In this document: piece by piece, positions 1 through 64,000 of the stretch
Position numbering within the stretch: the first letter of the stretch is position 1
Layout: every line of letters starts with the position of its first letter
Source: Candidatus Bathyarchaeota archaeon
GTDB taxonomy: Archaea; Thermoproteota; Bathyarchaeia; 40CM-2-53-6
NCBI GenBank assembly: GCA_963706285.1
Contig: CAVPLU010000012.1
Location: 1-64,000 of the forward strand
Length of the DNA stretch: 64,000 nucleotides
Direction of reading: 5' to 3'
Made by a program: the position numbers and the translations under genes
The notes under the pieces: generated by a model
Told to the model about the DNA's origin: nothing
Database searches by the model: none
The model's input: only the letters and a program-made list of their open reading frames with translations

Positions 1-10
1 ACACTATTAT

Positions 11-1333
11 ATGTCCGACATAAACTCTGGATCGCAAAGCGCGGAACGACGAGAAAAAATGAGTGCCGAAGAAGCAGATCTGCAAGAGAACGACGACGAA
101 GTCATCAACTGGCAACCGGAGGTTAACATCGGTACTCTCGGGCATGTTGACAACGGCAAGAGCACCCTCGTCCAGTCTCTAACTGGCGTATGGACATCAA
201 GACACTCTGAAGAACTGAGACGCGGCATTACTATCAGAATCGGATACGCCGACGTCTTCATCTACAGATGCCCAAAATGCAAACCCCCCCATAACTACAC
301 GACGACCCCGAAATGCCCTCACTGTGGCTCGGAGACAAAGTTCAAGCGCGGTGTGAGCTTCGTTGATTGCCCCGGCCATCACAGTCTCATGGTGACCATG
401 CTATCGGGCGCCGCCTTAATGGACGGTGCATTGTTCGTGGCTGCAAGTAATGTCAAGTTCCCTCAAGCTCAGGATCGTGAACACCTTCTCGCCGCACAAA
501 TGGTCGGTATTCAACGGATCGTAGTGATACAGAACAAGATCGACATAGTTGACCGCGCCAGAGCAATCGAGAATTATGAGGAGATCAAATCCTTCGTTAA
601 GAACACGATTGCAGCCGAAAGCCCGATAATTCCGGTGTCATCCCAGCATGCTGCAAATACCGACGTAGTTCTATACGAAATGGAGAAACGTATCCCGACG
701 CCAAAACGGGACCCGAACGCGCCCCCACGCATGTACGTTCTGAGATCCTTTGACATCAACAAACCTGGCACAGAAATTGACGACTTACATGGCGGAGTTC
801 TCGGAGGTTCAATCATGCAAGGCACCTTCAAAGTAGGGGACGAGATAGAGATCAAGCCAGGGCTGCCGATCGAGACAGGCGGGAAGACCCGATACGAGTC
901 GCTCACGTCGAAAATAACGAGCTTGAACATCTCAAAAGGGACTGTCCCTGAAGCTCGAAGCGGAGGTCTTGTCGGAATTGGAACGTCCCTAGATCCATCG
1001 TTGACAAAATCGGACGGTCTTGTAGGAAGTGTGGTGGGTAAGGTTGGAGATCTTCCACCTGTTCTCGACAAGATAACAGCTGAAGTGGCCCTCTTCGAAA
1101 GAGCGGTTGGGACAGAGCAGCTTGTCCCAGTCGACAAGATCAAAACCAACGAACCATTGGTCTTGAACGTAGGGACAGCCGTCACATCAGGCATCGTCAC
1201 ATCCGCACGAGGCAACATAGTAGATGTGGGGCTCAAGAAACCCGTATGCCCGATGCCAGGGTTCAAGATCGCAGTAAGCAGGCGAATCGGCGATAGTTGG
1301 CGTCTCATCGGGTTCGGCACGTTAAAGGGATAG
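11..1333 (+). CDS. eif2g: Translation initiation factor 2 gamma subunit (aIF2-gamma)
   Basis: QPEVNIGTLGHVDNGKS G1 motif, EELRRGITIRIGYA, Zn knuckle CxxC..CxxC, DCPGH, QNKID, C-terminal WRLIGFG; start could be ATG at 59. Confidence 0.97.
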   Translation: MSDINSGSQSAERREKMSAEEADLQENDDEVINWQPEVNIGTLGHVDNGKSTLVQSLTGVWTSRHSEELRRGITIRIGYADVFIYRCPKCKPPHNYTTTPKCPHCGSETKFKRGVSFVDCPGHHSLMVTMLSGAALMDGALFVAASNVKFPQAQDREHLLAAQMVGIQRIVVIQNKIDIVDRARAIENYEEIKSFVKNTIAAESPIIPVSSQHAANTDVVLYEMEKRIPTPKRDPNAPPRMYVLRSFDINKPGTEIDDLHGGVLGGSIMQGTFKVGDEIEIKPGLPIETGGKTRYESLTSKITSLNISKGTVPEARSGGLVGIGTSLDPSLTKSDGLVGSVVGKVGDLPPVLDKITAEVALFERAVGTEQLVPVDKIKTNEPLVLNVGTAVTSGIVTSARGNIVDVGLKKPVCPMPGFKIAVSRRIGDSWRLIGFGTLKG

Positions 1334-1336
1334 CAT

Positions 1337-1744
1337 GTGCCCGTCACTGTCTGCTTTGACACTAGCCTCCTGATGATGGCAGCGAAATTCCACATAGACG
1401 TTGTTTCAGAAGCAGAGAGGGTAATTGAAAAGAGAGTAGAGTTCACTGTTCCCGACCTGGTCGTTCGCGAACTAGAAAGACTTGCCAAAAGCCCCGGTCC
1501 TCCGGGACGCGATGCAAGAGTGGCACTGGAACTGATCTCAAGGCGACAGATCCACAGCATGACAACCGCAGAGCGCTCGAACGCTGACAGAGCGCTGATC
1601 GAAGCCTCAAAGCGCCCGAACTTGGTTGTCGCGACTGCCGACATGGATCTCCGAAGAACGATAAGAGATGACCGAAAACCAGTGATATTCCTCAGAGAAA
1701 AGGCTAAGTTGGAGCTTGATGGCATTGAGCCAAGCTACTGGTAG
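1337..1744 (+). CDS. PIN-domain protein (Fcf1/Utp24-like)
   Basis: N-terminal DTS, V..EL, AD..L, VATAD..L PIN acidic residues; conserved position after eif2g. Confidence 0.88.
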   Translation: MPVTVCFDTSLLMMAAKFHIDVVSEAERVIEKRVEFTVPDLVVRELERLAKSPGPPGRDARVALELISRRQIHSMTTAERSNADRALIEASKRPNLVVATADMDLRRTIRDDRKPVIFLREKAKLELDGIEPSYW

Positions 1745-1783
1745 AAAACGGAAAGCATACTGCAACAAAAAGCGGAGATAGTC

Positions 1784-2359
1784 TTGTTCAGAATCTTAAC
1801 GGTCGAAGACATAGTCAGGATCCCACCAAAGAGTTTCGGGAATCCGATTGACAAGGCCGCGAGGGACCAGGTGAAGCTCAAGTACGAGAACATCGTTGAC
1901 GAGCAACTTGGATACGCAGTCTTCGTGGTAGACGTGACTGTAGACCCAATAGGCAAAATTCTTCCGGGCGACGGGTCCACTTACCATAGGGTCACCTTCA
2001 AGCTCCTTAGTTTCTATCCTGAGATGCATGAAGTGGTTGAAGGAGAAGTTGTTGAGGTCACTGATTTCGGTGCATTCGTCAGGATCGGACCAGAAGACGC
2101 GCTGCTTCATGTTTCACAGATCATGGATGACTACATCTCATACGACGAGAAACATGGCGTTCTTGTCGGAAAAGAGAGTCAGAGAAAGATCGCCAAAGGC
2201 GATTTTGTGAGAGGCCGGATAATCGCCGTTAGTTTTCCGCGTGGAGGTATGGGCGGCAAGATTGGAATAACGATGCGGCAACCGTTCCTAGGAAAGATCG
2301 ACTGGATCGATCAGGATATTCGTCGAGCAAAAGGACCTAGAGAGGAGAAAGCGGCTTGA
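1784..2359 (+). CDS. rpoE1: DNA-directed RNA polymerase subunit Rpo7 (RpoE')
   Basis: VRIPP, GKILPGDG, S1 domain FGAFVRIGPEDALLHVSQI, MRQPFLGK. Confidence 0.97.
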   Translation: MFRILTVEDIVRIPPKSFGNPIDKAARDQVKLKYENIVDEQLGYAVFVVDVTVDPIGKILPGDGSTYHRVTFKLLSFYPEMHEVVEGEVVEVTDFGAFVRIGPEDALLHVSQIMDDYISYDEKHGVLVGKESQRKIAKGDFVRGRIIAVSFPRGGMGGKIGITMRQPFLGKIDWIDQDIRRAKGPREEKAA

Positions 2360-2541
2360 GGGAGAAAGCCTGCAAGAACTGCAAATACATCAGCAACGGA
2401 CAGGTTTGCCCCAACTGCAAATCCACCAACTTGAGCGATGACTGGACCGGACTAGTGATCATTATGGACCCAGGAAGATCAGAGATTGCTAAGAAGATGG
2501 GAATCAAGTCGCCCGGACGATATGCCGTACGAGTCCGATAG
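2356..2541 (+). CDS. spt4: Transcription elongation factor Spt4 (RpoE'')
   Basis: ACKNC..CPNC Zn ribbon, W.GLVII.DP..SEIAKK.GI..PGRYA; overlaps rpoE1 stop. Confidence 0.95.
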   Translation: MREKACKNCKYISNGQVCPNCKSTNLSDDWTGLVIIMDPGRSEIAKKMGIKSPGRYAVRVR

Positions 2542-2571
2542 TTCGCAAATCTCGAAAATGCTGGTCACAAT

Positions 2572-3090
2572 TTGCCAAAGCTAGTCCTGACCCAGGACTT
2601 GCGAAATTCTCTCAAGAAACCACTTGGAAAGCTCCTCCGAGGATCAGGCCCCGACATCTACGACCAACTCGCAGCAACGATATCGGTGAAGAACCCACCA
2701 TGCGTTATCTTTGTTGGAGATTCAGTCTCACAGAAAGCACACAGCAAAGGAATCCGCAGAGACGTTATGATCATCGACAACAAAGAGAAGAGAGGCCAAA
2801 TAGAACCTCTCGAGGCCGTCAAGACTAGAACATTCCGCGTTCGAAACGATCCAGGGACGATTGGCTCAGAAGCATGGGCGGCCGTCGACGAGGCAATTGA
2901 ATCCAAAGATGCAATTATGATCGTTGACGGAGAAGAGGATCTCCTAACCCTAGTCGCGATGGCAGTCGCCCCTCTTGGATCCTTTGTAGTATACGGTCAA
3001 CCCAACGAAGGGCTAGTAATAGTCGAAGTTGACGATACAACGAGAAAGACGGCTTGGTGCTTCCTAGAAGCGATGACGAAAACCGCTTAG
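2572..3090 (+). CDS. GTP-dependent dephospho-CoA kinase (DUF359 family)
   Basis: LKKPLGKL, VGD.VS, IIDNKEKR, N.PGTI, VDGEEDLL, VVYGQP.EG motifs; conserved synteny after spt4. Confidence 0.92.
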   Translation: MPKLVLTQDLRNSLKKPLGKLLRGSGPDIYDQLAATISVKNPPCVIFVGDSVSQKAHSKGIRRDVMIIDNKEKRGQIEPLEAVKTRTFRVRNDPGTIGSEAWAAVDEAIESKDAIMIVDGEEDLLTLVAMAVAPLGSFVVYGQPNEGLVIVEVDDTTRKTAWCFLEAMTKTA

Positions 3091-3296
3091 ACGGAGCTCT
3101 TTTTCTCCACGTAATCAGTGAAACTGCAGGATCCGCATGTCCATCGTTCCACCGGACTCTTGTGGTGGGCCATGAAGTTACCACATCTCGGGCATTTCTT
3201 GTTCTTGAGCTTAGCCTGTCCTTTCACCGCATCAAGATCATAGAGCTTGGAAGCTCTAGCCTCGTGCTCCTTTTTTGCAGCTTGCTGCTCACTCAT
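3087..3296 (-). CDS. rps27ae: 30S ribosomal protein S27ae
   Basis: KKCPRCG.FMA.H...RWTCGSC Zn ribbon. Confidence 0.95.
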   Translation of the reverse strand: MSEQQAAKKEHEARASKLYDLDAVKGQAKLKNKKCPRCGNFMAHHKSPVERWTCGSCSFTDYVEKKSSV

Positions 3297-3309
3297 TGGT
3301 GCTTACCCA

Positions 3310-3756
3310 CTATTTGGCCTGCTTCGCGGCCTCATCCTTCTTTGCTTCCGGTTTCGCCGCAGGTTTTGCTTCGCTCTCTTTGGAGGGCTTCGCCTCTCGC
3401 TTCTCCGCAGGCTTAGCGGCCTTTTCTGGCTTCTCAGCTTTCGCTTCCTTCAGCTTGGCGCGTTCCTCAGGCGGCAGGTTCCTAACTGCCAGGTACTCAG
3501 GCACAGTCGATGAGGCGACGCGTGGATCTTCGTAAACCTGCAGTAAACAGGTGCTCCTCTGTAGGCCGGTTGATGCATCAAGAGACACCACGAAAATGTT
3601 CTCGATCTTCGTGTTCAGCTTGGAAGCCATTCGTTTCCTTATCTCAAATCGCTGCGGAGTTCCCTCTCCCGTATGCTCGATCTCAAGTGTAATGTCCTTT
3701 CTCTTTAGCACGGGGTTGTAGGACTCATTGTTCACTTTGATTTCCATTGTCGTCAC
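3310..3756 (-). CDS. rps24e: 30S ribosomal protein S24e with K/A/E/P-rich C-terminal tail
   Basis: NPVLKRKDI, H.GEGTP.R, EYLAVRN; upstream of rps27ae. Confidence 0.93.
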   Translation of the reverse strand: MTTMEIKVNNESYNPVLKRKDITLEIEHTGEGTPQRFEIRKRMASKLNTKIENIFVVSLDASTGLQRSTCLLQVYEDPRVASSTVPEYLAVRNLPPEERAKLKEAKAEKPEKAAKPAEKREAKPSKESEAKPAAKPEAKKDEAAKQAK

Positions 3757-3759
3757 AGC

Positions 3760-4248
3760 CTACTTTTTCCTTTTGATTTTCTTGGGAGGCTTCTTGGACG
3801 GTTTTGGCTTTCGCACCTTGGCCTCAGGGGCCTTTGACGGGGTTGGAGCTGGCTTGACCTCCGGTTCCTTGACTGGGGCGGGTTTCTCTTCCGGTGCCAC
3901 TTCTCCGGTGAAGATCATGGTATTGACTTGGTACGTTTCATCCGTTATCATTGACCCTCGGATGAGTTTTCTTCTGCGTTCCCCCTGACTCGTTGACCTA
4001 AACCCAACTCCGCCTGAGAGAACTACGTATTTCTTTCCGCCGCCATGAACGTCTGCTCGCATGGGAATGCCATCCTTGTCGCATCCACCCGTAATTTTCA
4101 GTTTGGTGCCGGAGAATCCTATCTGGGACCCGTCTACGATGTCTCCGATGTTCCGACCAACGAGAATTTGAGCTCTCGCTCCTTCAAGCTCCGCTACGGA
4201 AGCTTTTCGTGTCTGCGGGTCCGACACAATCATCTTGAACTTTGCCAT
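3760..4248 (-). CDS. rps6e: 30S ribosomal protein S6e with K/P-rich C-terminal tail
   Basis: FKMIVSDP, LKITGGCDKDGIPMR.DV.G, GERRRK..RG; start set at ATG 4248 by family N-terminus. Confidence 0.95.
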   Translation of the reverse strand: MAKFKMIVSDPQTRKASVAELEGARAQILVGRNIGDIVDGSQIGFSGTKLKITGGCDKDGIPMRADVHGGGKKYVVLSGGVGFRSTSQGERRRKLIRGSMITDETYQVNTMIFTGEVAPEEKPAPVKEPEVKPAPTPSKAPEAKVRKPKPSKKPPKKIKRKK

Positions 4249-4619
4249 GATGTACACCAAACCGGAGCGAAGTTGTAGATACGCAAAGTCAGGCGTTTCG
4301 TCGCCTTTTTCCATGTAAACGGGGCTTTCTGAGCCGTTTTCTTCATATCCTATTACCCCATTCCTGCTTTGGTACTACCCTTCGCGTTCCTAGACGGTGC
4401 CGTAGATGCTCCAGACCTCTATAAGCATTTCAAGAGATCGTTGTCACCTAACCACCTCACCGCACACGAGACATAGGAAAGCTACCGCATGTTCGCTTTT
4501 GAATCGGACCATCTCCTGAAGCATGGGATGCTCACACCCACCCAAATATGGAATTGGAGTCATACGAACGAGAATTGTCTGACTTCAAGAAAAGCCGATG
4601 ACGCGACTGGAACTGCTAA

Positions 4620-5213
4620 GTGACTGTGAAGGCAGTTTCACAGGTGTTAATTCAGCTTCGGTTGCTTGCGCGTTTCGAGTTCCTTGATTGCACTTCCGGA
4701 CTCCGCGTTTTGATAGCATTGTATTATTTGTTGAATCTTGGGATTGGAACCGCGACGGTCATTGTTAACTTCACTTCCGCTCCCGGACGTGCGTCTGCCG
4801 GTTCAGTATCTTACTTTGACGTTGCAAGCGTTGGTTCTTCAAGTTCGAATAATGGGGCAGGTAGTCCGGCGTCGATCGATGTGAGTTCTAATGCGGGCCA
4901 GCTTGTTGTGGACATCATTAGTGCCGGGTTGAATGCTTCGCCACTTACTGTTGGGTCAGGTCAGACCTCACGTTGGCAATGGTCTACTGTTGGAGCTATG
5001 AGCGACAAGATCGGGGATTCACCTGTTACGACGATGACGTGGACTCTTGCAGGAGGCACTCCCGCACCGCCCGCGAAAATGGGTCCACCAGTCGGCGGCT
5101 TCGTGGAACCCGTCAACAAACTCGGCATAGTCGCGCCATACTTGGCACTATTCGGAGCTATTGCAGCCGTCGCAATCGTTGTCGTGAAACCGTCGAAGAA
5201 ACGTGGCAACTGA
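4620..5213 (+). CDS. Probably 5'-truncated surface protein with PVGG-type C-terminal membrane anchor
   Basis: Ser/Gly-rich beta-type region, Pro linker, then PVGGFVEPVNKLGIVAPYLALFG + TM + KKR; no clear signal peptide or start. Confidence 0.55.
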   Translation: MTVKAVSQVLIQLRLLARFEFLDCTSGLRVLIALYYLLNLGIGTATVIVNFTSAPGRASAGSVSYFDVASVGSSSSNNGAGSPASIDVSSNAGQLVVDIISAGLNASPLTVGSGQTSRWQWSTVGAMSDKIGDSPVTTMTWTLAGGTPAPPAKMGPPVGGFVEPVNKLGIVAPYLALFGAIAAVAIVVVKPSKKRGN

Positions 5214-5643
5214 GAACTCCCCTGTCGCGCGAGATCCGCCTCTCGCGCATCGTTCGCTATTGTTCTTTCAAATTCTCTCCAATTTCTCGACGTTGTGACA
5301 TCCAGGGAATGTGTATAGGAGTACTAAGGTATGTGTGGGAGCGTACGGTAGAATCTCAGTTTCTATGATTCTATTATGCTTGGGTTTTTTCTTCGATTGC
5401 TTTTCATGTAGTGTTCCGCTTGCTGTTTGGTGTGAAGCATCTGCCAGAGATGTTCCTCGCCTGCTGTTCTCATTGGTGTTCCGCAGTGTGTGCTTTATAT
5501 TCAGAGTCTAAGATGCTGCTATCATATCGTCACTGAGCTTGGCGATGATGATGCTAGCGATTATTGTTGTTGCGAGCTTCTTCCTTACAAGCAGGTCCTT
5601 GTCGCTGTTAGGAGTTTTCTTCAAGCTGCTCTAGGCCACGCAA

Positions 5644-6243
5644 TTGATTCTCACTATAAGAACCATCCTATTGGAGTCCGTAGCTCTAGTGGCGATAGTA
5701 ACCATATTCGTCTCGACCTGTGTTGGAATAGCGACGGCTAATGTACCCACCATCGTCAGCGTTGAGAACACCTCGTACCCGTATCGGGGTGAATTTTGGA
5801 TGTGGCACAAAGATGAATGGCTTGTCTATGTCAAGGTTCAGATTGATCATGCCAATCCAACTCCTGCTCATTATGTCGATTGGATAGAGGTCGACTTTAT
5901 GGGAGACCCCCAGCAGTTCCAGATGGATCCGCAACCTAGTAACCCATTCAGCGTGGAATTGTATCTGGGAACTCTTCTAGAATGGCAACTTTCGAATGAA
6001 CCAGCGGCCAAGGTTAGGGTACACTGCACTACGCATGGATGGAGTGCTTGGTCGAATCCAGTGCCTATTCCAGAGTTCCCAGCAGCAACCATTGTGGCTT
6101 TCACAGCACTAGCCGCGTCATTGTTCATACTAGAAGGAAAGCCGACCATGGCTCAATTGCGAAAAACAACAGGCAAGCGTACACGTGTAGCTCTTGCCGC
6201 GGCTTATATTTCGCGCATAATCAGAGAATCAAACGCGGCATGA
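5644..6243 (+). CDS. Secreted superoxide-reductase(neelaredoxin)-like protein with PEF-CTERM-like anchor
   Basis: Signal peptide; H-x6-HYVDWIEV and CTTHGW motifs; IPEFP + hydrophobic segment. Confidence 0.6.
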   Translation: MILTIRTILLESVALVAIVTIFVSTCVGIATANVPTIVSVENTSYPYRGEFWMWHKDEWLVYVKVQIDHANPTPAHYVDWIEVDFMGDPQQFQMDPQPSNPFSVELYLGTLLEWQLSNEPAAKVRVHCTTHGWSAWSNPVPIPEFPAATIVAFTALAASLFILEGKPTMAQLRKTTGKRTRVALAAAYISRIIRESNAA

Positions 6244-6583
6244 TGCAGAGGATTGGCCTTTGCTTAATCTTCAATACCTTACCACAACTACTGCATCGCC
6301 ACCTATCATAGACGGGCAATCCGAATGCCTTTCTTAACTCGTCTTCAACCCTATTCACCAACGAGTTATCGACAGCCTCGAAAAGGGGTCTGGCACAGCA
6401 ATTGAGAGAACTCTTTTCGACGGTCAGCCTAATCACCAAGAGATGAACCGGCGAGTTCACGATCTTAAGATTGACTTAACACATGCACACAGATACAGCA
6501 GCCTACCATTGCCTCTCTATCCTAAAGATACAACGCTTTGTGCTCAGCGTCGATGCTACTGCAACACACACTCACAGCAGCAG

Positions 6584-6784
6584 TCAATCTAGAAAGCTAG
6601 GTGTCAAGGAACTGCAACCTAGATCGTTTATCCACATGTGTCCGCAAGTATAACATTGGAGTAGTGCCGGCGAATCCTCATGAACGTCACCTGAATCACA
6701 TTTGGGGCAGTGCTCTTTGAAGTCGACAATGTTCAGGGACAAGATGCGACTCACGTGCCAAGTACGCTCCTGTCGGTGCGGCAT
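6584..6784 (-). CDS. Small Zn-ribbon protein (paralog of 43051-43206)
   Basis: CPKC-x13-CYTCGHMW; aligns without gaps to the 43051 ORF including the C-terminal SLTPS.LD; start uncertain. Confidence 0.7.
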   Translation of the reverse strand: MPHRQERTWHVSRILSLNIVDFKEHCPKCDSGDVHEDSPALLQCYTCGHMWINDLGCSSLTPSFLD

Positions 6785-6994
6785 AAGGCATCCGTGACAC
6801 TATCCAGTCATTGTATGACAAATGTGTAAAAGGTCAGAAATGTCCCGCATTTCTTGCCAAGTTGTGTAGGATCAAGACGAGCGAACAGCAGGAAACGTGT
6901 ACAGCTGTAGGAAACGAACCCCAAAAACCAAGCATGAATCTTCTCGCGCCGTGTGCTTTATCTGGGGTTTCTGGTGATCTAGGCGGAGGTAAGT

Positions 6995-7249
6995 TTGATG
7001 ACTGTATGGAAATGTTCAGCTCCAATGTGCAGCAAGGACGCGGAGGTCATGGCTGCCGGTACGTCCTTATGTAAGGAACATGGTGGCGAGATTGCCAATC
7101 TCCTTTACACGCTGATGGGGGCGAGGTATCAGAGAGAAATGATGCAGGGAATGCCACAAGAAACAATGATGGCGAAAAGGATGGAAGAAGAGGACAAACG
7201 CAAAGCAACGGAGAAAGCGACAAGCGGCCCCGCTAAGGAGAAGGTATAG
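6995..7249 (+). CDS. Small hypothetical protein, putative C3H Zn-binding
   Basis: GGAGGT SD just upstream; C-x4-C...LC-x2-H motif. Confidence 0.6.
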   Translation: MMTVWKCSAPMCSKDAEVMAAGTSLCKEHGGEIANLLYTLMGARYQREMMQGMPQETMMAKRMEEEDKRKATEKATSGPAKEKV

Positions 7250-7383
7250 CAGCAGCCTAGAGTACATGAACAGCAGAAGAATACATGAGCGATTAGAGCA
7301 AGGTACGGGAAGCGTCAAGCGAATCCACTTTAGCCATACTCGCCTACCCTTCCAAACCCTAGACCGAACACTAGCTGCCGAAG

Positions 7384-8823
7384 TCAATAACGGAGATGGG
7401 TCTCGCCCATCAGCCACTTGTCGATACCCCGCGCCGCGGCACGCCCCTCCGCAATGGCCCACACTACCAAGGACTGGCCACGGGCCATGTCGCCTGCTGT
7501 GAAAACACCTGGACTGCTAGTCATCTTGTTCTCGTCTGCCCACACGGTGCCCCGGTCAGTCATCTTCACATCCAGCTGCTCGAGCAGTGCGTTTCTCTCA
7601 GGGCCGAGGAAGCCTAGAGCCAGCAGAACCAGGTCAACTTCCACCTCGAACTCACTGCCGGACCTGTCCTTTGGCACCAGCCTGCCCGAGGGATCCTTGG
7701 TCCAATCCAGGCGAATGGCATGAAGCTTCTCAACATGGCCATTGCGTCCGGTGAAGCTCTTTGTCTGGATCGAATAGTCGCGGATTCCTCCTTCTTCATG
7801 AGCAGAGTGTGAGCGCATGATGTTCGACCACTGGGGCCAAGGATTCTCCGGGGCTCGCAGGTCAGGTGGACGCGGTAGCAGTTCGAACTGGTGGACAGTC
7901 TTAGCTCCTTGCCTGTGAGCCGTGCCCAGGCAATCCGCACCGGTGTCGCCGCCGCCCAAGATGATGACGCGCTTGTCTTTGGCGGTTATGAAGTGGTCGT
8001 CAGAGATTATGTCGCCAGCGTTGCGTCGGTTCTGCATTCGTAGGTAATCCATGGCGAAGTAGATTCCTTTGAGGTCTCTCCCCGGAATCATGAGATCGCG
8101 CGGCTGCGTCGCGCCGCCGCACAGGACGATGGCATCAAAGTTCTTGCGCACTTGCTCGACTGGATAGTTCACGCCCACATTGGTGTTCGTGCGGAACACA
8201 ACTCCCTCGTTCTCCATGAGTTTGAGTTGGCGTTGCACTACCCACTTCTCGAGCTTAAACTCCGGGATGCCATAGGTCAGCAGGCCACCAATCCGGTCGT
8301 CGCGTTCGAAGATCGTTACTTGGTGCCCCACGCGGCGCAGCTGCTGGGCACACGCAAGGCCTGAGGGTCCCGATCCGATGACTGCCACGCGTTTGCCGGT
8401 TTCCACCTTTGGGGGTTGTGGAACCAACCATCCCTCTTTGAATGCGTGTTCGACGATGTTCAACTCAATGTTCGCGATAGTCACTGGACTCTTTGAAAGA
8501 GCCAGCACACACGAATCCTCGCAGGGGGCTGGGCATACCCGGCCAGTGAACTCGGGAAAGTTGTTCGTGGCATGGAGTCGGTCGATGGCATATCGCCATC
8601 GGTCGCGGTAGATGAGGTCGTTCCATTCAGGAATCAGGTTTCCAAGCGGGCAGCCGTTGTTGCAGAAGGGAACGCCGCAGTCCATGCAACGTGCTCCCTG
8701 ATCTTGGAGCTCCTTCCGCTGAATTTGAAGGTAAACCTCCTTCCAGTCTCTGACGCGTTCTGGGATGGGGCGCCGGCGAGGCGAGACACGCTCAATCTGA
8801 AGAAATCCTTTGGGGTTACCCAT
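7384..8823 (-). CDS. gltD: Glutamate synthase small (NAD(P)H) subunit
   Basis: RCMDCGVPFC..GCP, NNFPEFTGRVCPAPCE, GSGPSG, GGGDTGADC, GDMARGQSLVVWAI. Confidence 0.97.
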   Translation of the reverse strand: MGNPKGFLQIERVSPRRRPIPERVRDWKEVYLQIQRKELQDQGARCMDCGVPFCNNGCPLGNLIPEWNDLIYRDRWRYAIDRLHATNNFPEFTGRVCPAPCEDSCVLALSKSPVTIANIELNIVEHAFKEGWLVPQPPKVETGKRVAVIGSGPSGLACAQQLRRVGHQVTIFERDDRIGGLLTYGIPEFKLEKWVVQRQLKLMENEGVVFRTNTNVGVNYPVEQVRKNFDAIVLCGGATQPRDLMIPGRDLKGIYFAMDYLRMQNRRNAGDIISDDHFITAKDKRVIILGGGDTGADCLGTAHRQGAKTVHQFELLPRPPDLRAPENPWPQWSNIMRSHSAHEEGGIRDYSIQTKSFTGRNGHVEKLHAIRLDWTKDPSGRLVPKDRSGSEFEVEVDLVLLALGFLGPERNALLEQLDVKMTDRGTVWADENKMTSSPGVFTAGDMARGQSLVVWAIAEGRAAARGIDKWLMGETHLRY

Positions 8824-8860
8824 TATGCATCCCTGATTTTCGGAGTCATATCGCTCGCCT

Positions 8861-11800
8861 TCATGCCGCTGTGCGTTGGATCGTTAGCATCTCTTGCGCT
8901 TTCCTTGTTTCATTCAGAGCCCGACGATAGTCGCGCGGCATCACCTTGACGAAAAAGGGCACCGTCTCGTTCCAGCGATCCAGTACTTTTCTCCCAACAG
9001 CGCTGCAGGTATAGCGTACGTGTTTTTCGACAAGCTCACGGACCGTTGTCAAGTCCTCGGGATCTGTGAGGGGTTCCAAATCTACCATGTCTCGATTGCA
9101 GTGGTTCTCGAAGCTTCCATCTTCGTCCAAAACGTATGCGATTCCACCGCTCATGCCTGCTGCAAAGTTGCGACCGGTTCGCCCAAGGATGACAGCCCGC
9201 CCGCCGGTCATGTATTCGCAACCGTGATCTCCTAAACCTTCGACCACGACCCGCGCCCCACTATTGCGCACGCAGAAGCGCTCGCCGGCTATGCCCCGGA
9301 AGAATCCCTCTCCGTCCGTAGCACCGTAGAGGGCTACATTGCCTATGAGCATGTTCTCCTCGGGAACGTAGGTGGAGTCCGCTGGGGGAATCACAATAAT
9401 GCGACCACCGGATAGCCCCTTGCCAAGATAGTCATTAGCGTCTCCCTCCAACACGAGCGTCACTCCCTTCACGGCAAACGCGCCGAAGCTCTGCCCCGCC
9501 GAGCCGTGGAACCTAAGCTGAACAGTGTTCTCTTCAAGGGCATGTGACCCATGCACGCGCGTGATTTCGCTGGAGAGGATGGTTCCCACTGCACGATTGT
9601 GGTTGCGAATCGCGAGGGTTGCTTTCACTGGCTCTTTGTATTCCAGCGTTGGTCTGCAAATCTCAAGGAGATGCTCGTCGAGACATCCCGCCAGCCCATG
9701 ATCTTGTTCCTGGACGTGGCGGACGGCGATGTTTGAGGGTATATCGGGGACGCGAAGGATTGCCGAGAAGTCGAGTCCCTTGGCCTTCCAGTGGTCAACG
9801 GCCTTCCGCACGTCGAGCCTGTCAACGCGGCCAACCATCTCGTCGACAGTGCGGAAACCAAGTAGGCTCATGTACTCCCGTATCTCCTCGACGAGGAACA
9901 TGAAGAGATTGATCACATGCTCCGGTTTGCCGGAGAACAGTTTGCGCAGTTCGGGGTCCTGAGTGGCGATGCCTACAGGGCAAGTGTCAAGGTGGCAAAC
10001 TCTCATCATGATACACCCCAGGGCAACGAGGGCGGCTGTGGCGACTCCCCACTCCTCGGCGCCAAGCAGCGAGGCGACGATCACATCCCGCCCGGTCATG
10101 ATCTTACCATCGGTCTGGAGGATGATTCGCCCCCGCAAATCGTTCATAACTAGAACTTGCTGCGTCTCAGCTAGGCCCAGCTCCCAAGGGATTCCCGAGT
10201 GGTGAATACTGCTGATGGGCGAAGCCCCAGTGCCGCCATCATGTCCGGAAATCAGGATAACATCCGATTTGGCCTTCGATACCCCGGCCGCAACGATTCC
10301 CACGCCCACCTCTGCTACAAGCTTGACAGAGATCAGAGCACGAGTGTTGGCGTTCTTCAGGTCATAGATCAACTGGGCCAAGTCTTCAATAGAGTAGATG
10401 TCGTGGTGGGGCGGCGGTGATATGAGCCCAACAAACGGGGTTGAGTGGCGGACCTTGGCGATCCATGGGTAGACTTTGTGAGCGGGAAGCTGGCCACCCT
10501 CGCCGGGCTTAGCTCCCTGGGCCATCTTGATCTGGAGTTCATCCGCACTCACCAAGTACTCGCTGGTGACGCCGAAACGAGCTGAGGCAACCTGTTTGAT
10601 GGCGCTGCGCTTCGAGTCCCCGTTTGGTAGCGGCTTGTATCTCTCAGGGTCCTCGCCCCCCTCGCCAGTGTTGCTCTTGGCACCAAGGCGGTTCATAGCG
10701 ATGGCGAGTGTCTCATGGGCTTCCTTGCTGATGGATCCGAAGGACATCGCACCAGTGGCGAAGCGCTTGATGATTTCCCTTGCTGGCTCCACTTCCTCTA
10801 GAGGGATAGGTTTCTCAGCGATCTTCAACTCGAAGAGCCCGCGCAACGTGCACAAGTGCCGGCTGTTCTCGTCTGCGATCCGGGTGTATTCCTTGAAGAG
10901 TTTATAGTTCCCGCTCCGGACCGCGTGCTGAAGTTTTGCGATTGCGTCAGGGTTCCAGAGATGATATTCCCCGTCCTTCCTCCATTGGTGTTTGCCTCCG
11001 CTGGGAAGCACCGACCTAGCCAAAGGGCGGTCGGGATATGCGGCCCGGTGTCGCTGGAGCGTCTCACAAGCGATGACATCGAGAGAGACGCCGTTGATGC
11101 GAGAGACTGTCCAAGTAAAGTATCGGTCAATAACCTCCTTTGCAATTCCAATAGCCTCGAAAATTTGTGCACCACGATAGCTCTGAATGGTCGAAATCCC
11201 CATCTTAGCAATTACCTTGAGGATTCCCTTGCTTGTTGCTTTGATGAACCGCTTCTCCACCTCGGGGCAGTCCATCCCCGGCGGAAGCACCTTCATCTCA
11301 GCCAGCATCCGGTAAGTGTCAAGGGCGACGTAGGGGTTGATCGCTCCAGCCCCGTAGCTAATGAGTAGGCAGAAGTGATGGATCTCTCGGGCCTCGCCAG
11401 TCTCGACGATGAGCCCAACGCCTGTTCTGGTTCCCTCGCGGATGAGGTGGTGATGGATACCGGCAGTTGCCAAAAGTGCGGGTATAGGCGCGTTCTTTTC
11501 GTCTACTCCACGGTCCGACAGGATCAGGATATTGGCGCCTTGAGCGATGGCTTCGGTTGCACTTTTGCAGAGTTGCTCCATGGCGGCCTCTAGGGCCCGC
11601 TCTCCCTTGGTCACCGGGAAGAGCATTGGGAGCGTGACTGATTTGAATCCCGGCTGTCCCATGAACCGGAGTTTCTCTAATTGTTCGTTGGTGATGATGG
11701 GTTGCTTGAGCTTGATCTGTCGGCAGCTGCTGGGCTCGGGGTTCAGCAGATTCCTCTCCGGTCCGATGGTGACTCCCGTTTGCATTACTAGGTACTCACG

Positions 11801-13402
11801 GGTCGAGTCGATGGGCGGGTTGGTCACTTGGGCGAAGAGTTGTTTGAAGTAATCGTAGAGCAGTCGTGGCCGGTCAGAAAGACAGGCTAGGGACGAGTCG
11901 ACTCCCATGGAGCCGATCGGTTCCTCTCCGTCGACGCCCATAGGTACCATCAGGAGTCGAATATCCTCCTCAGTGTAACCGAAGGCTTGGTGCAGTTGTA
12001 GCAAGCCTTCTGGGTTTTCAGTGTGGACTTCGCGGCCTGGCGGTAAGTCATCAATGTCGATAGTGTGCATGTCTATCCACTTTCCGTACGGGTGTTTCGT
12101 AGCGATGAGCTGCTTGAGTTCTCCATCTTCGATGATACGTTTCTGTTCAGTATCGATTAGGAGCATCTTGCCGGGCTGCAACCCTCGTTTGGCGGCAACC
12201 CGTTCAGGGGGTATGTCAAGCACTCCAAATTCGGAAGACAGAACAACGAGGTCATCCTTCGTGATGATGTAGCGGGCAGGTCGCAGGCCATTGCGGTCCA
12301 AGACCGCTCCCACGCGGACGCCGTCGCTGAAAACGACGAAAGCAGGGCCATCCCAAGGTTCCATAAGAGATGCATGGTACTCGTAGAAGGCTCGCTTCTC
12401 AACATTCATTCCATTATGATTGTACCAAGGCTCGGGAATTAGCATCATGACGGCGTGGGCTAGTGGGCGACCCGCCATTACCAAGAACTCCACCGCGTTG
12501 TCGAGAGTCGCGGTGTCGCTGCCGTTCGGCGTTAGAATGGGAAACAGTTTCTTCAGGTCATCTCCGAAGAGGGCGGATTTCATTATCGACTGGCGTGCGT
12601 TCATCCAGTTTATGTTGCCCCGCAATGTGTTGATCTCGCCATTGTGTGCAATGTATCGAAACGGGTGTGCCAGATTCCAGCAAGGGAAAGTATTGGTACT
12701 GAAGCGCTGATGGGAGATGGCCAAGGAGCTTTCCATATCTGGGTCGTTCAGGTCTGGATAGAAAGCATCCATCTGATGGGATATCAGCATCCCTTTGTAC
12801 ACCACCGTTCGCCCCGAGCAACTGAGAACGTAGAAATGATTCTTCTGGGCAAGTTCGCTTTCCCGGACAGCATTCTCCACGCGCTTTCGTATCACGTAGA
12901 GTTTTCGTTCGAAGGTGTCGTGATCCACAACATACTGGCGGCCGATGAACAGCTGCCGGATTACTGGCTGAGCGGATCGGGCCACATAGCCGAGGGGAGT
13001 CTTATCTGTAGGGACGTTTCGCCATCCCAAGACATTTTGGCCCTCTTCTCGAACAATGTGCTCCATTAGGACCTCACAATATTTCCGCTGGCCATCGTCA
13101 ACGGGTAGAAAGACCATTGCGACGCCATATTCTCCCAACTCGGGCAACGGAATTCCAATGCTGGCGCATTCCCGGGCGAAGAATTTGTGAGGAGTCTGGA
13201 GCAGGATGCCCGCACCGTCGCCCGAGTTCGGATCGCAGCCGCAAGCCCCGCGGTGGGCAAGGTTCTTGACTGCCGTAATAGCCTTGGTGACGATATCGTG
13301 AGATTTCCGACCGTGGATGTCGACAATTGCCACGACACCACAGGCAGCTCTTGCAATCGGAGGTTCGTAGTCGCATTCAATGAAACTATGATGCTCATCC
13401 AA
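8861..13402 (-). CDS. gltB: Glutamate synthase large subunit, full-length bacterial type
   Basis: ACGV N-terminal nucleophile, HQRFSTNT, HNGEIN, AMSFGS, QGAKPGEGGQL, 3Fe-4S CIMMRVCHLDTC, GXGXG C-terminal domain. Confidence 0.98.
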   Translation of the reverse strand: MDEHHSFIECDYEPPIARAACGVVAIVDIHGRKSHDIVTKAITAVKNLAHRGACGCDPNSGDGAGILLQTPHKFFARECASIGIPLPELGEYGVAMVFLPVDDGQRKYCEVLMEHIVREEGQNVLGWRNVPTDKTPLGYVARSAQPVIRQLFIGRQYVVDHDTFERKLYVIRKRVENAVRESELAQKNHFYVLSCSGRTVVYKGMLISHQMDAFYPDLNDPDMESSLAISHQRFSTNTFPCWNLAHPFRYIAHNGEINTLRGNINWMNARQSIMKSALFGDDLKKLFPILTPNGSDTATLDNAVEFLVMAGRPLAHAVMMLIPEPWYNHNGMNVEKRAFYEYHASLMEPWDGPAFVVFSDGVRVGAVLDRNGLRPARYIITKDDLVVLSSEFGVLDIPPERVAAKRGLQPGKMLLIDTEQKRIIEDGELKQLIATKHPYGKWIDMHTIDIDDLPPGREVHTENPEGLLQLHQAFGYTEEDIRLLMVPMGVDGEEPIGSMGVDSSLACLSDRPRLLYDYFKQLFAQVTNPPIDSTREYLVMQTGVTIGPERNLLNPEPSSCRQIKLKQPIITNEQLEKLRFMGQPGFKSVTLPMLFPVTKGERALEAAMEQLCKSATEAIAQGANILILSDRGVDEKNAPIPALLATAGIHHHLIREGTRTGVGLIVETGEAREIHHFCLLISYGAGAINPYVALDTYRMLAEMKVLPPGMDCPEVEKRFIKATSKGILKVIAKMGISTIQSYRGAQIFEAIGIAKEVIDRYFTWTVSRINGVSLDVIACETLQRHRAAYPDRPLARSVLPSGGKHQWRKDGEYHLWNPDAIAKLQHAVRSGNYKLFKEYTRIADENSRHLCTLRGLFELKIAEKPIPLEEVEPAREIIKRFATGAMSFGSISKEAHETLAIAMNRLGAKSNTGEGGEDPERYKPLPNGDSKRSAIKQVASARFGVTSEYLVSADELQIKMAQGAKPGEGGQLPAHKVYPWIAKVRHSTPFVGLISPPPHHDIYSIEDLAQLIYDLKNANTRALISVKLVAEVGVGIVAAGVSKAKSDVILISGHDGGTGASPISSIHHSGIPWELGLAETQQVLVMNDLRGRIILQTDGKIMTGRDVIVASLLGAEEWGVATAALVALGCIMMRVCHLDTCPVGIATQDPELRKLFSGKPEHVINLFMFLVEEIREYMSLLGFRTVDEMVGRVDRLDVRKAVDHWKAKGLDFSAILRVPDIPSNIAVRHVQEQDHGLAGCLDEHLLEICRPTLEYKEPVKATLAIRNHNRAVGTILSSEITRVHGSHALEENTVQLRFHGSAGQSFGAFAVKGVTLVLEGDANDYLGKGLSGGRIIVIPPADSTYVPEENMLIGNVALYGATDGEGFFRGIAGERFCVRNSGARVVVEGLGDHGCEYMTGGRAVILGRTGRNFAAGMSGGIAYVLDEDGSFENHCNRDMVDLEPLTDPEDLTTVRELVEKHVRYTCSAVGRKVLDRWNETVPFFVKVMPRDYRRALNETRKAQEMLTIQRTAA

Positions 13403-14020
13403 TTCTGTTGTTTGCCTCTTGAACCAAATCTAGAAGCTTCTTCAGGTTTCTCGTTCCAGAAGCTCTAAGGAACTCACGGTTTCCGTCGCCAAAGCGTAGG
13501 TGAACCGTTCTCCCGAGGGCGATTGTGTACGAATACAAACGATTTCACGTCGATTGCATCACTCGTGGTCATATCGTGATCTTAAGGCATGTCTACACTT
13601 TAGTGCGCACTTTCTGATCCATTATGCTGCATTGAGTGCCGCGATTTGCAAACTGCGCTCATTCTGCAGCCTGTCCTATGTCCGATTTGCCAGAGGACCA
13701 AATCACTCCTGATCTGTTCACTCGGTTTGAGAGGTGTGTCGGATGTCGGAGAGCAATCGACACAGTTCGCTTGGAGTCTGAATTGATCATGTTCACGATT
13801 TCTTCTGACTAGTCACGGCGGAAGCTCACACGATAGAATAGAGAAGATAGGGGTCAGAGGAGTGTCAAGCGCTTTAGCGTGGCCCGTCTCTGAAGGTCGT
13901 GACCTTGCCCTACTGTCCCAAATGTGGAAGATACGATCAGACCCAGACCAGACCTCCCTGGGCGAGGGTGGTGGAACCTTTGGATATTGCCAGGCAGAGA
14001 TTGCTCTACTGAATTGTGCG

Positions 14021-14383
14021 CTATGCTTCGTGTTTTCTCAAGAATTCCTGCAATTCCCTAAGACTGAGAAACACCATTTCGCGACGAGGCTCCGTTCTCT
14101 TTTCAAGCCAGACGTGGCGAGTCCTCATTCCTCTCAGCCCATTAAGTAGAGTATCGAGGGTTACAGAATCGACGTGTCCTTCGGTTCGAGATGCTTTCGC
14201 AGCTTCCAGCATCATTCGGCGATCCTCTGTCGTGCGGGCTGGACCTCTCGTTCTGAAATACGCAGGCTCGGACTCTGCGTCCTTAGCGATTCCAAAGATC
14301 GTTCCATCTTTGAGTTCCACTAACACTACATCGTACTGATGGATCTCGCTGACGATGTGAAGGATCTCAGCCTCCGAAATCAT
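14021..14383 (-). CDS. Hypothetical protein
   Basis: 120-aa ORF with globular-protein composition; no recognisable motif. Confidence 0.55.
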   Translation of the reverse strand: MISEAEILHIVSEIHQYDVVLVELKDGTIFGIAKDAESEPAYFRTRGPARTTEDRRMMLEAAKASRTEGHVDSVTLDTLLNGLRGMRTRHVWLEKRTEPRREMVFLSLRELQEFLRKHEA

Positions 14384-14558
14384 CGAGAACTCAAACCCGG
14401 GCGAGCAGAAGTATTCTCAATCTAGAGCTTAAGACTGTTGCCGATTTGTATCTAAGATACAGCTCGGATCGATCGCGAGCGCCGATTTTTCTTACAGAAA
14501 CATTGATTAAAGGAGGCCGGTGGCATAGGAGCCGCTGGCAGATGAGCAGGAGAAGCGA

Positions 14559-14948
14559 ATGCCAAAACCGTCTTACGTCAAGTTCGAGGTCTCAAAAGAG
14601 ACAATCGACAAAGCGTACCAAGTTGTGCAACTAGCAAAGGATTCGGGTAAGATACGGAAGGGAACAAACGAATCAACAAAAGCGATTGAGCGTGGGATCG
14701 CGAAACTTGTGCTCATAGCAGAAGATGTGGAACCACCTCAAGTTGTAGCTCACCTTCCGATCCTCTGCGAAGAGAGAAAGATACCCTACCTTTTCGTTCC
14801 AAGCAAACTAGACCTAGGCAGATCAGCTGGCATCGATGTAGGATGCGCAGCTGTCTCAGTGCTTGAGGCAGGAGAAGGTGCGAATACACTGAAGGATATT
14901 GCATCATCAGCTGAGAGCTCCAGGTCTGGCAGCGGGGCCAAAGCCTAG
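14559..14948 (+). CDS. rpl7ae: 50S ribosomal protein L7Ae
   Basis: [34 protein letters not shown]. Confidence 0.97.
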
Positions 14949-14950
14949 AA

Positions 14951-15175
14951 ATGTCCTCATCACGCGAGAAATCAAGAGAAGAATCCATTCCTGCCGAGGT
15001 AACGCAGGTAATTGGAAGAACAGGCGTCACAGGCGAAGTCATACAGGTACGCGTGAGGCTCATGGAAGGCAAAGACAAAGGTCGAATCATTACTAGGAAC
15101 ATAAAAGGCCCAATCAGAGTAGGCGACATTCTCACTCTTAGAGAGACTGAACGCGAAGCCAAGAAGATCAGGTAG
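14951..15175 (+). CDS. rps28e: 30S ribosomal protein S28e
   Basis: [35 protein letters not shown]. Confidence 0.97.
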
Positions 15176-15375
15176 TGCAGAGATTGCCGAGGACGAACAA
15201 GTGCTCCTTTTGCGGCAAGCCATTCCCATCAGCGACGGGAATGATGTTCATCAGAAACGATGGCACAATATTGAACTTCTGCTCAGCGAGATGCCGAAAA
15301 GGTCTTCTCATCTACAAGCGAGACCCGCGGAAGCTGAAATGGACAACGTACTACGGCAAGAAGGAACGCGGCTAA
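15175..15375 (+). CDS. rpl24e: 50S ribosomal protein L24e
   Basis: CSFCG...G.MF..NDG...FCS..C, RDPRKLKWT. Confidence 0.96.
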   Translation: MQRLPRTNKCSFCGKPFPSATGMMFIRNDGTILNFCSARCRKGLLIYKRDPRKLKWTTYYGKKERG

Positions 15376-15456
15376 GCAAACACTCAATCGTCACTGCCAC
15401 GGCCAGACGTTTCTTTCAGTGAAGATCTCTAGAGTAACGTTCTGTGAACGCGAATT

Positions 15457-15720
15457 CTAGCCATAACGGTATGAGATGCCGGCTCCGCCTTTCGGATTGA
15501 CCCACTCCACAAATGGACATGCTATACGGCACGTGCCGCATTCGACACAGTTCTCATAGGCAATGAAAACCTTCGGCTCAATGTATGAGTAGACGTTCGC
15601 AGGGCACACGTCGAGGCACATCTTTTCCGTGCATCTCGCGCATGCCTTCTCGTCCACGTGAATGTGCGATTCCTCGTCCACAACGTGCCTTAGCAGATAG
15701 AGCTTCTCTTCGAGCCTCAT
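15457..15720 (-). CDS. fixX: FixX-type ferredoxin
   Basis: HI.V..C..C..K.C...CPA.VY and CVECGTCRIAC, P.GG.G..Y.YG. Confidence 0.92.
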   Translation of the reverse strand: MRLEEKLYLLRHVVDEESHIHVDEKACARCTEKMCLDVCPANVYSYIEPKVFIAYENCVECGTCRIACPFVEWVNPKGGAGISYRYG

Positions 15721-17012
15721 ATCATTCTCCTCCCAAACGCATAGGCATCCCTTAGGATTCTCGTGAATCCCCGTTTTGATGTGACAATGTGCCTAATTCT
15801 CTTGATTTTCTCACTTCTTGTGGAACCGTCAACTCGGAACCATTCCTCTAGCGCGGAGTTCAAGGCCTCCGGATATGCGGTCATAATTTCGAGATTCTTC
15901 TCAATGTACCGGAGTAGGCCCGATTGTTTCTTCATGTCTCTAAGCGCGAACGAGTCTAGAAGTAGCTTTTGATATTCCGAGAGCGCGTTTGATGTGTAGT
16001 CATGGACGCCGTATGCTCGAGTGGCGACTTCTCCTGCTAATCGTCCTGATAGGATCGCCAAGTCTGCTCCCTCTCCGGTAACCGGATTTGCCAGCATCGC
16101 GGAATCGCCAACGACAAGCGCACCATCAGTAAACAACGTAGGCATGCCGGCAAACCCTGATTCAGGTATCATATGCGCTTGGTATTCCTTTACCTGACCG
16201 TCGCGCAAGAAATGTCCCACCGACGGGTCTGCTTTGAATAGCTCCATCAAATCATAGGGCTTGATGTTTTCTTCGACCATTGTTGAGATGAGTGCGCCGA
16301 ACCCGACGGAAATTGACTCTTTGTTAGGGTAAACGAAACCGAATCCCACAAGCCCTCCAAACAGTGCTCCTATGTAATGTATCGCTGTGCCCTCGCCTTC
16401 TTGAAGTCCAAACCTTTCTTGTATCCGATCGGACGGTAGGGAAACAATCTCCTTAACAGCTATCGCCATTCCATTAGGGGAGGGTTTCTTGATCAATCCT
16501 GCTTTCTCGCAGAGCATTGTGTTCGCTCCTTCCGCCACTATCGTCACGTCACCCCGGAGATCTCCACGATCGGTCCGCACTCCAACTATCTTACCGTCTT
16601 CTTGGAGAAGCTCGGTGACGTTTGTCTTTGTGATCAGAGTAGCGCCCAAGTCCTGTGCTTTTCTTGAGTACCATTTGTCAAACTTTGATCTTAGGATCGT
16701 GTATCCATTTGGCATATCGGATTGCGTTGCGTTTCTGTGAGTGATTAGAGTGTGATCATTCTTTCCCATGAGGCAGTAGGAGTGTTGGACGATTTTGCGC
16801 TCAAGAGGGGCTTCCTTCCAGAATCCCGGTATTAGGTCGTTCAGGGTTTTGGTGTAGAGTACGCCGCCTATCACGTTCTTGCTGCCTGGGTATTCTCCTC
16901 TCTCGATGACCGCCACGTTCATCTTTCCTCTGGCCATAACATAGGCAGCAGTGACACCTGCTGGTCCAGCTCCCACCACTACAGCATCAAATTTCTCGGT
17001 CAACTCGACCAA
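15717..17012 (-). CDS. fixC: FixC ETF:quinone oxidoreductase
   Basis: GAGPAG, ERG.YPGSKN..GG, R.KFD.W, AVKE, AHMIPE.G, VGDSA; adjacent to fixX and ETF. Confidence 0.93.
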   Translation of the reverse strand: MVELTEKFDAVVVGAGPAGVTAAYVMARGKMNVAVIERGEYPGSKNVIGGVLYTKTLNDLIPGFWKEAPLERKIVQHSYCLMGKNDHTLITHRNATQSDMPNGYTILRSKFDKWYSRKAQDLGATLITKTNVTELLQEDGKIVGVRTDRGDLRGDVTIVAEGANTMLCEKAGLIKKPSPNGMAIAVKEIVSLPSDRIQERFGLQEGEGTAIHYIGALFGGLVGFGFVYPNKESISVGFGALISTMVEENIKPYDLMELFKADPSVGHFLRDGQVKEYQAHMIPESGFAGMPTLFTDGALVVGDSAMLANPVTGEGADLAILSGRLAGEVATRAYGVHDYTSNALSEYQKLLLDSFALRDMKKQSGLLRYIEKNLEIMTAYPEALNSALEEWFRVDGSTRSEKIKRIRHIVTSKRGFTRILRDAYAFGRRMI

Positions 17013-17027
17013 CCTTCTTTCCTGAGT

Positions 17028-18887
17028 CTATTGTTTCATTTCGTGGATTAGGAGGGGCAATACTGCGACCGCGTCACCGATCACGCCGTAGTTGCAAGAA
17101 TTGAACATGGGCGCCTCGGGATCAATGTTCAATGCAATTACAGTCTCGGCGCCCTCTATTCCAACCAAATGTTGAATGCTGCCCGAGATCCCGACCGCAA
17201 CATACAACTTCGGCCTGACTGTCTTTCCTGTTTGGCCGACTTGGCTTTCCTTGTCCGCGAGACCCGATTCGACCGCTCGTCGGGAAGCACCAACCGCCCC
17301 TCCCAACGCGCTAGCGAGATCATTCACAAGTTGAAAGTTTTTCGAGGAACCAAGACCGCGCCCCCCTGAAACCACAATATCTGATTCCTGCAACATGCTG
17401 CGCCTTTCGATCCAGTCAAAACTGAGTATCTTCGTAGGTATCTCGTCTTCTCTGAAGTTCATCCTGACTCTCTCGATCTCTGCTTTGGCGTCAATCCTTG
17501 GCGGCTTCGGGAAGACGCCGGGCCTAACCGTACTCATCTGAGGGGTGTGTTTCGGCGTCATAATTGCGGCAAGTTGTCTCCCGCCCCACGTCGGCCTTAT
17601 CTGGAGCATCAAGCCTGTGTCTGGATCAATGTCAAGTGATGTGCAATCGGCCGTTAGCCCCGTACCAATATTTGTTGCCACCATGCCAGATAGGTCTCGT
17701 CCGTTACGAGTTGCTCCAATCAACAAGATCTGAGGCCGATGCGAGACCGCGACATCGCTCAAGGCACTCGCATATGGAGCGGTGCGGTAGTGTCTCAGAA
17801 GAGGATGATCGATCAGGTAGCTCTTGGAAGCGCCGTAGCAAGCGGCTTCACCTGCAATACCTTCCGCTTGATCTCCAATCACAACCGCCTCAAGCTTCAC
17901 GTTCAGTTTCTTTGCCAGCGTCGCCCCTGCACTGTGCAGCTCCCAGGAAACGTCTGCAACGCGCCCCTCGTTCTGCTCTACGTATACCCATACCGGGCCA
18001 CGATTCGGACTCTGGATTGGCTTGGCTGTGGATTCGATTCTGCTCTCGGAACTTGCGGAGGCAACGGTCGGTTTCCCACTAAATGCCCTGCTTGAAAGGA
18101 TCCTCTCCTTGAGCCAACGTGCTGCACCAGCCGGGTCTTTTCTACCATCAAATATTTCTCCTCTTCCTCTCGGTTTCGGAATAAACATCTTCTTCACAAT
18201 TGTCGGAGAACCCGAAAGTCCCAACTTCGTTGGATCAGCATCAATGGTATCTTTGTTCCAAAATTCAACTGTTGTCTTGCGTGCACGAAGAATCCCATCG
18301 ATAGTTGCACGTCGAGGTTTGTTCACTTCCTCGACCACAGAAATCGCGGCGGGCAGAGGCACTTTCACAGTTTCGACTATTTCGTCAGCCCTTCTTGAAG
18401 CGGACAAGGTCCTCTCCTGAATGTCGAGCTTGACGATACGAGTCGCGTAAGTTATGATCGGGATGTGTAGTCTAGCGGCTACTCCGGGTCCAACTTGGCC
18501 GGTCTCACCATCCAGAGCTTGCTTGCCAAAAAAGATTAGATCTGCTGGCCCCTCATCCTTCTCAAGCCTACGAATTGCAGTAGAGATCGTGTAGCTTGTT
18601 GCGTAGGTGTCAGCGCCCGCCATTGCTCTGTCCGTTAGAAGTATTGCGCGATCAGCTCCCATCGCCAAGAGTTCTCTTAGCGCTTCCTCAGCTTGAGGGG
18701 GCCCCATGGTTAAGACAGCAATCTTTGTGTTGTATTGATCTTTGAGCTTCAGGCATTCTTCCATTGCAATGACATCAGTGGGGTTGATGACCGATGGTAT
18801 TCCTTCTCTAACGAGAGTACCGGTTTCAGGATCCATCTTGACCTCCGCGGTATCCGGGACTTGCTTGATGCAGACAACCGTGAACAA
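17028..18887 (-). CDS. Fused electron-transfer flavoprotein beta-alpha (FixA-FixB)
   Basis: N-half VCIKQVPD, NPTD, GADTYATS, KQALDGETGQVGP, GSPT; C-half GLTADCT, RPTWGG, SGGRG, QVGQTGKTVRP, GISG.IQH; TTG start 18887 inferred. Confidence 0.93.
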   Translation of the reverse strand: MFTVVCIKQVPDTAEVKMDPETGTLVREGIPSVINPTDVIAMEECLKLKDQYNTKIAVLTMGPPQAEEALRELLAMGADRAILLTDRAMAGADTYATSYTISTAIRRLEKDEGPADLIFFGKQALDGETGQVGPGVAARLHIPIITYATRIVKLDIQERTLSASRRADEIVETVKVPLPAAISVVEEVNKPRRATIDGILRARKTTVEFWNKDTIDADPTKLGLSGSPTIVKKMFIPKPRGRGEIFDGRKDPAGAARWLKERILSSRAFSGKPTVASASSESRIESTAKPIQSPNRGPVWVYVEQNEGRVADVSWELHSAGATLAKKLNVKLEAVVIGDQAEGIAGEAACYGASKSYLIDHPLLRHYRTAPYASALSDVAVSHRPQILLIGATRNGRDLSGMVATNIGTGLTADCTSLDIDPDTGLMLQIRPTWGGRQLAAIMTPKHTPQMSTVRPGVFPKPPRIDAKAEIERVRMNFREDEIPTKILSFDWIERRSMLQESDIVVSGGRGLGSSKNFQLVNDLASALGGAVGASRRAVESGLADKESQVGQTGKTVRPKLYVAVGISGSIQHLVGIEGAETVIALNIDPEAPMFNSCNYGVIGDAVAVLPLLIHEMKQ

Positions 18888-19065
18888 TGGGCAACGCTTC
18901 GCGCAGGTATGAGATTCTGTCGTATTTATCGAGTTCTGCAAACTAATTACTATCTCGCCATGGAATGAAGAAACAAACGCATGGTCCGATAGATTCTACG
19001 CAGCAAAGATCACTTCGATCTCCATCAGAGGCTGGGCAGCTGCAGAAGCACGGTACGTGTCTTTC

Positions 19066-20845
19066 CTAAAGTCCCCAAATCGGATTCTGGCGACGTTTGA
19101 GTTGGACCAAGTTATTGATCAGTTCACTTTCTTCAGGATTGAGCTCAGCTGCAAATCGGGATTGAAGTATCTTCACATGCTTCTCTGGTATGTCAACTAC
19201 CAGGTTCTGTCCCTCAATCAAATTTCTTCCAAAGACTCCTTTGTCAATTGAGGCGGCAACTTGCATGCCCTTTGTTGCCTCTTGAAGGTCCTTGCCTTTG
19301 TCTTGGATTTGTTCGACTTCGCCAACACGTCGTCCATTCTCGTCCATGAGAGGGTATTTTGGTCGGATCCGACCGGCTAGCACCTCAACTCCAACAACGG
19401 CTGGTTTACTTCTTCTGAAGACGAAGCCGGGAATGACTTTGACGGATCCTGGTCTGATAAGGCTGTTCAATTCGGCTTTTACGCCGGCCGCGCGTTGCTG
19501 CTCATACCAATTCGTGTAGTCCTCGATCAAATGATAGATTATGTCCGCTTTGAAGATTGGAATGTTAGCACTAGTAGCCTCCTCTTGAGCATCCGGCAGA
19601 ATTCTAACGTTGAAGGCAAGTATTGCAGCATGCAACCTGTCGTCAACCCAGACAGCTTCGGCCTCCGCGATATCGCGTTTCGAAACGTCTCCCACATCGG
19701 CAAGTCTAAGCGGAATTCCATAGTTTGACAACGATGTGGTTATGGCTTCAAGTGAGCCCAACGTGTCCGTCTTGAGAATTACACCGTCTCGATCTGTTTG
19801 TATTCGGAGTTTCTCGACCTCTTCCTCTATCATCCGAGCGTACTCTTTGACGTTCTTGCCGTGAGGGATACCGTAGAGCGCCGATCCCGCCAAGGCGTTG
19901 TCGAGGTTTGGCGCCGCGATCTTCACTCCGGATGCGGCGGCTATTCGCTCGGCGCTCAGGAATTTGTCTCTGGGATCTCGTATCTCATCAAGAGGTTTCG
20001 GAATGAGAAGAGCCCGGACTTTTGTTATGATTGGCCCCTGCCTTCCTCCGAGTGCGATCGTGTCGTTGACTTTGAGAACTCCATCATAGACGATGGCGTT
20101 TATTGTCATGCCGAGGCCAGGTTCCTCTTTGACTTCGAGAACTGTCCCAAGCGCAGGGCCGGCTCTCACCTCCAACTTATCATGCATGTATGCCTGTGTC
20201 AAACCTGCGACAACCGCTAGGAGTTCTGGTATTCCCTCGCCCGTGCGAGCGCAGGTTGGAATTATCGCGACATCTTTCGTGAAATCTGTAATCCTATCGA
20301 ATCGCTCCGATCTGAAACCGAGTCTTGACAAAGCGCCCATTATCGTGTAGATGCGATTGTTAAGCTCGGTCTGGATCTCAGGTGCCTGCTGCTTGTAGGA
20401 TTCAAGGAACGGAGCAGCTAGGCGCGGACTTCCATCCTTTTATGAGGTCGACCTTGTTCGCGGCGACGACGAAAGGCGTCTTCCGACTCTTCAGGATATT
20501 CAAAGACTCGCTTGTCTGGGGCTCGACGCCCTTCGAGACATCGATGACCAGAACGGCTATGTCAGCTGCAGATCCGCCTCTACGCCTGAGATTGGAGAAT
20601 GTCTCATGCCCAGGGGTATCAATGAACAGTAGCCCCGGCACTTGTATTGTGATGTGAAATTGATCCAGCAGGGTTCCGCATGTCTCTTTGATGACGGCTG
20701 ATGGCAGCAGACTTGCGCCTATCCACTGAGTTATCTGCCCCGGTTCTCGGGATGCAACAGATGTGCCTCTGATCTTGTCAAGAAGTGTTGTCTTTCCGTG
20801 ATCCACGTGACCCAACACGGCCACGATTGGTTGTCGCAGAGGCAT
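19066..20845 (-). CDS. infB: Translation initiation factor aIF5B (IF-2), with apparent +1 frameshift near 20412
   Basis: [27 protein letters not shown]; alternate frame [15 protein letters not shown] joins the two ORFs. Confidence 0.95.
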
Positions 20846-21000
20846 CTTCCATCATCACTGGCTAGCCATCGCTTGATGAAGACCGATCTCTCTTAAACGT
20901 TTGAGATAAAGATCGGAATACGTGATAGGGCGGACCTGCGCGTGTTTGCACTTTGCACTTTTATTCGGCGATGCATTCTAGCAGCCAAGGTTCCGTTCTT

Positions 21001-23871
21001 ATGAGCGCTGTCGAGGCGGATGCGTTCTCTCTACTCGCAAAACCGGTCCTCGAAGCAGTGCATGAACGCGGTTTTGCTTCACCAACGGAGTCGCAAGCAC
21101 AAGCTATCCCGAAAATCCTCGACGGCAACAACGTCCTGCTGATCTCACCCACTGCCTCCGGAAAGACTGAAGCAGCAGTACTTCCCATTCTGAGTCGCTA
21201 TATCACCTCGAAGACTGATGAGCCCGGAATTGCTATCTTGTACATTTCCCCGCTCCGCGCACTCAACCGTGACCTGCTCCAGAGACTTGAATGGTGGTGC
21301 CACCGCGTAGACATTAGGGTCGCGGTCAGACACGGCGATACCGAGACGAAAGAGCGCGGAATGCAGTCACATAACCCCCCCGACATGCTGATCCTTACAC
21401 CTGAAACCTTGCAGGCCATCATGCCCGGCAGGATAATGCGGAAGAATCTTCGCAAGGTTGCGTACGTGATAGTGGACGAGGTACACGAACTTGCGGAGGA
21501 CAAACGCGGAAGCCAACTAGCACTTGCGCTCGAAAGACTCCGATGGATAATAGGAAGAGACTTCCAGATAGTTGGGCTCTCAGCGACGATCGGAACACCA
21601 GAGAGAGTTGCTGAATTCCTCGCCGGAGCTAATCGTCCAGTCAACATAGTTCGTGTTCCAGTAGGACGCAGGATAAGCGTGAAGGTGGAGCTGCCTCAGT
21701 CTAATGCTGAGAGCTCTCGACTTGCGAAGAGACTATTCACTCATCCTGAAGTCGCAGCACGTTTGAAGCTCATGCGAGATATCATCGACAAACACCAGTC
21801 AGTGATCCTGTTCACGAACACTCGTGCGGTCGCGGAGGTCTTGGCAAGTCGATTCAAGATCTGGGACATGGACTTTCCCATCTCGATCCATCATGGGTCG
21901 CTGGCCAAACCATCACGCGTGACAGCCGAGCAGGGGCTAAAGACTGGTGATCTGAAGGCACTTGTTGCGACATCATCGCTTGAACTTGGGATAGACATTG
22001 GAAGAATCGACTTTGTGATACAGTACATGAGCCCGCGTCAAGTGACGCGACTCATCCAGCGAGTGGGAAGAAGCGGACACAGCGTTGGCCGCGTCGCGGA
22101 GGGAGTGATCATCGCGATGGATTCAGATGATGCCCTTGAGGCGCTGGCAATAGCTCGACGAGCCATGCGAGAAGAGCTCGAGCCTGTCGAGGTGCCCGAG
22201 AAACCACTTGATGTGTTGACTCACCAGATCGTTGGTCTATTGACACAGAAGAGCCGCTGGTACATCCTCGAAATTCTCGACATCTTCAAGAATGCAGGTC
22301 CATACAAAAATCTCACGGAGTCAGATCTAACGAGAATCGCTGAGTATATGCATTCGCGTTTTCCGAGGCTTTGCTGGTTTTCCCCTCAGGATCAAATTAT
22401 GCTTCGCCCGCGTCGACTCAAGGACATATACACATACTATTTTGGGAAGCTTTCTATGATCCCCGATGAGAAGCAGTACTTGGTCGTTGACAGTTCAGGT
22501 AACTCACCGGTCGGAGTTCTGGACGAAGCATTTGTTGCAGAATACGGCGCCCCCGGAACGAAGTTCATTGTGCGCGGAAGCCCCTGGAAAATGGAGAGCA
22601 TTAGGGGAGAAACGATCTACGTTCGATCAACAAATGATCCTACAGGCGCAATACCAAGCTGGATAGGGGAAGAGATTCCGGTACCCTACGAAGTCGCAGC
22701 CGAAGTGGGAGAGATTCGCAGGCGCGTAGTTGCAGGACTCCGAAATGGGAAAGGCAGAGAAGCAATTTCGCTCGAATTGTCACAGCAATATCCCTGCGAT
22801 GCAGATACAATGAAGGCGGCCCTGTCAGAGACATTCGATCAAGCAGCTCTAGACGTGGAAGTCCCAACAGACGCGATTATTACTCTTGAGGACTGGGACG
22901 AGTACGTTGTCGTCTGCTGTCATCTCGGGCTACTCGTCAACCGGACGCTTGCTAGGGTGGTCGGATACATCTTGTCAGAAGATGCCGGCTCTACCATTGG
23001 GGTTCAACAGGATGCATATCGAATCATAATTCAATCAGCTGGCGCTGCAGATGCCACTCGAATCGCAGATGTGCTTCGTAGGCTCGGCGACATGGACGTT
23101 GAGGATTTGGCGAGGAAAGCGTCTGTGAAGACTGGTATGTTCAAACGCAGAATGGTTCATGTTGCAAAGCGATTTGGGGCCATTTCCAGATGGGTAGACC
23201 TCAGCAGCGTGCGACTTGGACGACTGATGAAGACCTTTGAAGGCACAGTGATCGCTGAAGAGACGCTTAACGAGACCCTGAGAAAGGACCTAGACCTTAC
23301 GAATACGAGGCGGGTGCTTCTTGCCATACGCGAAGGGACGATCAAGCTGATCGTGCATCACGAATTGCAGGAGTTGACCCCCGTAGCAAAACTCGGGATC
23401 GAACGCATCAGTATGAAGACGGATCTGATCCCTTCGGATAAGATGAAACGTATTCTCATCGAGTCCGCCCGCGCGAGAATAATGAACGAATCTAGAACGT
23501 TCGTATGCACGACATGCTGGAAATACAGCGAGATCAGACGAATTCGCGACCTAGACAGCACTGTCACATGCCCCAAATGTGCGTCCAAGTCAGTTGGCGT
23601 TCTCTCCTATGGTCCCGAAGACGTTGAATCCGTCATGAAAAGAAAGGGTAGAGCAGTATCAAAATTCGACAAACGTTTGGTCGATGTGCTATTGGAATCT
23701 GCAGAAATTGTTCGGAAATGTGGAAAGACAGCTGTGGTTGTACAGGCGGGACGACGAATACAACCCGGCGACGCTAAAAAGATTCTACGCAAGGAAAAGC
23801 ACGTTTCAGACAGACTCTTCGAATTGATAATGCAAGCCGAACGTGACGCCTTGAAGAGAAGATTTCTATAG
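21001..23871 (+). CDS. Lhr-like SF2 helicase
   Basis: SPTASGKT, YISPLRALN, DEVH, GLSAT, HHGSL, TSSLELGID, QRVGRSGH, C-terminal Zn finger. Confidence 0.93.
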   Translation: MSAVEADAFSLLAKPVLEAVHERGFASPTESQAQAIPKILDGNNVLLISPTASGKTEAAVLPILSRYITSKTDEPGIAILYISPLRALNRDLLQRLEWWCHRVDIRVAVRHGDTETKERGMQSHNPPDMLILTPETLQAIMPGRIMRKNLRKVAYVIVDEVHELAEDKRGSQLALALERLRWIIGRDFQIVGLSATIGTPERVAEFLAGANRPVNIVRVPVGRRISVKVELPQSNAESSRLAKRLFTHPEVAARLKLMRDIIDKHQSVILFTNTRAVAEVLASRFKIWDMDFPISIHHGSLAKPSRVTAEQGLKTGDLKALVATSSLELGIDIGRIDFVIQYMSPRQVTRLIQRVGRSGHSVGRVAEGVIIAMDSDDALEALAIARRAMREELEPVEVPEKPLDVLTHQIVGLLTQKSRWYILEILDIFKNAGPYKNLTESDLTRIAEYMHSRFPRLCWFSPQDQIMLRPRRLKDIYTYYFGKLSMIPDEKQYLVVDSSGNSPVGVLDEAFVAEYGAPGTKFIVRGSPWKMESIRGETIYVRSTNDPTGAIPSWIGEEIPVPYEVAAEVGEIRRRVVAGLRNGKGREAISLELSQQYPCDADTMKAALSETFDQAALDVEVPTDAIITLEDWDEYVVVCCHLGLLVNRTLARVVGYILSEDAGSTIGVQQDAYRIIIQSAGAADATRIADVLRRLGDMDVEDLARKASVKTGMFKRRMVHVAKRFGAISRWVDLSSVRLGRLMKTFEGTVIAEETLNETLRKDLDLTNTRRVLLAIREGTIKLIVHHELQELTPVAKLGIERISMKTDLIPSDKMKRILIESARARIMNESRTFVCTTCWKYSEIRRIRDLDSTVTCPKCASKSVGVLSYGPEDVESVMKRKGRAVSKFDKRLVDVLLESAEIVRKCGKTAVVVQAGRRIQPGDAKKILRKEKHVSDRLFELIMQAERDALKRRFL

Positions 23872-23951
23872 AATTGATGGATCTAAGTGCCTCAGCGAAG
23901 ACCGATACCTTTAGACCGCATCCGATGGCATTATCGTGATACGATTCGTGA

Positions 23952-24152
23952 ATGGCCATCATCTTGGATGGGACCTCTCTAAGAATCGAAGACGTTGTGC
24001 GCGTTAATGTCGAGACGCACGGATTTGTGAGGAAAGTCGTATCCAAACTTCAGGAAGACAGGGAGATATCGAGCGACATCAAGAACCTGACGAACACTTT
24101 GCGCGAGAACGGTTCACTTGAATCGAGTAGAAGCGAGGCCTTTCCTGTCTGA
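23952..24152 (+). CDS. Short hypothetical ORF or gene remnant
   Basis: 66 aa; first ~18 residues resemble histidine ammonia-lyase N-termini. Confidence 0.3.
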   Translation: MAIILDGTSLRIEDVVRVNVETHGFVRKVVSKLQEDREISSDIKNLTNTLRENGSLESSRSEAFPV

Positions 24153-24156
24153 CTTC

Positions 24157-25146
24157 TTAGAGACCTCTAATCTGCTGACTTAACTCGGGCATCTGATAGC
24201 TGAATTCGACTACGACGAACTGACTAAGAATCCAGTAGTCTTTCCCACCAGAGTACAGGTTCTTCACGGCTTGATACTGACTTCTTGCCTTGTCTTCACT
24301 ATCAAATGATAGGGCAATTTGCGCCGCGACCGAACCGGATGTACTGCTCACGGTCTTCATGGCCGCGCTTGCTCCCTCGATTTGTGTTGGAAAAGCAGCA
24401 ACAAAGAACGCCAAGTAGTCATCATTTCCTCCCGAGGCATATAGTGCAGTACGGGCAGACTCTGAGGAAAACAGTTGACTTGGTGAATAATCAGTTGTGT
24501 CAAGGATCTGGATCAGATAGTTTGTTGATCCGGTTCCCTCAGCGAATACTATGTGTTCGTGCGCTATTGCCAAAGTCGCGGATACTAGCTGAGTCTGTCG
24601 CTCCCTGTGGCGAATGAGAACATCGAAGATTGTGTAGCTATTATGGGATGTCCTCCGGAGAGTCGTCGATGATTGCAGGGACTCTTTGAAGTCCTGCAGC
24701 TCCAGTGAATCAATCTTGAGAACGCTGACCGTCGGCAACGCTTCTTGCGAGTCCTTGCTGGGAAGGGTCAGTGCGAGCTCATACTCAATGGAATTGGGAT
24801 AGATGACAAGCGGAGGAGAGTATGTCTCAAAAAGAGGATCAGCTCCGAAAAGGCTCTGGTTCCCACTTGCCTCGATGCAAGCGTGATATTCAACATAAGC
24901 GACAAACTGAACGGAGCTGGGGACAAAAACCATCCAACTCTGATTTCTAAACGGAACAGTAGTTGGCAGAGTCTCGACCCTGGGCTGAAGAGCAACGTAT
25001 GAGGCGACTACGATGACCGAAAGCAAGGTGAATGTGATGAGCATCGAGTACAATCTAACCCGGTGCCGCTGTTTCGGTTTCTCTTTCCTCGGTGAAGATG
25101 ATTTCGCTGTCCGTTTCCGTCCAGCGACTGTTATTAGCAGGCACAA
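24157..25146 (-). CDS. Membrane-anchored hypothetical protein
   Basis: Basic N-terminus, one TM helix, ~270-aa extracellular region. Confidence 0.75.
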   Translation of the reverse strand: MCLLITVAGRKRTAKSSSPRKEKPKQRHRVRLYSMLITFTLLSVIVVASYVALQPRVETLPTTVPFRNQSWMVFVPSSVQFVAYVEYHACIEASGNQSLFGADPLFETYSPPLVIYPNSIEYELALTLPSKDSQEALPTVSVLKIDSLELQDFKESLQSSTTLRRTSHNSYTIFDVLIRHRERQTQLVSATLAIAHEHIVFAEGTGSTNYLIQILDTTDYSPSQLFSSESARTALYASGGNDDYLAFFVAAFPTQIEGASAAMKTVSSTSGSVAAQIALSFDSEDKARSQYQAVKNLYSGGKDYWILSQFVVVEFSYQMPELSQQIRGL

Positions 25147-25167
25147 CCACCCGTCTATCGATACTGC

Positions 25168-25526
25168 TTGTCGTATTTCAGATCAATCCGAAAAGGATTG
25201 TTGGTCGCGGGAACTATCTTCCTCGCTGATTTGCTGATCGGCGCGGTCCTCATTCCAGCGAGACTATTTGCTCTTGGAATTGTTGGCGACTTCCTGCTTG
25301 TAGAAGTAGGTCTGCTTGCTATCCTAGGCGGGCTCGTCGAATTTTCTAGGTCAAAAGGCGTCTACGAAATTCGCCGCATCACCCTCCTCTCAAAGGAGGA
25401 GTTTTCCACTCAAAGCATGATGAGGCTTCGAGGAGAGCTCTGGTCCTCTTCTCTGCGGCCTTGACTCTCTTCGTGCTCTTGCTCGTTCTTACCCTGATTG
25501 AGTCACAATTCCAGACTCTACGATAG
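25168..25526 (+). CDS. Small membrane protein (3 TM), apparent -1 frameshift near 25412
   Basis: Two hydrophobic helices, then frame change to HDEASRRALVLFSAALTLFVLLLVL ending TAG 25526. Confidence 0.6.
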
Positions 25527-25540
25527 TCGCTAACGAATCA

Positions 25541-25575
25541 GAAAAAGAAAGGGTAAGGGTGCCGGGAAGGCACCC
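25541..25575 (-). terminator. Stem-loop plus U-rich tract after the SBP gene
   Basis: GGGTGCC/GGCACCC 7-bp stem (25557-25575), followed on the minus strand by TTACCCTTTCTTTTTC. Confidence 0.6.
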
Positions 25576-25580
25576 ACGTT

Positions 25581-27953
25581 CTACTTCGCGACTGTCTCTG
25601 GTGGTTTTCTTCGCCTCATCGCCAATACTGCAATGACGACGAGCACAACGACGATTGCCAGCACTCCTACTGCATCATTCATGACAGTAGATATGGCGAT
25701 TGGATCGGTTAGTGTCGGAGGAACAAGTCCCAAGCCACCGCCCGCGGTCTGGCCTTCGTTGATGTAGGCATTGGCTTGATCCACGCTGAACGACTTGCCT
25801 GCGTAGGTTTCGTTCATCGCGTATCCTGTGAAGTTCGCTCTGTAGTAGGCTGAGCCGAAGAGTGGTCCGGGAACTGAGACATCGTAGTTGCCTGACATGT
25901 CAGCTGTTCCTGCACCCACGGGCTGCCAGTTCTGTTGGTCTGTTGACTCTTGTATCACAACGATCATTCCCGCAACAGACGTGTATCCCTTGACTCTCGT
26001 TCCCAAAGTCAAGACTGGTGTTCCAGAGGGCGCTATCAGTGCAGGTGGCGTTATTGAGACGCTATAGCCAGCGGCTTTCAGCAAGTCAGCTGCTGCTTGT
26101 GGGTCGTAGGTATCTGCTTTCAACGTGGGATCATAGAATGGGCCAAACCCTGGGCCAACACAGGTTGACACCGCAACGCCGGAGCCAGCCACTAGTTGGT
26201 CGATTATCATCTGCCTTGGTATCAGGTGGCTGATCGCCTTTCGGATGCTTCGTGCCGCATCTGCAGCTTTGGACGGATCCGCTTTTCCTGCAGGTGTATC
26301 AACGCCTGTGCCGAATACTGGGTGACGCATGTTGAAGCCCATCTCTTGCCAGCCCAATTCAACGGCAGTGATGAGGTTTACCCCCATATCCTGCAGTGTC
26401 TTCTTGTCGCGGGCAAGCTGGTAGTTGTAATCTAAGACGTTCACTTCATGATTCTTCAGAGCCGCAATTGCAGCGTCCTTGCTCTCTATCCAGACGACCT
26501 TGTAGGTTTCAACAGAGTACATTCCCTGGGCTTCGAGATTGGCTCTGTCCCAGAACTTGTCAAACTTCTTCATAGTCGCCAAGTTCCTGGTGAAATCAAA
26601 ACTTTGCATTATGTATGGTCCAGCGCCGACGGGACCGACCGCCTTGTAGGATCCTGATCCTCCATACTTGTTGGTGTCCCATGTGTAGGTAGCACCTGCA
26701 GCCTCGGCTGTGCTGAATGGTTGAGAGTCCCATGTTGCAGGGTCGAATTTCTCGTAGATATGCTTGGGCAGGATTCCGGTTGTTTGCCCTGCATAGACTT
26801 GGTATGCGAAAGCATAAGGCTCCGGCATTGTGAACTGCCATGTGTATTTGTCGACGGCCTTCCAGGCACCTTTTCTGACCGGTTCGTCGGGTGTAGCCTT
26901 ATTGTCATAGGTCTTCGTTGTTCCGTTCAACCATGTGAAGTCCACTACGTTTCCAAGATACTGAATGCCACTTCCAAGGCCTACGGAAGCGGCTGCCGGA
27001 TTGAGAACCGACGCCTGGGTGAACAATACATCGTCGGCCGTCATCTCAACGCCGCTGTGGAAGAGCACGCCCTGCTTCATCTTGATTGTCCATGTCAGGC
27101 CATCAGGGCTACTCTTGATGTCCGTGGCAATCGCGTTCTTGAAGCTGTTATCTTTCCCGTCGATGTACAGCATTCCTGCGTCTGAGAAGCATATGGCACC
27201 GTAGATGTAGAGTGCGTAGAAGCTATTCGAACTCGCAGTCTGAATTGGATTCAGAGTGCTACCGGGGAAGACGTTACTGACTTCAGCAAAAGTCAGTTCC
27301 TTTCCACCGCTCCAGCGTTCTACGTCTGGGAATGTAACCTCGTTGTAGACGTTCTTGTCACCCCAGGCAGACCACGCTTGGTCGCGCGGAATTATATCCA
27401 CAGGCGTGTAGATGTAGTTGTATGGAGCGTCGTCGAACAGTATTTTCGTCCATTGCTTTGTTAGGGCGACCTGCTTTGACACGTCGGTTGACTTGTACAA
27501 TTCATCGAAGATCGCGTTCATTTTGTCATTGTTGTAGAGTGCGTAGTTGTTGCCGGCGGGAGCCAGATATGCTGGTCTGCCGTCGAAATTGCTTCTGAAG
27601 TCAGGCACTGGACTAGTGAATCCCCAACCAATGAATCCGATATCGTATCCGCCCTTGTCGAACGTATTGCCCGGGTCGGTGTTGAGGAAGAACATTCTGT
27701 TCTGTAGTTGGTCAAAGTTCATGTAGAATACCCTGGCGTTAATGCCCATGGACTGCATTCCACTCGCGATTATTGTGGCATATTGTCGACGCACCGGGTT
27801 ACCGGTCGACGCAATCATTGTGACTGGGAACAGAGATGATTGTTGTGCGGCAACAGTTGTGAACATAACTGCTGCAGTTGTTGAGATCGTTAGAAACAGT
27901 AGTGTTCCAAGAATTATTCCCTTAGTTGTTTCATGGAAGATGTTTTTTGGCAT
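25581..27953 (-). CDS. ABC transporter family-5 (Dpp/Opp) solute-binding protein, apparently circularly permuted, C-terminal TM anchor
   Basis: Signal peptide; SPDGLTWT..K.GV.FHSG..MTADDV.FT, ILPKHI, GAGPY, IRKAI, YDP..A..LLK.AG; TM + RRRK tail. Confidence 0.9.
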   Translation of the reverse strand: MPKNIFHETTKGIILGTLLFLTISTTAAVMFTTVAAQQSSLFPVTMIASTGNPVRRQYATIIASGMQSMGINARVFYMNFDQLQNRMFFLNTDPGNTFDKGGYDIGFIGWGFTSPVPDFRSNFDGRPAYLAPAGNNYALYNNDKMNAIFDELYKSTDVSKQVALTKQWTKILFDDAPYNYIYTPVDIIPRDQAWSAWGDKNVYNEVTFPDVERWSGGKELTFAEVSNVFPGSTLNPIQTASSNSFYALYIYGAICFSDAGMLYIDGKDNSFKNAIATDIKSSPDGLTWTIKMKQGVLFHSGVEMTADDVLFTQASVLNPAAASVGLGSGIQYLGNVVDFTWLNGTTKTYDNKATPDEPVRKGAWKAVDKYTWQFTMPEPYAFAYQVYAGQTTGILPKHIYEKFDPATWDSQPFSTAEAAGATYTWDTNKYGGSGSYKAVGPVGAGPYIMQSFDFTRNLATMKKFDKFWDRANLEAQGMYSVETYKVVWIESKDAAIAALKNHEVNVLDYNYQLARDKKTLQDMGVNLITAVELGWQEMGFNMRHPVFGTGVDTPAGKADPSKAADAARSIRKAISHLIPRQMIIDQLVAGSGVAVSTCVGPGFGPFYDPTLKADTYDPQAAADLLKAAGYSVSITPPALIAPSGTPVLTLGTRVKGYTSVAGMIVVIQESTDQQNWQPVGAGTADMSGNYDVSVPGPLFGSAYYRANFTGYAMNETYAGKSFSVDQANAYINEGQTAGGGLGLVPPTLTDPIAISTVMNDAVGVLAIVVVLVVIAVLAMRRRKPPETVAK

Positions 27954-28137
27954 TTTCCATCGACTGACGGTAGTCCCGGGGAGGCCTTATTATGGTTTGT
28001 CACGTGAAGCCCTTGCACTGCATTACCGTTCTTGGAATGCAGGTAGGTCTCCGCGCTTCTGATCCCTGAAATCTGCATGCCTAGGAACCAAGATATAGGA
28101 GGGCGCCAGCGTTTCCTAACCTAGCGGGGGAACACCT

Positions 28138-29107
28138 TTGGCTGGCTACACCCGTTACATTATCAGACGCTTACTTTTCATGATCCCGGTATTCCTGGGC
28201 GTTTCCATACTCACATTTGCAGTGGGCAACGCTGCAGGCGATCCAATTGCTCTGATCCGTATCGGACTGAAGAATCCTAGCCCTGTTGTCCTTGAAGCTC
28301 TGAGGAAATACTATCATCTCGACCAACCAGTGCATATCAGGTTTCTGATGTGGCTTTGGAACCTTCTGCACGGTGATCTTGGAACATCTGTAACAGGTAG
28401 GTCGGTGGCGAGCCAAATCGGAATCTGGACCTTTACCACACTTGAACTCCAACTGTTGGCCCTTATTCTTGCGATAGCGATTGGAATTCCAGTCGGCGTA
28501 CTATCGGCTAAGCGTCAGTATTCCAAAGTGGATTATGCCGTGACGACTATTGCAATATTTGGATATTCAATGCCAACATTCTGGCTGGGAATTATGTTGA
28601 TCATAGTTTTCTCCTTCACATTAGGATGGCTGCCAAGCAGCGGGTCAGTCGGAGTTACCTTTCTCTGGGGTGGAAACGCAATATTCGACCACTTGGCGCA
28701 CCTCGTGCTTGCCTGTCTTTGTCCTGACGTACGTGGAGGTCGCTACTTTCGTTCGTTTGGTCAGAAGCAACATGCTTGAGGTTCTGAGGCAGGACTACGT
28801 TCTGGCGGCGAGGTCAAGTGGTCTGTCAGACAGAACTGTGACTTACAGATATGCGCTCAGAAATGCAATAACACCCGTCGTGACGGTTGCTGCGCTAACA
28901 TTCGGAGGCTCACTAGGTGGAGCGCCTGCCCTCGAGACAGCTTTCAGTTGGCCTGGGCTTGGTTTCGCCTTTACACGAGCAGCACTTAATTTGGATATTC
29001 CTCTCGTGCAAGGAATCACAATAGTGATCACAATGATGGTTCTGGTGGCAAACCTGATCCTAGACCTGACCTATGCCCTTCTTGACCCAAGGGTGAGGGT
29101 TCAATGA
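28138..29107 (+). CDS. dppB: Peptide ABC transporter permease DppB/OppB, apparent +1 frameshift near 28711
   Basis: YIIRRL, GDLGTS, MPTFWLG, then LPVFVL..RSNMLEVL.QDYV..ARS.G, LDPR. Confidence 0.92.
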
Positions 29108-30042
29108 ATACACCAGATTCCAAACTGCCGGCTCAAACCATGGTAACCAAGGTAGCCTCGAAGACGCACCGTCGTTCTGCGTCGCAGTGGGCCGTTGCAT
29201 GGAGAAGATTCAAGCGGAACAAATCTGGACTGGCTGGAATGTTCATTGTGGGATTCTTCGCGTTCGTAGCGTTGGCATCGCCTTGGCTTGCACCCTATCC
29301 ACCGCGGAGCTACGCCTTACTCTACGCGGGACAAGGAGGAAACCCTCCATCGTGGCAACATCCTTTTGGCGTCGAACCGTCAGGCATTGACGTGTTCAGC
29401 GAAGTGATCCACGGAACCAGAAATGACCTCTACGTCGGCGTTGCAGCAACGCTTCTAACCGTCATAATAGGCGTCGGCATCGGTGCACTTGCCGGATACT
29501 TCAAGGGACTCGCTTCAGACATTATCCTCGGCATCACACAAGTGTTCTTCGTCATACCCACACTTTTGCTCATCCTGCTATTCGCGAGAGTTTTCTCAGT
29601 GCTTGTGTTTGCCGGCCTCGGGCTGACGTTAATCGTCTTGATTCTAGGGTTCTTCGGATGGTCCTATGTGACGTTTCTAGTTCGAGGAGAGATACTTAGG
29701 GTCAAGGAACTTGAGTTCATCCAAGCTGAGAGAGGACTTGGCGCTAGTACTTGGAGAATCATGTTCCGACATATCGTGCCAAACGTCTTGTCTCCAGTGA
29801 TTGTCGTTGCGACTCTGAACATCGCTGGTTACATACTAACCGAGGTCGTTATCAGCTTCCTTGGTTTCGGCGACCCCAACACGTCAACTTGGGGGCTTCT
29901 GATCAACGAGGGATTCACTTATGTCCGAACGGAATGGTGGGTCTCAGTCTTCCCGGGACTAGCAGTCGTACTTTGCGTTCTCGGATTCAACCTAATGGGT
30001 GATGGCCTCTCGGATGCGCTTAACCCAAGGCTGCGTGAATAG
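29104..30042 (+). CDS. dppC: Peptide ABC transporter permease DppC/OppC
   Basis: PPS..HPFG...G.DVFS, EFI.A...GAS..RIMFRHI.PN, FNL.GDGL.DAL.PR. Confidence 0.95.
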   Translation: MNTPDSKLPAQTMVTKVASKTHRRSASQWAVAWRRFKRNKSGLAGMFIVGFFAFVALASPWLAPYPPRSYALLYAGQGGNPPSWQHPFGVEPSGIDVFSEVIHGTRNDLYVGVAATLLTVIIGVGIGALAGYFKGLASDIILGITQVFFVIPTLLLILLFARVFSVLVFAGLGLTLIVLILGFFGWSYVTFLVRGEILRVKELEFIQAERGLGASTWRIMFRHIVPNVLSPVIVVATLNIAGYILTEVVISFLGFGDPNTSTWGLLINEGFTYVRTEWWVSVFPGLAVVLCVLGFNLMGDGLSDALNPRLRE

Positions 30043-30045
30043 AAA

Positions 30046-31031
30046 TTGCAGACTAGCCTGCTTGAAATCCGCAGCCTCAAGACCTACTTCTTCACAGAAG
30101 CAGGCGTAGTCAAAGCTGTTGACAATGCAACCTTTGACGTGAAACCAAAGGAGACCGTCGGACTCGTCGGCGAATCTGGCTCCGGAAAGACCGTCACTGC
30201 ATTGTCGGCTCTGCGAATTGTTCCGACACCAGGCCGGATAGTGGCAGGCTCCATCACTTTTGAAGGAAGCGACGTGCTCGCGAAGAGCGAAGAGGAGATG
30301 CGAAAGCTAAGAGGCCCAAAGATGGCGATGGTCTTTCAAGATCCATCCTCTTCGTTGAACCCCTTGTACACTGTCGAAAAGCAGCTTTCCGATATTCTCA
30401 TGCTTCACCGCAAGCTGACGAAGAAAGAAGCCGCTCAAAGAGCCGAATACTTGCTTGAATTAGTCGGTATGCCTGAACCGAAGACACGACTCAAATGTCG
30501 TATCCTCACGAGCTCAGTGGAGGAATGAAGCAGCGAGTCGCTATCGCTCGTGCGTTATCGTGCGAGCCAACACTCCTCTTTGCCGACGAGCCTACCACAA
30601 ACTTGGACGTGACAGTACAGGCACAGGTACTCGAACTCATGAAGAAACTACAGCGAGACTTGGGTATGTCGATGGTGATGATCACTCACGATATGGGGAT
30701 AATTGCAGACATGACTGAGCGCGTGACCATCATGTATGCGGGAAGAGTCATGGAAGCAACCGAAACCAAAACGATATTTCATGAACCCAAACATCCCTAT
30801 ACAGAGGCTTTGCTAGCGGCTGTTCCCAGAGTAGATCAGAGAAAGATATTGGAAGTCATTCCGGGCAACATTCCGAACCTAATTGAACCCCCGGCTGGAT
30901 GTGTCTTCCATCCCAGATGCAAGTACGCGAAGCAGACGTGCATCGACAACGTGCCACCACTCGAGGAAGTTGGAGCCGGTCACTTGGCCGCATGCGTGCG
31001 ATGGAAAGAACTTCACCTCAAAGGTGTATGA
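30046..31031 (+). CDS. dppD: Peptide ABC transporter ATPase DppD/OppD, apparent frameshift near 30495
   Basis: GESGSGKT, FQDP, YPHELSGGMKQR, DEPT, C-terminal GC.FHPRC. Confidence 0.93.
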
Positions 31032-32029
31032 ACGTGCCCGAGCCACTTCTAGAGGTCAAAGCGCTAGTCAAGCATTTTGATGTAGTGCAACGCGGCGTCC
31101 TGAGGCGTAAGAGAACAGGCGTCGTGCACGCCGTTGATGGGATCGATTTCTACATCAACCACGGAGAGACACTTGCACTCGTAGGAGAAAGCGGATGCGG
31201 GAAGACAACGGCCGCAAAAGTCATACTTTACCTTGAGGAGCCCACCTCGGGCGACGTCAAGTTCGACGGGCTTGACTTGTTTCAAACATTCAGAACTGGC
31301 AACAGGACAACTCAGCTCAGACTCCGTCGAAATATGCAGATGGTCTTTCAGAACCCTTACGCGTCACTTGACCCTAGAATGACGATCTACGATATCATCA
31401 GTGAAGCATTTCTCGTGCATAAACACGTTCCAAAAGAAAAGTGGAGAGACCGTGTCTATGAGGTGCTCTCCATGGTGAACCTCGAAGAATACCATGCTGA
31501 GAGGTACCCACATGAATTCAGCGGTGGCCAACGTCAGCGCATATCCATTGCTCGCGCGTTGGCCGTGGAGCCGAGCTTCATCATATGTGATGAACCCGTC
31601 TCATCGCTTGATGTCTCGATACGCGCCCAGATCCTCAACCTGCTGTCAGATTTGCAGAAGCAGCATGGCATATCGTACCTGTACATATCACACGACCTCA
31701 GCTCAGTTCGACAAATCAGTCACAGAGTAGCAGTCATGTATCTCGGTCAGATCGTGGAACACGCAGACACTGACGATCTGTTCACGAAGAAACTGCACCC
31801 CTACACCCAGGCGCTTGTCGCTGCAGTTCCCATCCCCGACGTGGATAAGAAGACATTACGGATCATACTCCCCGGCGAAGTGCCAAGCCCCATCAATCCC
31901 CCCGAAGGATGCAGATTCCACCCACGTTGCCCGTACGCAACCGAACTATGCACACAGAAAGAGCCCCAGCTCGAAGAGTACTTGAAAGGCCACTTTGCAG
32001 CCTGCCACTATGCGACGAAGTTCATTTAG
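31028..32029 (+). CDS. dppF: Peptide ABC transporter ATPase DppF/OppF
   Basis: GESGCGKT, YPHEFSGGQRQR, DEPVSSLD, HPYT.AL, GCRFHPRC; ATG 31028 overlaps dppD stop. Confidence 0.95.
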   Translation: MNVPEPLLEVKALVKHFDVVQRGVLRRKRTGVVHAVDGIDFYINHGETLALVGESGCGKTTAAKVILYLEEPTSGDVKFDGLDLFQTFRTGNRTTQLRLRRNMQMVFQNPYASLDPRMTIYDIISEAFLVHKHVPKEKWRDRVYEVLSMVNLEEYHAERYPHEFSGGQRQRISIARALAVEPSFIICDEPVSSLDVSIRAQILNLLSDLQKQHGISYLYISHDLSSVRQISHRVAVMYLGQIVEHADTDDLFTKKLHPYTQALVAAVPIPDVDKKTLRIILPGEVPSPINPPEGCRFHPRCPYATELCTQKEPQLEEYLKGHFAACHYATKFI

Positions 32030-32085
32030 ACTGAGGGAGTAAGGCCACGTTCGGCCTGAGGAAACTCCGCGTCCTCGCGGCAATC

Positions 32086-32619
32086 TTGCTATCTCTCGGT
32101 ATAGGCGCACTTATTGTCGGCGTGATTCTTCCCGCCTTCAAGTCACAGCAGACTTTCACGGCTTCAGGCCCCCACGTCACGTTCACTCAAGAGAGAAACT
32201 ACTGGGTTGACTTCTATCTGATCCCGCCAATAGATCAGGGAACACCAATCATGCTTTCGCTAGTGAGCAGCAAGCCTGGGTCAACCTGGGTATTCCTCGC
32301 ACCTTTCGATCTGCAAACTGAATCAGTGTCAGGATCATCTGTCGTCAACGAGATGCTCGGTCCAAACGATACTGGGCTGGTAGTTTTCGGCAAGGCAACC
32401 AAATCGGCCGTGTACACGCTCAGAATCTCAAGCTGGAACAGCACATACTCCGTTCGAATAGAGTCGAGGTGGTCTCGTTTCTTTGATTTTCGCTATGGCA
32501 TAGTCCTGGGAGCAGCACTTGTTCCAGCCTCGCTCTTCCTCTTCTACTATGATGGAATAGTCGAGAAACGCGACCGAATGTACGAGAAAGCATTGAGAGA
32601 AGCTGGAGTAGGGACATAG
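32086..32619 (+). CDS. Hypothetical membrane protein (N- and C-terminal TM)
   Basis: Hydrophobic ends flanking a beta-rich segment; co-oriented with the dpp operon. Confidence 0.7.
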   Translation: MLSLGIGALIVGVILPAFKSQQTFTASGPHVTFTQERNYWVDFYLIPPIDQGTPIMLSLVSSKPGSTWVFLAPFDLQTESVSGSSVVNEMLGPNDTGLVVFGKATKSAVYTLRISSWNSTYSVRIESRWSRFFDFRYGIVLGAALVPASLFLFYYDGIVEKRDRMYEKALREAGVGT

Positions 32620-32996
32620 CCACGCTCCCCATAACACAATGCTTTGTTCGTGTGAATCAAAGTATGAAGAAATGCAATCCAATTTTCAAGCAGAGTCTGA
32701 AGTCAAGAACCATGCAACTGCCAATTGAAACTGATCTGCAACCGATGTAGACATTCGTCGTCAACCAAGCAAACGTCCCCGCTGACGGAGTAATGCGCCG
32801 AACGGCGGGCACATCACCTCGTTGTACTCGGCTTCCGACACCCTTTTGGCTGGACTAAGAAGTAAGCTGATTGGGGCGATGATGAGAGCTGGTATTGGAG
32901 ACGCATGTGATCGATGAAACCAGAACCGAGCCCCATCTTTGAGTGAACGAGACACTACATACGACAGGTTGCTTTGACTGAGAAGCATCACAACAA

Positions 32997-33125
32997 GAGG
33001 AACGCCTCAAAGGATACAACACCCTACTTTGGCGCATTCGAACGATTGGATTGAAGGCGATCATAGAAGGATGCGAGCGTGATCTCACTTTGCTGCGTCA
33101 GCTTGCGAAGATGATGCGGACCTAA
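32997..33125 (+). pseudogene. 5'-truncated copy of the small element-associated gene at 34139-34344
   Basis: Manual translation EERLKGYNTLLWRIRTIGLKAIIEGCERDLTLLRQL; in-frame TGA at 32979 upstream, no start codon. Confidence 0.7.
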
Positions 33126-34000
33126 GCTCGGCCAAAGTCTTCTCAAAATCAGCTAGAAGACGCTTCGCTCGTTCAGAGTCAGCCTCCAGCAATTCAACTG
33201 CGGGATTAGACCAACCTGCTCTTAGAGGGATCACCCCAAGGAGGCTTGTTGAACACGACAATGTATCTTCTTTCAAGTTCCTTCTCTAAGCCTGCAAATC
33301 GAACGTATATTGTGGGGGGAAACGAGAAACGCATTCGATCAAGCTCTTCTTGCTCCGTCGGATCAGATGTTTTGATGGTGACCGTTCTGTCTATTCCCTC
33401 TTTGGCATCAAAGAAGAAGGTGATGAGGGTAAATCTCTTGGAATCGTGACTCAGTAGCGAAAGGCGCTTAGTCGGTTCTCCGCTTTTTCCAGAATCGACT
33501 TCTGTTGTCTGATATTCTCGAAGGTCTAAGTTAACCCACTTGATTGGAGAAGCGTATCCTATGGCTACTTGCACTTCTAGGGCATCCACTTTCTTTTCGG
33601 ATGTTATGACTTCGAAATCGAACTTGTCTATGAAACTCTTCGGAAACCCGCTCACGTCGTGATGCTTATGAATGGAGACTTCAAGCTCAGGTTCAGTCTT
33701 TGGTTTTGCGCTTGATTCTGCTCCCTCTAGGAGGTCGCTTTCTGTCGCTGGACGACGAATGAGAGCGTAGTTCTCTCTAGTACACCATTGATCCAAGCGT
33801 GAAAACAAAAGCCGTTTTCTTTCAGATGCCACTTGTATTCTTAAGATCGGGAGAAGCAGTCGGTAGCTCCAACTACCGAACCAAAACGCCTTCTGCGTTT
33901 TAAGATTAATGATGAGTTTAACACGTGGAATATGGTGCAAATCTCTTCTCAAACCCAACTTTGTAACAAGAGGAAGGAAATAGTACCAAGAGTAGAACAA
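33085..34000 (-). CDS. Hypothetical cargo protein (33206-34000, possibly continuing by frameshift to 33085)
   Basis: 264-aa ORF plus overlapping short helical ORF; no motif recognised. Confidence 0.5.
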
Positions 34001-34138
34001 GCGCTTCTACATGCGCGAACGTTGTCTAGGGTCAAAGAGTTCTGATCGTCTGAGTAAGGCATGACCTTGGTTTGAGCCACGTGCTTTTTGATTATCGCTT
34101 GGGGCAGAATCGTGGTCGAAAACAGGACAAATGAACCC

Positions 34139-34344
34139 TCAAGCACGTGTCTTTCTGGTCTGTTCTTGGAGTTTTAGAAGCCTCTTGAGCGATGCGAGGT
34201 CATGTTCACACCCTACTATGATGGTTTCAGTCCTATCTTGCGTATGCGATGCAATAGCACGGTGTAGTCTTTGAGTCGTTCACCTTTCAGGTATGCTTCC
34301 AGGATGCGGCGTTCGGATGTGCCTAGTATCTCCTTTCGGACCAT
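34139..34344 (-). CDS. Small (~68 aa) basic protein divergent from transposase, 1-nt deletion near 34225; putative regulator
   Basis: Manual translation MVRKEILGTSERRILEAYLKGERLKDYTVLLHRIRKIGLK/TIIVGCEHDLASLKRLLKLQ; missed by ORF track. Confidence 0.65.
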
Positions 34345-34350
34345 GCGATC

Positions 34351-34400
34351 TACGACAATATTGTCGTAACCCTTATATTTACCTTACGCTACAATATTGT
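34351..34400. promoter_or_regulatory. Divergent promoter with twin palindromic operators
   Basis: Perfect 18-bp palindrome TACGACAATATTGTCGTA (34351-34368), TTATATTTA TATA-like box, second ACAATATTGT core (34391-34400). Confidence 0.7.
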
Positions 34401-34413
34401 GGTGTGGGTTGCG

Positions 34414-35591
34414 ATGCGGTTCCAGCAAGAACCTGACGAGGGTCGAGTAATGCGTGGTCAAACGATTCCAAGCGGGAAGTCAAATCAAACGGCTCGACCA
34501 TGACAGGTATGAAGTGGATTCTCAGTCAGGTCACGGTTTCTATATTCAGTTGCTAGACGGATGGCGTTTGGGATTGCAGTTGCCCAGACCACGTGTACCG
34601 AGACGCAAATGCAAGCACCTGTGGGCTGTCGAGTTTAGCCTCAAGCTCCGACATGACGTTAAGACAGAACGTGGTCATCCAGCCGTTAAGCCCAACATTT
34701 GTCCGTTCTGTGATTCAAGCGAGCTGGTTCAAGATGGACTACGCCATAACAAGAGCGGCGATCTTCAACGGTTCACTTGCCGATTGTGGAAAGCGGTACT
34801 CGCAGAACATGGGCTTCGAGCGAATGAAAGCATAACCGCAAGGAATCACAACGGCTATGCAGTTGTACTTCTCGGGTGAGAGCCTACGCAACGGCTAGAA
34901 CTTCCTACGACTGCTGGGTGTGGAGGTCAGCACACTACGGTCTAGAATTGGATTCACAAGTATGTAGGCCTAATGGAGAAGTATCTTGACAAGATCACGC
35001 CGCAGGTCTGATACTTGGCGAGCTGACGAACTGTACGTCAAGATTCAAGGGCGACATGAAGTACGTTTTCGCCATGATGGACGATGAAACCCGTTCTGGA
35101 TCGCCCAAGAAGTAGCTGACACAAAGGACACGCATGACGCAAGGCATCTATTCCAAATGGCAAGGGAACGTGCTGACAAGAAGCCGACCGTTCTCATCAC
35201 TGACGGTCTCCGTCGTATCACGATGCGTACATGAGAGAGTACCGCACGAACAAGAACGTGGATAGCACAGTTCACATTCGAGAAATCACGCTGACGGGAC
35301 ACCACAACAACAACAAGATGGAACGGCTGAACGGCGAGATCAGTGACCGAGAGAAAGTCATGCGCTCACTCAAGAAGTCCGACACCCCGATTCTGACGGG
35401 TATGCAACTTTTCCACAATTACGTCCGACCGCACGACGGGCTAGCGGGACGTACGCCGTCAGAACTTGCAGGAATCCAAGTCAACGGCGAGAACCGATGG
35501 TTAACACTCATCCAGAACGCCGGCAGTCACCCGCAAGTCGACAAGCGACACCGAAAACGCGAGAGACTTGTCCCATAGATGCAACAGAACC
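34414..35591 (+). mobile_element. Degenerate IS6-like DDE transposase with SWIM and Zn-ribbon domains, plus right terminal inverted repeat
   Basis: Fragments across frames: C.CPDH..CKHLWAV (SWIM), CPFC..DG.RHNK.G..QRF.C, WRADELYVK, MDDET, ITDGL, NN.MERLNGE, HNYVRPH..L.G.TP; end revcomp GGTTCTGTTGCA matches the IS6-family TIR; many indels. Confidence 0.82.
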
Positions 35592-35710
35592 AATTACCGC
35601 AATGTTTATTTTGATTCCGAAGGGTGACATCGAAAGACTCTGCTACCGGACCTCTGGAGCAAGCTACGGCTCGCAGCCAAGAAGGTACAGGTCATCTTGA
35701 GGAAAAGCGG

Positions 35711-36454
35711 ATGGGTTTACGAATACGCGTTCAGAGAAGAGGACGAGGCGGCACAGTATTCAGAGCGCACATCTATCGGAGAATCGCTCCCGCTTGTTAT
35801 CCTCCATTGACACCTGCAGACAATGCAGGTCGCGTGGACGGTACGATCGTCGACATCATGCATGATCCAGGCCGCGGGTCACCGTTAGCCTTTGTGCAGT
35901 TCTCAGACGGAAAGTCATGTTGCCTGAACGCTCCAGAAGGGATCTTAGTTAGCCAGACAGTCTCTCGGGGAGCCGAATCACCCCCTGAGATCGGCAACAT
36001 TCTTCCGGTAGGCAAGATACCTGAGGGAACAATGATCTGCAATATTGAGAGAGAACCAGGAGACGGCGGCAAGATAGCAAAAGCCTCAGGCAGCTACGCG
36101 ATGGTTGTCGCACACAGACCAGGCGGAACGGAACTGCGATTGCCCTCAGGGACTTCGGTCAATCTGACGAACAATTGCAGAGCCACCATCGGCGTTGTCA
36201 GTGGTTCAGGCCGTACTGAAAAGCCGTTCATGAAAGCTGGCGCGAGAAGAGCTTGGCTACTGCCAAAAGGAAGATTGTGGCCCATCACGAAGGGACAGGC
36301 CATGGTCGCCGCTGCGCACCCACACGGTGGCGGACGCCACAAACATGCTGGGAAGCCCACTACTGTATCGAGGAATACTCCTCCGGGACGAAAGGTAGGG
36401 CTAATAGCAGCGCGGCAGAGTGGACGGTCAAAGAGGAAGATCCGAACGGAGTAG
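35711..36454 (+). CDS. rpl2: 50S ribosomal protein L2
   Basis: QRRGRG, HDPGRGSPLA, IPEGT.ICNIE..PGDGG, HPHGGG, PPGRKVG.IAAR. Confidence 0.97.
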   Translation: MGLRIRVQRRGRGGTVFRAHIYRRIAPACYPPLTPADNAGRVDGTIVDIMHDPGRGSPLAFVQFSDGKSCCLNAPEGILVSQTVSRGAESPPEIGNILPVGKIPEGTMICNIEREPGDGGKIAKASGSYAMVVAHRPGGTELRLPSGTSVNLTNNCRATIGVVSGSGRTEKPFMKAGARRAWLLPKGRLWPITKGQAMVAAAHPHGGGRHKHAGKPTTVSRNTPPGRKVGLIAARQSGRSKRKIRTE

Positions 36455-36461
36455 ATTCGAA

Positions 36462-36855
36462 TTGACGCTACTTGATCCCACTTGCCAATGCACTCTCTAC
36501 GATCAGCAACAACGAACGCAGGCACAAACGTGAGTGTCTCGTCTGGCCCGCATCGAAACTAATGGGGCAGGTGCTGCGGGTGATGCAGAAGAACGGTTAC
36601 CTTGGAGAATTCGAGTACATCGATGATGGACGATCCGGCAAGTTCCGAGTCCAGCTTCTTGGGCGCATCAATAGTTGTGCTGTCGTGAAGCCTCGCTATT
36701 CCGTGAAGTCAAGTCGCATAGAGGATTGGGAGAAGAGGTTCCTACCCTCAAAGGAAGTGGGGTTGCTGATCATGAGCAGCCCGGGCGAAGTAATATCACA
36801 ACGCGACGCAAAGGAACGCAAGGTCGGCGGCAGACTACTTGCCTACGTATACTAA
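36462..36855 (+). CDS. rps8: 30S ribosomal protein S8; extra C near 36478 shifts the N-terminus
   Basis: TTG 36462 gives MTLLDP/LANAL; GY.GEFEYIDDGR.G, IN.C..VKPR, GGRLLAYVY. Confidence 0.95.
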
Positions 36856-36879
36856 TTGATTGACGAGAGTGAATCAAGA

Positions 36880-37476
36880 ATGGTCAGAGACTCACGATAC
36901 AATCTCGCGTATCGAAGAAGAAGGAGCACAAAGACCGACTATGGAAAGAGAAAGCGACTTGTTCTATCGGGCCTGCCACGATTAGTCGTGCGACCTGCAA
37001 ACAAGCACATCACGGTTCAAGTGATTGAAGCCACAGCGACGGGCGATCTGGTCCTCGCCTCTGCACACTCATCCGAGCTTAAGAAATACACGTGGAAAGG
37101 AACTGGAGGAAATGTTCCTGCCGCGTACCTTACCGGACGCTTGGCTGCCTATAGGGCCAAAGCAAAAGGGATCGAGAAGGCTGTACTGGATGTGGGAACA
37201 AAACGTGTTAGCACCGGATCGCGGCTGTATGCTGCATTGAGCGGAGCCGTGGATTCCGGGATGGAGATTCCTCACGGTGAGAAAACAATCCTTCCTAAGG
37301 AACGCTTACGAGGGGAACATATAGCAGCATACGGCAAACTGCTCTCCGAGAAACCAGACCTGTACCAGAAACGTTTCTCCGCCTATTTGAAACAAAAACT
37401 CAAACCCGAAGAGGTCCCAGCACATTTTGACGAAGTCAGCGACAAGATGGCGCATTCGTTCGAGAAGAAGGCGTAA
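36880..37476 (+). CDS. rpl18: 50S ribosomal protein L18
   Basis: RRRR..KTDY..R..L, RLVVR, N.PAAYLTG, GA.D.G.EIPH, RLRGEHIA.Y. Confidence 0.96.
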   Translation: MVRDSRYNLAYRRRRSTKTDYGKRKRLVLSGLPRLVVRPANKHITVQVIEATATGDLVLASAHSSELKKYTWKGTGGNVPAAYLTGRLAAYRAKAKGIEKAVLDVGTKRVSTGSRLYAALSGAVDSGMEIPHGEKTILPKERLRGEHIAAYGKLLSEKPDLYQKRFSAYLKQKLKPEEVPAHFDEVSDKMAHSFEKKA

Positions 37477-37482
37477 AGATAG

Positions 37483-38113
37483 TTGAGCAAGAAAGCCAAA
37501 ACAACACATCCGGCTCATGTGAAGAAAGCGGAAAAGACCCCAAAGAAACGAGCGAAGCCTCAACTCGCCGCCGCCGAAGGTAGCGCCTCCACCAAAACCA
37601 GTCGAGATAGCACCTAAGCAAGAGCAGGAGCCGGTCGAACACTACCTTGTTGCGATACGCCTTGATGGCAGCCCAACCGTGCGACATCCAGAAGAATTGA
37701 CAATGAATGCCCTCAGGATGAAGAGTAGGTTCAGTGCTGTGCTGCTTCAAGACAACCCGTCAGTGAGGGGTATGCTTCGACGCATCAAAGACCACGTGAC
37801 CTGGGCCGAGGCCAAGAAGGAGGATATCGCGACGCTATTGTCAAACAGAGCCATGACGACAGAGGGTCTCGGAGTCACATCCGATTTTCTGAAGAAGAAC
37901 GCTGGCCTTGCAGGACTAGAGGAAGTAGTCTCCAGTCTCTACTCGGGCAAGCTCACGCTTGCGAAGCTATGGGAAATGGGAATCGCACCGTATTTCCGGC
38001 TTCACCCGCCAAGAGGCGGTTTCCCAAAGAGTTCAAAGCGTCCGTTCACAGATAGCGGCGAACTTGGCTTCAGGAAGGAAGGGTTGCACCGCTTACTGGC
38101 CAAGATGTGCTGA
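37483..38113 (+). CDS. rpl30: 50S ribosomal protein L30 with K/P-rich N-terminal extension (apparent +1 frameshift near 37560)
   Basis: YLVAIRL.G, GML..IKDHVTW.E, FRLHPPRGG, GELG.R; in-frame sequence extends upstream of the called GTG. Confidence 0.88.
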
Positions 38114-38145
38114 TCGGCCGGACCAGCAGTGCGGACGACGACCCA

Positions 38146-38692
38146 CTAATCTTTCACTAGGGATTTTATGGGACAATAGGTTTCTGTATCCAGAATATCC
38201 TTGATTTTCACGATATCTTCTGTTACTATCCGCGCGACTCTTTCTGAGACGGACGGGACAATTCCCTTCTCGAACTCCAGCACGGCAAGGACATCATGTT
38301 TTCCTAGAAGAAGGTGCGATTCCACGACATCGTTGTACTTCATGATCTCACTCATTACTGCCTGATTCTTACCCATCTTGGTATCTATGAATACGAATGC
38401 ATAGGCTCGACGTTCTGGACGAACTAGATGCGACTCTCGCATCCTTGACATTGCCGGCACGATCGTGCTGGTATCCCTGACAAGCGCCATCCTTCGTATC
38501 TTCCCAGTTACAAGGTCGAGCATTCGTTCTCTCGGGTCCACAGGTTCCTCCTCGAAAGCCATCGTTGCCATAATATCCCAAGTCCCAGCAAGAAGGTGAG
38601 TCTCTTTGACTTGCTGGAGTTTCATCAGACGTTGCATGAGCAGCATCTTCCTTACCCGTTTGTGCTCGAACGAGCTCGAACGCCTTGACCAT
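38146..38692 (-). CDS. Tandem Lrp/AsnC ligand-binding (RAM) domain protein without HTH; +1 frameshift near 38646
   Basis: Two repeats AF.....GK...E.HLL.G..D......I....DT.T. Confidence 0.8.
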
Positions 38693-38763
38693 TCGCGGCA
38701 AAATCATCACTACGGTCTCAGAGCATGGTGTTGCAGCATATATGCTGGTTTCCCGTTTCGAAA

Positions 38764-40776
38764 CTACTGGTACTTTTGACAGGCGGAGCAGTACCATCTG
38801 CTATACTGGCTAATCCAGGTCAGCGGCTTCCCGCATGTCGCACAATAATTAGCACTTTGAGGCTGCACAGGCATCATCGAGGATGCGCGTTTTCCTCTTC
38901 TTCGAAGCAACAGCCAAGCAACAAGTACACCTAGAATGAAGCTGCCAATTACCTCTATGACTGTCAAGACCCCGGCAGGTATGAAGCCGCCTGCAGCAGC
39001 GTTTGCGTTTGCAGCCGACTGTAATGCGTCGACTCCATCGTTCACCGCTTGTAGGTAATTCATCGTGGAGTACGCTTTCTCTGCGCTGTCAGCCTTCGAT
39101 CTCGCTGCCGATAGGTCTCCTTCGTTGATCAGCACAGATGGTGTCTCAGAGAGCAGTTGGGCTGTCTCGCGGAGCAAAAGATCCGCCTGACCACGTACTA
39201 ATGTGTCTCGGTCAAAGATGCTGAAACCATTCTCGTATGGATAGTATGCCATAACTGACGCGACGAAGTTCTCAGTTGGATCGAACGAAAAGGGATGCAT
39301 CAGGCCCACCATGTGGCCGACCTCATGAATCACGGTATTGGTGAACCCAAAACCCTTGCCGGGTTGTGCCGGGTCTGAGTAGTCGCCTCTCTTGAAGTCG
39401 TATGTGGCGTGACTGATCAGAACAAGATCATAGAGCGCGACGCCCCAGATCGTTCTATCAAAGTCCACCTCCTTTCCTATCATCTCTTTGTAGGTGAAAC
39501 CAAACTCATACTGACCGGAAAAGGCGAACGCGAACACAGGAATATCGTACTCTGTCGCGTCTCGCGTAACTTGCATGAAATCGTTGATGTGTCCCTGTCC
39601 GCTCTCGCTCAACCATTCATAGACCGGGCGAGCATCAACGGCGGGCGTACCTGGTGGCGAGCCGTAATATACGGGGCTCCGTGAGTTCACGATTATCTGC
39701 TGAAGCTCTGGGTAGTCGCTTACGCGTGCGTACTTTGTCTCTGCTGTCACAGTAGCCCAGGGGAGTAGCGCCTGCCATTCTTTGACGGCCGTTTCTTGGT
39801 CGAAAGTCTTGGTGATCGGTGGATCAGTGGTGTCGGTTCGATTATCGAGGACCACGGTTTTGATCTTGTATGAAGATGCGTAGCTAATGGGGTAGACGAA
39901 GTCTGGTGCAAAGATGTTAGGAACTGCCCCTGAAATGTAGTCTCCAACAAATTGGTTTAGCCAAAGTTTACCGTAGGCCGTGGAAAGATCGACCCCGTTT
40001 AAGCCATATGCAAGTTGAATTGGCAGCTGTTCAGCTGTCTGTTCGGGTCCGGCTGAAAGGTCAGCGTAGAAGAGTCTTGAATGACCGCCCCAAGCGGTCA
40101 TGTATCTTCGGTTCAGCTGGATTCCAAGGTCGCCGTCTGCGTAGGTCTTGTTGTAGAAGTGACTCGTGAACTGAACATCTTTTCCTTGCAGCGCGAGTTT
40201 GTACTGGCTGAGCGTTGTGGATGGCAGACGAGTTGATAGGTCTGCGAGCACAAGCACGTACCCGTTTTCGGGTAGGCCGCCAAAGTCTGATTGGTGTTGA
40301 ACTAGCCACGTCTCGACATTATCGGCTGGATAGTACGTGTTGGCGCTTTGCACGGGGAAGTGCGTGTAGTTCAGAAAGTGACCAGTTCCGAGGGGGCCTT
40401 TGATTTCCGAGTAAGAGATATTCCAAATGACGTTCTGGCGAGTCTCTTTCTTCGCATTGGATTGTAGAAACTGCACGAAATCGTTAAGGAAGGATCCGCT
40501 AGGAAAAACATACTCATAGTTCAGAAAATAGAAGGTGTTTGTACTAATTCCGGGTATCTGCATTAGCTGATACCGGGTCGAAGGAGAATTCCAGGTCAGA
40601 TAGTTCTCGTCAATCAAGTTCTGATCGAATCCAAGCAGCACGACCTTAATGTCCAGCGAGGCGGTTCGTGTTGCTAGAGGACTAGTAGAGTTCTGTTGTG
40701 CGGCTGAGACATTTGCGATCGGATAAGACGATGCAAAAAGAATGACCATAACCAAAAGTAGACTTTTTGCTTTCAA
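38764..40776 (-). CDS. Secreted, membrane-anchored zinc metallopeptidase with cytoplasmic Zn ribbon
   Basis: Signal peptide; HEVGHMVGLMH plus Met-turn SVMAY; C-terminal TM; CATCGKPLTWISQYSRWYCSAC tail. Confidence 0.85.
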   Translation of the reverse strand: MKAKSLLLVMVILFASSYPIANVSAAQQNSTSPLATRTASLDIKVVLLGFDQNLIDENYLTWNSPSTRYQLMQIPGISTNTFYFLNYEYVFPSGSFLNDFVQFLQSNAKKETRQNVIWNISYSEIKGPLGTGHFLNYTHFPVQSANTYYPADNVETWLVQHQSDFGGLPENGYVLVLADLSTRLPSTTLSQYKLALQGKDVQFTSHFYNKTYADGDLGIQLNRRYMTAWGGHSRLFYADLSAGPEQTAEQLPIQLAYGLNGVDLSTAYGKLWLNQFVGDYISGAVPNIFAPDFVYPISYASSYKIKTVVLDNRTDTTDPPITKTFDQETAVKEWQALLPWATVTAETKYARVSDYPELQQIIVNSRSPVYYGSPPGTPAVDARPVYEWLSESGQGHINDFMQVTRDATEYDIPVFAFAFSGQYEFGFTYKEMIGKEVDFDRTIWGVALYDLVLISHATYDFKRGDYSDPAQPGKGFGFTNTVIHEVGHMVGLMHPFSFDPTENFVASVMAYYPYENGFSIFDRDTLVRGQADLLLRETAQLLSETPSVLINEGDLSAARSKADSAEKAYSTMNYLQAVNDGVDALQSAANANAAAGGFIPAGVLTVIEVIGSFILGVLVAWLLLRRRGKRASSMMPVQPQSANYCATCGKPLTWISQYSRWYCSACQKYQ

Positions 40777-40857
40777 GAGGAGTCATTTACAAGGGAGCAG
40801 TTCCAGCTAATAAATCGCATCTAGCTCGTTCAGCTAATGAACTACATCTGGATCGTT

Positions 40858-42084
40858 TCATAATCCCTGCTCGATCATTGGTGCCGTGTGAGATCCGTAT
40901 GGAACTAGTGCAATCTTTGCCTCTTTTCCAGCATGTCGGATCGCTCGCTCCAAGGCGCTTCTCACGCTTTTTGCGTCAAGGAGTCCATACAATGAGGCTT
41001 GGTGCTCAGGCAATGTGGAGACTAGGTACACCCGGTGGTCACTTGAGACCCTCCTCAGAGAATGCTCCAGCAAAATATCAAGTGAGAAGAACTTTCGGGC
41101 GTGAGCTAGTCGAGCCTTTGACTCGACACCTCCAAGCCCGCCTGACGGGAATCCACCTAACCCTCCTGAACATTCGGCGACTAGGATCACTATGCCATGG
41201 TCTTTGCAGATATTCGCAGCCACGAGGGCGCTCGGAGAGGCTTCAAAGAGCGAGCGGTCCCACGGAGCACCACCAGCACTCGAAATCACAATGTCCGCCT
41301 TGCGACGCAACGATGGCCTGAACAGCTTTCCGGCCAGAGCACAAGCCTGCTCGAATGTTCCCATGAAATCACCTGCAAACGCCCCTGCGAGTCTGCCATC
41401 TGGATTCTCCACAAGGTGAACTGCAAAGTCAATTCGCGCTGTCTGCGACGCACGAAAGAGTGTTTCATACGTTGGGTTTCCGGATAGTATCCCGGGTAGC
41501 CTCTCACCTTTCAAGCACGGAGTAAGGCATGTCTTGATCGTTTTTTCTGACGCAAGTCCCGGCACCACAGAGCTCGGTCCACCGCTGTACCCCCAGAACG
41601 GATTTATGGAAACATCCGAGATTACGCATCGCACGTCAGCGTTTGCAAACGTTTCGTTGAGCAATATCTCGCTGCCATCGTCCAGTTGTCCAACTTTGGC
41701 AGCCTGGGAACCTCTAGCGTCATGTCTGGTCGGCATATGGAGGGGCTGTATGCTGCCATCAGTACGCATTGCACCTGACAATGGTATCGTCGGGTCCCAC
41801 GCTTCTTCAAGCAACTCAAAATTCTCAAGACCCTGATCCGAGAGTTGCATCGCTAGCAGATTTGCGGCTGAGGTGCATGTACCAGATTTCCCTTGGAAGG
41901 CGATGACAATCCTCTTTGCTTGACGGGCAGCCTCAAGCAGGTTCTTCCCGGCTAAGGCAGTCGACACTACATCTTCAAGACGATTGCTTGTTGACTCCAC
42001 AAGAGGCCCTAGGAAACCAAGCAGGTTCTCATCCTGCACAGCCACCGCGACATCCGTCGCTCCATAGGGCAACCAGAACTCCAA
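40858..42084 (-). CDS. LarA (lactate racemase)-family protein lacking canonical catalytic residues
   Basis: LPYG N-terminus, GYSGG..SVVPG.A, ADIVI.S.GG.P.D, IL.AEC..G.G, I.LVPYG. Confidence 0.8.
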   Translation of the reverse strand: MEFWLPYGATDVAVAVQDENLLGFLGPLVESTSNRLEDVVSTALAGKNLLEAARQAKRIVIAFQGKSGTCTSAANLLAMQLSDQGLENFELLEEAWDPTIPLSGAMRTDGSIQPLHMPTRHDARGSQAAKVGQLDDGSEILLNETFANADVRCVISDVSINPFWGYSGGPSSVVPGLASEKTIKTCLTPCLKGERLPGILSGNPTYETLFRASQTARIDFAVHLVENPDGRLAGAFAGDFMGTFEQACALAGKLFRPSLRRKADIVISSAGGAPWDRSLFEASPSALVAANICKDHGIVILVAECSGGLGGFPSGGLGGVESKARLAHARKFFSLDILLEHSLRRVSSDHRVYLVSTLPEHQASLYGLLDAKSVRSALERAIRHAGKEAKIALVPYGSHTAPMIEQGL

Positions 42085-42191
42085 GTCGCATCAACTGATC
42101 AGGCATTGAACATGCATTGACGAGTCGCGAGCACTGAGCCACGACAGAACTAATTAAAGCACCGCACCAATAGCGCTATGGGCGCAGACAC

Positions 42192-42839
42192 GTGGTGGCT
42201 CGATTGCGAAAAAGAAAAGCCCGAGCTCCGGCTCGGCGCGACCTCGAAGCCGAGCTTTCGCAGATCCTAGTCAAGACCGGTGCAACAAAGTTCGGTCTTT
42301 TCAAATTGTCCAGCGGAAAGCTAAGCCCATACTATATCGATCTCAGAATGATACCAGGAGATCCCACGGGGCTTCGTACTGTTATTGAAATCTACGAGAT
42401 GATGGTCAAATCGAAGATACGGCTCACCTCTTTTGATAGAATCGCCGGAGTGCCGACTGCTGGTGTACCATATGCTTCGATCCTCGCTTATCGACTTGCG
42501 AAACCTTTCCTCTATGTGAGAAGAGAGGCAAAGACGCATGGTGGACAGAGAAGAATCGAGGGCCAACTACTTCCCGGCGAGCGCGTCGTATTGGTTGACG
42601 ATTTGATAACAACGGGTAAGAACACGCTGGAGGCAGCAGAAGCTGTTCGTGCGGAGGGCGGGCAGGTCCAACACGCAATCGTACTAATCGACCGACAAGA
42701 GGGAGGGAAGGCGGCGCTTGCGGAAGCAGGATTGAAGTTGTATGCATATACAGATGTCACGAGGATCGCTCGTCGATTGCGAGACTCTGGGGTCATCGAG
42801 GAAGATCAGTACAAAGCGATTCTAGCGCAAATTGGGTAA
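42192..42839 (+). CDS. pyrE: Orotate phosphoribosyltransferase
   Basis: KFG.FKLSSGK.SPYYIDLR, RREAK.HG, VLVDDLITTG PRPP motif, IDRQEGG. Confidence 0.96.
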   Translation: MVARLRKRKARAPARRDLEAELSQILVKTGATKFGLFKLSSGKLSPYYIDLRMIPGDPTGLRTVIEIYEMMVKSKIRLTSFDRIAGVPTAGVPYASILAYRLAKPFLYVRREAKTHGGQRRIEGQLLPGERVVLVDDLITTGKNTLEAAEAVRAEGGQVQHAIVLIDRQEGGKAALAEAGLKLYAYTDVTRIARRLRDSGVIEEDQYKAILAQIG

Positions 42840-43050
42840 GTATATGTTCAGATATCCCTACACGTAGCTGAAACCTTACACAATTCGGTTTCCGCCTCCC
42901 TTGGAAGACAAGAGAACATCGGACAGATTGTCTGCAGTGGTGCACCATTCCAGCTGAATAGCAGGCCCATTCGTCACTGAAGACTAATCCTCTTGGTAAC
43001 GGAATGTCGATGTGCCCTGGCCTTCACCGTTCTATGTGTCGGCTTAGACG

Positions 43051-43206
43051 ATGGAGGCTACTGTCAAGTCCAGACCGTGCTGCCCTGAATGTGGCTCAAG
43101 TGATACGCTACAGGACAGTGTGGATTTGTTCAGGTGCTACTCCTGCGGTCACGTCTGGACAAGCGATCTAAGTTTCGGTTCCTTGACACCTAGCGCTCTA
43201 GATTGA
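43051..43206 (+). CDS. Small Zn-ribbon protein, 51 aa (paralog of 6584-6784)
   Basis: Manual translation MEATVKSRPCCPECGSSDTLQDSVDLFRCYSCGHVWTSDLSFGSLTPSALD; below the ORF-track cutoff. Confidence 0.72.
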   Translation: MEATVKSRPCCPECGSSDTLQDSVDLFRCYSCGHVWTSDLSFGSLTPSALD

Positions 43207-43353
43207 CTGTCTGTTTCTTGCTCTTGCTGCTCGATCGTCTTGACTCCGCCTGGGCTCACGGCAGGAAGGAACATCTGTCATCCGGGTTTTCCAGCAAAGT
43301 GTATTATTCTTCAGAGCAGCAAGTGTCAGCTATCTGGGACGTGAGCTCGGGTC

Positions 43354-44034
43354 ATGCGCACCTTCAGGCCTCTTGTCGTTTCGATTCTGGCTATTGCCTT
43401 GTTGTCACCTGCCTTCTCTACAGCTCAAGGTAACAACATCATATTCAGCCAACTGGTACCGCTGAACAGCCAAGCCGGTGTAGCCGATGTGGGACCCATC
43501 GACAGCCCTTCTATCAGACCGACAGGCCTTTCTCTCAAACTGATTCTTACCATCTCAGCTACGGTCGAACCCAAAACCTACTCTATGGAGCTTGAATGTC
43601 CTTTTTGCGAGATAGCAGCTCTATCGGCGGACATGACGATAGTGGGTGAGAAGCACATATCTTCGGACACTTGGAACTTCAAGGATGGCCCCTATGTCAA
43701 GGAGTACATCGTGGAACTAAAGGCCACAAACACAGATATGACTCTGACAGTCTATCTCGATTCCGTTAGATTCAGTGGCATCACCAAGGATGGAATCCTC
43801 GCAAATCTCGAAGTTCTCGTCTACGATATGGCAAACTCCACCGCCCAGACGGTGACCCAAAGTACCGCCGCGGTCCAGACAACCAAACAACTCATTCCCG
43901 GCTTCACCGCTGCTCCAGAATCAATCATTCTTGGCCTGGCAATAGGACTAACAGTCTTAGCCGTCTTTGGAATTGTTGTAGGCGTGAAGCGTAACCGTGC
44001 TCACTCGTCTGCGCCAGTACCGAAACTAATGTAA
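43354..44034 (+). CDS. Secreted protein with Thr-rich linker and PGF-CTERM-like anchor
   Basis: Signal peptide; STAQTVTQST linker; IPGF...ESIILGLAIG TM + KRNR. Confidence 0.75.
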   Translation: MRTFRPLVVSILAIALLSPAFSTAQGNNIIFSQLVPLNSQAGVADVGPIDSPSIRPTGLSLKLILTISATVEPKTYSMELECPFCEIAALSADMTIVGEKHISSDTWNFKDGPYVKEYIVELKATNTDMTLTVYLDSVRFSGITKDGILANLEVLVYDMANSTAQTVTQSTAAVQTTKQLIPGFTAAPESIILGLAIGLTVLAVFGIVVGVKRNRAHSSAPVPKLM

Positions 44035-44221
44035 AGGTCCCTGATGTTCGCCAAAATTCATTATGTGTGATCGTTTTGGGCTAATCTCGCCTCACGCATG
44101 CTCCTTCTGAGATACGCGAGATGAGGAGCTCTCGAATGGTCGATGTGTGGATTTCCCGCTGCGCCCACGGTGGACGCCGTGCCAGTGACTTAACATCTTT
44201 CTCTGAAATACGTCAATCAGG

Positions 44222-44602
44222 CTAGAATGGCACCTGGCATCCGCAACCTCGGCCTGGAATTCCTAGCTCCCGAAACATGCGGGAATCTCCTCCATACATA
44301 TTCTGAACTCTCTCGAGAGGAGGCTGATACATGTACTTCTGCCGTGGAGGTTGATATTCGTAGGTCTGAGCTGGAGGCTGATACCAGTACATCTGGGGAG
44401 GAGGTTGATAGGTGCATGTCTGAGTTGGGGGCTGATAGACGCGCTTCTCAGATGGAGGCTTGTAGGTGTATTCCTGCGGACGTGGCTGATAGTAGATTTC
44501 GGGCGGTTGAGGGGCTAGACGCTGCTCGGCCGTGTAGCATCGCTGTGGCACATAGACGGTGTATGCAACCGGTGGTCTCGGAACATAGTAGTATGACATC
44601 AC
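44222..44602 (-). CDS. Tyr/Pro/Gln-rich repeat protein
   Basis: Six to seven 9-aa units Q.Y.YQPP.; nucleotide variation preserves YQPP in this frame. Confidence 0.6.
   Translation of the reverse strand: MMSYYYVPRPPVAYTVYVPQRCYTAEQRLAPQPPEIYYQPRPQEYTYKPPSEKRVYQPPTQTCTYQPPPQMYWYQPPAQTYEYQPPRQKYMYQPPLERVQNMYGGDSRMFRELGIPGRGCGCQVPF
44319..44480. repeat. Six degenerate 27-bp tandem repeats (coding)
   Basis: Units start GGAGG(C/T)TGATA or variants at 44319, 44346, 44373, 44400, 44427, 44454. Confidence 0.85.
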
Positions 44603-44773
44603 TAAGTCGTTGAAGAGTAGACAAGGGAAGAAGGATAAACGTTACGCCACACCATGCAGTATTCACGGCAATATTTCGACCTGGAATTGCACGAAGATTT
44701 GCCGTTCATTTGAACACGCTAACGTCAATGGCCTGACAGATCCAAGTCTTGGCTCTTGCGCTGACTGAAATCT

Positions 44774-45286
44774 ATGATTGAACTGAGGAGGATCCTACAC
44801 ACGCTATTATGGAAGGACGATACATCTACCGACAATCTTCCAGGTGCAGCAACTGTGAGGAGAAATATCGTCGGTCTCGTAGTTGTCTGCACAATATTCC
44901 TGTGGGCAGCCTTCCCCATATTCATTCGGAGTTCTGATTTCGTTCTCGTATTGACTGTAACCCCCAGCGTGAACACTGAGTGTGTCACCGAGTCAGCGTG
45001 CTACAAATTACAGTTGGAGAACCGTGGGCTTTGGCCTGTCACAATCGCCATAGCAGAACTGCAGGTATATCCTTCTCTAATCGGTCCGAGTTTGAATGTG
45101 AACTGGCTGGGGCCTGCGCCTGATAAGACGCTGTTTCTTGTGCCATTCACAGGGTTGTCGTACACTTTCTCAATCAAGATTATGGGAGGCCTGCAGCCTC
45201 CAGATACGGTCTACGTGATTCTGACCGCAAACGTGACGGTCCTCTTTGTGACTCAGCATGCAGTCTTGCACAGCGGCAAACGCTAG
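44774..45286 (+). CDS. Hypothetical membrane-anchored protein
   Basis: One TM followed by a beta-rich domain. Confidence 0.6.
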   Translation: MIELRRILHTLLWKDDTSTDNLPGAATVRRNIVGLVVVCTIFLWAAFPIFIRSSDFVLVLTVTPSVNTECVTESACYKLQLENRGLWPVTIAIAELQVYPSLIGPSLNVNWLGPAPDKTLFLVPFTGLSYTFSIKIMGGLQPPDTVYVILTANVTVLFVTQHAVLHSGKR

Positions 45287-45313
45287 CACGAGAACCGATG
45301 TGATTCCTCGCCT

Positions 45314-46328
45314 CTATTCGCGTCTGAAAGAGCGAATGAGGTTTGAGGCAGCAGTGTAGGGATCAATCGCTCGGTTTGCAACCTGCTTTTCATATTCCGT
45401 AAAAGCCTGACTTCTTCGCAGATCGGGAATGAATTCGAGTTCTAGTTCCTGTTCAATAGCAGCCAGAAGTTGAGCCTCGCCGTCCATGAGCCCGCCCCTA
45501 GTGAGATGATATTTGGCAACGTATGCTTGATGCTCACGGATAGCGGCAACTCAACTCGAGAATTCCGCTAGGTTTGAGAGAATCTGTGAGAATCACTTGA
45601 GGCTGCCATGTTCGTTCAGAGCCGTAGGTTTGAAGCATGCCTCTGATGTCGAGAAGCGTTCTGTTTGCGCCTGGCAGGTCCGCCTTGTTTACAACGATTA
45701 TGTCTCCAATCTCCATGAGACCAGCCTTGAATGCTTGTATCTCATCTCCCCATCCAGGAGACAAAACAACCACAACAGTCTGGGCTAGTTTCATTATTTC
45801 CAAGTCTGTCTGACCTGCACCAGCAGTCTCTACTACGATATGATCCCAAGAAGCAGCGTCAAGTATGCTCACAACGTCTGCAGCTGCACGGCAAAGTCCA
45901 CCCACAGCGCCACGCGTTGCCATGCTTCTAATGAACACTCTGGGGTCTTCCGTTAGATCTCTCATCCTTATTCTGTCGCCCAATAGTGCCCCACCTGAGA
46001 AAGTGCTGCTTGGGTCGATGGCAACAACAGCGATTTTCTTCCCCTCGGCACTAACTCGTCTGGCCAAAGCTGCGATGAGGCTGCTCTTTCCGGAGCCTGG
46101 GGGTCCAGTGACTCCGACGACGGACGCCCGGCCAGTCTGTTGGAATAGTTTCCCAATCACGTGTTTTGCCGCGCTTCGATCGTTCTCAACTCTCGATATC
46201 AAACGCGAAAGTGACCTGCGGTTGCCGTGTGTTGTTTCTGCTATGAGTTCGTCCAGATCTTGTTCCCTTGACGAGTCCACTGTGGTCACGATACCTAGAG
46301 AGTTTATCCCATCCTCTGATCGAGACAC
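45314..46328 (-). CDS. meaB: MeaB/ArgK acyl-CoA mutase-associated GTPase, +1 frameshift near 45551
   Basis: GVTGPPGSGKS, AIDPSS.FSGGALLGDRIRM, FIRSMATRG, ET.G.GQ, KAGLMEIGD, NKAD; alternate frame ends IDPYTAA..TAG 45314. Confidence 0.93.
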
Positions 46329-46331
46329 TGT

Positions 46332-47918
46332 CTAGAACGATACTTTTGGTTTGTACTCCCCGAAGGCTTCCATCAGAACGCCACTAATTTCCCCGTTTGT
46401 TGCTCCTGATTTCACGGCATTCAGTATGCTTGGCATCAGATTCGCGGGAGTGGCAGCATTGGATTTCAAAACCTGCAGCGTGTCTTCGACTCTGTGCGTG
46501 TTTCTTGAGCTCTTGTACTTTCGAAGTCTCTCGAGTTGTCTAGCCTCTGCTTCCGGATCGACTCGATGGATCTTGAACCTTAGATCTTCCATTTCAGTGA
46601 ACTTGTTTACGCCTACAACGGTCTTGTCGCCGCCATCTTGACGCAGTTTTGCGTCATACGCGCTGTGCCTGATTTCGTCTTGCATGTACCCGGATTCGAT
46701 CGCTGCTAGGGCACCCCCCATGGCATCGATCTTCTTGAACTCCTGATTCACTCTCTTTTCAATCTCATCGGTCAAGTATTCGACGTAGTATGATCCCCCA
46801 AGAGGATCGACCGTTCTTATGACTCCCGACTCATGTGCCAAGATCTGTTGAGTTCTCAGTGCCACCTTCACGGCCTCTTCTGTAGGCAGGCATAGAGCCT
46901 CGTCGTATGAGTTGGTGTGAAGCGACTGCGTCCCCCCAAGCACCGCGGCAAGAGACTGCAGCGTGACTCTTACGATGTTATTGTGAGGTTGCCTCGCGGT
47001 CAGGCTCTCTCCGCTCGTCTGAGTGTGGAATCTCAACATCCATGATTCTTTTGCCTGAGCATTGAACATCTCTTTCATGATTTTGGCCCAGATGCGTCTG
47101 GCAGCCCGAAACTTCGCAACCTCCTCAAAAAGATCGTTCTGACATGCGAAGAAAAATGATAGACGAGGTGCGAAAGAATCCACGGTCATGCCTCTTTCTA
47201 GGCATGTCTTCACGTACTCGATGGCATTTGCGAATGTGAACGCGAGTTCTTGGATAGCATTTGCTCCGGCTTCGCGGATATGGTACCCGCTGATACTAAT
47301 CGGGTACCATTTCGGAACTTGTTTCGCACAGTAGTCTATGAGATCTGCACAAAGTCTGAGAGAGGCTTTTGGAGGGTAGATGTACGTGTTCCTCGCAACG
47401 TATTCCTTCAGAATGTCGTTCTGAGTGGTTCCCCTCAGAAGCTCAGGCAAAACACCCCTCTCCTGGGCGACTGCCACATACATTGCCAAGAGTGTCGTCG
47501 CTGTCGAGTTAATCGTCATCGAGGTACTTACTTTGTCAAGGGGAATGTCTTCGAGTAGGGTGCGCATGTCATCAATTGTGCTGATCGGAACTCCGACCTT
47601 GCCTACTTCCCCCTGCGCTCGGGTGCTGTCGGCGTCAAGCCCAAGCTGGGTAGGGAGATCGAATGCGACACTCAATCCTGTCTGTCCATGCTGTAGCAGG
47701 TACCTGAATCGCTCATTGGTCTCCTCAGCGCTGCCGAAACCACTGTACTGCCTCATGGTCCAGACTCTTTCCCTATACATAGTGGAGTAGATTCCGCGAG
47801 TGAAGGGATACATTCCCGGCTTGAAATCGGGGCCACCTTCCGAAGGAGGCGGAGTTCCCGAGTAGATTACATCGACCGGGATTCCGGAGTCTGTACGCAT
47901 CTCTTTTGCTAGACCCAT
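46332..47918 (-). CDS. Methylmalonyl-CoA mutase large subunit (MCM-type)
   Basis: WTMRQYSGFG (Tyr determinant), DLPTQ.G, QNDILKEY.AR (Arg determinant), SISGYH, HTQTSG, DPLGGSY. Confidence 0.93.
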   Translation of the reverse strand: MGLAKEMRTDSGIPVDVIYSGTPPPSEGGPDFKPGMYPFTRGIYSTMYRERVWTMRQYSGFGSAEETNERFRYLLQHGQTGLSVAFDLPTQLGLDADSTRAQGEVGKVGVPISTIDDMRTLLEDIPLDKVSTSMTINSTATTLLAMYVAVAQERGVLPELLRGTTQNDILKEYVARNTYIYPPKASLRLCADLIDYCAKQVPKWYPISISGYHIREAGANAIQELAFTFANAIEYVKTCLERGMTVDSFAPRLSFFFACQNDLFEEVAKFRAARRIWAKIMKEMFNAQAKESWMLRFHTQTSGESLTARQPHNNIVRVTLQSLAAVLGGTQSLHTNSYDEALCLPTEEAVKVALRTQQILAHESGVIRTVDPLGGSYYVEYLTDEIEKRVNQEFKKIDAMGGALAAIESGYMQDEIRHSAYDAKLRQDGGDKTVVGVNKFTEMEDLRFKIHRVDPEAEARQLERLRKYKSSRNTHRVEDTLQVLKSNAATPANLMPSILNAVKSGATNGEISGVLMEAFGEYKPKVSF

Positions 47919-48100
47919 CCTTCTCCAGCACACTGCCTTGACATGCGATGTCGAGGAGACAGCTAGAAAAAGCGCTTATAGCTTATGCGCTAGACTTGGA
48001 ACTTGGAGGCAAATGCACCGCAATGTCTCCGACCGAGAAAATGAACTTCTGGAAAACCACTCTGAAGCAGCTGAAAGCGAAACGAAAGGCAAGGTCTCCA

Positions 48101-49784
48101 ATGCTCTTGAATTCTCAAAGGAGAAAACTGACAGCTGAGGAGCGACGATGGGAGAAGAAGATACTGAGTCCTTGGCTCTCGGATAATCCGGAATCCAAGA
48201 GTGGATTCAGGAATGCTTCTGGCATCGCCCTGAATCGAATCTACACTCCGAAGGAGACTGCCTCTGACGATTACACGAAAGACGTTGGGTTCCCGGGCAA
48301 TTTTCCGTACACTCGAGGAATCTACCCAACAATGTACCGTGGACGAACATGGACTATGCGCCTCTTTTCAGGATTCGGCACGCCCGAAGACACCAACAAG
48401 AGACTACGCTACCTTCTTGACCACGGCGAAACAGGACTGAGCATAGCCTTCGACATGCCCACTCTCTACGGGTATGATGCGGATCATCCACGTGCGCTAG
48501 GAGAAGTGGGAAAATGCGGCGTATCAGTCTCATCGCTCGAGGACATGGAGCACCTCTTTGCCGATATCCCTCTAGGAAAGGTGAGTACCTCGATGACGAT
48601 CAATGCCCCCGCAGCGATCCTCACTTGTATGTACATTGCGGTCGCACAGAAACAAGGGGTTGCACCCTCTCAGATCAAGGGTACAGTTCAGACGGACATT
48701 CTCAAGGAGTACATAGCTCAGAAGGAGTGGAACTACCCCCCTGAGGCGCACCTTCGCATAATCCGAGACATGATCGCATACTCCACAAGAAATTTGCCGC
48801 ATTGGAATTACGTCAGCGTCAGTGGATATCATATCCGTGAAGCTGGATCAAGCGCCCTCCAAGAGCTCGCCTTCACTCTTGCCGACGGATTTGAGTACAT
48901 CAAACTCGGCGTAGAAGCCGGTCTCAAAGTGGACGACTTCGCTCCACGGCTCTCCTTCTTCTTCAATTGTGGAATGGATCTTTTTGAGGAGGTTGCGAAG
49001 TTTCGGGCTGCCAGACGCATCTGGGCTCACGTGATGAAGAACCGATTTCGGGCAAGAGATCCACGGTCTATGCTCCTAAGATTCCATACACAGACTTCTG
49101 GAGCTTCGCTAACGTGGCAGCAACCGTTGAACAACATCGTAAGGACAGCGATTGAGGCTCTTGCCGCGGTGCTTGGGGGGACGCAGTCGCTTCACACCAA
49201 CTCATACGACGAAGCCTGGGCGCTGCCTACCGAGGAAGCCGCAACAATTGCACTTGAGAACTCAACAGATAATAGCAGAAGAGACGGGCGTCGCGGACGT
49301 GATTGATCCGCTTGGCGGATCATACTATGTTGAATACTTAACCGATGAGATGGAGAGGCAATCGTACGAGTACTTCGACAGGATTGAGTCTCTAGGCGGG
49401 GTCCTTCCAGCAATCAAAGACGGGTTCTTCCAGAAGGAAATCGCTGACACCGCATACAAGTACCAGAAAGAGATCGAGCGTCGCGAGCGGGTGGTCGTGG
49501 GAGTGAACAAATACGCGATGAAGGAACAGTCTCCTTTGAACACATTGAAAGTCGACATTGCCGGTCAAGAGAGACAGATTCGCAGACTGAAAGAGTTGAA
49601 GGTTCGCCGCGACAACTCGAGAGTCAAGACAGCATTGGACAACTTGCGCCATACGCTGGAGAATGATAAAGCGAATTGCATCGTACCCATCCTCAACGCC
49701 GTGCAGGAATACGCAACATTGGGCGAGATTACTGAGGTCGGTCGTCAAGTTTTCGGCGATTGGAAGGAGCCAGGCATACTGTAG
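48101..49784 (+). CDS. Acyl-CoA mutase large subunit, isobutyryl-CoA mutase-like; +1 frameshift near 49255
   Basis: [10 protein letters not shown] (Phe), [20 protein letters not shown] (Gln); start uncertain (47948-48101). Confidence 0.88.
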
Positions 49785-49873
49785 AATCTACATTCTCGAC
49801 GTTAATGTTATCAGAGCCGTATGAGAGATACAGGTCAAGGGGAAGCATTACGCAGGCCGTGACAGTGAAATCG

Positions 49874-50315
49874 ATGGAGCCTAAGGCAGGCGCAGGCATC
49901 AGGATCTTGGTCGCTAAACCCGGGCTTGAGCGAATCTGAACAGCTAGACGGGCACGACCGAGGAGCACTGGTTCTCTGCAGAGCATTCAGAGACGCCGGT
50001 ATGGAAGTGATCTACGCCGGACTATTGGCGACACCTGAGCAGGTGGCACAGATGGCAGTAGACGAAGACGTCGACGTGGTCGCGATGAGCCTGCTGAACG
50101 GTGCACATCTCACGGCCTTTCCCAAGGTCGCCAACTTGCTACGACAGAAGGGTGCGAGTGACATTGTCCTCGTTGGCGGGGGGATAATCCCCGAAGAGGA
50201 TAAGCCACTATTGGAGAAAGAGAGGATAACGGGCAATTTCGGCCCTGGAACTCCTCTCAGCGAGATCATCAACCACATAGTTGAAAGAGTGAAAAAGGAA
50301 AGACGCCGTGGTTAA
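49874..50315 (+). CDS. Acyl-CoA mutase B12-binding small subunit, two exons (49874-49928 + 49948-50315; 140 aa)
   Basis: Spliced product MEPKAGAGIRILVAKPGLDGHDRGA..RDAGMEVIY.G..S.L.GAH..GGGIIP..FGPGT. Confidence 0.92.
49929..49947 (+). other. 19-nt bulge-helix-bulge archaeal intron candidate in a protein-coding gene
   Basis: CCCG-GGCT-[TGA]-G-loop-C-AGCT-[AGA]-CGGG; cutting after nucleotide 2 of each bulge restores frame and the DGH motif. Confidence 0.85.
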
Positions 50316-50782
50316 ACGAGCGGTGCCTCTGCGTTTTCGGCGTACGACTGCCTTGCAGAACTTCACCTTCAGAGCATGCGTACCTGACGCCTTTCGAATA
50401 GGATTTTGGCGTATTGTTTTAGCCCATTCATGGCTTCCAAGGGCCACACTAACTGACAGCCCTGACTTCGGGCACATTAAGATGTGTACCCAAGAGCACA
50501 CAAATATCTGGGAAGCAAACCACTGATGGATTCAGACCAGGGAACAGTCCACCGAAATTGAGATGTGGTCACCTCGGCCACATCAAATACCCCCAGGATC
50601 TACAGGCACGGGGTCATCTACTCTCTTCCGCGCTTCCACTTCACGCTAATTTGGAGACCACACATGGAACGCACAGCGCCGATGTTAGAGATTCCTCGAA
50701 AAATCCATTACAACCTCAAACGGGTGAAGGAACAAAGCGCTTTATCATAAGCAACCCACCTCTTCTCTTCGAGGCGAAAACT

Positions 50783-52063
50783 ATGAGAAAGGTCGCAGTT
50801 GTTGCTGGTGGAATTTCCAGATATCAAAAACCGAGGCATGAAAACCAGGAGGAAATGGTTGCCGAGGCGATGAAAGAGGCGCTGGAGGACACTCCCAATC
50901 TCTCGATTCGAGATATAGACAATCATGTGTGTTCCTACTTTAGCGATCACTTTGAGCAGCAACTCGCGTTCTCATGGATACCTAATGATTACCTTGGACT
51001 TACGCCGAAGCCCGTCTTCAGAGTTGAAAATGGCGGAGCTGGACCTGGAACAGCAATCAGGACTGCTTGGGCGCTTGTTGCATCAGGCCTGTCAGATATC
51101 TGCTTAGTAAGTGGTTTCGAGAAGCAAGGTGAAGTTTCGTCAGCAAAGGCAAACGAGTTCATCGCTTTGGCAAGCGATACTGACTTCGACTTCCCAGTTG
51201 GCGGCTACTATACTGGCTACTATGCCGCGATGGAGGCACGTCACATGTACCTCTATGGCGAGACTGAGGAAGATCTTGCCATGATCGCCGTCAAGAACCG
51301 GAACTACAGCTTGGATAACCCATACGCACAGTGGCCGATTGAATGTGGAGGAAAGCGAATTACCGTTAGCGATGTCTTGTCGTCTCGTCTGATCGCATGG
51401 CCTCTCAAAGTACTTGACTGCTGCCTACTGAGCGAAGGAGCCAGCGTCATTGTATTGGCCTCACCGAAGTACGCCAAGAAGATCACGGATACGCCGATCT
51501 GGATAACGGGAGTCGGGCTTGGAAGCGACATGATGAGACCGGGGGATCGACCTGACAATCCAGGTTTCCATGGCATGTTCCCGAGCGAAGCCCGAGCGTA
51601 CCCGAAACACGCGCTAAAACCACGAGAACCATACCCTGAGATGACAAACTTCGGAGCTTGCAAGGTTGCAGCGCGGACCGCGTACAAGATGGCGGGAATC
51701 AAGAAGCCAGTCAAGGAGATCGATATTGTAGAGATACATGACGCGTATGATTCGAGCGAGCTCCAAACATACGAGGATCTTGACTTCTGCAAGAGAGGCG
51801 AAGGCAAGAATCTCATTCGAGAAGGGCAGACCTACGTCGACGGTGACATTCCAGTCAATGTGAGTGGAGGCCTCGAAGGTTTTGGTCATCCTGTGGGATC
51901 GACAGCAATTGGCCAAACAGTGGAGCTATTCTGGCAGCTTAGACAGGAAATTGGTAGGAAGCATAAGAGTGATGCAACTCAAGTCAAAGGAGCCAAAGTG
52001 GGGCTCAATCACAGCCACGCAGGGACCGGAACCGCGATCGCAGTCATGATCATGGAAAGGTGA
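50783..52063 (+). CDS. Thiolase-like protein (SCP-x type) lacking the nucleophilic Cys
   Basis: ENGGAG in place of E.ACAS; SEGAS, EIHDAY, N.SGG...GHPVG. Confidence 0.88.
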   Translation: MRKVAVVAGGISRYQKPRHENQEEMVAEAMKEALEDTPNLSIRDIDNHVCSYFSDHFEQQLAFSWIPNDYLGLTPKPVFRVENGGAGPGTAIRTAWALVASGLSDICLVSGFEKQGEVSSAKANEFIALASDTDFDFPVGGYYTGYYAAMEARHMYLYGETEEDLAMIAVKNRNYSLDNPYAQWPIECGGKRITVSDVLSSRLIAWPLKVLDCCLLSEGASVIVLASPKYAKKITDTPIWITGVGLGSDMMRPGDRPDNPGFHGMFPSEARAYPKHALKPREPYPEMTNFGACKVAARTAYKMAGIKKPVKEIDIVEIHDAYDSSELQTYEDLDFCKRGEGKNLIREGQTYVDGDIPVNVSGGLEGFGHPVGSTAIGQTVELFWQLRQEIGRKHKSDATQVKGAKVGLNHSHAGTGTAIAVMIMER

Positions 52064-52737
52064 ACCAAATGGAGCCTGACAAAGTCATCAAAGAGAAGAA
52101 GCCAGACTCAAAATGGTCAGAATGGGGTAGACTCGGAAAGTGGAATGTTGTAGGCTACAAGATCATCGAGGGGAACAAGGGCCCTAGACCAGACAAACTC
52201 CAAAGAGCTCGCTACATGCTCGTCAACCGTCCATGGGACGTGATGTATGAGCATAGCTATGGACTGGTCTCGAAATTCTTTGAAGGGCTCATGGAAAAGA
52301 AATTGATGGGAACCAAATGCCCGAAATGCGGAGACGTGTTCTGCCCACCGAGAGCGCACTGCTGGAGAAACAGCTGCAAGCTGGCGGAAACGGAGTGGGT
52401 AGAGATGCCAATGCATGGCATTCTCCACTGTTTCACAGTACTTGGTTTCGCAGGTGAGGCGTTTCTGTCAGATCTCCCATTCATACTCGCATACGTGAGA
52501 GTGGATGGAGCAAATACGATGATTGCAGGCAGATTTGTTGGGATGGATCCTGAAGACGTTGAATGTGACATGAAGGTAAACGTGAATTTTGTCGAGCATC
52601 CAACTGGAACTCCAATGGACATCTACTTTACTCCAGAAGGCCCACCGCTCGGCAGGCGCTCAGCGGAAGCAAAGGAACGGATGCGGAAGCAGCTTGAGCC
52701 AATTCGAGCATACGTGAAGGCGAAGTTCGGAAAATAG
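52060..52737 (+). CDS. DUF35 Zn-ribbon/OB-fold protein
   Basis: FFEGL..KLMGTKCPKCG...PPR.HC; follows the thiolase-like gene. Confidence 0.88.
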   Translation: MNQMEPDKVIKEKKPDSKWSEWGRLGKWNVVGYKIIEGNKGPRPDKLQRARYMLVNRPWDVMYEHSYGLVSKFFEGLMEKKLMGTKCPKCGDVFCPPRAHCWRNSCKLAETEWVEMPMHGILHCFTVLGFAGEAFLSDLPFILAYVRVDGANTMIAGRFVGMDPEDVECDMKVNVNFVEHPTGTPMDIYFTPEGPPLGRRSAEAKERMRKQLEPIRAYVKAKFGK

Positions 52738-52829
52738 CAACAACCTACACCTCAAGCGATGAGTTATTAGGCAATATGCTGTGACAGCTTGGGCCTGTTC
52801 AACGATCAGTTGTCTTGTCAGTGGTAAGC

Positions 52830-54002
52830 ATGGTAAGACCTCTCGCAAGTATTGTTTCCGTTGGCATCTCAAAATTCGGGATTAGAAAGGGACTGTACGC
52901 CCGTGAGCTTTTCCTGGAAGCCGCTCAAGAGGCCTTCGAGAGATGTCCGAATCTATCTCCTAGAAAGCATGTTGACGGCTTGTTTGTCGGTCAGATGAGT
53001 GAGTCATACGAGCATCAGGCGCACGTTGCACCTATGATCGCGGACTGGCTCGGTATTCTACCAGTGCCCGCATATCGCACCGAAGCTGCCTGTGCATCTT
53101 CCGGAGCAGCGATGAGATGTGCGATATTCGCGATAAAATCCGGCATGCACGACATAGTTCTAGTTGGGGGAGTCGAGAAGATGACGAACCAACCCACGGC
53201 AAGAGCGACTGAGTATTTGGGTATGGCTTCGGACTTTCCGTTTGAACAATGGCATGGGATAACATTTCCCGGCATATTTGGCATGATGGCTACGGCACAT
53301 ATGACAGAATACGGAACCACGGAAGAACAACTCGCCAAAGTCGCCGTGAAAAATCATGAGAACGGAGTATTGAACCCGAAAGCACACTTGCAGAAGAAGA
53401 TATCCGTCAGTGACGTGCTCGCGTCGCGGCCGGTCGCGTGGCCTCTGAAGCTCTACGACTGTTCAATGATATCAGACGGCGCAAGCTGCCTTATCCTCAC
53501 AAAACCCCAACTAGCCAAGAAATTCACCGATGACCCCGTCCACATTATCGGATCAGGGCAGGCCCAAGACACTCTCGGCCTCTTCGAGAGGAAGGATCCC
53601 GCGACGATGAACGCGACGAAACTGGCCGCAAGAGACGCTTACAAGATGGCAAACTTGGGTGTGAAGGATATTGACGTGGCTGAGGTCCACGACTGCTTCA
53701 CAATTGCTGAGATCATGGCGTACGAGGCCTTGGGTTTCTGCAAGCAAGGCGGAGGCGGGAAGCTGATCGACGACGGAGTCACGAATATTGGTGGTAAGAT
53801 CCCGGTCAACACGAGCGGGGGATTGAAATCCAAGGGTCATCCGGTTGGCGCCACGGGAACAGCTCAGGCCGCTGAGATCTATCTGCAGCTTGCTGGACAA
53901 GCAGGAAAACGGCAAGTAAAAGGAGCAAAGGTCGGCCTCACCCAAAATATCGGAGGCTCGGCCTCAACTGCTGTGGTCCAAATTTACCGTCGAGGGAACT
54001 AA
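52830..54002 (+). CDS. Acetyl-CoA C-acyltransferase (thiolase)
   Basis: EAACASSG, GGVEKM, SDGA, EVHDCF, N.SGGLKSKGHPVGATG, QNIGG. Confidence 0.94.
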   Translation: MVRPLASIVSVGISKFGIRKGLYARELFLEAAQEAFERCPNLSPRKHVDGLFVGQMSESYEHQAHVAPMIADWLGILPVPAYRTEAACASSGAAMRCAIFAIKSGMHDIVLVGGVEKMTNQPTARATEYLGMASDFPFEQWHGITFPGIFGMMATAHMTEYGTTEEQLAKVAVKNHENGVLNPKAHLQKKISVSDVLASRPVAWPLKLYDCSMISDGASCLILTKPQLAKKFTDDPVHIIGSGQAQDTLGLFERKDPATMNATKLAARDAYKMANLGVKDIDVAEVHDCFTIAEIMAYEALGFCKQGGGGKLIDDGVTNIGGKIPVNTSGGLKSKGHPVGATGTAQAAEIYLQLAGQAGKRQVKGAKVGLTQNIGGSASTAVVQIYRRGN

Positions 54003-54003
54003 A

Positions 54004-54402
54004 ATGACGCTTGACCCGCCACCCACCATAGAGAGCTTCTACAAATTCTGCACGGAAAAGAAGTTGATGGGAGTCAAATGCGCCAAATGTGGAAAGGTCA
54101 CCGTTCCTCCCCGCGCGATCTGCGTCCACTGCAGGAACACCGACCTGGGTTGGATAGAACTGCCAAGCAGAGGAAGATTGGTCACTTACACAGTGATACA
54201 TGTAGCGCCTCCCCAGTTCGAGGCACTTGCTCCTTACGCGATCGGTATTGTTGAGTTTGCAGGAGGAGTGCGACTCCCAGGAATGGTGAAGAACGTGAAG
54301 CTGGATAGCCTGAAGATTGGCATGGAGCTTCAGACGGAATTCGAAACGTCAACTTCGAATGAATGGCCGCAGTGGCCGCGTTACTTCTTTCGTCAGCTAT
54401 GA
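54004..54402 (+). CDS. DUF35 Zn-ribbon/OB-fold protein
   Basis: KCAKCG...PPR.IC..C, G.L.TYTVIH..P..F...PY. Confidence 0.9.
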   Translation: MTLDPPPTIESFYKFCTEKKLMGVKCAKCGKVTVPPRAICVHCRNTDLGWIELPSRGRLVTYTVIHVAPPQFEALAPYAIGIVEFAGGVRLPGMVKNVKLDSLKIGMELQTEFETSTSNEWPQWPRYFFRQL

Positions 54403-54466
54403 AATTCGGCCTGATTCATCGATTACCGCCAAGATTACGGCGGAGCCGGTCCTTCCTTCTGCTTAG

Positions 54467-54898
54467 CTAGCCCTGGCAGAGTTCCACAAGTGTTCCTCTA
54501 GTCGATTTAGGATGAAGGAAAGCGATCAATTGGCCTTCTGCGCCAACTCTCGGCTCCTTGTCGATCAGAGTGGCTCCAGCTCTCTGCGCTGCGTCCAGAG
54601 TGGCGCGTATGTCATCAACCGTGAGTGCAAGATGATGCATTCCCTCGCCACGCTTGGCCAAGAAAGCCGCAACAGTACTTGTGGGATCAGTCGGTTCAAA
54701 CAGTTCGATCGAACTCCCGCCGACTTTGAAACTTGCCACGCGTATCTTCTGATCTCTGACTTCCTTGACGTAGCTTGGTTCCAGACCAAGCGTTGACCGG
54801 TAGGTCTTCAATGCTTCGTCGAGGTTTGAGACAGCTATGCCCACATGGTTGAGGCCTTTGATCAACTTCTGCATCTCATTCGTCTGTCGACGTCTCAT
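54467..54898 (-). CDS. mce: Methylmalonyl-CoA epimerase
   Basis: HVGIAV, IELFEP, FL.KRGEG.HHLA, AFLHPKST.G.LVE. Confidence 0.94.
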   Translation of the reverse strand: MRRRQTNEMQKLIKGLNHVGIAVSNLDEALKTYRSTLGLEPSYVKEVRDQKIRVASFKVGGSSIELFEPTDPTSTVAAFLAKRGEGMHHLALTVDDIRATLDAAQRAGATLIDKEPRVGAEGQLIAFLHPKSTRGTLVELCQG

Positions 54899-55098
54899 GC
54901 CTATTACGCTTGCGAATGTCTAACTCGCAATCGATGCTTGGAGTTCCCCACGACTCAAAGGACAGCTACAGCTACCACTGGCACAATCCTGCAGATCTCG
55001 AGCGCCGTACACGCGTACGATCGGGAGGATCCTGCAATGGTCGGATCTATCCGACGCACTGACAGCTAACGCTGAGCGAACGACATCTCCGCGTAAGG

Positions 55099-55362
55099 TC
55101 AGTTCTTCTCTTCGGCCTTGGTTTCTGGGAGAGTCTCAGGCTCTAGCGGTGCGGGAGGAGGGGTCGTCATCATCGTCCACCCGATCCACATCGCGATCAC
55201 GAGCACTGCAAGCACAAAGAGAAGCACAGGCAACCCTACAGCCCAATCGTGCAGCCACATGGGGAGAGAGAGTACCTGAGGGAAGAAAGCTATGAGGTAT
55301 CCTATCGCAATGATCAATGAGACTACGAAAATGCCTCCGCCATACAATTGGTCTCGATTCAC
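55099..55362 (-). CDS. Conserved small archaeal membrane protein
   Basis: M.RDQ..GG.I, two TM helices, WIGWTM.TTPPP. Confidence 0.8.
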   Translation of the reverse strand: MNRDQLYGGGIFVVSLIIAIGYLIAFFPQVLSLPMWLHDWAVGLPVLLFVLAVLVIAMWIGWTMMTTPPPAPLEPETLPETKAEEKN

Positions 55363-55423
55363 ACGAAATCACTATCCAACTACTTCCGACCTCGTCATAG
55401 CATATAAAATGTTGTTCTTCCCG

Positions 55424-57269
55424 TCAGCGATAGGCGGGCCGAGTACTGACATGAAGGGGCAGTGTGAGGGGCCGGAATGGGTATCCAGCAGTTTTCTCCC
55501 TGATCTCGGCGGCGAGTCCTTCTACGGTCAATTTACGTTGGGTACCTGTTTCCCGCACACGAACCGGCAGCTCCGTTAGACCTTTCTCTCTAGCACCAAC
55601 GACTATGATGTAGGGGATCCATAGACATCTCGGCCGTTCGCACTCTCTTCTCTACAGTCTCATCAGAATCATCAACGTCAGCCCTAACTCTCGCGTCGCT
55701 CAGTTTTCTTGCGAGCTCATCGGCATATGGTAGAGAATCTCGCTTTACAGGAAGAATCCTCACCTGACTCGGTGCCAGCCAAAGTGGGAGCTGCGGCTTC
55801 TTTCCTTGCCTTTCCATCCTTGCACAAGTGTCCAATATCGTGAATATGTAACGCTCAACGGTCCCGATTAGTGCCGTATGAATTATCGGCGGATACTGCT
55901 TTGTGCTATTCTGGTCGACGTATGAAATGTCAAATCTCTTGGCATTTCCCATATCAATCTGGAACGTAGCTATTTCTCTGGGTCGGTCGAGTTCGTCGAC
56001 AATGTGATACTCAACATTGAGCACCCAGTAATAGATCCCCTCAGGGACAAAATTGAGGAGGATAGGCTTCCTTTCAAGCTTCGCCAGTTCAATGAAGTAG
56101 GACTTGTTACCTTCCAAGAAGCTCCTGGTTGTATTGTAGACTGAGACGTAGTCCCTTCCAAGTTTCGCTACCTCTTCATAGATTACCTTGTGTGCACCTA
56201 TGGACACGTCCTTCGAGTTCTCCAGATCGCGGCAATAGATGTGAAGGTCGGGCATGTGCAGTTTTCTTACCCTGAAGCATAGAAGCAACTCCCCGCTCTG
56301 CTCAAGACGATAGCTGTCTGCAACTTCGAAAGTGCCGAAAGGTATATTCCGGTAGCTGATCGTCCAATCCTTCACCATTGCGAATTGTTGGTGACATGCA
56401 GCATAACGCATGACGAAGCTCTTTTCGTCCAAATCAATCTTGTATAGCCTTGCCCCGAAAAGGTCGGCGTGTTCCTTTACGGGTTTCACTGAAAGATCGA
56501 AAAGGTTGGTCCCGCGTACCTGGAGCACTGGGATGCCGACGTGGTTGGCGATAGCCCAAGAATAGTCGGCGATTAGGTCGAATATTAGCGTGGCTTCGGG
56601 ACCGTATCTCATATGGCCAACGTCTGAGTACGGCTCCCACTCGATCCCGAATTTCCTGCAGTACTCCAGGAAACGGGGTTCGCCACCGCCTGCGAGTCCC
56701 TTCTTGAGAGCTTCTTTCTCGACGAGGCTTCTGAACTCTTCTTCTCCTTTAGAGTACCGATAATCTCCAGGACTGAATAGATGGCCTTCAAGATCCATTA
56801 TCATGTATTCCGTCGGAACGGGCGCACGTTCCCCAGTCTTCTTCTCAGCGGTTATCGTTCGCGAAAGCTCTGCCAGAGGATGCCCCAGACAATGCAGTCG
56901 GAAGCTCTTGTAATACCCGAACGGGCTTCTCTGAACTGCGAAGCCTTGATCATGGAGAAGGGCTTCCATCGTGGCGAGCACTTTGATTGCTGGATCTCTT
57001 GACGCTAGGCTGCTCGAAAGGTGTGCGTACGGGTACAGCATTACATTTCTAGTTCTCACTCGATCCGCGACTTCTTTGATCGCCTCCGATCCGTTCGCGG
57101 CGATCTTTCCTGGATCCTTTTCGTCATCTTTTTCGATTGTACAGAATGCAACTAGGACATTCTCCATTTGACCATGGGAACGTGAATCCTCGAACTCTTC
57201 TGGTTCATTAACTGCTTTCTCGCGCACCTGATACTCGAAGGATTGGGAGTGGATTAGCAGAACTCGCAA
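55424..57269 (-). CDS. thrS: Threonine--tRNA ligase (archaeal type), +1 frameshift near 55622
   Basis: MRVLLIH, YPYAHLS, PFGYYK.F...C.GHPLAELSR editing domain; MPDLH, IIH, P.WLAP.QVR; alternate frame WIPYIIVVG..E ends 55424. Confidence 0.95.
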
Positions 57270-57285
57270 CTGTCTTTACTCCATT

Positions 57286-57492
57286 CTATCCCGACAGACG
57301 CCATCTTTCTATCTGGCGATCCTTCTTCGATTTCTTCTTCATCTCTCTGTAATGCGTTCGGCACAAGTAAGCGCGTTTAGCGCCACCAATATCCATTTTC
57401 GCCTGTGCCACAACATCCGGTGAAACGGAACGCACGGCTGTCTGCGTGCATCCTGCGACATTGCATTTGACTCCTTTCGAGATCCTTCCCAA
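57286..57492 (-). CDS. Conserved small basic Zn-binding protein
   Basis: C-x4-C...AVRS...YLC..HY..KK; directly upstream of thrS. Confidence 0.75.
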   Translation of the reverse strand: MGRISKGVKCNVAGCTQTAVRSVSPDVVAQAKMDIGGAKRAYLCRTHYREMKKKSKKDRQIERWRLSG

Positions 57493-57613
57493 TTCTCAGA
57501 TGACAGCTCCTACGCCGCCAACCTTCGTACCTAGGACCTATTCAAGCGTGTCTACGTTTTTCTTACGTAACGCGATCTAATTTTGGGGTTCTGTCTGCTC
57601 TTACTTGGCTGTG

Positions 57614-58106
57614 TCAGTGTGATCTATGGCACAATCTGAGTAGCCCCTCTATGTCTTCTGGAGTGAAGGTTTCGGGCAGTGGGGGGAGATTGGGGATTGG
57701 TGGTTCCGGTCTAGGTTCAGACCACTCACCGAAATACCTTGCCTGGATCTCCCGAGCATAGTGCTCGCAGATTCCGTAGAATGTATTCATCTTCTCGTCT
57801 GCGAGATCTTTGCCTCGGAGCCAGTCTGAATCTCTGACCCTGTTTCCTGTTAACGGAAAACCCATCTTGAATAGCGCAAAGTGTGAGACCTCATGCCTCA
57901 CGCTGAACAGACTTGAGTTACGACCCAAGAGGATTACTTCAAAGTGAGTTGGAGAACGGACAACCATAGTGGCGTACTTGGAGTCGTCTAATCCTTCCTC
58001 GGGAATGTACTCGATCTCGAAGGTGACACTATCACTTAGGCCTAGCTTTTTGAGCGCTCTCTTGATCTCACGCTTGACTATCGACCTAGGGATCGTATAG
58101 AGTCAC
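57614..58106 (-). CDS. Hypothetical protein with HExxH motif; probable GTG start 58106 with frameshift near 58088
   Basis: Open frame extends ~45 codons upstream of the called ATG; RHEVSH motif. Confidence 0.55.
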
Positions 58107-58419
58107 TTCTTTCTCTCAGTGTAGTCTATCCCTTAGCTTCTACCGTATGCGCGTTGCTGCTTGTTTCTCATCGTCGTGTGGGTGCTTGCACAATAGAGAG
58201 CTAACTCCAGAGGTCTAAGTTATCGAAGAAGTATCCGACTAAATGATAGCCAGATATTGTCGGAGAAAACAAAGGAAGACAAGTCCTAAACGATGCCCCT
58301 AGACCCTCGTTCATGGTCGACCAATCGCGCTCAATCAGGGGTTCAGGGACCTCTTGCGTGCTCCGCAAAGCGTATTCATATAGCCTTCCTTCATAAAGGA
58401 CATCTCAAGTGTCAATCAG

Positions 58420-58989
58420 GTGTGCCCTCTGGCCAAACATGAAGCGTACATCAACATAGTGAACGTCGTCGCGTCAGCCACACTGAATCAGAAGATAGAT
58501 CTCAACTCGATTGTCCGGCTTTTTCCTGGCGTCGAATATAGGCCTGAACAGTTCCCCGGACTCGTATACCGGCTGAAGAAGCCGAAGACCGCGACGTTGA
58601 TCTTCAACTCTGGGAAGATGGTGTGCACCGGAGCGACATCCGAGAAGCTAGCAAGGAAGGCAGTCACGAAAGTTGTCGACGAACTCAAAAGGAATGGAAT
58701 GGTAATCTTAGGAAAGCCGGAAATCCAGATCCAGAACATAGTATCCTCAGTGGGGCTGGGAGGCAACGTTGACCTAGAAAAGACAACATACTCGCTGAAG
58801 AGGACGATGTACGAACCCGAACAGTTCCCAGGCCTCATCTACAGAATGGATGATCCCAAAGTAGTCATACTGATCTTTGCAACCGGAAAGCTAGTGGTTA
58901 CAGGCGCCAAGAAAGAAGCAGAAGTATCCAAGGCCGTCGAAAAATTGCAGGAAACGCTCGAAGAGAAGGGACTGATAACTTACCAGTAA
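58420..58989 (+). CDS. tbp: TATA-box-binding protein
   Basis: Two direct repeats NVVAS/NIVSS, Y.PEQFPGL.YR, LIF.SGK.V.TGA. Confidence 0.98.
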   Translation: MCPLAKHEAYINIVNVVASATLNQKIDLNSIVRLFPGVEYRPEQFPGLVYRLKKPKTATLIFNSGKMVCTGATSEKLARKAVTKVVDELKRNGMVILGKPEIQIQNIVSSVGLGGNVDLEKTTYSLKRTMYEPEQFPGLIYRMDDPKVVILIFATGKLVVTGAKKEAEVSKAVEKLQETLEEKGLITYQ

Positions 58990-59161
58990 TCCGCGATAAG
59001 TTGAGCGCGGCCTGTTTTTCTCTTGGAGAGGCGGTTTCCCTAGAGCGTACCACAATCAATTAGTATTAATTATATGTTACTTAATTCTTGCACGCTGTGT
59101 CGAATCATAGTCCAGACTGATTGAACAAGAACTGCAACTTGGAAACCGAGGCTGTCCGTAG

Positions 59162-59476
59162 TCAGTCGCTTTTCTCAACTTTGATATCTATCGTGGAGAC
59201 ATTCCGCATGTCTCCCCCTTCGCCAAGCGCTTGCGTTCCGATAGTGACCTCCCTGACCGACATCTTGCCTCCGAAGAACCTTCTCCTCACAACCTCCACG
59301 ACGTCGACTGCTCTGCTGATTGCTCTTCCTCGAGCCCTGATTGTCAGTATCTTTGCTCCACTCTGGAAGTGCATCATGACCGCAGTCGCGTAGGCCATCA
59401 CGGGCTTCTTTCCTATGAGTATCGTATCAGGGGGGATAGGCTCCCTCGGGGCACTCGGCACTGGAGCTTCTGTCAT
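59162..59476 (-). CDS. albA: DNA/RNA-binding protein Alba
   Basis: IGKKPVM.Y, ARGRAISRAVDV.E, RNVSTI.I; GGAGGTGA SD before ATG 59476. Confidence 0.95.
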   Translation of the reverse strand: MTEAPVPSAPREPIPPDTILIGKKPVMAYATAVMMHFQSGAKILTIRARGRAISRAVDVVEVVRRRFFGGKMSVREVTIGTQALGEGGDMRNVSTIDIKVEKSD

Positions 59477-60001
59477 GCAGTGTTCACCTCCGAAACAGGG
59501 TAATCCACCGATAAGTGCAAAGCTATACTTTCGAGAACTCGACTTAAGCCTTGCCATACTTACCCTCGCGAGCTTGGGAGCAAGAACTCAAAATTGACTC
59601 AGGCAAGCATCTTCTGCGACCGTCATGACCTCGCTAAATGGTCTCGCTCGATCGATTACTTTCAAGTTGCTCACGCACATCATCATTGAGAGCACAGATA
59701 CTTTTCGAATGAAGCCACAGAACGATCACCATTCCTATGTGATTTGCACAATGCCTATGCGCCAAAACGCAAAGCTCAATCCTATTTAAGCCCCGAAATA
59801 TCAAGCAGCCGCGGTTTTAGCTCCAGCATATTTTCCCTTCAATCGTTCCAGACCTCGAAGGGGCTTCTCATGAGAAAGCTGTTCAGGTCATCCCGCTCTT
59901 TTTGACAGATTTCTTTCCAGAAATCTAATGGCGATAGGCACCCCAAATGACGAACTCACAACTCAGTTTGTGGGTTGCACAATCTAGGAGGAGTAACAAT
60001 A

Positions 60002-60649
60002 TTGCCAAATGGCTTCAATGACTGGGATGGACGATCGCCGCTTCGGACACGAATAACGAATTCTGTGCACCGTGGTGCATCGTTGAATGACCGCCTCGCC
60101 GAGGCAATCTTCCGTCTACAGGCTCAAGAGAATAGGCTCGCGGGATCTGCAGCTAGGATGCAACAGCACGATAAGGAGATGTTCGACAAGTGCGTGCGAG
60201 CCCAAATTTCCAAGGACAATGCCCGAGCAGCAATGTACGCCAACGAGTGCGCACAGATCAGGAAGATGGCAAAAGTCACGCTGCAGTGCCAAATGGCACT
60301 TGAGCAAGCTGCTCTGAGGCTTGAGACTGCCCGTGAGTTTGGGAATATCGCGTCCATGATGGCTCCTGTGGCGTCCGTTGTCAAATCGGTGCAGGGGCAC
60401 ATAACAGGAATAATCCCTGAAGTGGGATACGAACTTGCCGAAATAGGGGAAGTGTTGAACAACGCCGTTTATGATGCTGGCGACTCTCTAGGCTCAGACA
60501 CGGGAATCCAGACTTCAGGTGAGGAAGCCCAAAGAATCCTCACGGAAGCCAACACTTTAGCAGAGCATAGAATGCAGCAACATTTTCCTGTACTGCCGAC
60601 AGCACCCGCCCCCATGGCTCAGAAGGCAACGGAGCAGGGATTCCAGTAG
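60002..60649 (+). CDS. ESCRT-III/Snf7 (CdvB1/2-like) protein
   Basis: Helical core A.MYANECAQIRK, LEQ..LRLET..EFG, EEA..IL.EA..AE...FP.LP; AGGAGG SD before TTG 60002. Confidence 0.9.
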   Translation: MPNGFNDWDGRSPLRTRITNSVHRGASLNDRLAEAIFRLQAQENRLAGSAARMQQHDKEMFDKCVRAQISKDNARAAMYANECAQIRKMAKVTLQCQMALEQAALRLETAREFGNIASMMAPVASVVKSVQGHITGIIPEVGYELAEIGEVLNNAVYDAGDSLGSDTGIQTSGEEAQRILTEANTLAEHRMQQHFPVLPTAPAPMAQKATEQGFQ

Positions 60650-60678
60650 AGGTACTGAGCCTCTCAGGGTGTGAACTC

Positions 60679-61393
60679 TTGGTTATGCTCGTGGAGGATG
60701 TTGGAAAGTTCCTAGGTAGAACAATTCAGAGTCCTTACAGTACGCCTGTGGGCAAACTGATCGGAATGGATACGAACATCCGCAATGAGGTGACTCAAGT
60801 CAACATTGAGCAGGAATCAGGCATCTCTGGCGAAGTATCCATCCGCTCAAGTAAAGATAGAGAACGGTTCCGTGGTGCTCACTCCTGCGTGGAAGCACGA
60901 TGCTGTGGACTTGCAGCGTGAGTACTTGACTGCATCAAAACGAATGATCGCGCTCAAATCGCTTCTCTCAGACGGAGACATCGATACGGTAGCATACAGA
61001 GAAATGGCCAGCGAATACGAAAACGCCATAAGCGCAATGGAAAGTCGCCGTGTTGCACTTGTTGATTCGCTCAAGGAAAAAACTCTGAAGCTTGAAGACG
61101 AAGTGCGAAGGCTCCAGCTGTCGTTGACAGACAACAAGCTGCTCTATTCTTCTGGAGTGGTCGAAGCGATCGCCTACAAGGACGCCTGCCAAATCATACA
61201 TGAGATGATGAACGGGCACATTGCCGAGAAGAAAGACATCCAGGGAACTATTGAGAACTTGATTTCTCTAGAAAAAGGACGCTCGGAGCAAGAACAACCA
61301 TCATCCCGTCAAGAACAACCAATATCCCGTGAAGTTGAACGAAGCATTCCCGATTTTGTCGTTGTGAAGATCAACGAAGAGATGCCAGCATAG
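60679..61393 (+). CDS. cdvA: Cell division protein CdvA, +1 frameshift near 60823
   Basis: PRC-barrel FLG..I..PY...GK.IG, P.WK, long coiled coil, C-terminal FVVVKI peptide; upstream of cdvB/cdvC. Confidence 0.85.
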
Positions 61394-61406
61394 GCAGTGA
61401 CGCAAC

Positions 61407-62180
61407 TTGTCCATCGTCAACAGAATCTTTCCCCACATCCATGAGGTTCCGCTGAAAGAGCAAATCATGAAAGCTAGTTCTAGACTCGAAATCCAGAAAG
61501 AAAGACTCGAAAGTATGGCAATCAAGATTCAGCGGAAAGATCGGGACCTTTTCGAACGATGCGTTGGTGCAGAGGCATCCAAGGATCTCGCACATGCAAG
61601 ATTGTACGCCAACGAGTGCGCTCAAGTGAGAAGTATCGCTCACATAATCATGAGCAGTCAACTTGCACTTGAGCAGGTGATCTTCAAACTCGGCATGGCG
61701 CTTGAATTCGGCGAAGTCATGTCTGATATGAAACCAATAGTCGGCATTGTCGCCGAAACAAAAGGAAGGATATCAGGAATCGTTCCGCACATAGCGAGCG
61801 AGCTCGGGGAAATAAACACCATGCTGGAGGACCTTAGCGAGGAAACAGGTCCGGTTCTGGACAACACAGTAGATGTCCAGACCACCAGCGAAGATGCGAA
61901 GAAGGTCCTCGAAGAGTCATCTGCGATTGCACAAGAGCGCCTAACTCAGACGTTTCCCAAACTGCCAGAGCTAGCTCTCGAACAGAACAAAGCTCCATCG
62001 GAGCAACTGTCTATCGTTGCGCACGAACCAGGAGTAGAGCGACGCGTCTACGACTACATCAAGGCACACCAAGGAAACTTGCACCTCTCCGATGCAGCAC
62101 GCATCCTGGACATACCGCCAGACAAAGTGAGGGAAGCCCTCGACCGGTTGGAAAGTGAGGGAAAAGTAGTTGTCGAGTAG
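61407..62180 (+). CDS. cdvB: Cell division protein CdvB (ESCRT-III with C-terminal winged helix)
   Basis: YANECAQVR, EDAKKVLEE, FPKLP, then VYDYIK.H.G......A..L..L...G.V winged helix. Confidence 0.9.
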   Translation: MSIVNRIFPHIHEVPLKEQIMKASSRLEIQKERLESMAIKIQRKDRDLFERCVGAEASKDLAHARLYANECAQVRSIAHIIMSSQLALEQVIFKLGMALEFGEVMSDMKPIVGIVAETKGRISGIVPHIASELGEINTMLEDLSEETGPVLDNTVDVQTTSEDAKKVLEESSAIAQERLTQTFPKLPELALEQNKAPSEQLSIVAHEPGVERRVYDYIKAHQGNLHLSDAARILDIPPDKVREALDRLESEGKVVVE

Positions 62181-63387
62181 CGCTCCTAACGGGAGCCAAA
62201 ACACCTTACAGACGTTCGGAACTCCTCCACCTGTTCATTCGGGCACCGGATCGGGTTCTGCCTCTGAAGAGCTCGAGAGCTTGGCAGTACGTTATGCAAA
62301 TGAGGCTATCCAATTTGATAGACAGGGTTCCAAAGGAATGGCCATCTCGCGCTATCAAAGAGCATCCGAGGTGCTGCTGAAACTATGTTCACTGTACCCC
62401 GAGGCGCCCACAAACAAGGTCTACATGGAGCATATTGAGAACTATCGGAGAAGAATGAAAGAACTCAACGACCAAGGCCCCCGAACTGGCTCGAATCACT
62501 CGTCACAGCTCGCAGCTGAACAGACCGAGCATTTTTCCCCGATTCAGAAGCCGAATGTTAGATGGAATGATATTGCGGACCTACGTGACGCCAAGATGGC
62601 CGTAGAGGAATCTGTGATCTACCCGGCCAGGCGTCCTGATCTGTTCCCGCTTGGGTGGCCTAGAGGCATTTTGTTCTTTGGCCCTCCAGGTTGTGGTAAG
62701 ACCTTACTGGCGGCCGCAATTGCTACTGAAATCAACGCAGATTTCTTCTGCGTTGACGCCGCGTCGGTCATGGACAAGTGGCTGGGCCAGTCTGAGAAGA
62801 ACGTCGCAAACCTCTTTCAAGACGCAAGACGAGCCTCAGCGTCAGGAAAGCCTGCAATAATTTTCATTGACGAAGTGGACTCTCTCGTGGGAATTAGAGC
62901 AGATGAAGTCGGCGGAGAAGTTCGCACGAGAAATCAATTCTTGAAAGAGATGGATAGCATATCAGACAAGTCCAACCCTACCCATGTGTATGTGGTAGGC
63001 GCCACGAACAAGCCATGGGCGCTTGACGAAGCTTTCATCCGGCGTTTTCAGAGACGAATTTTCGTTCCCCTACCCAACGTCGAAGCGCGTACTGAACTCG
63101 TCTCCATATACTCAAAGGAATTGACGATGAGTGGGGACGTGAGCACAGATGAGGTAGTCCGGATAACGGATGGCTATTCTGCAAGTGACATACGCGATAT
63201 TCTGCAATCTGCACAAATCAAAGTCGTCCGGGAACTCTTCCAATCACAGAAGATTACCGAACGCTCTCGACCGAGAGCGATCTCCATGGAGGACATTCGT
63301 GAGACTCTCCACAGGCGACGTCCGAGCGTATCATCGGATACGCTCCGATTCTACGACAAATGGTACGAAAGATACAAGGCGCTGTGA
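62170..63387 (+). CDS. cdvC: Vps4-like AAA ATPase CdvC
   Basis: MIT domain (A..YA..AI..D..G), RPDLFPLGWPRG, GPPGCGKT, IFIDEVD, GATNKPW.LD. Confidence 0.95.
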   Translation: MSSSAPNGSQNTLQTFGTPPPVHSGTGSGSASEELESLAVRYANEAIQFDRQGSKGMAISRYQRASEVLLKLCSLYPEAPTNKVYMEHIENYRRRMKELNDQGPRTGSNHSSQLAAEQTEHFSPIQKPNVRWNDIADLRDAKMAVEESVIYPARRPDLFPLGWPRGILFFGPPGCGKTLLAAAIATEINADFFCVDAASVMDKWLGQSEKNVANLFQDARRASASGKPAIIFIDEVDSLVGIRADEVGGEVRTRNQFLKEMDSISDKSNPTHVYVVGATNKPWALDEAFIRRFQRRIFVPLPNVEARTELVSIYSKELTMSGDVSTDEVVRITDGYSASDIRDILQSAQIKVVRELFQSQKITERSRPRAISMEDIRETLHRRRPSVSSDTLRFYDKWYERYKAL

Positions 63388-63391
63388 GACC

Positions 63392-63940
63392 ATGCAAGTG
63401 TCAACCGACTCGACCGATCTGAAGATTCTCGCAGAACTAGTGGAGAATGCAAAATCATCGTTTGTTGACATTGGGAAGAAGCTCACTCTTCATCCCAACG
63501 TAGTTGCCTACAGAGTTAGCAAGCTGGAGCGACTAGGCATAATCAAGGACTACACAACCAGGCTCGATCTGGAGAAGCTTGGGCTCTCAGAACAGATCTT
63601 TGTTGCTGCGAGTTTGCCAGGCAATTCTGAGCGAGAACAAGTCCTTGAGAAGATCGCCTCGATGCCTCAGACCATCCAAGTCGTGAGCTCCTTAGGCGAA
63701 CCTGAAAGCATCCTGTTCTTGGTTGGCAAGAACAAAGCCGATGTCGACAAGACGATGTGGAAACTGAGAAACATGAACGTGAAGATCGAGTACACTGGCT
63801 CGATAGTACGCACGTACGACGAGGGAGGCCTATGCAACTTCCTGAAACTCCTCGCAAGAGAATTCGAGGAGTCAAGGGACCTCTCCAAGCAGCAACCCGT
63901 TTTGGAACAACAATGGGAAGGAGGGAAAGAAAGTGTTTAA
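63392..63940 (+). CDS. Lrp/AsnC-family transcriptional regulator
   Basis: D..D.KIL..L..NA.......K.L......V.YRV.KLE..GII..YT HTH; ATG 63392. Confidence 0.88.
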   Translation: MQVSTDSTDLKILAELVENAKSSFVDIGKKLTLHPNVVAYRVSKLERLGIIKDYTTRLDLEKLGLSEQIFVAASLPGNSEREQVLEKIASMPQTIQVVSSLGEPESILFLVGKNKADVDKTMWKLRNMNVKIEYTGSIVRTYDEGGLCNFLKLLAREFEESRDLSKQQPVLEQQWEGGKESV

Positions 63941-64000
63941 TGAAAAGAATTCGATGATGGGCAAATTCAAGGAAGCAATTCATCCCACGCCAATTCGTAG
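63933..64000 (+). CDS. 5' end of a gene running off the window, possibly another ESCRT-III paralog
   Basis: GGAGGG SD, then GTG: MFNEKNSMMGKFKEAIHPTPIR..., resembling the H..PL(K/R) starts of the two CdvB paralogs. Confidence 0.4.
   Translation, partial: MFNEKNSMMGKFKEAIHPTPIR

Follow-up and report, generated by a model that had tools for sequence, protein, structure and literature searches.

The window analysed here is the whole stretch of 64,000 nucleotides (positions 1 to 64,000, forward strand) of contig CAVPLU010000012.1 from the Candidatus Bathyarchaeota archaeon assembly GCA_963706285.1. It carries a gene cluster for B12-dependent acyl-CoA mutase, in which both large subunits lie together with the B12-binding small subunit, and the gene of the small subunit is interrupted by a 19-nt insert. 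The genes of the cluster and the parts of the interrupted gene are as follows.

45534-46328, minus strand: MeaB-type G-protein chaperone of the mutase (TIGR00750, 278.1 bits, above the cut-off)
46332-47933, minus strand: mutase large subunit 1, intact, 533 aa, divergently transcribed (PF01642, 726 bits; TIGR00641, 744 bits)
47948-49784, plus strand: mutase large subunit 2, directly upstream of the small subunit, broken by a 1-nt indel near 49254
49874-49928, plus strand: exon 1 of the acyl-CoA mutase B12-binding small subunit, with ATG at 49874 and 18 codons ending in ...VAKPGL, plus letter 1 (G) of an Asp codon
49929-49947, plus strand: candidate bulge-helix-bulge (BHB) intron of 19 nt, its boundaries placed past the second nucleotide of each 3-nt bulge
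49937-49939, plus strand: in-frame TGA within the insert, at which translation of an unspliced mRNA would stop after 21 residues
49948-50315, plus strand: exon 2, the B12-binding domain, beginning with AC of the Asp codon and GHDRGA... and ending with the stop at 50313-50315

Large subunit 2 was recognized in two frames (PF01642 profile positions 3-349 and 345-512), and one base is omitted at 49254 in the contigs of runs X2 and X9. In the small-subunit gene, the upstream frame was observed to read V A K P G L, with the Leu codon CTT at 49925-49927, and to run on to the TGA, while the downstream frame starts at 49947 and reads DGHDRGA... until the stop. The insert is thus located inside the Asp codon of the B12-binding motif. 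The cobalamin-binding motif is named DxHxxG; in this subunit, it is D-G-H-D-R-G and is whole only once spliced. Excision of 49929-49947 joins 55 and 368 nt into a 423-nt frame of 140 codons. Exon 2 alone matched TIGR00640 at 138.4 bits (cut-off 57.45) and PF02310 at 74.8 bits, and its closest solved structures were 2yxb_A and 4r3u_C. The end of the exon-1 peptide (...LVAKPGL) is kept in every orthologue, intron-bearing or intronless, and ...G[LI]DGHDRG is present in all but one of 90 intronless homologues.

The sequence around the insert can be drawn as the following fold.

49919-49922, plus strand: 5' strand (CCCG) of the outer, exon-exon helix, partner 49949-49952, with 99-100% of cells paired in alignments A1 and A2
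49923-49926, plus strand: 5' exonic strand (GGCT) of the central 4-bp helix, partner 49942-49945, with one G-U pair and 100% of cells paired
49927-49929, plus strand: 5' bulge of 3 nt, with the predicted cut past 49928; the MFE structure of the window favours a 1-nt bulge
49930-49941, plus strand: inner part of the intron, with a closing G-C pair (49930/49941), a 10-nt loop, and a weak inner helix
49942-49945, plus strand: 3' intronic strand (AGCT) of the central helix, partner 49923-49926
49946-49948, plus strand: 3' bulge of 3 nt, with the predicted cut past 49947, found in the MFE structure of every folded sequence
49949-49952, plus strand: 3' strand (CGGG) of the outer helix, built from the Asp and Gly codons

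A first-pass annotation of this DNA had proposed a BHB intron at this place. Its coordinates, in-frame TGA, helices, bulges, closing pair, and loop proved correct to the base, and the geometry, cut sites, and restored 423-nt frame hold in the window and are conserved in its relatives. In a BHB, cleavage occurs past the second base of each bulge, a rule that was calibrated in the present analysis only via cbf5. The two bulges on opposite strands with a 4-bp helix between them are present in the window by position, but its MFE structure deviates from this arrangement by the 1-nt 5' bulge; for g4-type relatives, the MFE structure draws the exact 3-nt 5' bulge. The folding energy of the window copy was no better than chance for either 53 nt (z = +0.34; 120 of 200 shuffles equal) or 38 nt (z = -0.25; 76 of 200 shuffles equal). 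A strict motif (hBHBh') has a helix on either side of the bulges. Across the copies, the outer helix has 4-5 bp; the inner helix is a single pair in the window and ranges from 1 to 5 bp among the relatives (mean of 2.23 bp vs. 0.55 bp in shuffles). As its stability is about that of shuffled sequences, its inner helix is a single pair, and its 5' bulge shrinks to 1 nt in the MFE structure, the window copy was classified as a relaxed BHB. The motif of the window's genus is, by these predicted folds, relaxed and weaker than that of the second genus described below. Relaxed motifs are tolerated by known broad-specificity EndA enzymes (PMC3241643). No Rfam family was matched in the window or at the insert site, and ARAGORN found no tRNA within the window.

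An insert of 15-23 nt occupies this position in 21 MAGs, which belong to two Bathyarchaeia genera, and also in 82 metagenome contigs. The Bathyarchaeia with the insert are mesophilic and come from wetland and soil. The insert was present in every one of the eight orthologues from the window's genus and in 13 of the 15 from the second genus, and it was missing from 22 other orthologues of the family, four loci of the same order, and 68 homologues outside the family. The metagenome contigs were retrieved by a DNA-pattern scan with 82 on-target and 38 off-target matches, and both helices were fully paired in every on-target match vs. none of the off-target ones. Altogether, 101 loci with 73 distinct junctions were obtained, and the introns were 15, 16, 17, 18, 19, or 23 nt long; therefore, all three residues modulo 3 are represented. 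The 4-bp central helix and the bulge spacing were kept in all 73 distinct junctions, and the outer and central helices were fully paired in all but one of them, in which one outer pair was lost.

Pairing was analysed in two alignments, one of 30 sequences with 17-nt inserts and one of 25 sequences with 19-nt inserts; 96.7% and 92.8% of the cells were paired, compared with at most 40% when the partners were shifted. In the central helix, the intronic strand varied only as R-G-C-Y, with every pair preserved. The first-pass annotation had named presence or absence and covariation of the insert in orthologues as a check on its proposal. The distribution of the insert by genus came out in its favour, but covariation did not: in the 17-nt and 19-nt classes, double changes were seen at one pair (two cells), with no excess over shuffles, and statistical covariation is therefore not claimed. 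The exonic strands are not free to vary, and thus the support consists of conservation and compatible changes. Furthermore, the junction counts are not independent, as the sequences stem from two clades.

An in-frame stop was found inside 72 of the 73 distinct introns, compared with 23.6% of shuffled introns; in the other two frames, only 9 and 4 of the 73 introns contained a stop. All three stop codons occur at the same positions, and the sole exception reads TGG. The structure-derived cut yields PGL-D-GH and the reading frame in every junction. A contiguous GAC is present in the DNA of 18 junctions; the other 55 read AAC, TAC, or CAC, and there the Asp codon arises only when the cut by the BHB rule unites G with AC. 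Because of the near-universal stop and the 55 junctions without a contiguous Asp codon, splicing would be obligatory. This agrees with the inference drawn in the first-pass annotation, for which no RNA data are available, as none of the sequencing runs listed is registered as RNA. A 157-nt contig from run X20, which is labelled metatranscriptomic and is probably DNA, matched only from 49943 on (approximately 92% identity), contained no exon joint, and was uninformative.

The exons carry a corresponding signature in their synonymous codons. The Pro codon is CCC in 19 of the 21 intron-bearing genomes vs. 0 of the 22 intronless genomes of the family, and the first Gly codon is GGG in 21/21 vs. 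4/22, the Asp codon GAC in 21/21 vs. 9/22, and the Gly codon after Asp GGG in 20/21 vs. 2/22. These codons are fixed to those that the predicted helices require; as both splice sites are in the coding sequence of an mRNA, the RNA fold constrains the codon choice of the exons. Two intronless genomes are nested within the intron-bearing clade, indicating precise intron loss, and the intron is therefore dispensable. In an ML gene tree of this short protein (L022 was omitted as too short), the presence of the intron requires three changes, and the well-supported branches do not exclude one intron origin.

The genome was found to encode the machinery that such an intron would need. Two genes were assigned to EndA (87.9 and 44.8 bits), and both encode the N-terminal as well as the C-terminal domain. 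The catalytic protein (186 aa) is nearest to catalytic subunits of the heterotetramer type and was aligned end to end with 2cv8_A, 3p1z_B, and 2zyz_B; the alignment covers the Crenarchaea-specific loop. In that alignment, K44 and R46 of A. pernix EndA (3p1z_B), the two residues named in PMC3241643, are matched by its K39 and K41 (counted by hand). The second EndA-family protein (174 aa) showed no clear match to the catalytic stretch. From these alignments, the EndA of this genome is predicted to be the crenarchaeal-type, two-subunit enzyme with the broad-specificity loop; no oligomer data are available. RtcB is present in two frames (326 and 261 bits), that is, with a 1-nt frameshift in the assembly, which was taken for a consensus indel, although this is not proved. 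All 13 full-length Rfam tRNA matches span 88-129 nt, and the tRNA genes thus appear to be nearly all interrupted in an intron-rich lineage. This statement rests on the Rfam matches because the intron models of ARAGORN (26 tRNAs with introns allowed and three without) look unreliable; bulge statistics of the tRNA BHBs obtained by simple geometry were ambiguous. With the same geometry and cut rule, a 20-nt intron was located in the cbf5 gene of this genome, where it splits the catalytic Asp codon after its first letter, and a spliced crenarchaeal cbf5 intron is published at the same place (PMC2738675).

The first-pass annotation had also suggested a genome-wide BHB scan at apparent frameshifts, and the genome was searched for further mRNA introns. 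A strict scan for a BHB combined with ORF repair (8/11 geometries) returned 319 real candidates vs. 306-335 in decoys, and its filter (U0 <= 20) shut out the mutase gene itself. Paralogue alignments across the junction supported two real candidates vs. 1-4 decoys, and both real ones also pass same-length decoys. With relaxed criteria and NGN/ANA as the bulge signature, 116 candidates were obtained vs. 96-129 in decoys, and 36 vs. 18-32 remained after the no-start-codon filter. When the 116 candidates were ranked by the coding score of both flanks, cbf5 and the mutase gene came second and third. The first rank, a polyprenyl synthase, was rejected as a false positive because the apparent break is its natural C-terminus. 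Thus, the two introns could be recovered, but in these low-power scans none was shown in the genome beyond them; other mRNA introns are not excluded, given the low power.

On this evidence, we consider it very probable (roughly 0.86, in the absence of RNA data) that the pre-mRNA for the B12-binding small subunit of the mutase contains a BHB intron at 49929-49947 and that this intron is obligatorily spliced. In the proposed mechanism, CCCG and CGGG of the exons would pair in the transcript as the outer helix, and GGCT of the exon would pair with AGCT of the intron as the 4-bp central helix, leaving 3-nt bulges on opposite strands. The two-subunit crenarchaeal-type EndA would cleave past the second base of each bulge, and RtcB would ligate the exons so that G|AC forms the Asp of the DxHxxG motif within the 140-codon frame. 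Because the unspliced mRNA ends at the intron stop, only the spliced mRNA would be productive and would alone supply a working small subunit to the two large subunits of the cluster. The anatomy of the gene, its conservation, the machinery genes, and the selection on the exons are observations; cleavage and ligation are inferred from them. By bulge geometry, product, and machinery genes, the insert fits, as judged without biochemical data, among the archaeal BHB (EndA/RtcB-type) introns. It is not a member of the cbf5 intron family, as its host gene is a mutase subunit and not cbf5, but it resembles the cbf5 intron in its working.

The same intron might instead be spliced conditionally and act as a switch, so that the amount of B12 mutase made would follow growth conditions or the state of the tRNA-splicing machinery. 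The first-pass annotation had argued that the only B12 subunit of the cluster could gate both mutases, and it is indeed the single mutase-type B12 subunit found in this 89%-complete genome, serving two large subunits. The nearly universal stop, with all three stop codons at the same positions, would suit a switch, and the relaxed motif of the window's genus could make cleavage rate-limiting. However, the stop may simply follow from a preference for U-R-R at this place, in which three of the four R-R combinations are stops and which the TGG exception fits. The intron of cbf5 has no known function according to PMC7714728, and an intron that was precisely lost in two genomes is dispensable. With no splicing measurement behind it, the regulatory gate remains an inference and a speculation, and we regard conditional splicing as unlikely.

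A ribosome that hops or shifts over the insert without RNA splicing, as on phage T4 gene 60, could account for the window copy, because the insert ends with the Leu codon CTA followed by GAC in the frame of exon 2, and a Leu-to-Leu hop would therefore yield the same protein. Such a hop is feasible at only 3 of the 73 distinct junctions, the 55 junctions without GAC offer no landing site, and the insert lengths fall into all three residue classes modulo 3. There is no stop directly behind the would-be take-off codon, and it is the BHB geometry that is conserved, not the codon matching. Recoding is accordingly very improbable.

Slightly less credible still is a decaying pseudogene, in which a disabling insertion has put the gene out of use. 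The in-frame stop and frameshift would be expected of such a gene, and the genome contains other broken genes, but the insert persists at a single site, with 73 distinct variants across 21 genomes and 82 contigs. Exon 2 is open in all 21 genomes, and its median dN/dS of 0.049 reflects strong purifying selection; the frame of exon 1 is conserved as well, and the gene is, by this pattern, functional. The first-pass annotation had stated that an intact paralogue elsewhere, with this copy decaying, would refute it. None was found in this 89%-complete genome, which retains two large subunits and MeaB without a second mutase-type small subunit.

Contigs of two runs from other studies span the insert with no indel at it and leave it unchanged apart from one base (X1, 1043 nt, aligned to 49352-50200; X9, 172 nt, aligned to 49797-49966). 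Although the window has 1-nt indels that other samples lack (49254, 49788, 50601, and 50638) and RtcB is shifted by 1 nt too, an artefact of assembly or consensus calling in this long-contig MAG is scarcely tenable, since the X1 and X9 contigs, 20 other MAGs, and the 82 metagenome contigs contain the insert. The distinction that the first-pass annotation had drawn between the insert and the 1-2 nt consensus indels is borne out by the 49254 indel, which is absent from the contigs of two other runs, and by the 19-nt insert, which such contigs keep. A protein made in two pieces was considered and rejected, as most copies of exon 2 lack a start codon ahead of the motif, the first Met being located after the His ligand.

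A wider reading, which goes beyond BHB splicing of the mutase pre-mRNA and which we hold only as a doubtful conjecture, is that Bathyarchaeia possess a limited number of BHB micro-introns, which insert at mRNA hairpin sites of the form Leu-CUN G|AY and split the codon for an Asp that is catalytic or binds a cofactor. The cbf5 and mutase introns would then result from one process, for example, intron transposition or reverse splicing, with tRNA or cbf5 as the source, and the EndA/RtcB step together with the conserved stop would be a checkpoint tying production of the B12-dependent mutase to tRNA-splicing capacity. If this is true, more mRNA introns await discovery in intron-rich archaea.

To our knowledge, cbf5 has been the sole gene with endonuclease-spliced introns within an archaeal coding sequence since 2002. 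One case of an mRNA intron in a 5' UTR was added later (PMC7714728). Our literature searches, which did not cover supplementary files, found no intron described for the small-subunit gene family of the mutase, and the novelty suspected in the first-pass annotation stands to that extent. If the intron is real, it would give the endonuclease-spliced archaeal introns a second coding-sequence host, a metabolic one, and would extend mRNA introns to a new lineage that is uncultured and environmentally abundant. The more than 70 natural variants would delimit what the splicing enzyme tolerates, and the locus would offer a clear example of an RNA fold dictating synonymous exon codons as well as evidence for precise intron loss. 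The finding also bears on annotation. In these MAGs, the mutase small subunit and cbf5 will come out of gene callers truncated or split; therefore, pathway reconstructions of Bathyarchaeia may wrongly score the B12-dependent acyl-CoA mutase as absent or broken.

Several known systems can be compared with the mutase intron. In the bypassing of phage T4 gene 60, the ribosome skips a gap using matched take-off and landing codons. In both cases, an essential ORF is interrupted by a short non-coding stretch that must be skipped, but merely 3 of the 73 mutase junctions would permit ribosomal bypass. The IRE1/RtcB splicing of mRNA is a stress-regulated switch in eukaryotes. The mutase case differs from it in its endonuclease and RNA motif and in that no regulation has been shown. 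It shares with the splicing of XBP1 and HAC1 mRNA the absence of the spliceosome, the use of an endonuclease and a ligase, and a short intron that changes the frame (PMC13149111). The non-canonical BHB introns of archaeal pre-tRNAs have the same motif, presumed enzymes, and size range, the lengths of archaeal tRNA introns being 11-175 nt according to PMC2738675; unlike them, the mutase intron has an mRNA as its host, with both splice sites in the coding sequence. The HVO_1309 intron of Haloferax volcanii (Schwarz 2020) is likewise an mRNA BHB cut by the tRNA-splicing endonuclease (PMC7714728; PMC10485636). That intron belongs to a 5' UTR and its enzyme is homodimeric, whereas the mutase intron lies within a codon in a genome with the two-subunit enzyme type.

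The closest parallel is the intron in the cbf5 pre-mRNA of Crenarchaeota (Desulfurococcales and Sulfolobales), which was reportedly described by Watanabe in 2002, Yoshinari in 2006, and Yokobori in 2009. Splicing of cbf5 has been shown experimentally and that of the mutase is inferred, and the host of the mutase intron is a subunit of a metabolic enzyme, not an RNA-modifying enzyme, in a lineage of mesophilic Bathyarchaeia from wetland and soil. The mutase intron is 15-23 nt long, in contrast to the 33, 36, and 39 bp given for the cbf5 intron of some species in PMC2738675. According to the same source, the cbf5 intron is, like the mutase intron, short, of the BHB type, often relaxed, placed in the coding sequence, and tied to a hetero-oligomeric EndA, and it has been gained and lost among relatives. 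Both introns split the codon of an Asp that is catalytic or cofactor-binding between letters 1 and 2, and for this reason, splicing would be obligatory in both genes.

The window sequence agreed base for base with the description of the gene and its insert in the first-pass annotation, and all elements of the proposed bulge-helix-bulge (BHB) fold were present.

Mutase small-subunit gene and elements of the predicted BHB fold in the window (from reading of the sequence)
49874 (ATG) to 49925-49927 (CTT), forward strand: the 18 complete codons of exon 1 of the B12-binding small subunit, ending in VAKPGL
49947 to the stop at 50313-50315, forward strand: exon-2 frame, DGHDRGALV
49919-49922 with 49949-49952, forward strand: outer helix
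49923-49926 with 49942-49945, forward strand: central helix, with one G-U pair
49927-49929 and 49946-49948, forward strand: the two bulges
49930 with 49941, forward strand: closing pair of the inner part, with a 10-nt loop

Past CTT, the exon-1 frame reads GAG CGA ATC TGA and stops at 49937-49939; without the 19 nt at 49929-49947, G meets AC and the gene measures 423 nt. By profile match (PF02310, 74.8 bits; TIGR00640, 138.4 bits), exon 2 encodes a B12-binding domain of the acyl-CoA mutase C-terminal type, and its nearest solved chains were 2yxb_A and 4r3u_C, the latter from the small subunit of 2-hydroxyisobutyryl-CoA mutase. The gene neighbours a MeaB chaperone, an intact mutase large subunit on the opposite strand, and a second large subunit immediately upstream. 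Downstream, 50558-54002 carries a thiolase-like gene, a DUF35/ChsH2-type gene (OB-fold and zinc ribbon), and a second thiolase, which fits an acyl-CoA conversion cluster.

The window copy showed no folding stability in excess of chance, either in a 53-nt fold (z = +0.34; 120 of 200 shuffles equally stable) or in a 38-nt fold (z = -0.25; 76 of 200), and its minimum-energy fold pairs 49928 with 49941, reducing the 5' bulge to one base. The case for an intron thus depends on comparison.

The genome of the window (G000) is a metagenome-assembled genome (MAG) of 2.13 Mb in 21 contigs with 89% completeness. Among named genomes, Bathyarchaeia MAGs are the closest to it, and similar DNA was found in metagenomes of wetland, peat, and soil. 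Its family comprised 59 genomes in the searched collection. The insert was found at exactly the same position in all eight genomes of the window's genus with an orthologue match and in 13 of 15 orthologues of a second genus. It was absent from the 22 other family orthologues with a readable junction (17, 2, and 1 from three further genera and two from the second genus), from four same-order loci, and from 68 homologues beyond the family, the majority of them from Nitrososphaeria. Among the matches listed from a pattern search of metagenome contigs were at least 82 copies of the mutase gene with the insert and 38 matches to unrelated DNA. At least 101 loci fitted the strict junction expression, corresponding to at least 73 distinct sequences, in which the insert was 15 nt (2), 16 nt (4), 17 nt (30), 18 nt (11), 19 nt (25), or 23 nt (1) long.

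Two contigs from other studies' sequencing runs covered the window's own insert, differing by a single substitution and without any indel, while the base at 49254, responsible for the frameshift in the second large subunit (47948-49784), was missing from the contigs of runs X2 and X9. The distinction originally drawn between consensus errors of 1-2 nt and the insert is thereby upheld. The extra base at 49254 splits the upstream large subunit into two frames, and further single-base differences from other samples were observed nearby at 49788, 50601, and 50638; all four are likely consensus indels of the long-contig assembly.

The 4-bp central helix was intact in all 73 distinct junctions, and the outer helix had all four pairs in 72, the remaining junction lacking a single pair. 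The two helices occurred together in none of the 38 off-target pattern matches listed. The intronic strand of the central helix read AGCC (35), GGCC (23), GGCT (8), or AGCT (7), varying only at its first and last bases and always keeping its pairing with the fixed exon strand. The inner helix averaged 2.23 bp against 0.55 bp in shuffled inner sequences (maximum of 1000 shuffles, 0.90); most copies from the window's genus had 1-2 bp, and 3 bp was the usual length (range 2-5) in the second genus, where the minimum-energy fold was the textbook helix-bulge-helix-bulge-helix in three of five folded sequences. Paired cells amounted to 96.7% (30 sequences) and 92.8% (25 sequences), compared with at most 40.0% for slid partners. 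Double changes were counted at one pair only (2 cells), no better than in shuffles. With sequences from two clades, the signal for the predicted structure is one of strong conservation and compatible changes, not of statistical covariation.

The exon codons were compared between 21 intron-bearing genomes, found by protein similarity and so free of DNA-pattern bias, and the 22 intronless family members.

Codon use at the junction (intron-bearing; intronless)
Pro CCC: 19/21; 0/22
First Gly GGG: 21/21; 4/22
Asp GAC: 21/21; 9/22
Second Gly GGG: 20/21; 2/22

The synonymous codons of the intron-bearing genomes are those that the predicted helices would require; the outer helix was possible in only one of the 22 intronless members and in 9 of the 68 outside homologues. 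The exon 2 reading frame was open over 121-127 codons in all 21 genomes, with a median dN/dS of 0.049 and a maximum of 0.124 (45 of 210 pairs with 0.05 < dS < 3). As far as sequence can tell, the gene is in use. No second mutase-type small subunit was found in G000 by phmmer; seven further B12-binding domains above the Pfam cut-off were of other kinds by length and phmmer search. Both mutase large subunits lie within the small-subunit gene cluster. The intron may act as a regulatory gate, as was suggested, but no evidence here supports this.

In each bulge of a BHB substrate, cleavage follows the second base. Applied to every junction, this rule gave in-frame PGL-D-GHDRG. The DNA triplet after the insert was GAC in 18, AAC in 53, TAC in one, and CAC in one of the 73 distinct junctions; in 55, the contiguous DNA has no codon for the Asp in the cobalamin-binding motif, and one would form only on ligation of the last G of exon 1 to the AC that opens exon 2, so the pattern fits RNA splicing at these exact bonds. 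Ribosomal hopping across the insert does not fit, as a Leu codon followed by GAC as a landing site was present in only three of the 73 junctions, including that of the window. A frameshift signal is argued against by the insert lengths of 15-23 nt, which cover all three residue classes modulo 3.

A maximum-likelihood gene tree (49 rows) resolved the window's genus as a single all-intron clade and the second genus as another clade, in which the two intronless genomes were a nested sister pair (loci L012 and L044, genomes G016 and G059) with helix-forming exon codons already altered. This pair is best read as precise intron loss, with the exon codons drifting afterward. Intron presence and absence required three changes on the tree, and a single origin is not excluded. 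One intronless copy in a third genus (L022; genome G011, contig C103), located at a contig end, has AAC (Asn) at the motif Asp kept by all other homologues.

A stop in the exon-1 frame was present in 72 of 73 distinct introns; after shuffling, 23.6% had one, and the two alternative frames held stops in 9 and 4 of the 73. TAA, TAG, and TGA interchange at the same positions, and the sole stopless intron reads TGG. The stop may reflect selection for fail-safe, quick termination on unspliced mRNA, or it may be a by-product of a U-R-R structural preference at that place.

G000 encodes two genes of the EndA family (tRNA-splicing endonuclease), both with N- and C-terminal domains. The 186-residue protein aligned end to end with 2cv8_A, 3p1z_B, and 2zyz_B, each the catalytic chain of a two-subunit enzyme. 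PMC3241643 identifies 3P1Z as the A. pernix EndA and shows that broad specificity, extending to relaxed motifs, is due to the Crenarchaea-specific loop and its Lys; the alignment covers this loop, with K39 and K41 opposite K44 and R46 by manual count. The ligase RtcB was also found, with a one-base shift in the assembly (contig C4, about 106303-106325, minus strand, outside the window; overlapping frames at profile positions 1-243 and 236-426). An intron at this break was rejected, as translation indicated a 1-nt shift within AMA/AACNFAW.

The 16 matches to the Rfam tRNA model in G000 include 13 of full length, each 88-129 nt long and thus carrying an insert; ARAGORN called three tRNAs without and 26 with introns allowed. 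The tRNA genes seem almost all interrupted, and the searches probably missed many. Calls for tRNA-Met and tRNA-Phe with identical lengths and scores on contigs C4 (222230-222340 and 230573-230678) and C20 (1503-1613 and 9022-9127) suggest duplicated or redundant contigs, consistent with 7.5% contamination.

An internal control was available in the same genome.

Insert in cbf5 of G000
Contig C13, about 129529-129563 (locus L259:2255-2293:-), minus strand, outside the window: 20-nt BHB insert between AGHGGTL and DPIVTG

Its bulges are arranged as in the mutase insert, its inner helix has 5 bp, and its central helix contains a single C.A mismatch; the predicted cut (G|AT) splits the catalytic Asp codon of GTLDP. 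Its position is the site published for the crenarchaeal cbf5 intron, whose splicing was demonstrated in four species, according to PMC2738675. The cut rule, calibrated on this gene, thus reproduces a known junction in the same genome. An insert of 17-23 nt was found at the same site in 28 of 30 loci of order-wide relatives, the other two being unresolved by motif search. In this lineage, an essential enzyme evidently relies on mRNA splicing; no published report of a cbf5 intron in Bathyarchaeia was found.

The mutase insert is very probably (roughly 0.86) a genuine BHB intron whose splicing is obligatory, in a host gene and a lineage that are both new for such introns; cleavage and ligation themselves are inferred from the anatomy. 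Genome scans of G000 found no further spliced mRNAs and could not have excluded them. In the literature accessible, methylmalonyl-CoA mutase and bulge-helix-bulge co-occurred in one paper, in unrelated places, and the intron is probably, not certainly, absent from print (subscription journals were mostly uncovered and supplements not included). Archaeal mRNA BHB introns are so far a very small kind, and the accessible literature held only two others, that of cbf5, in the coding sequence, and that of HVO_1309, in the 5' UTR.
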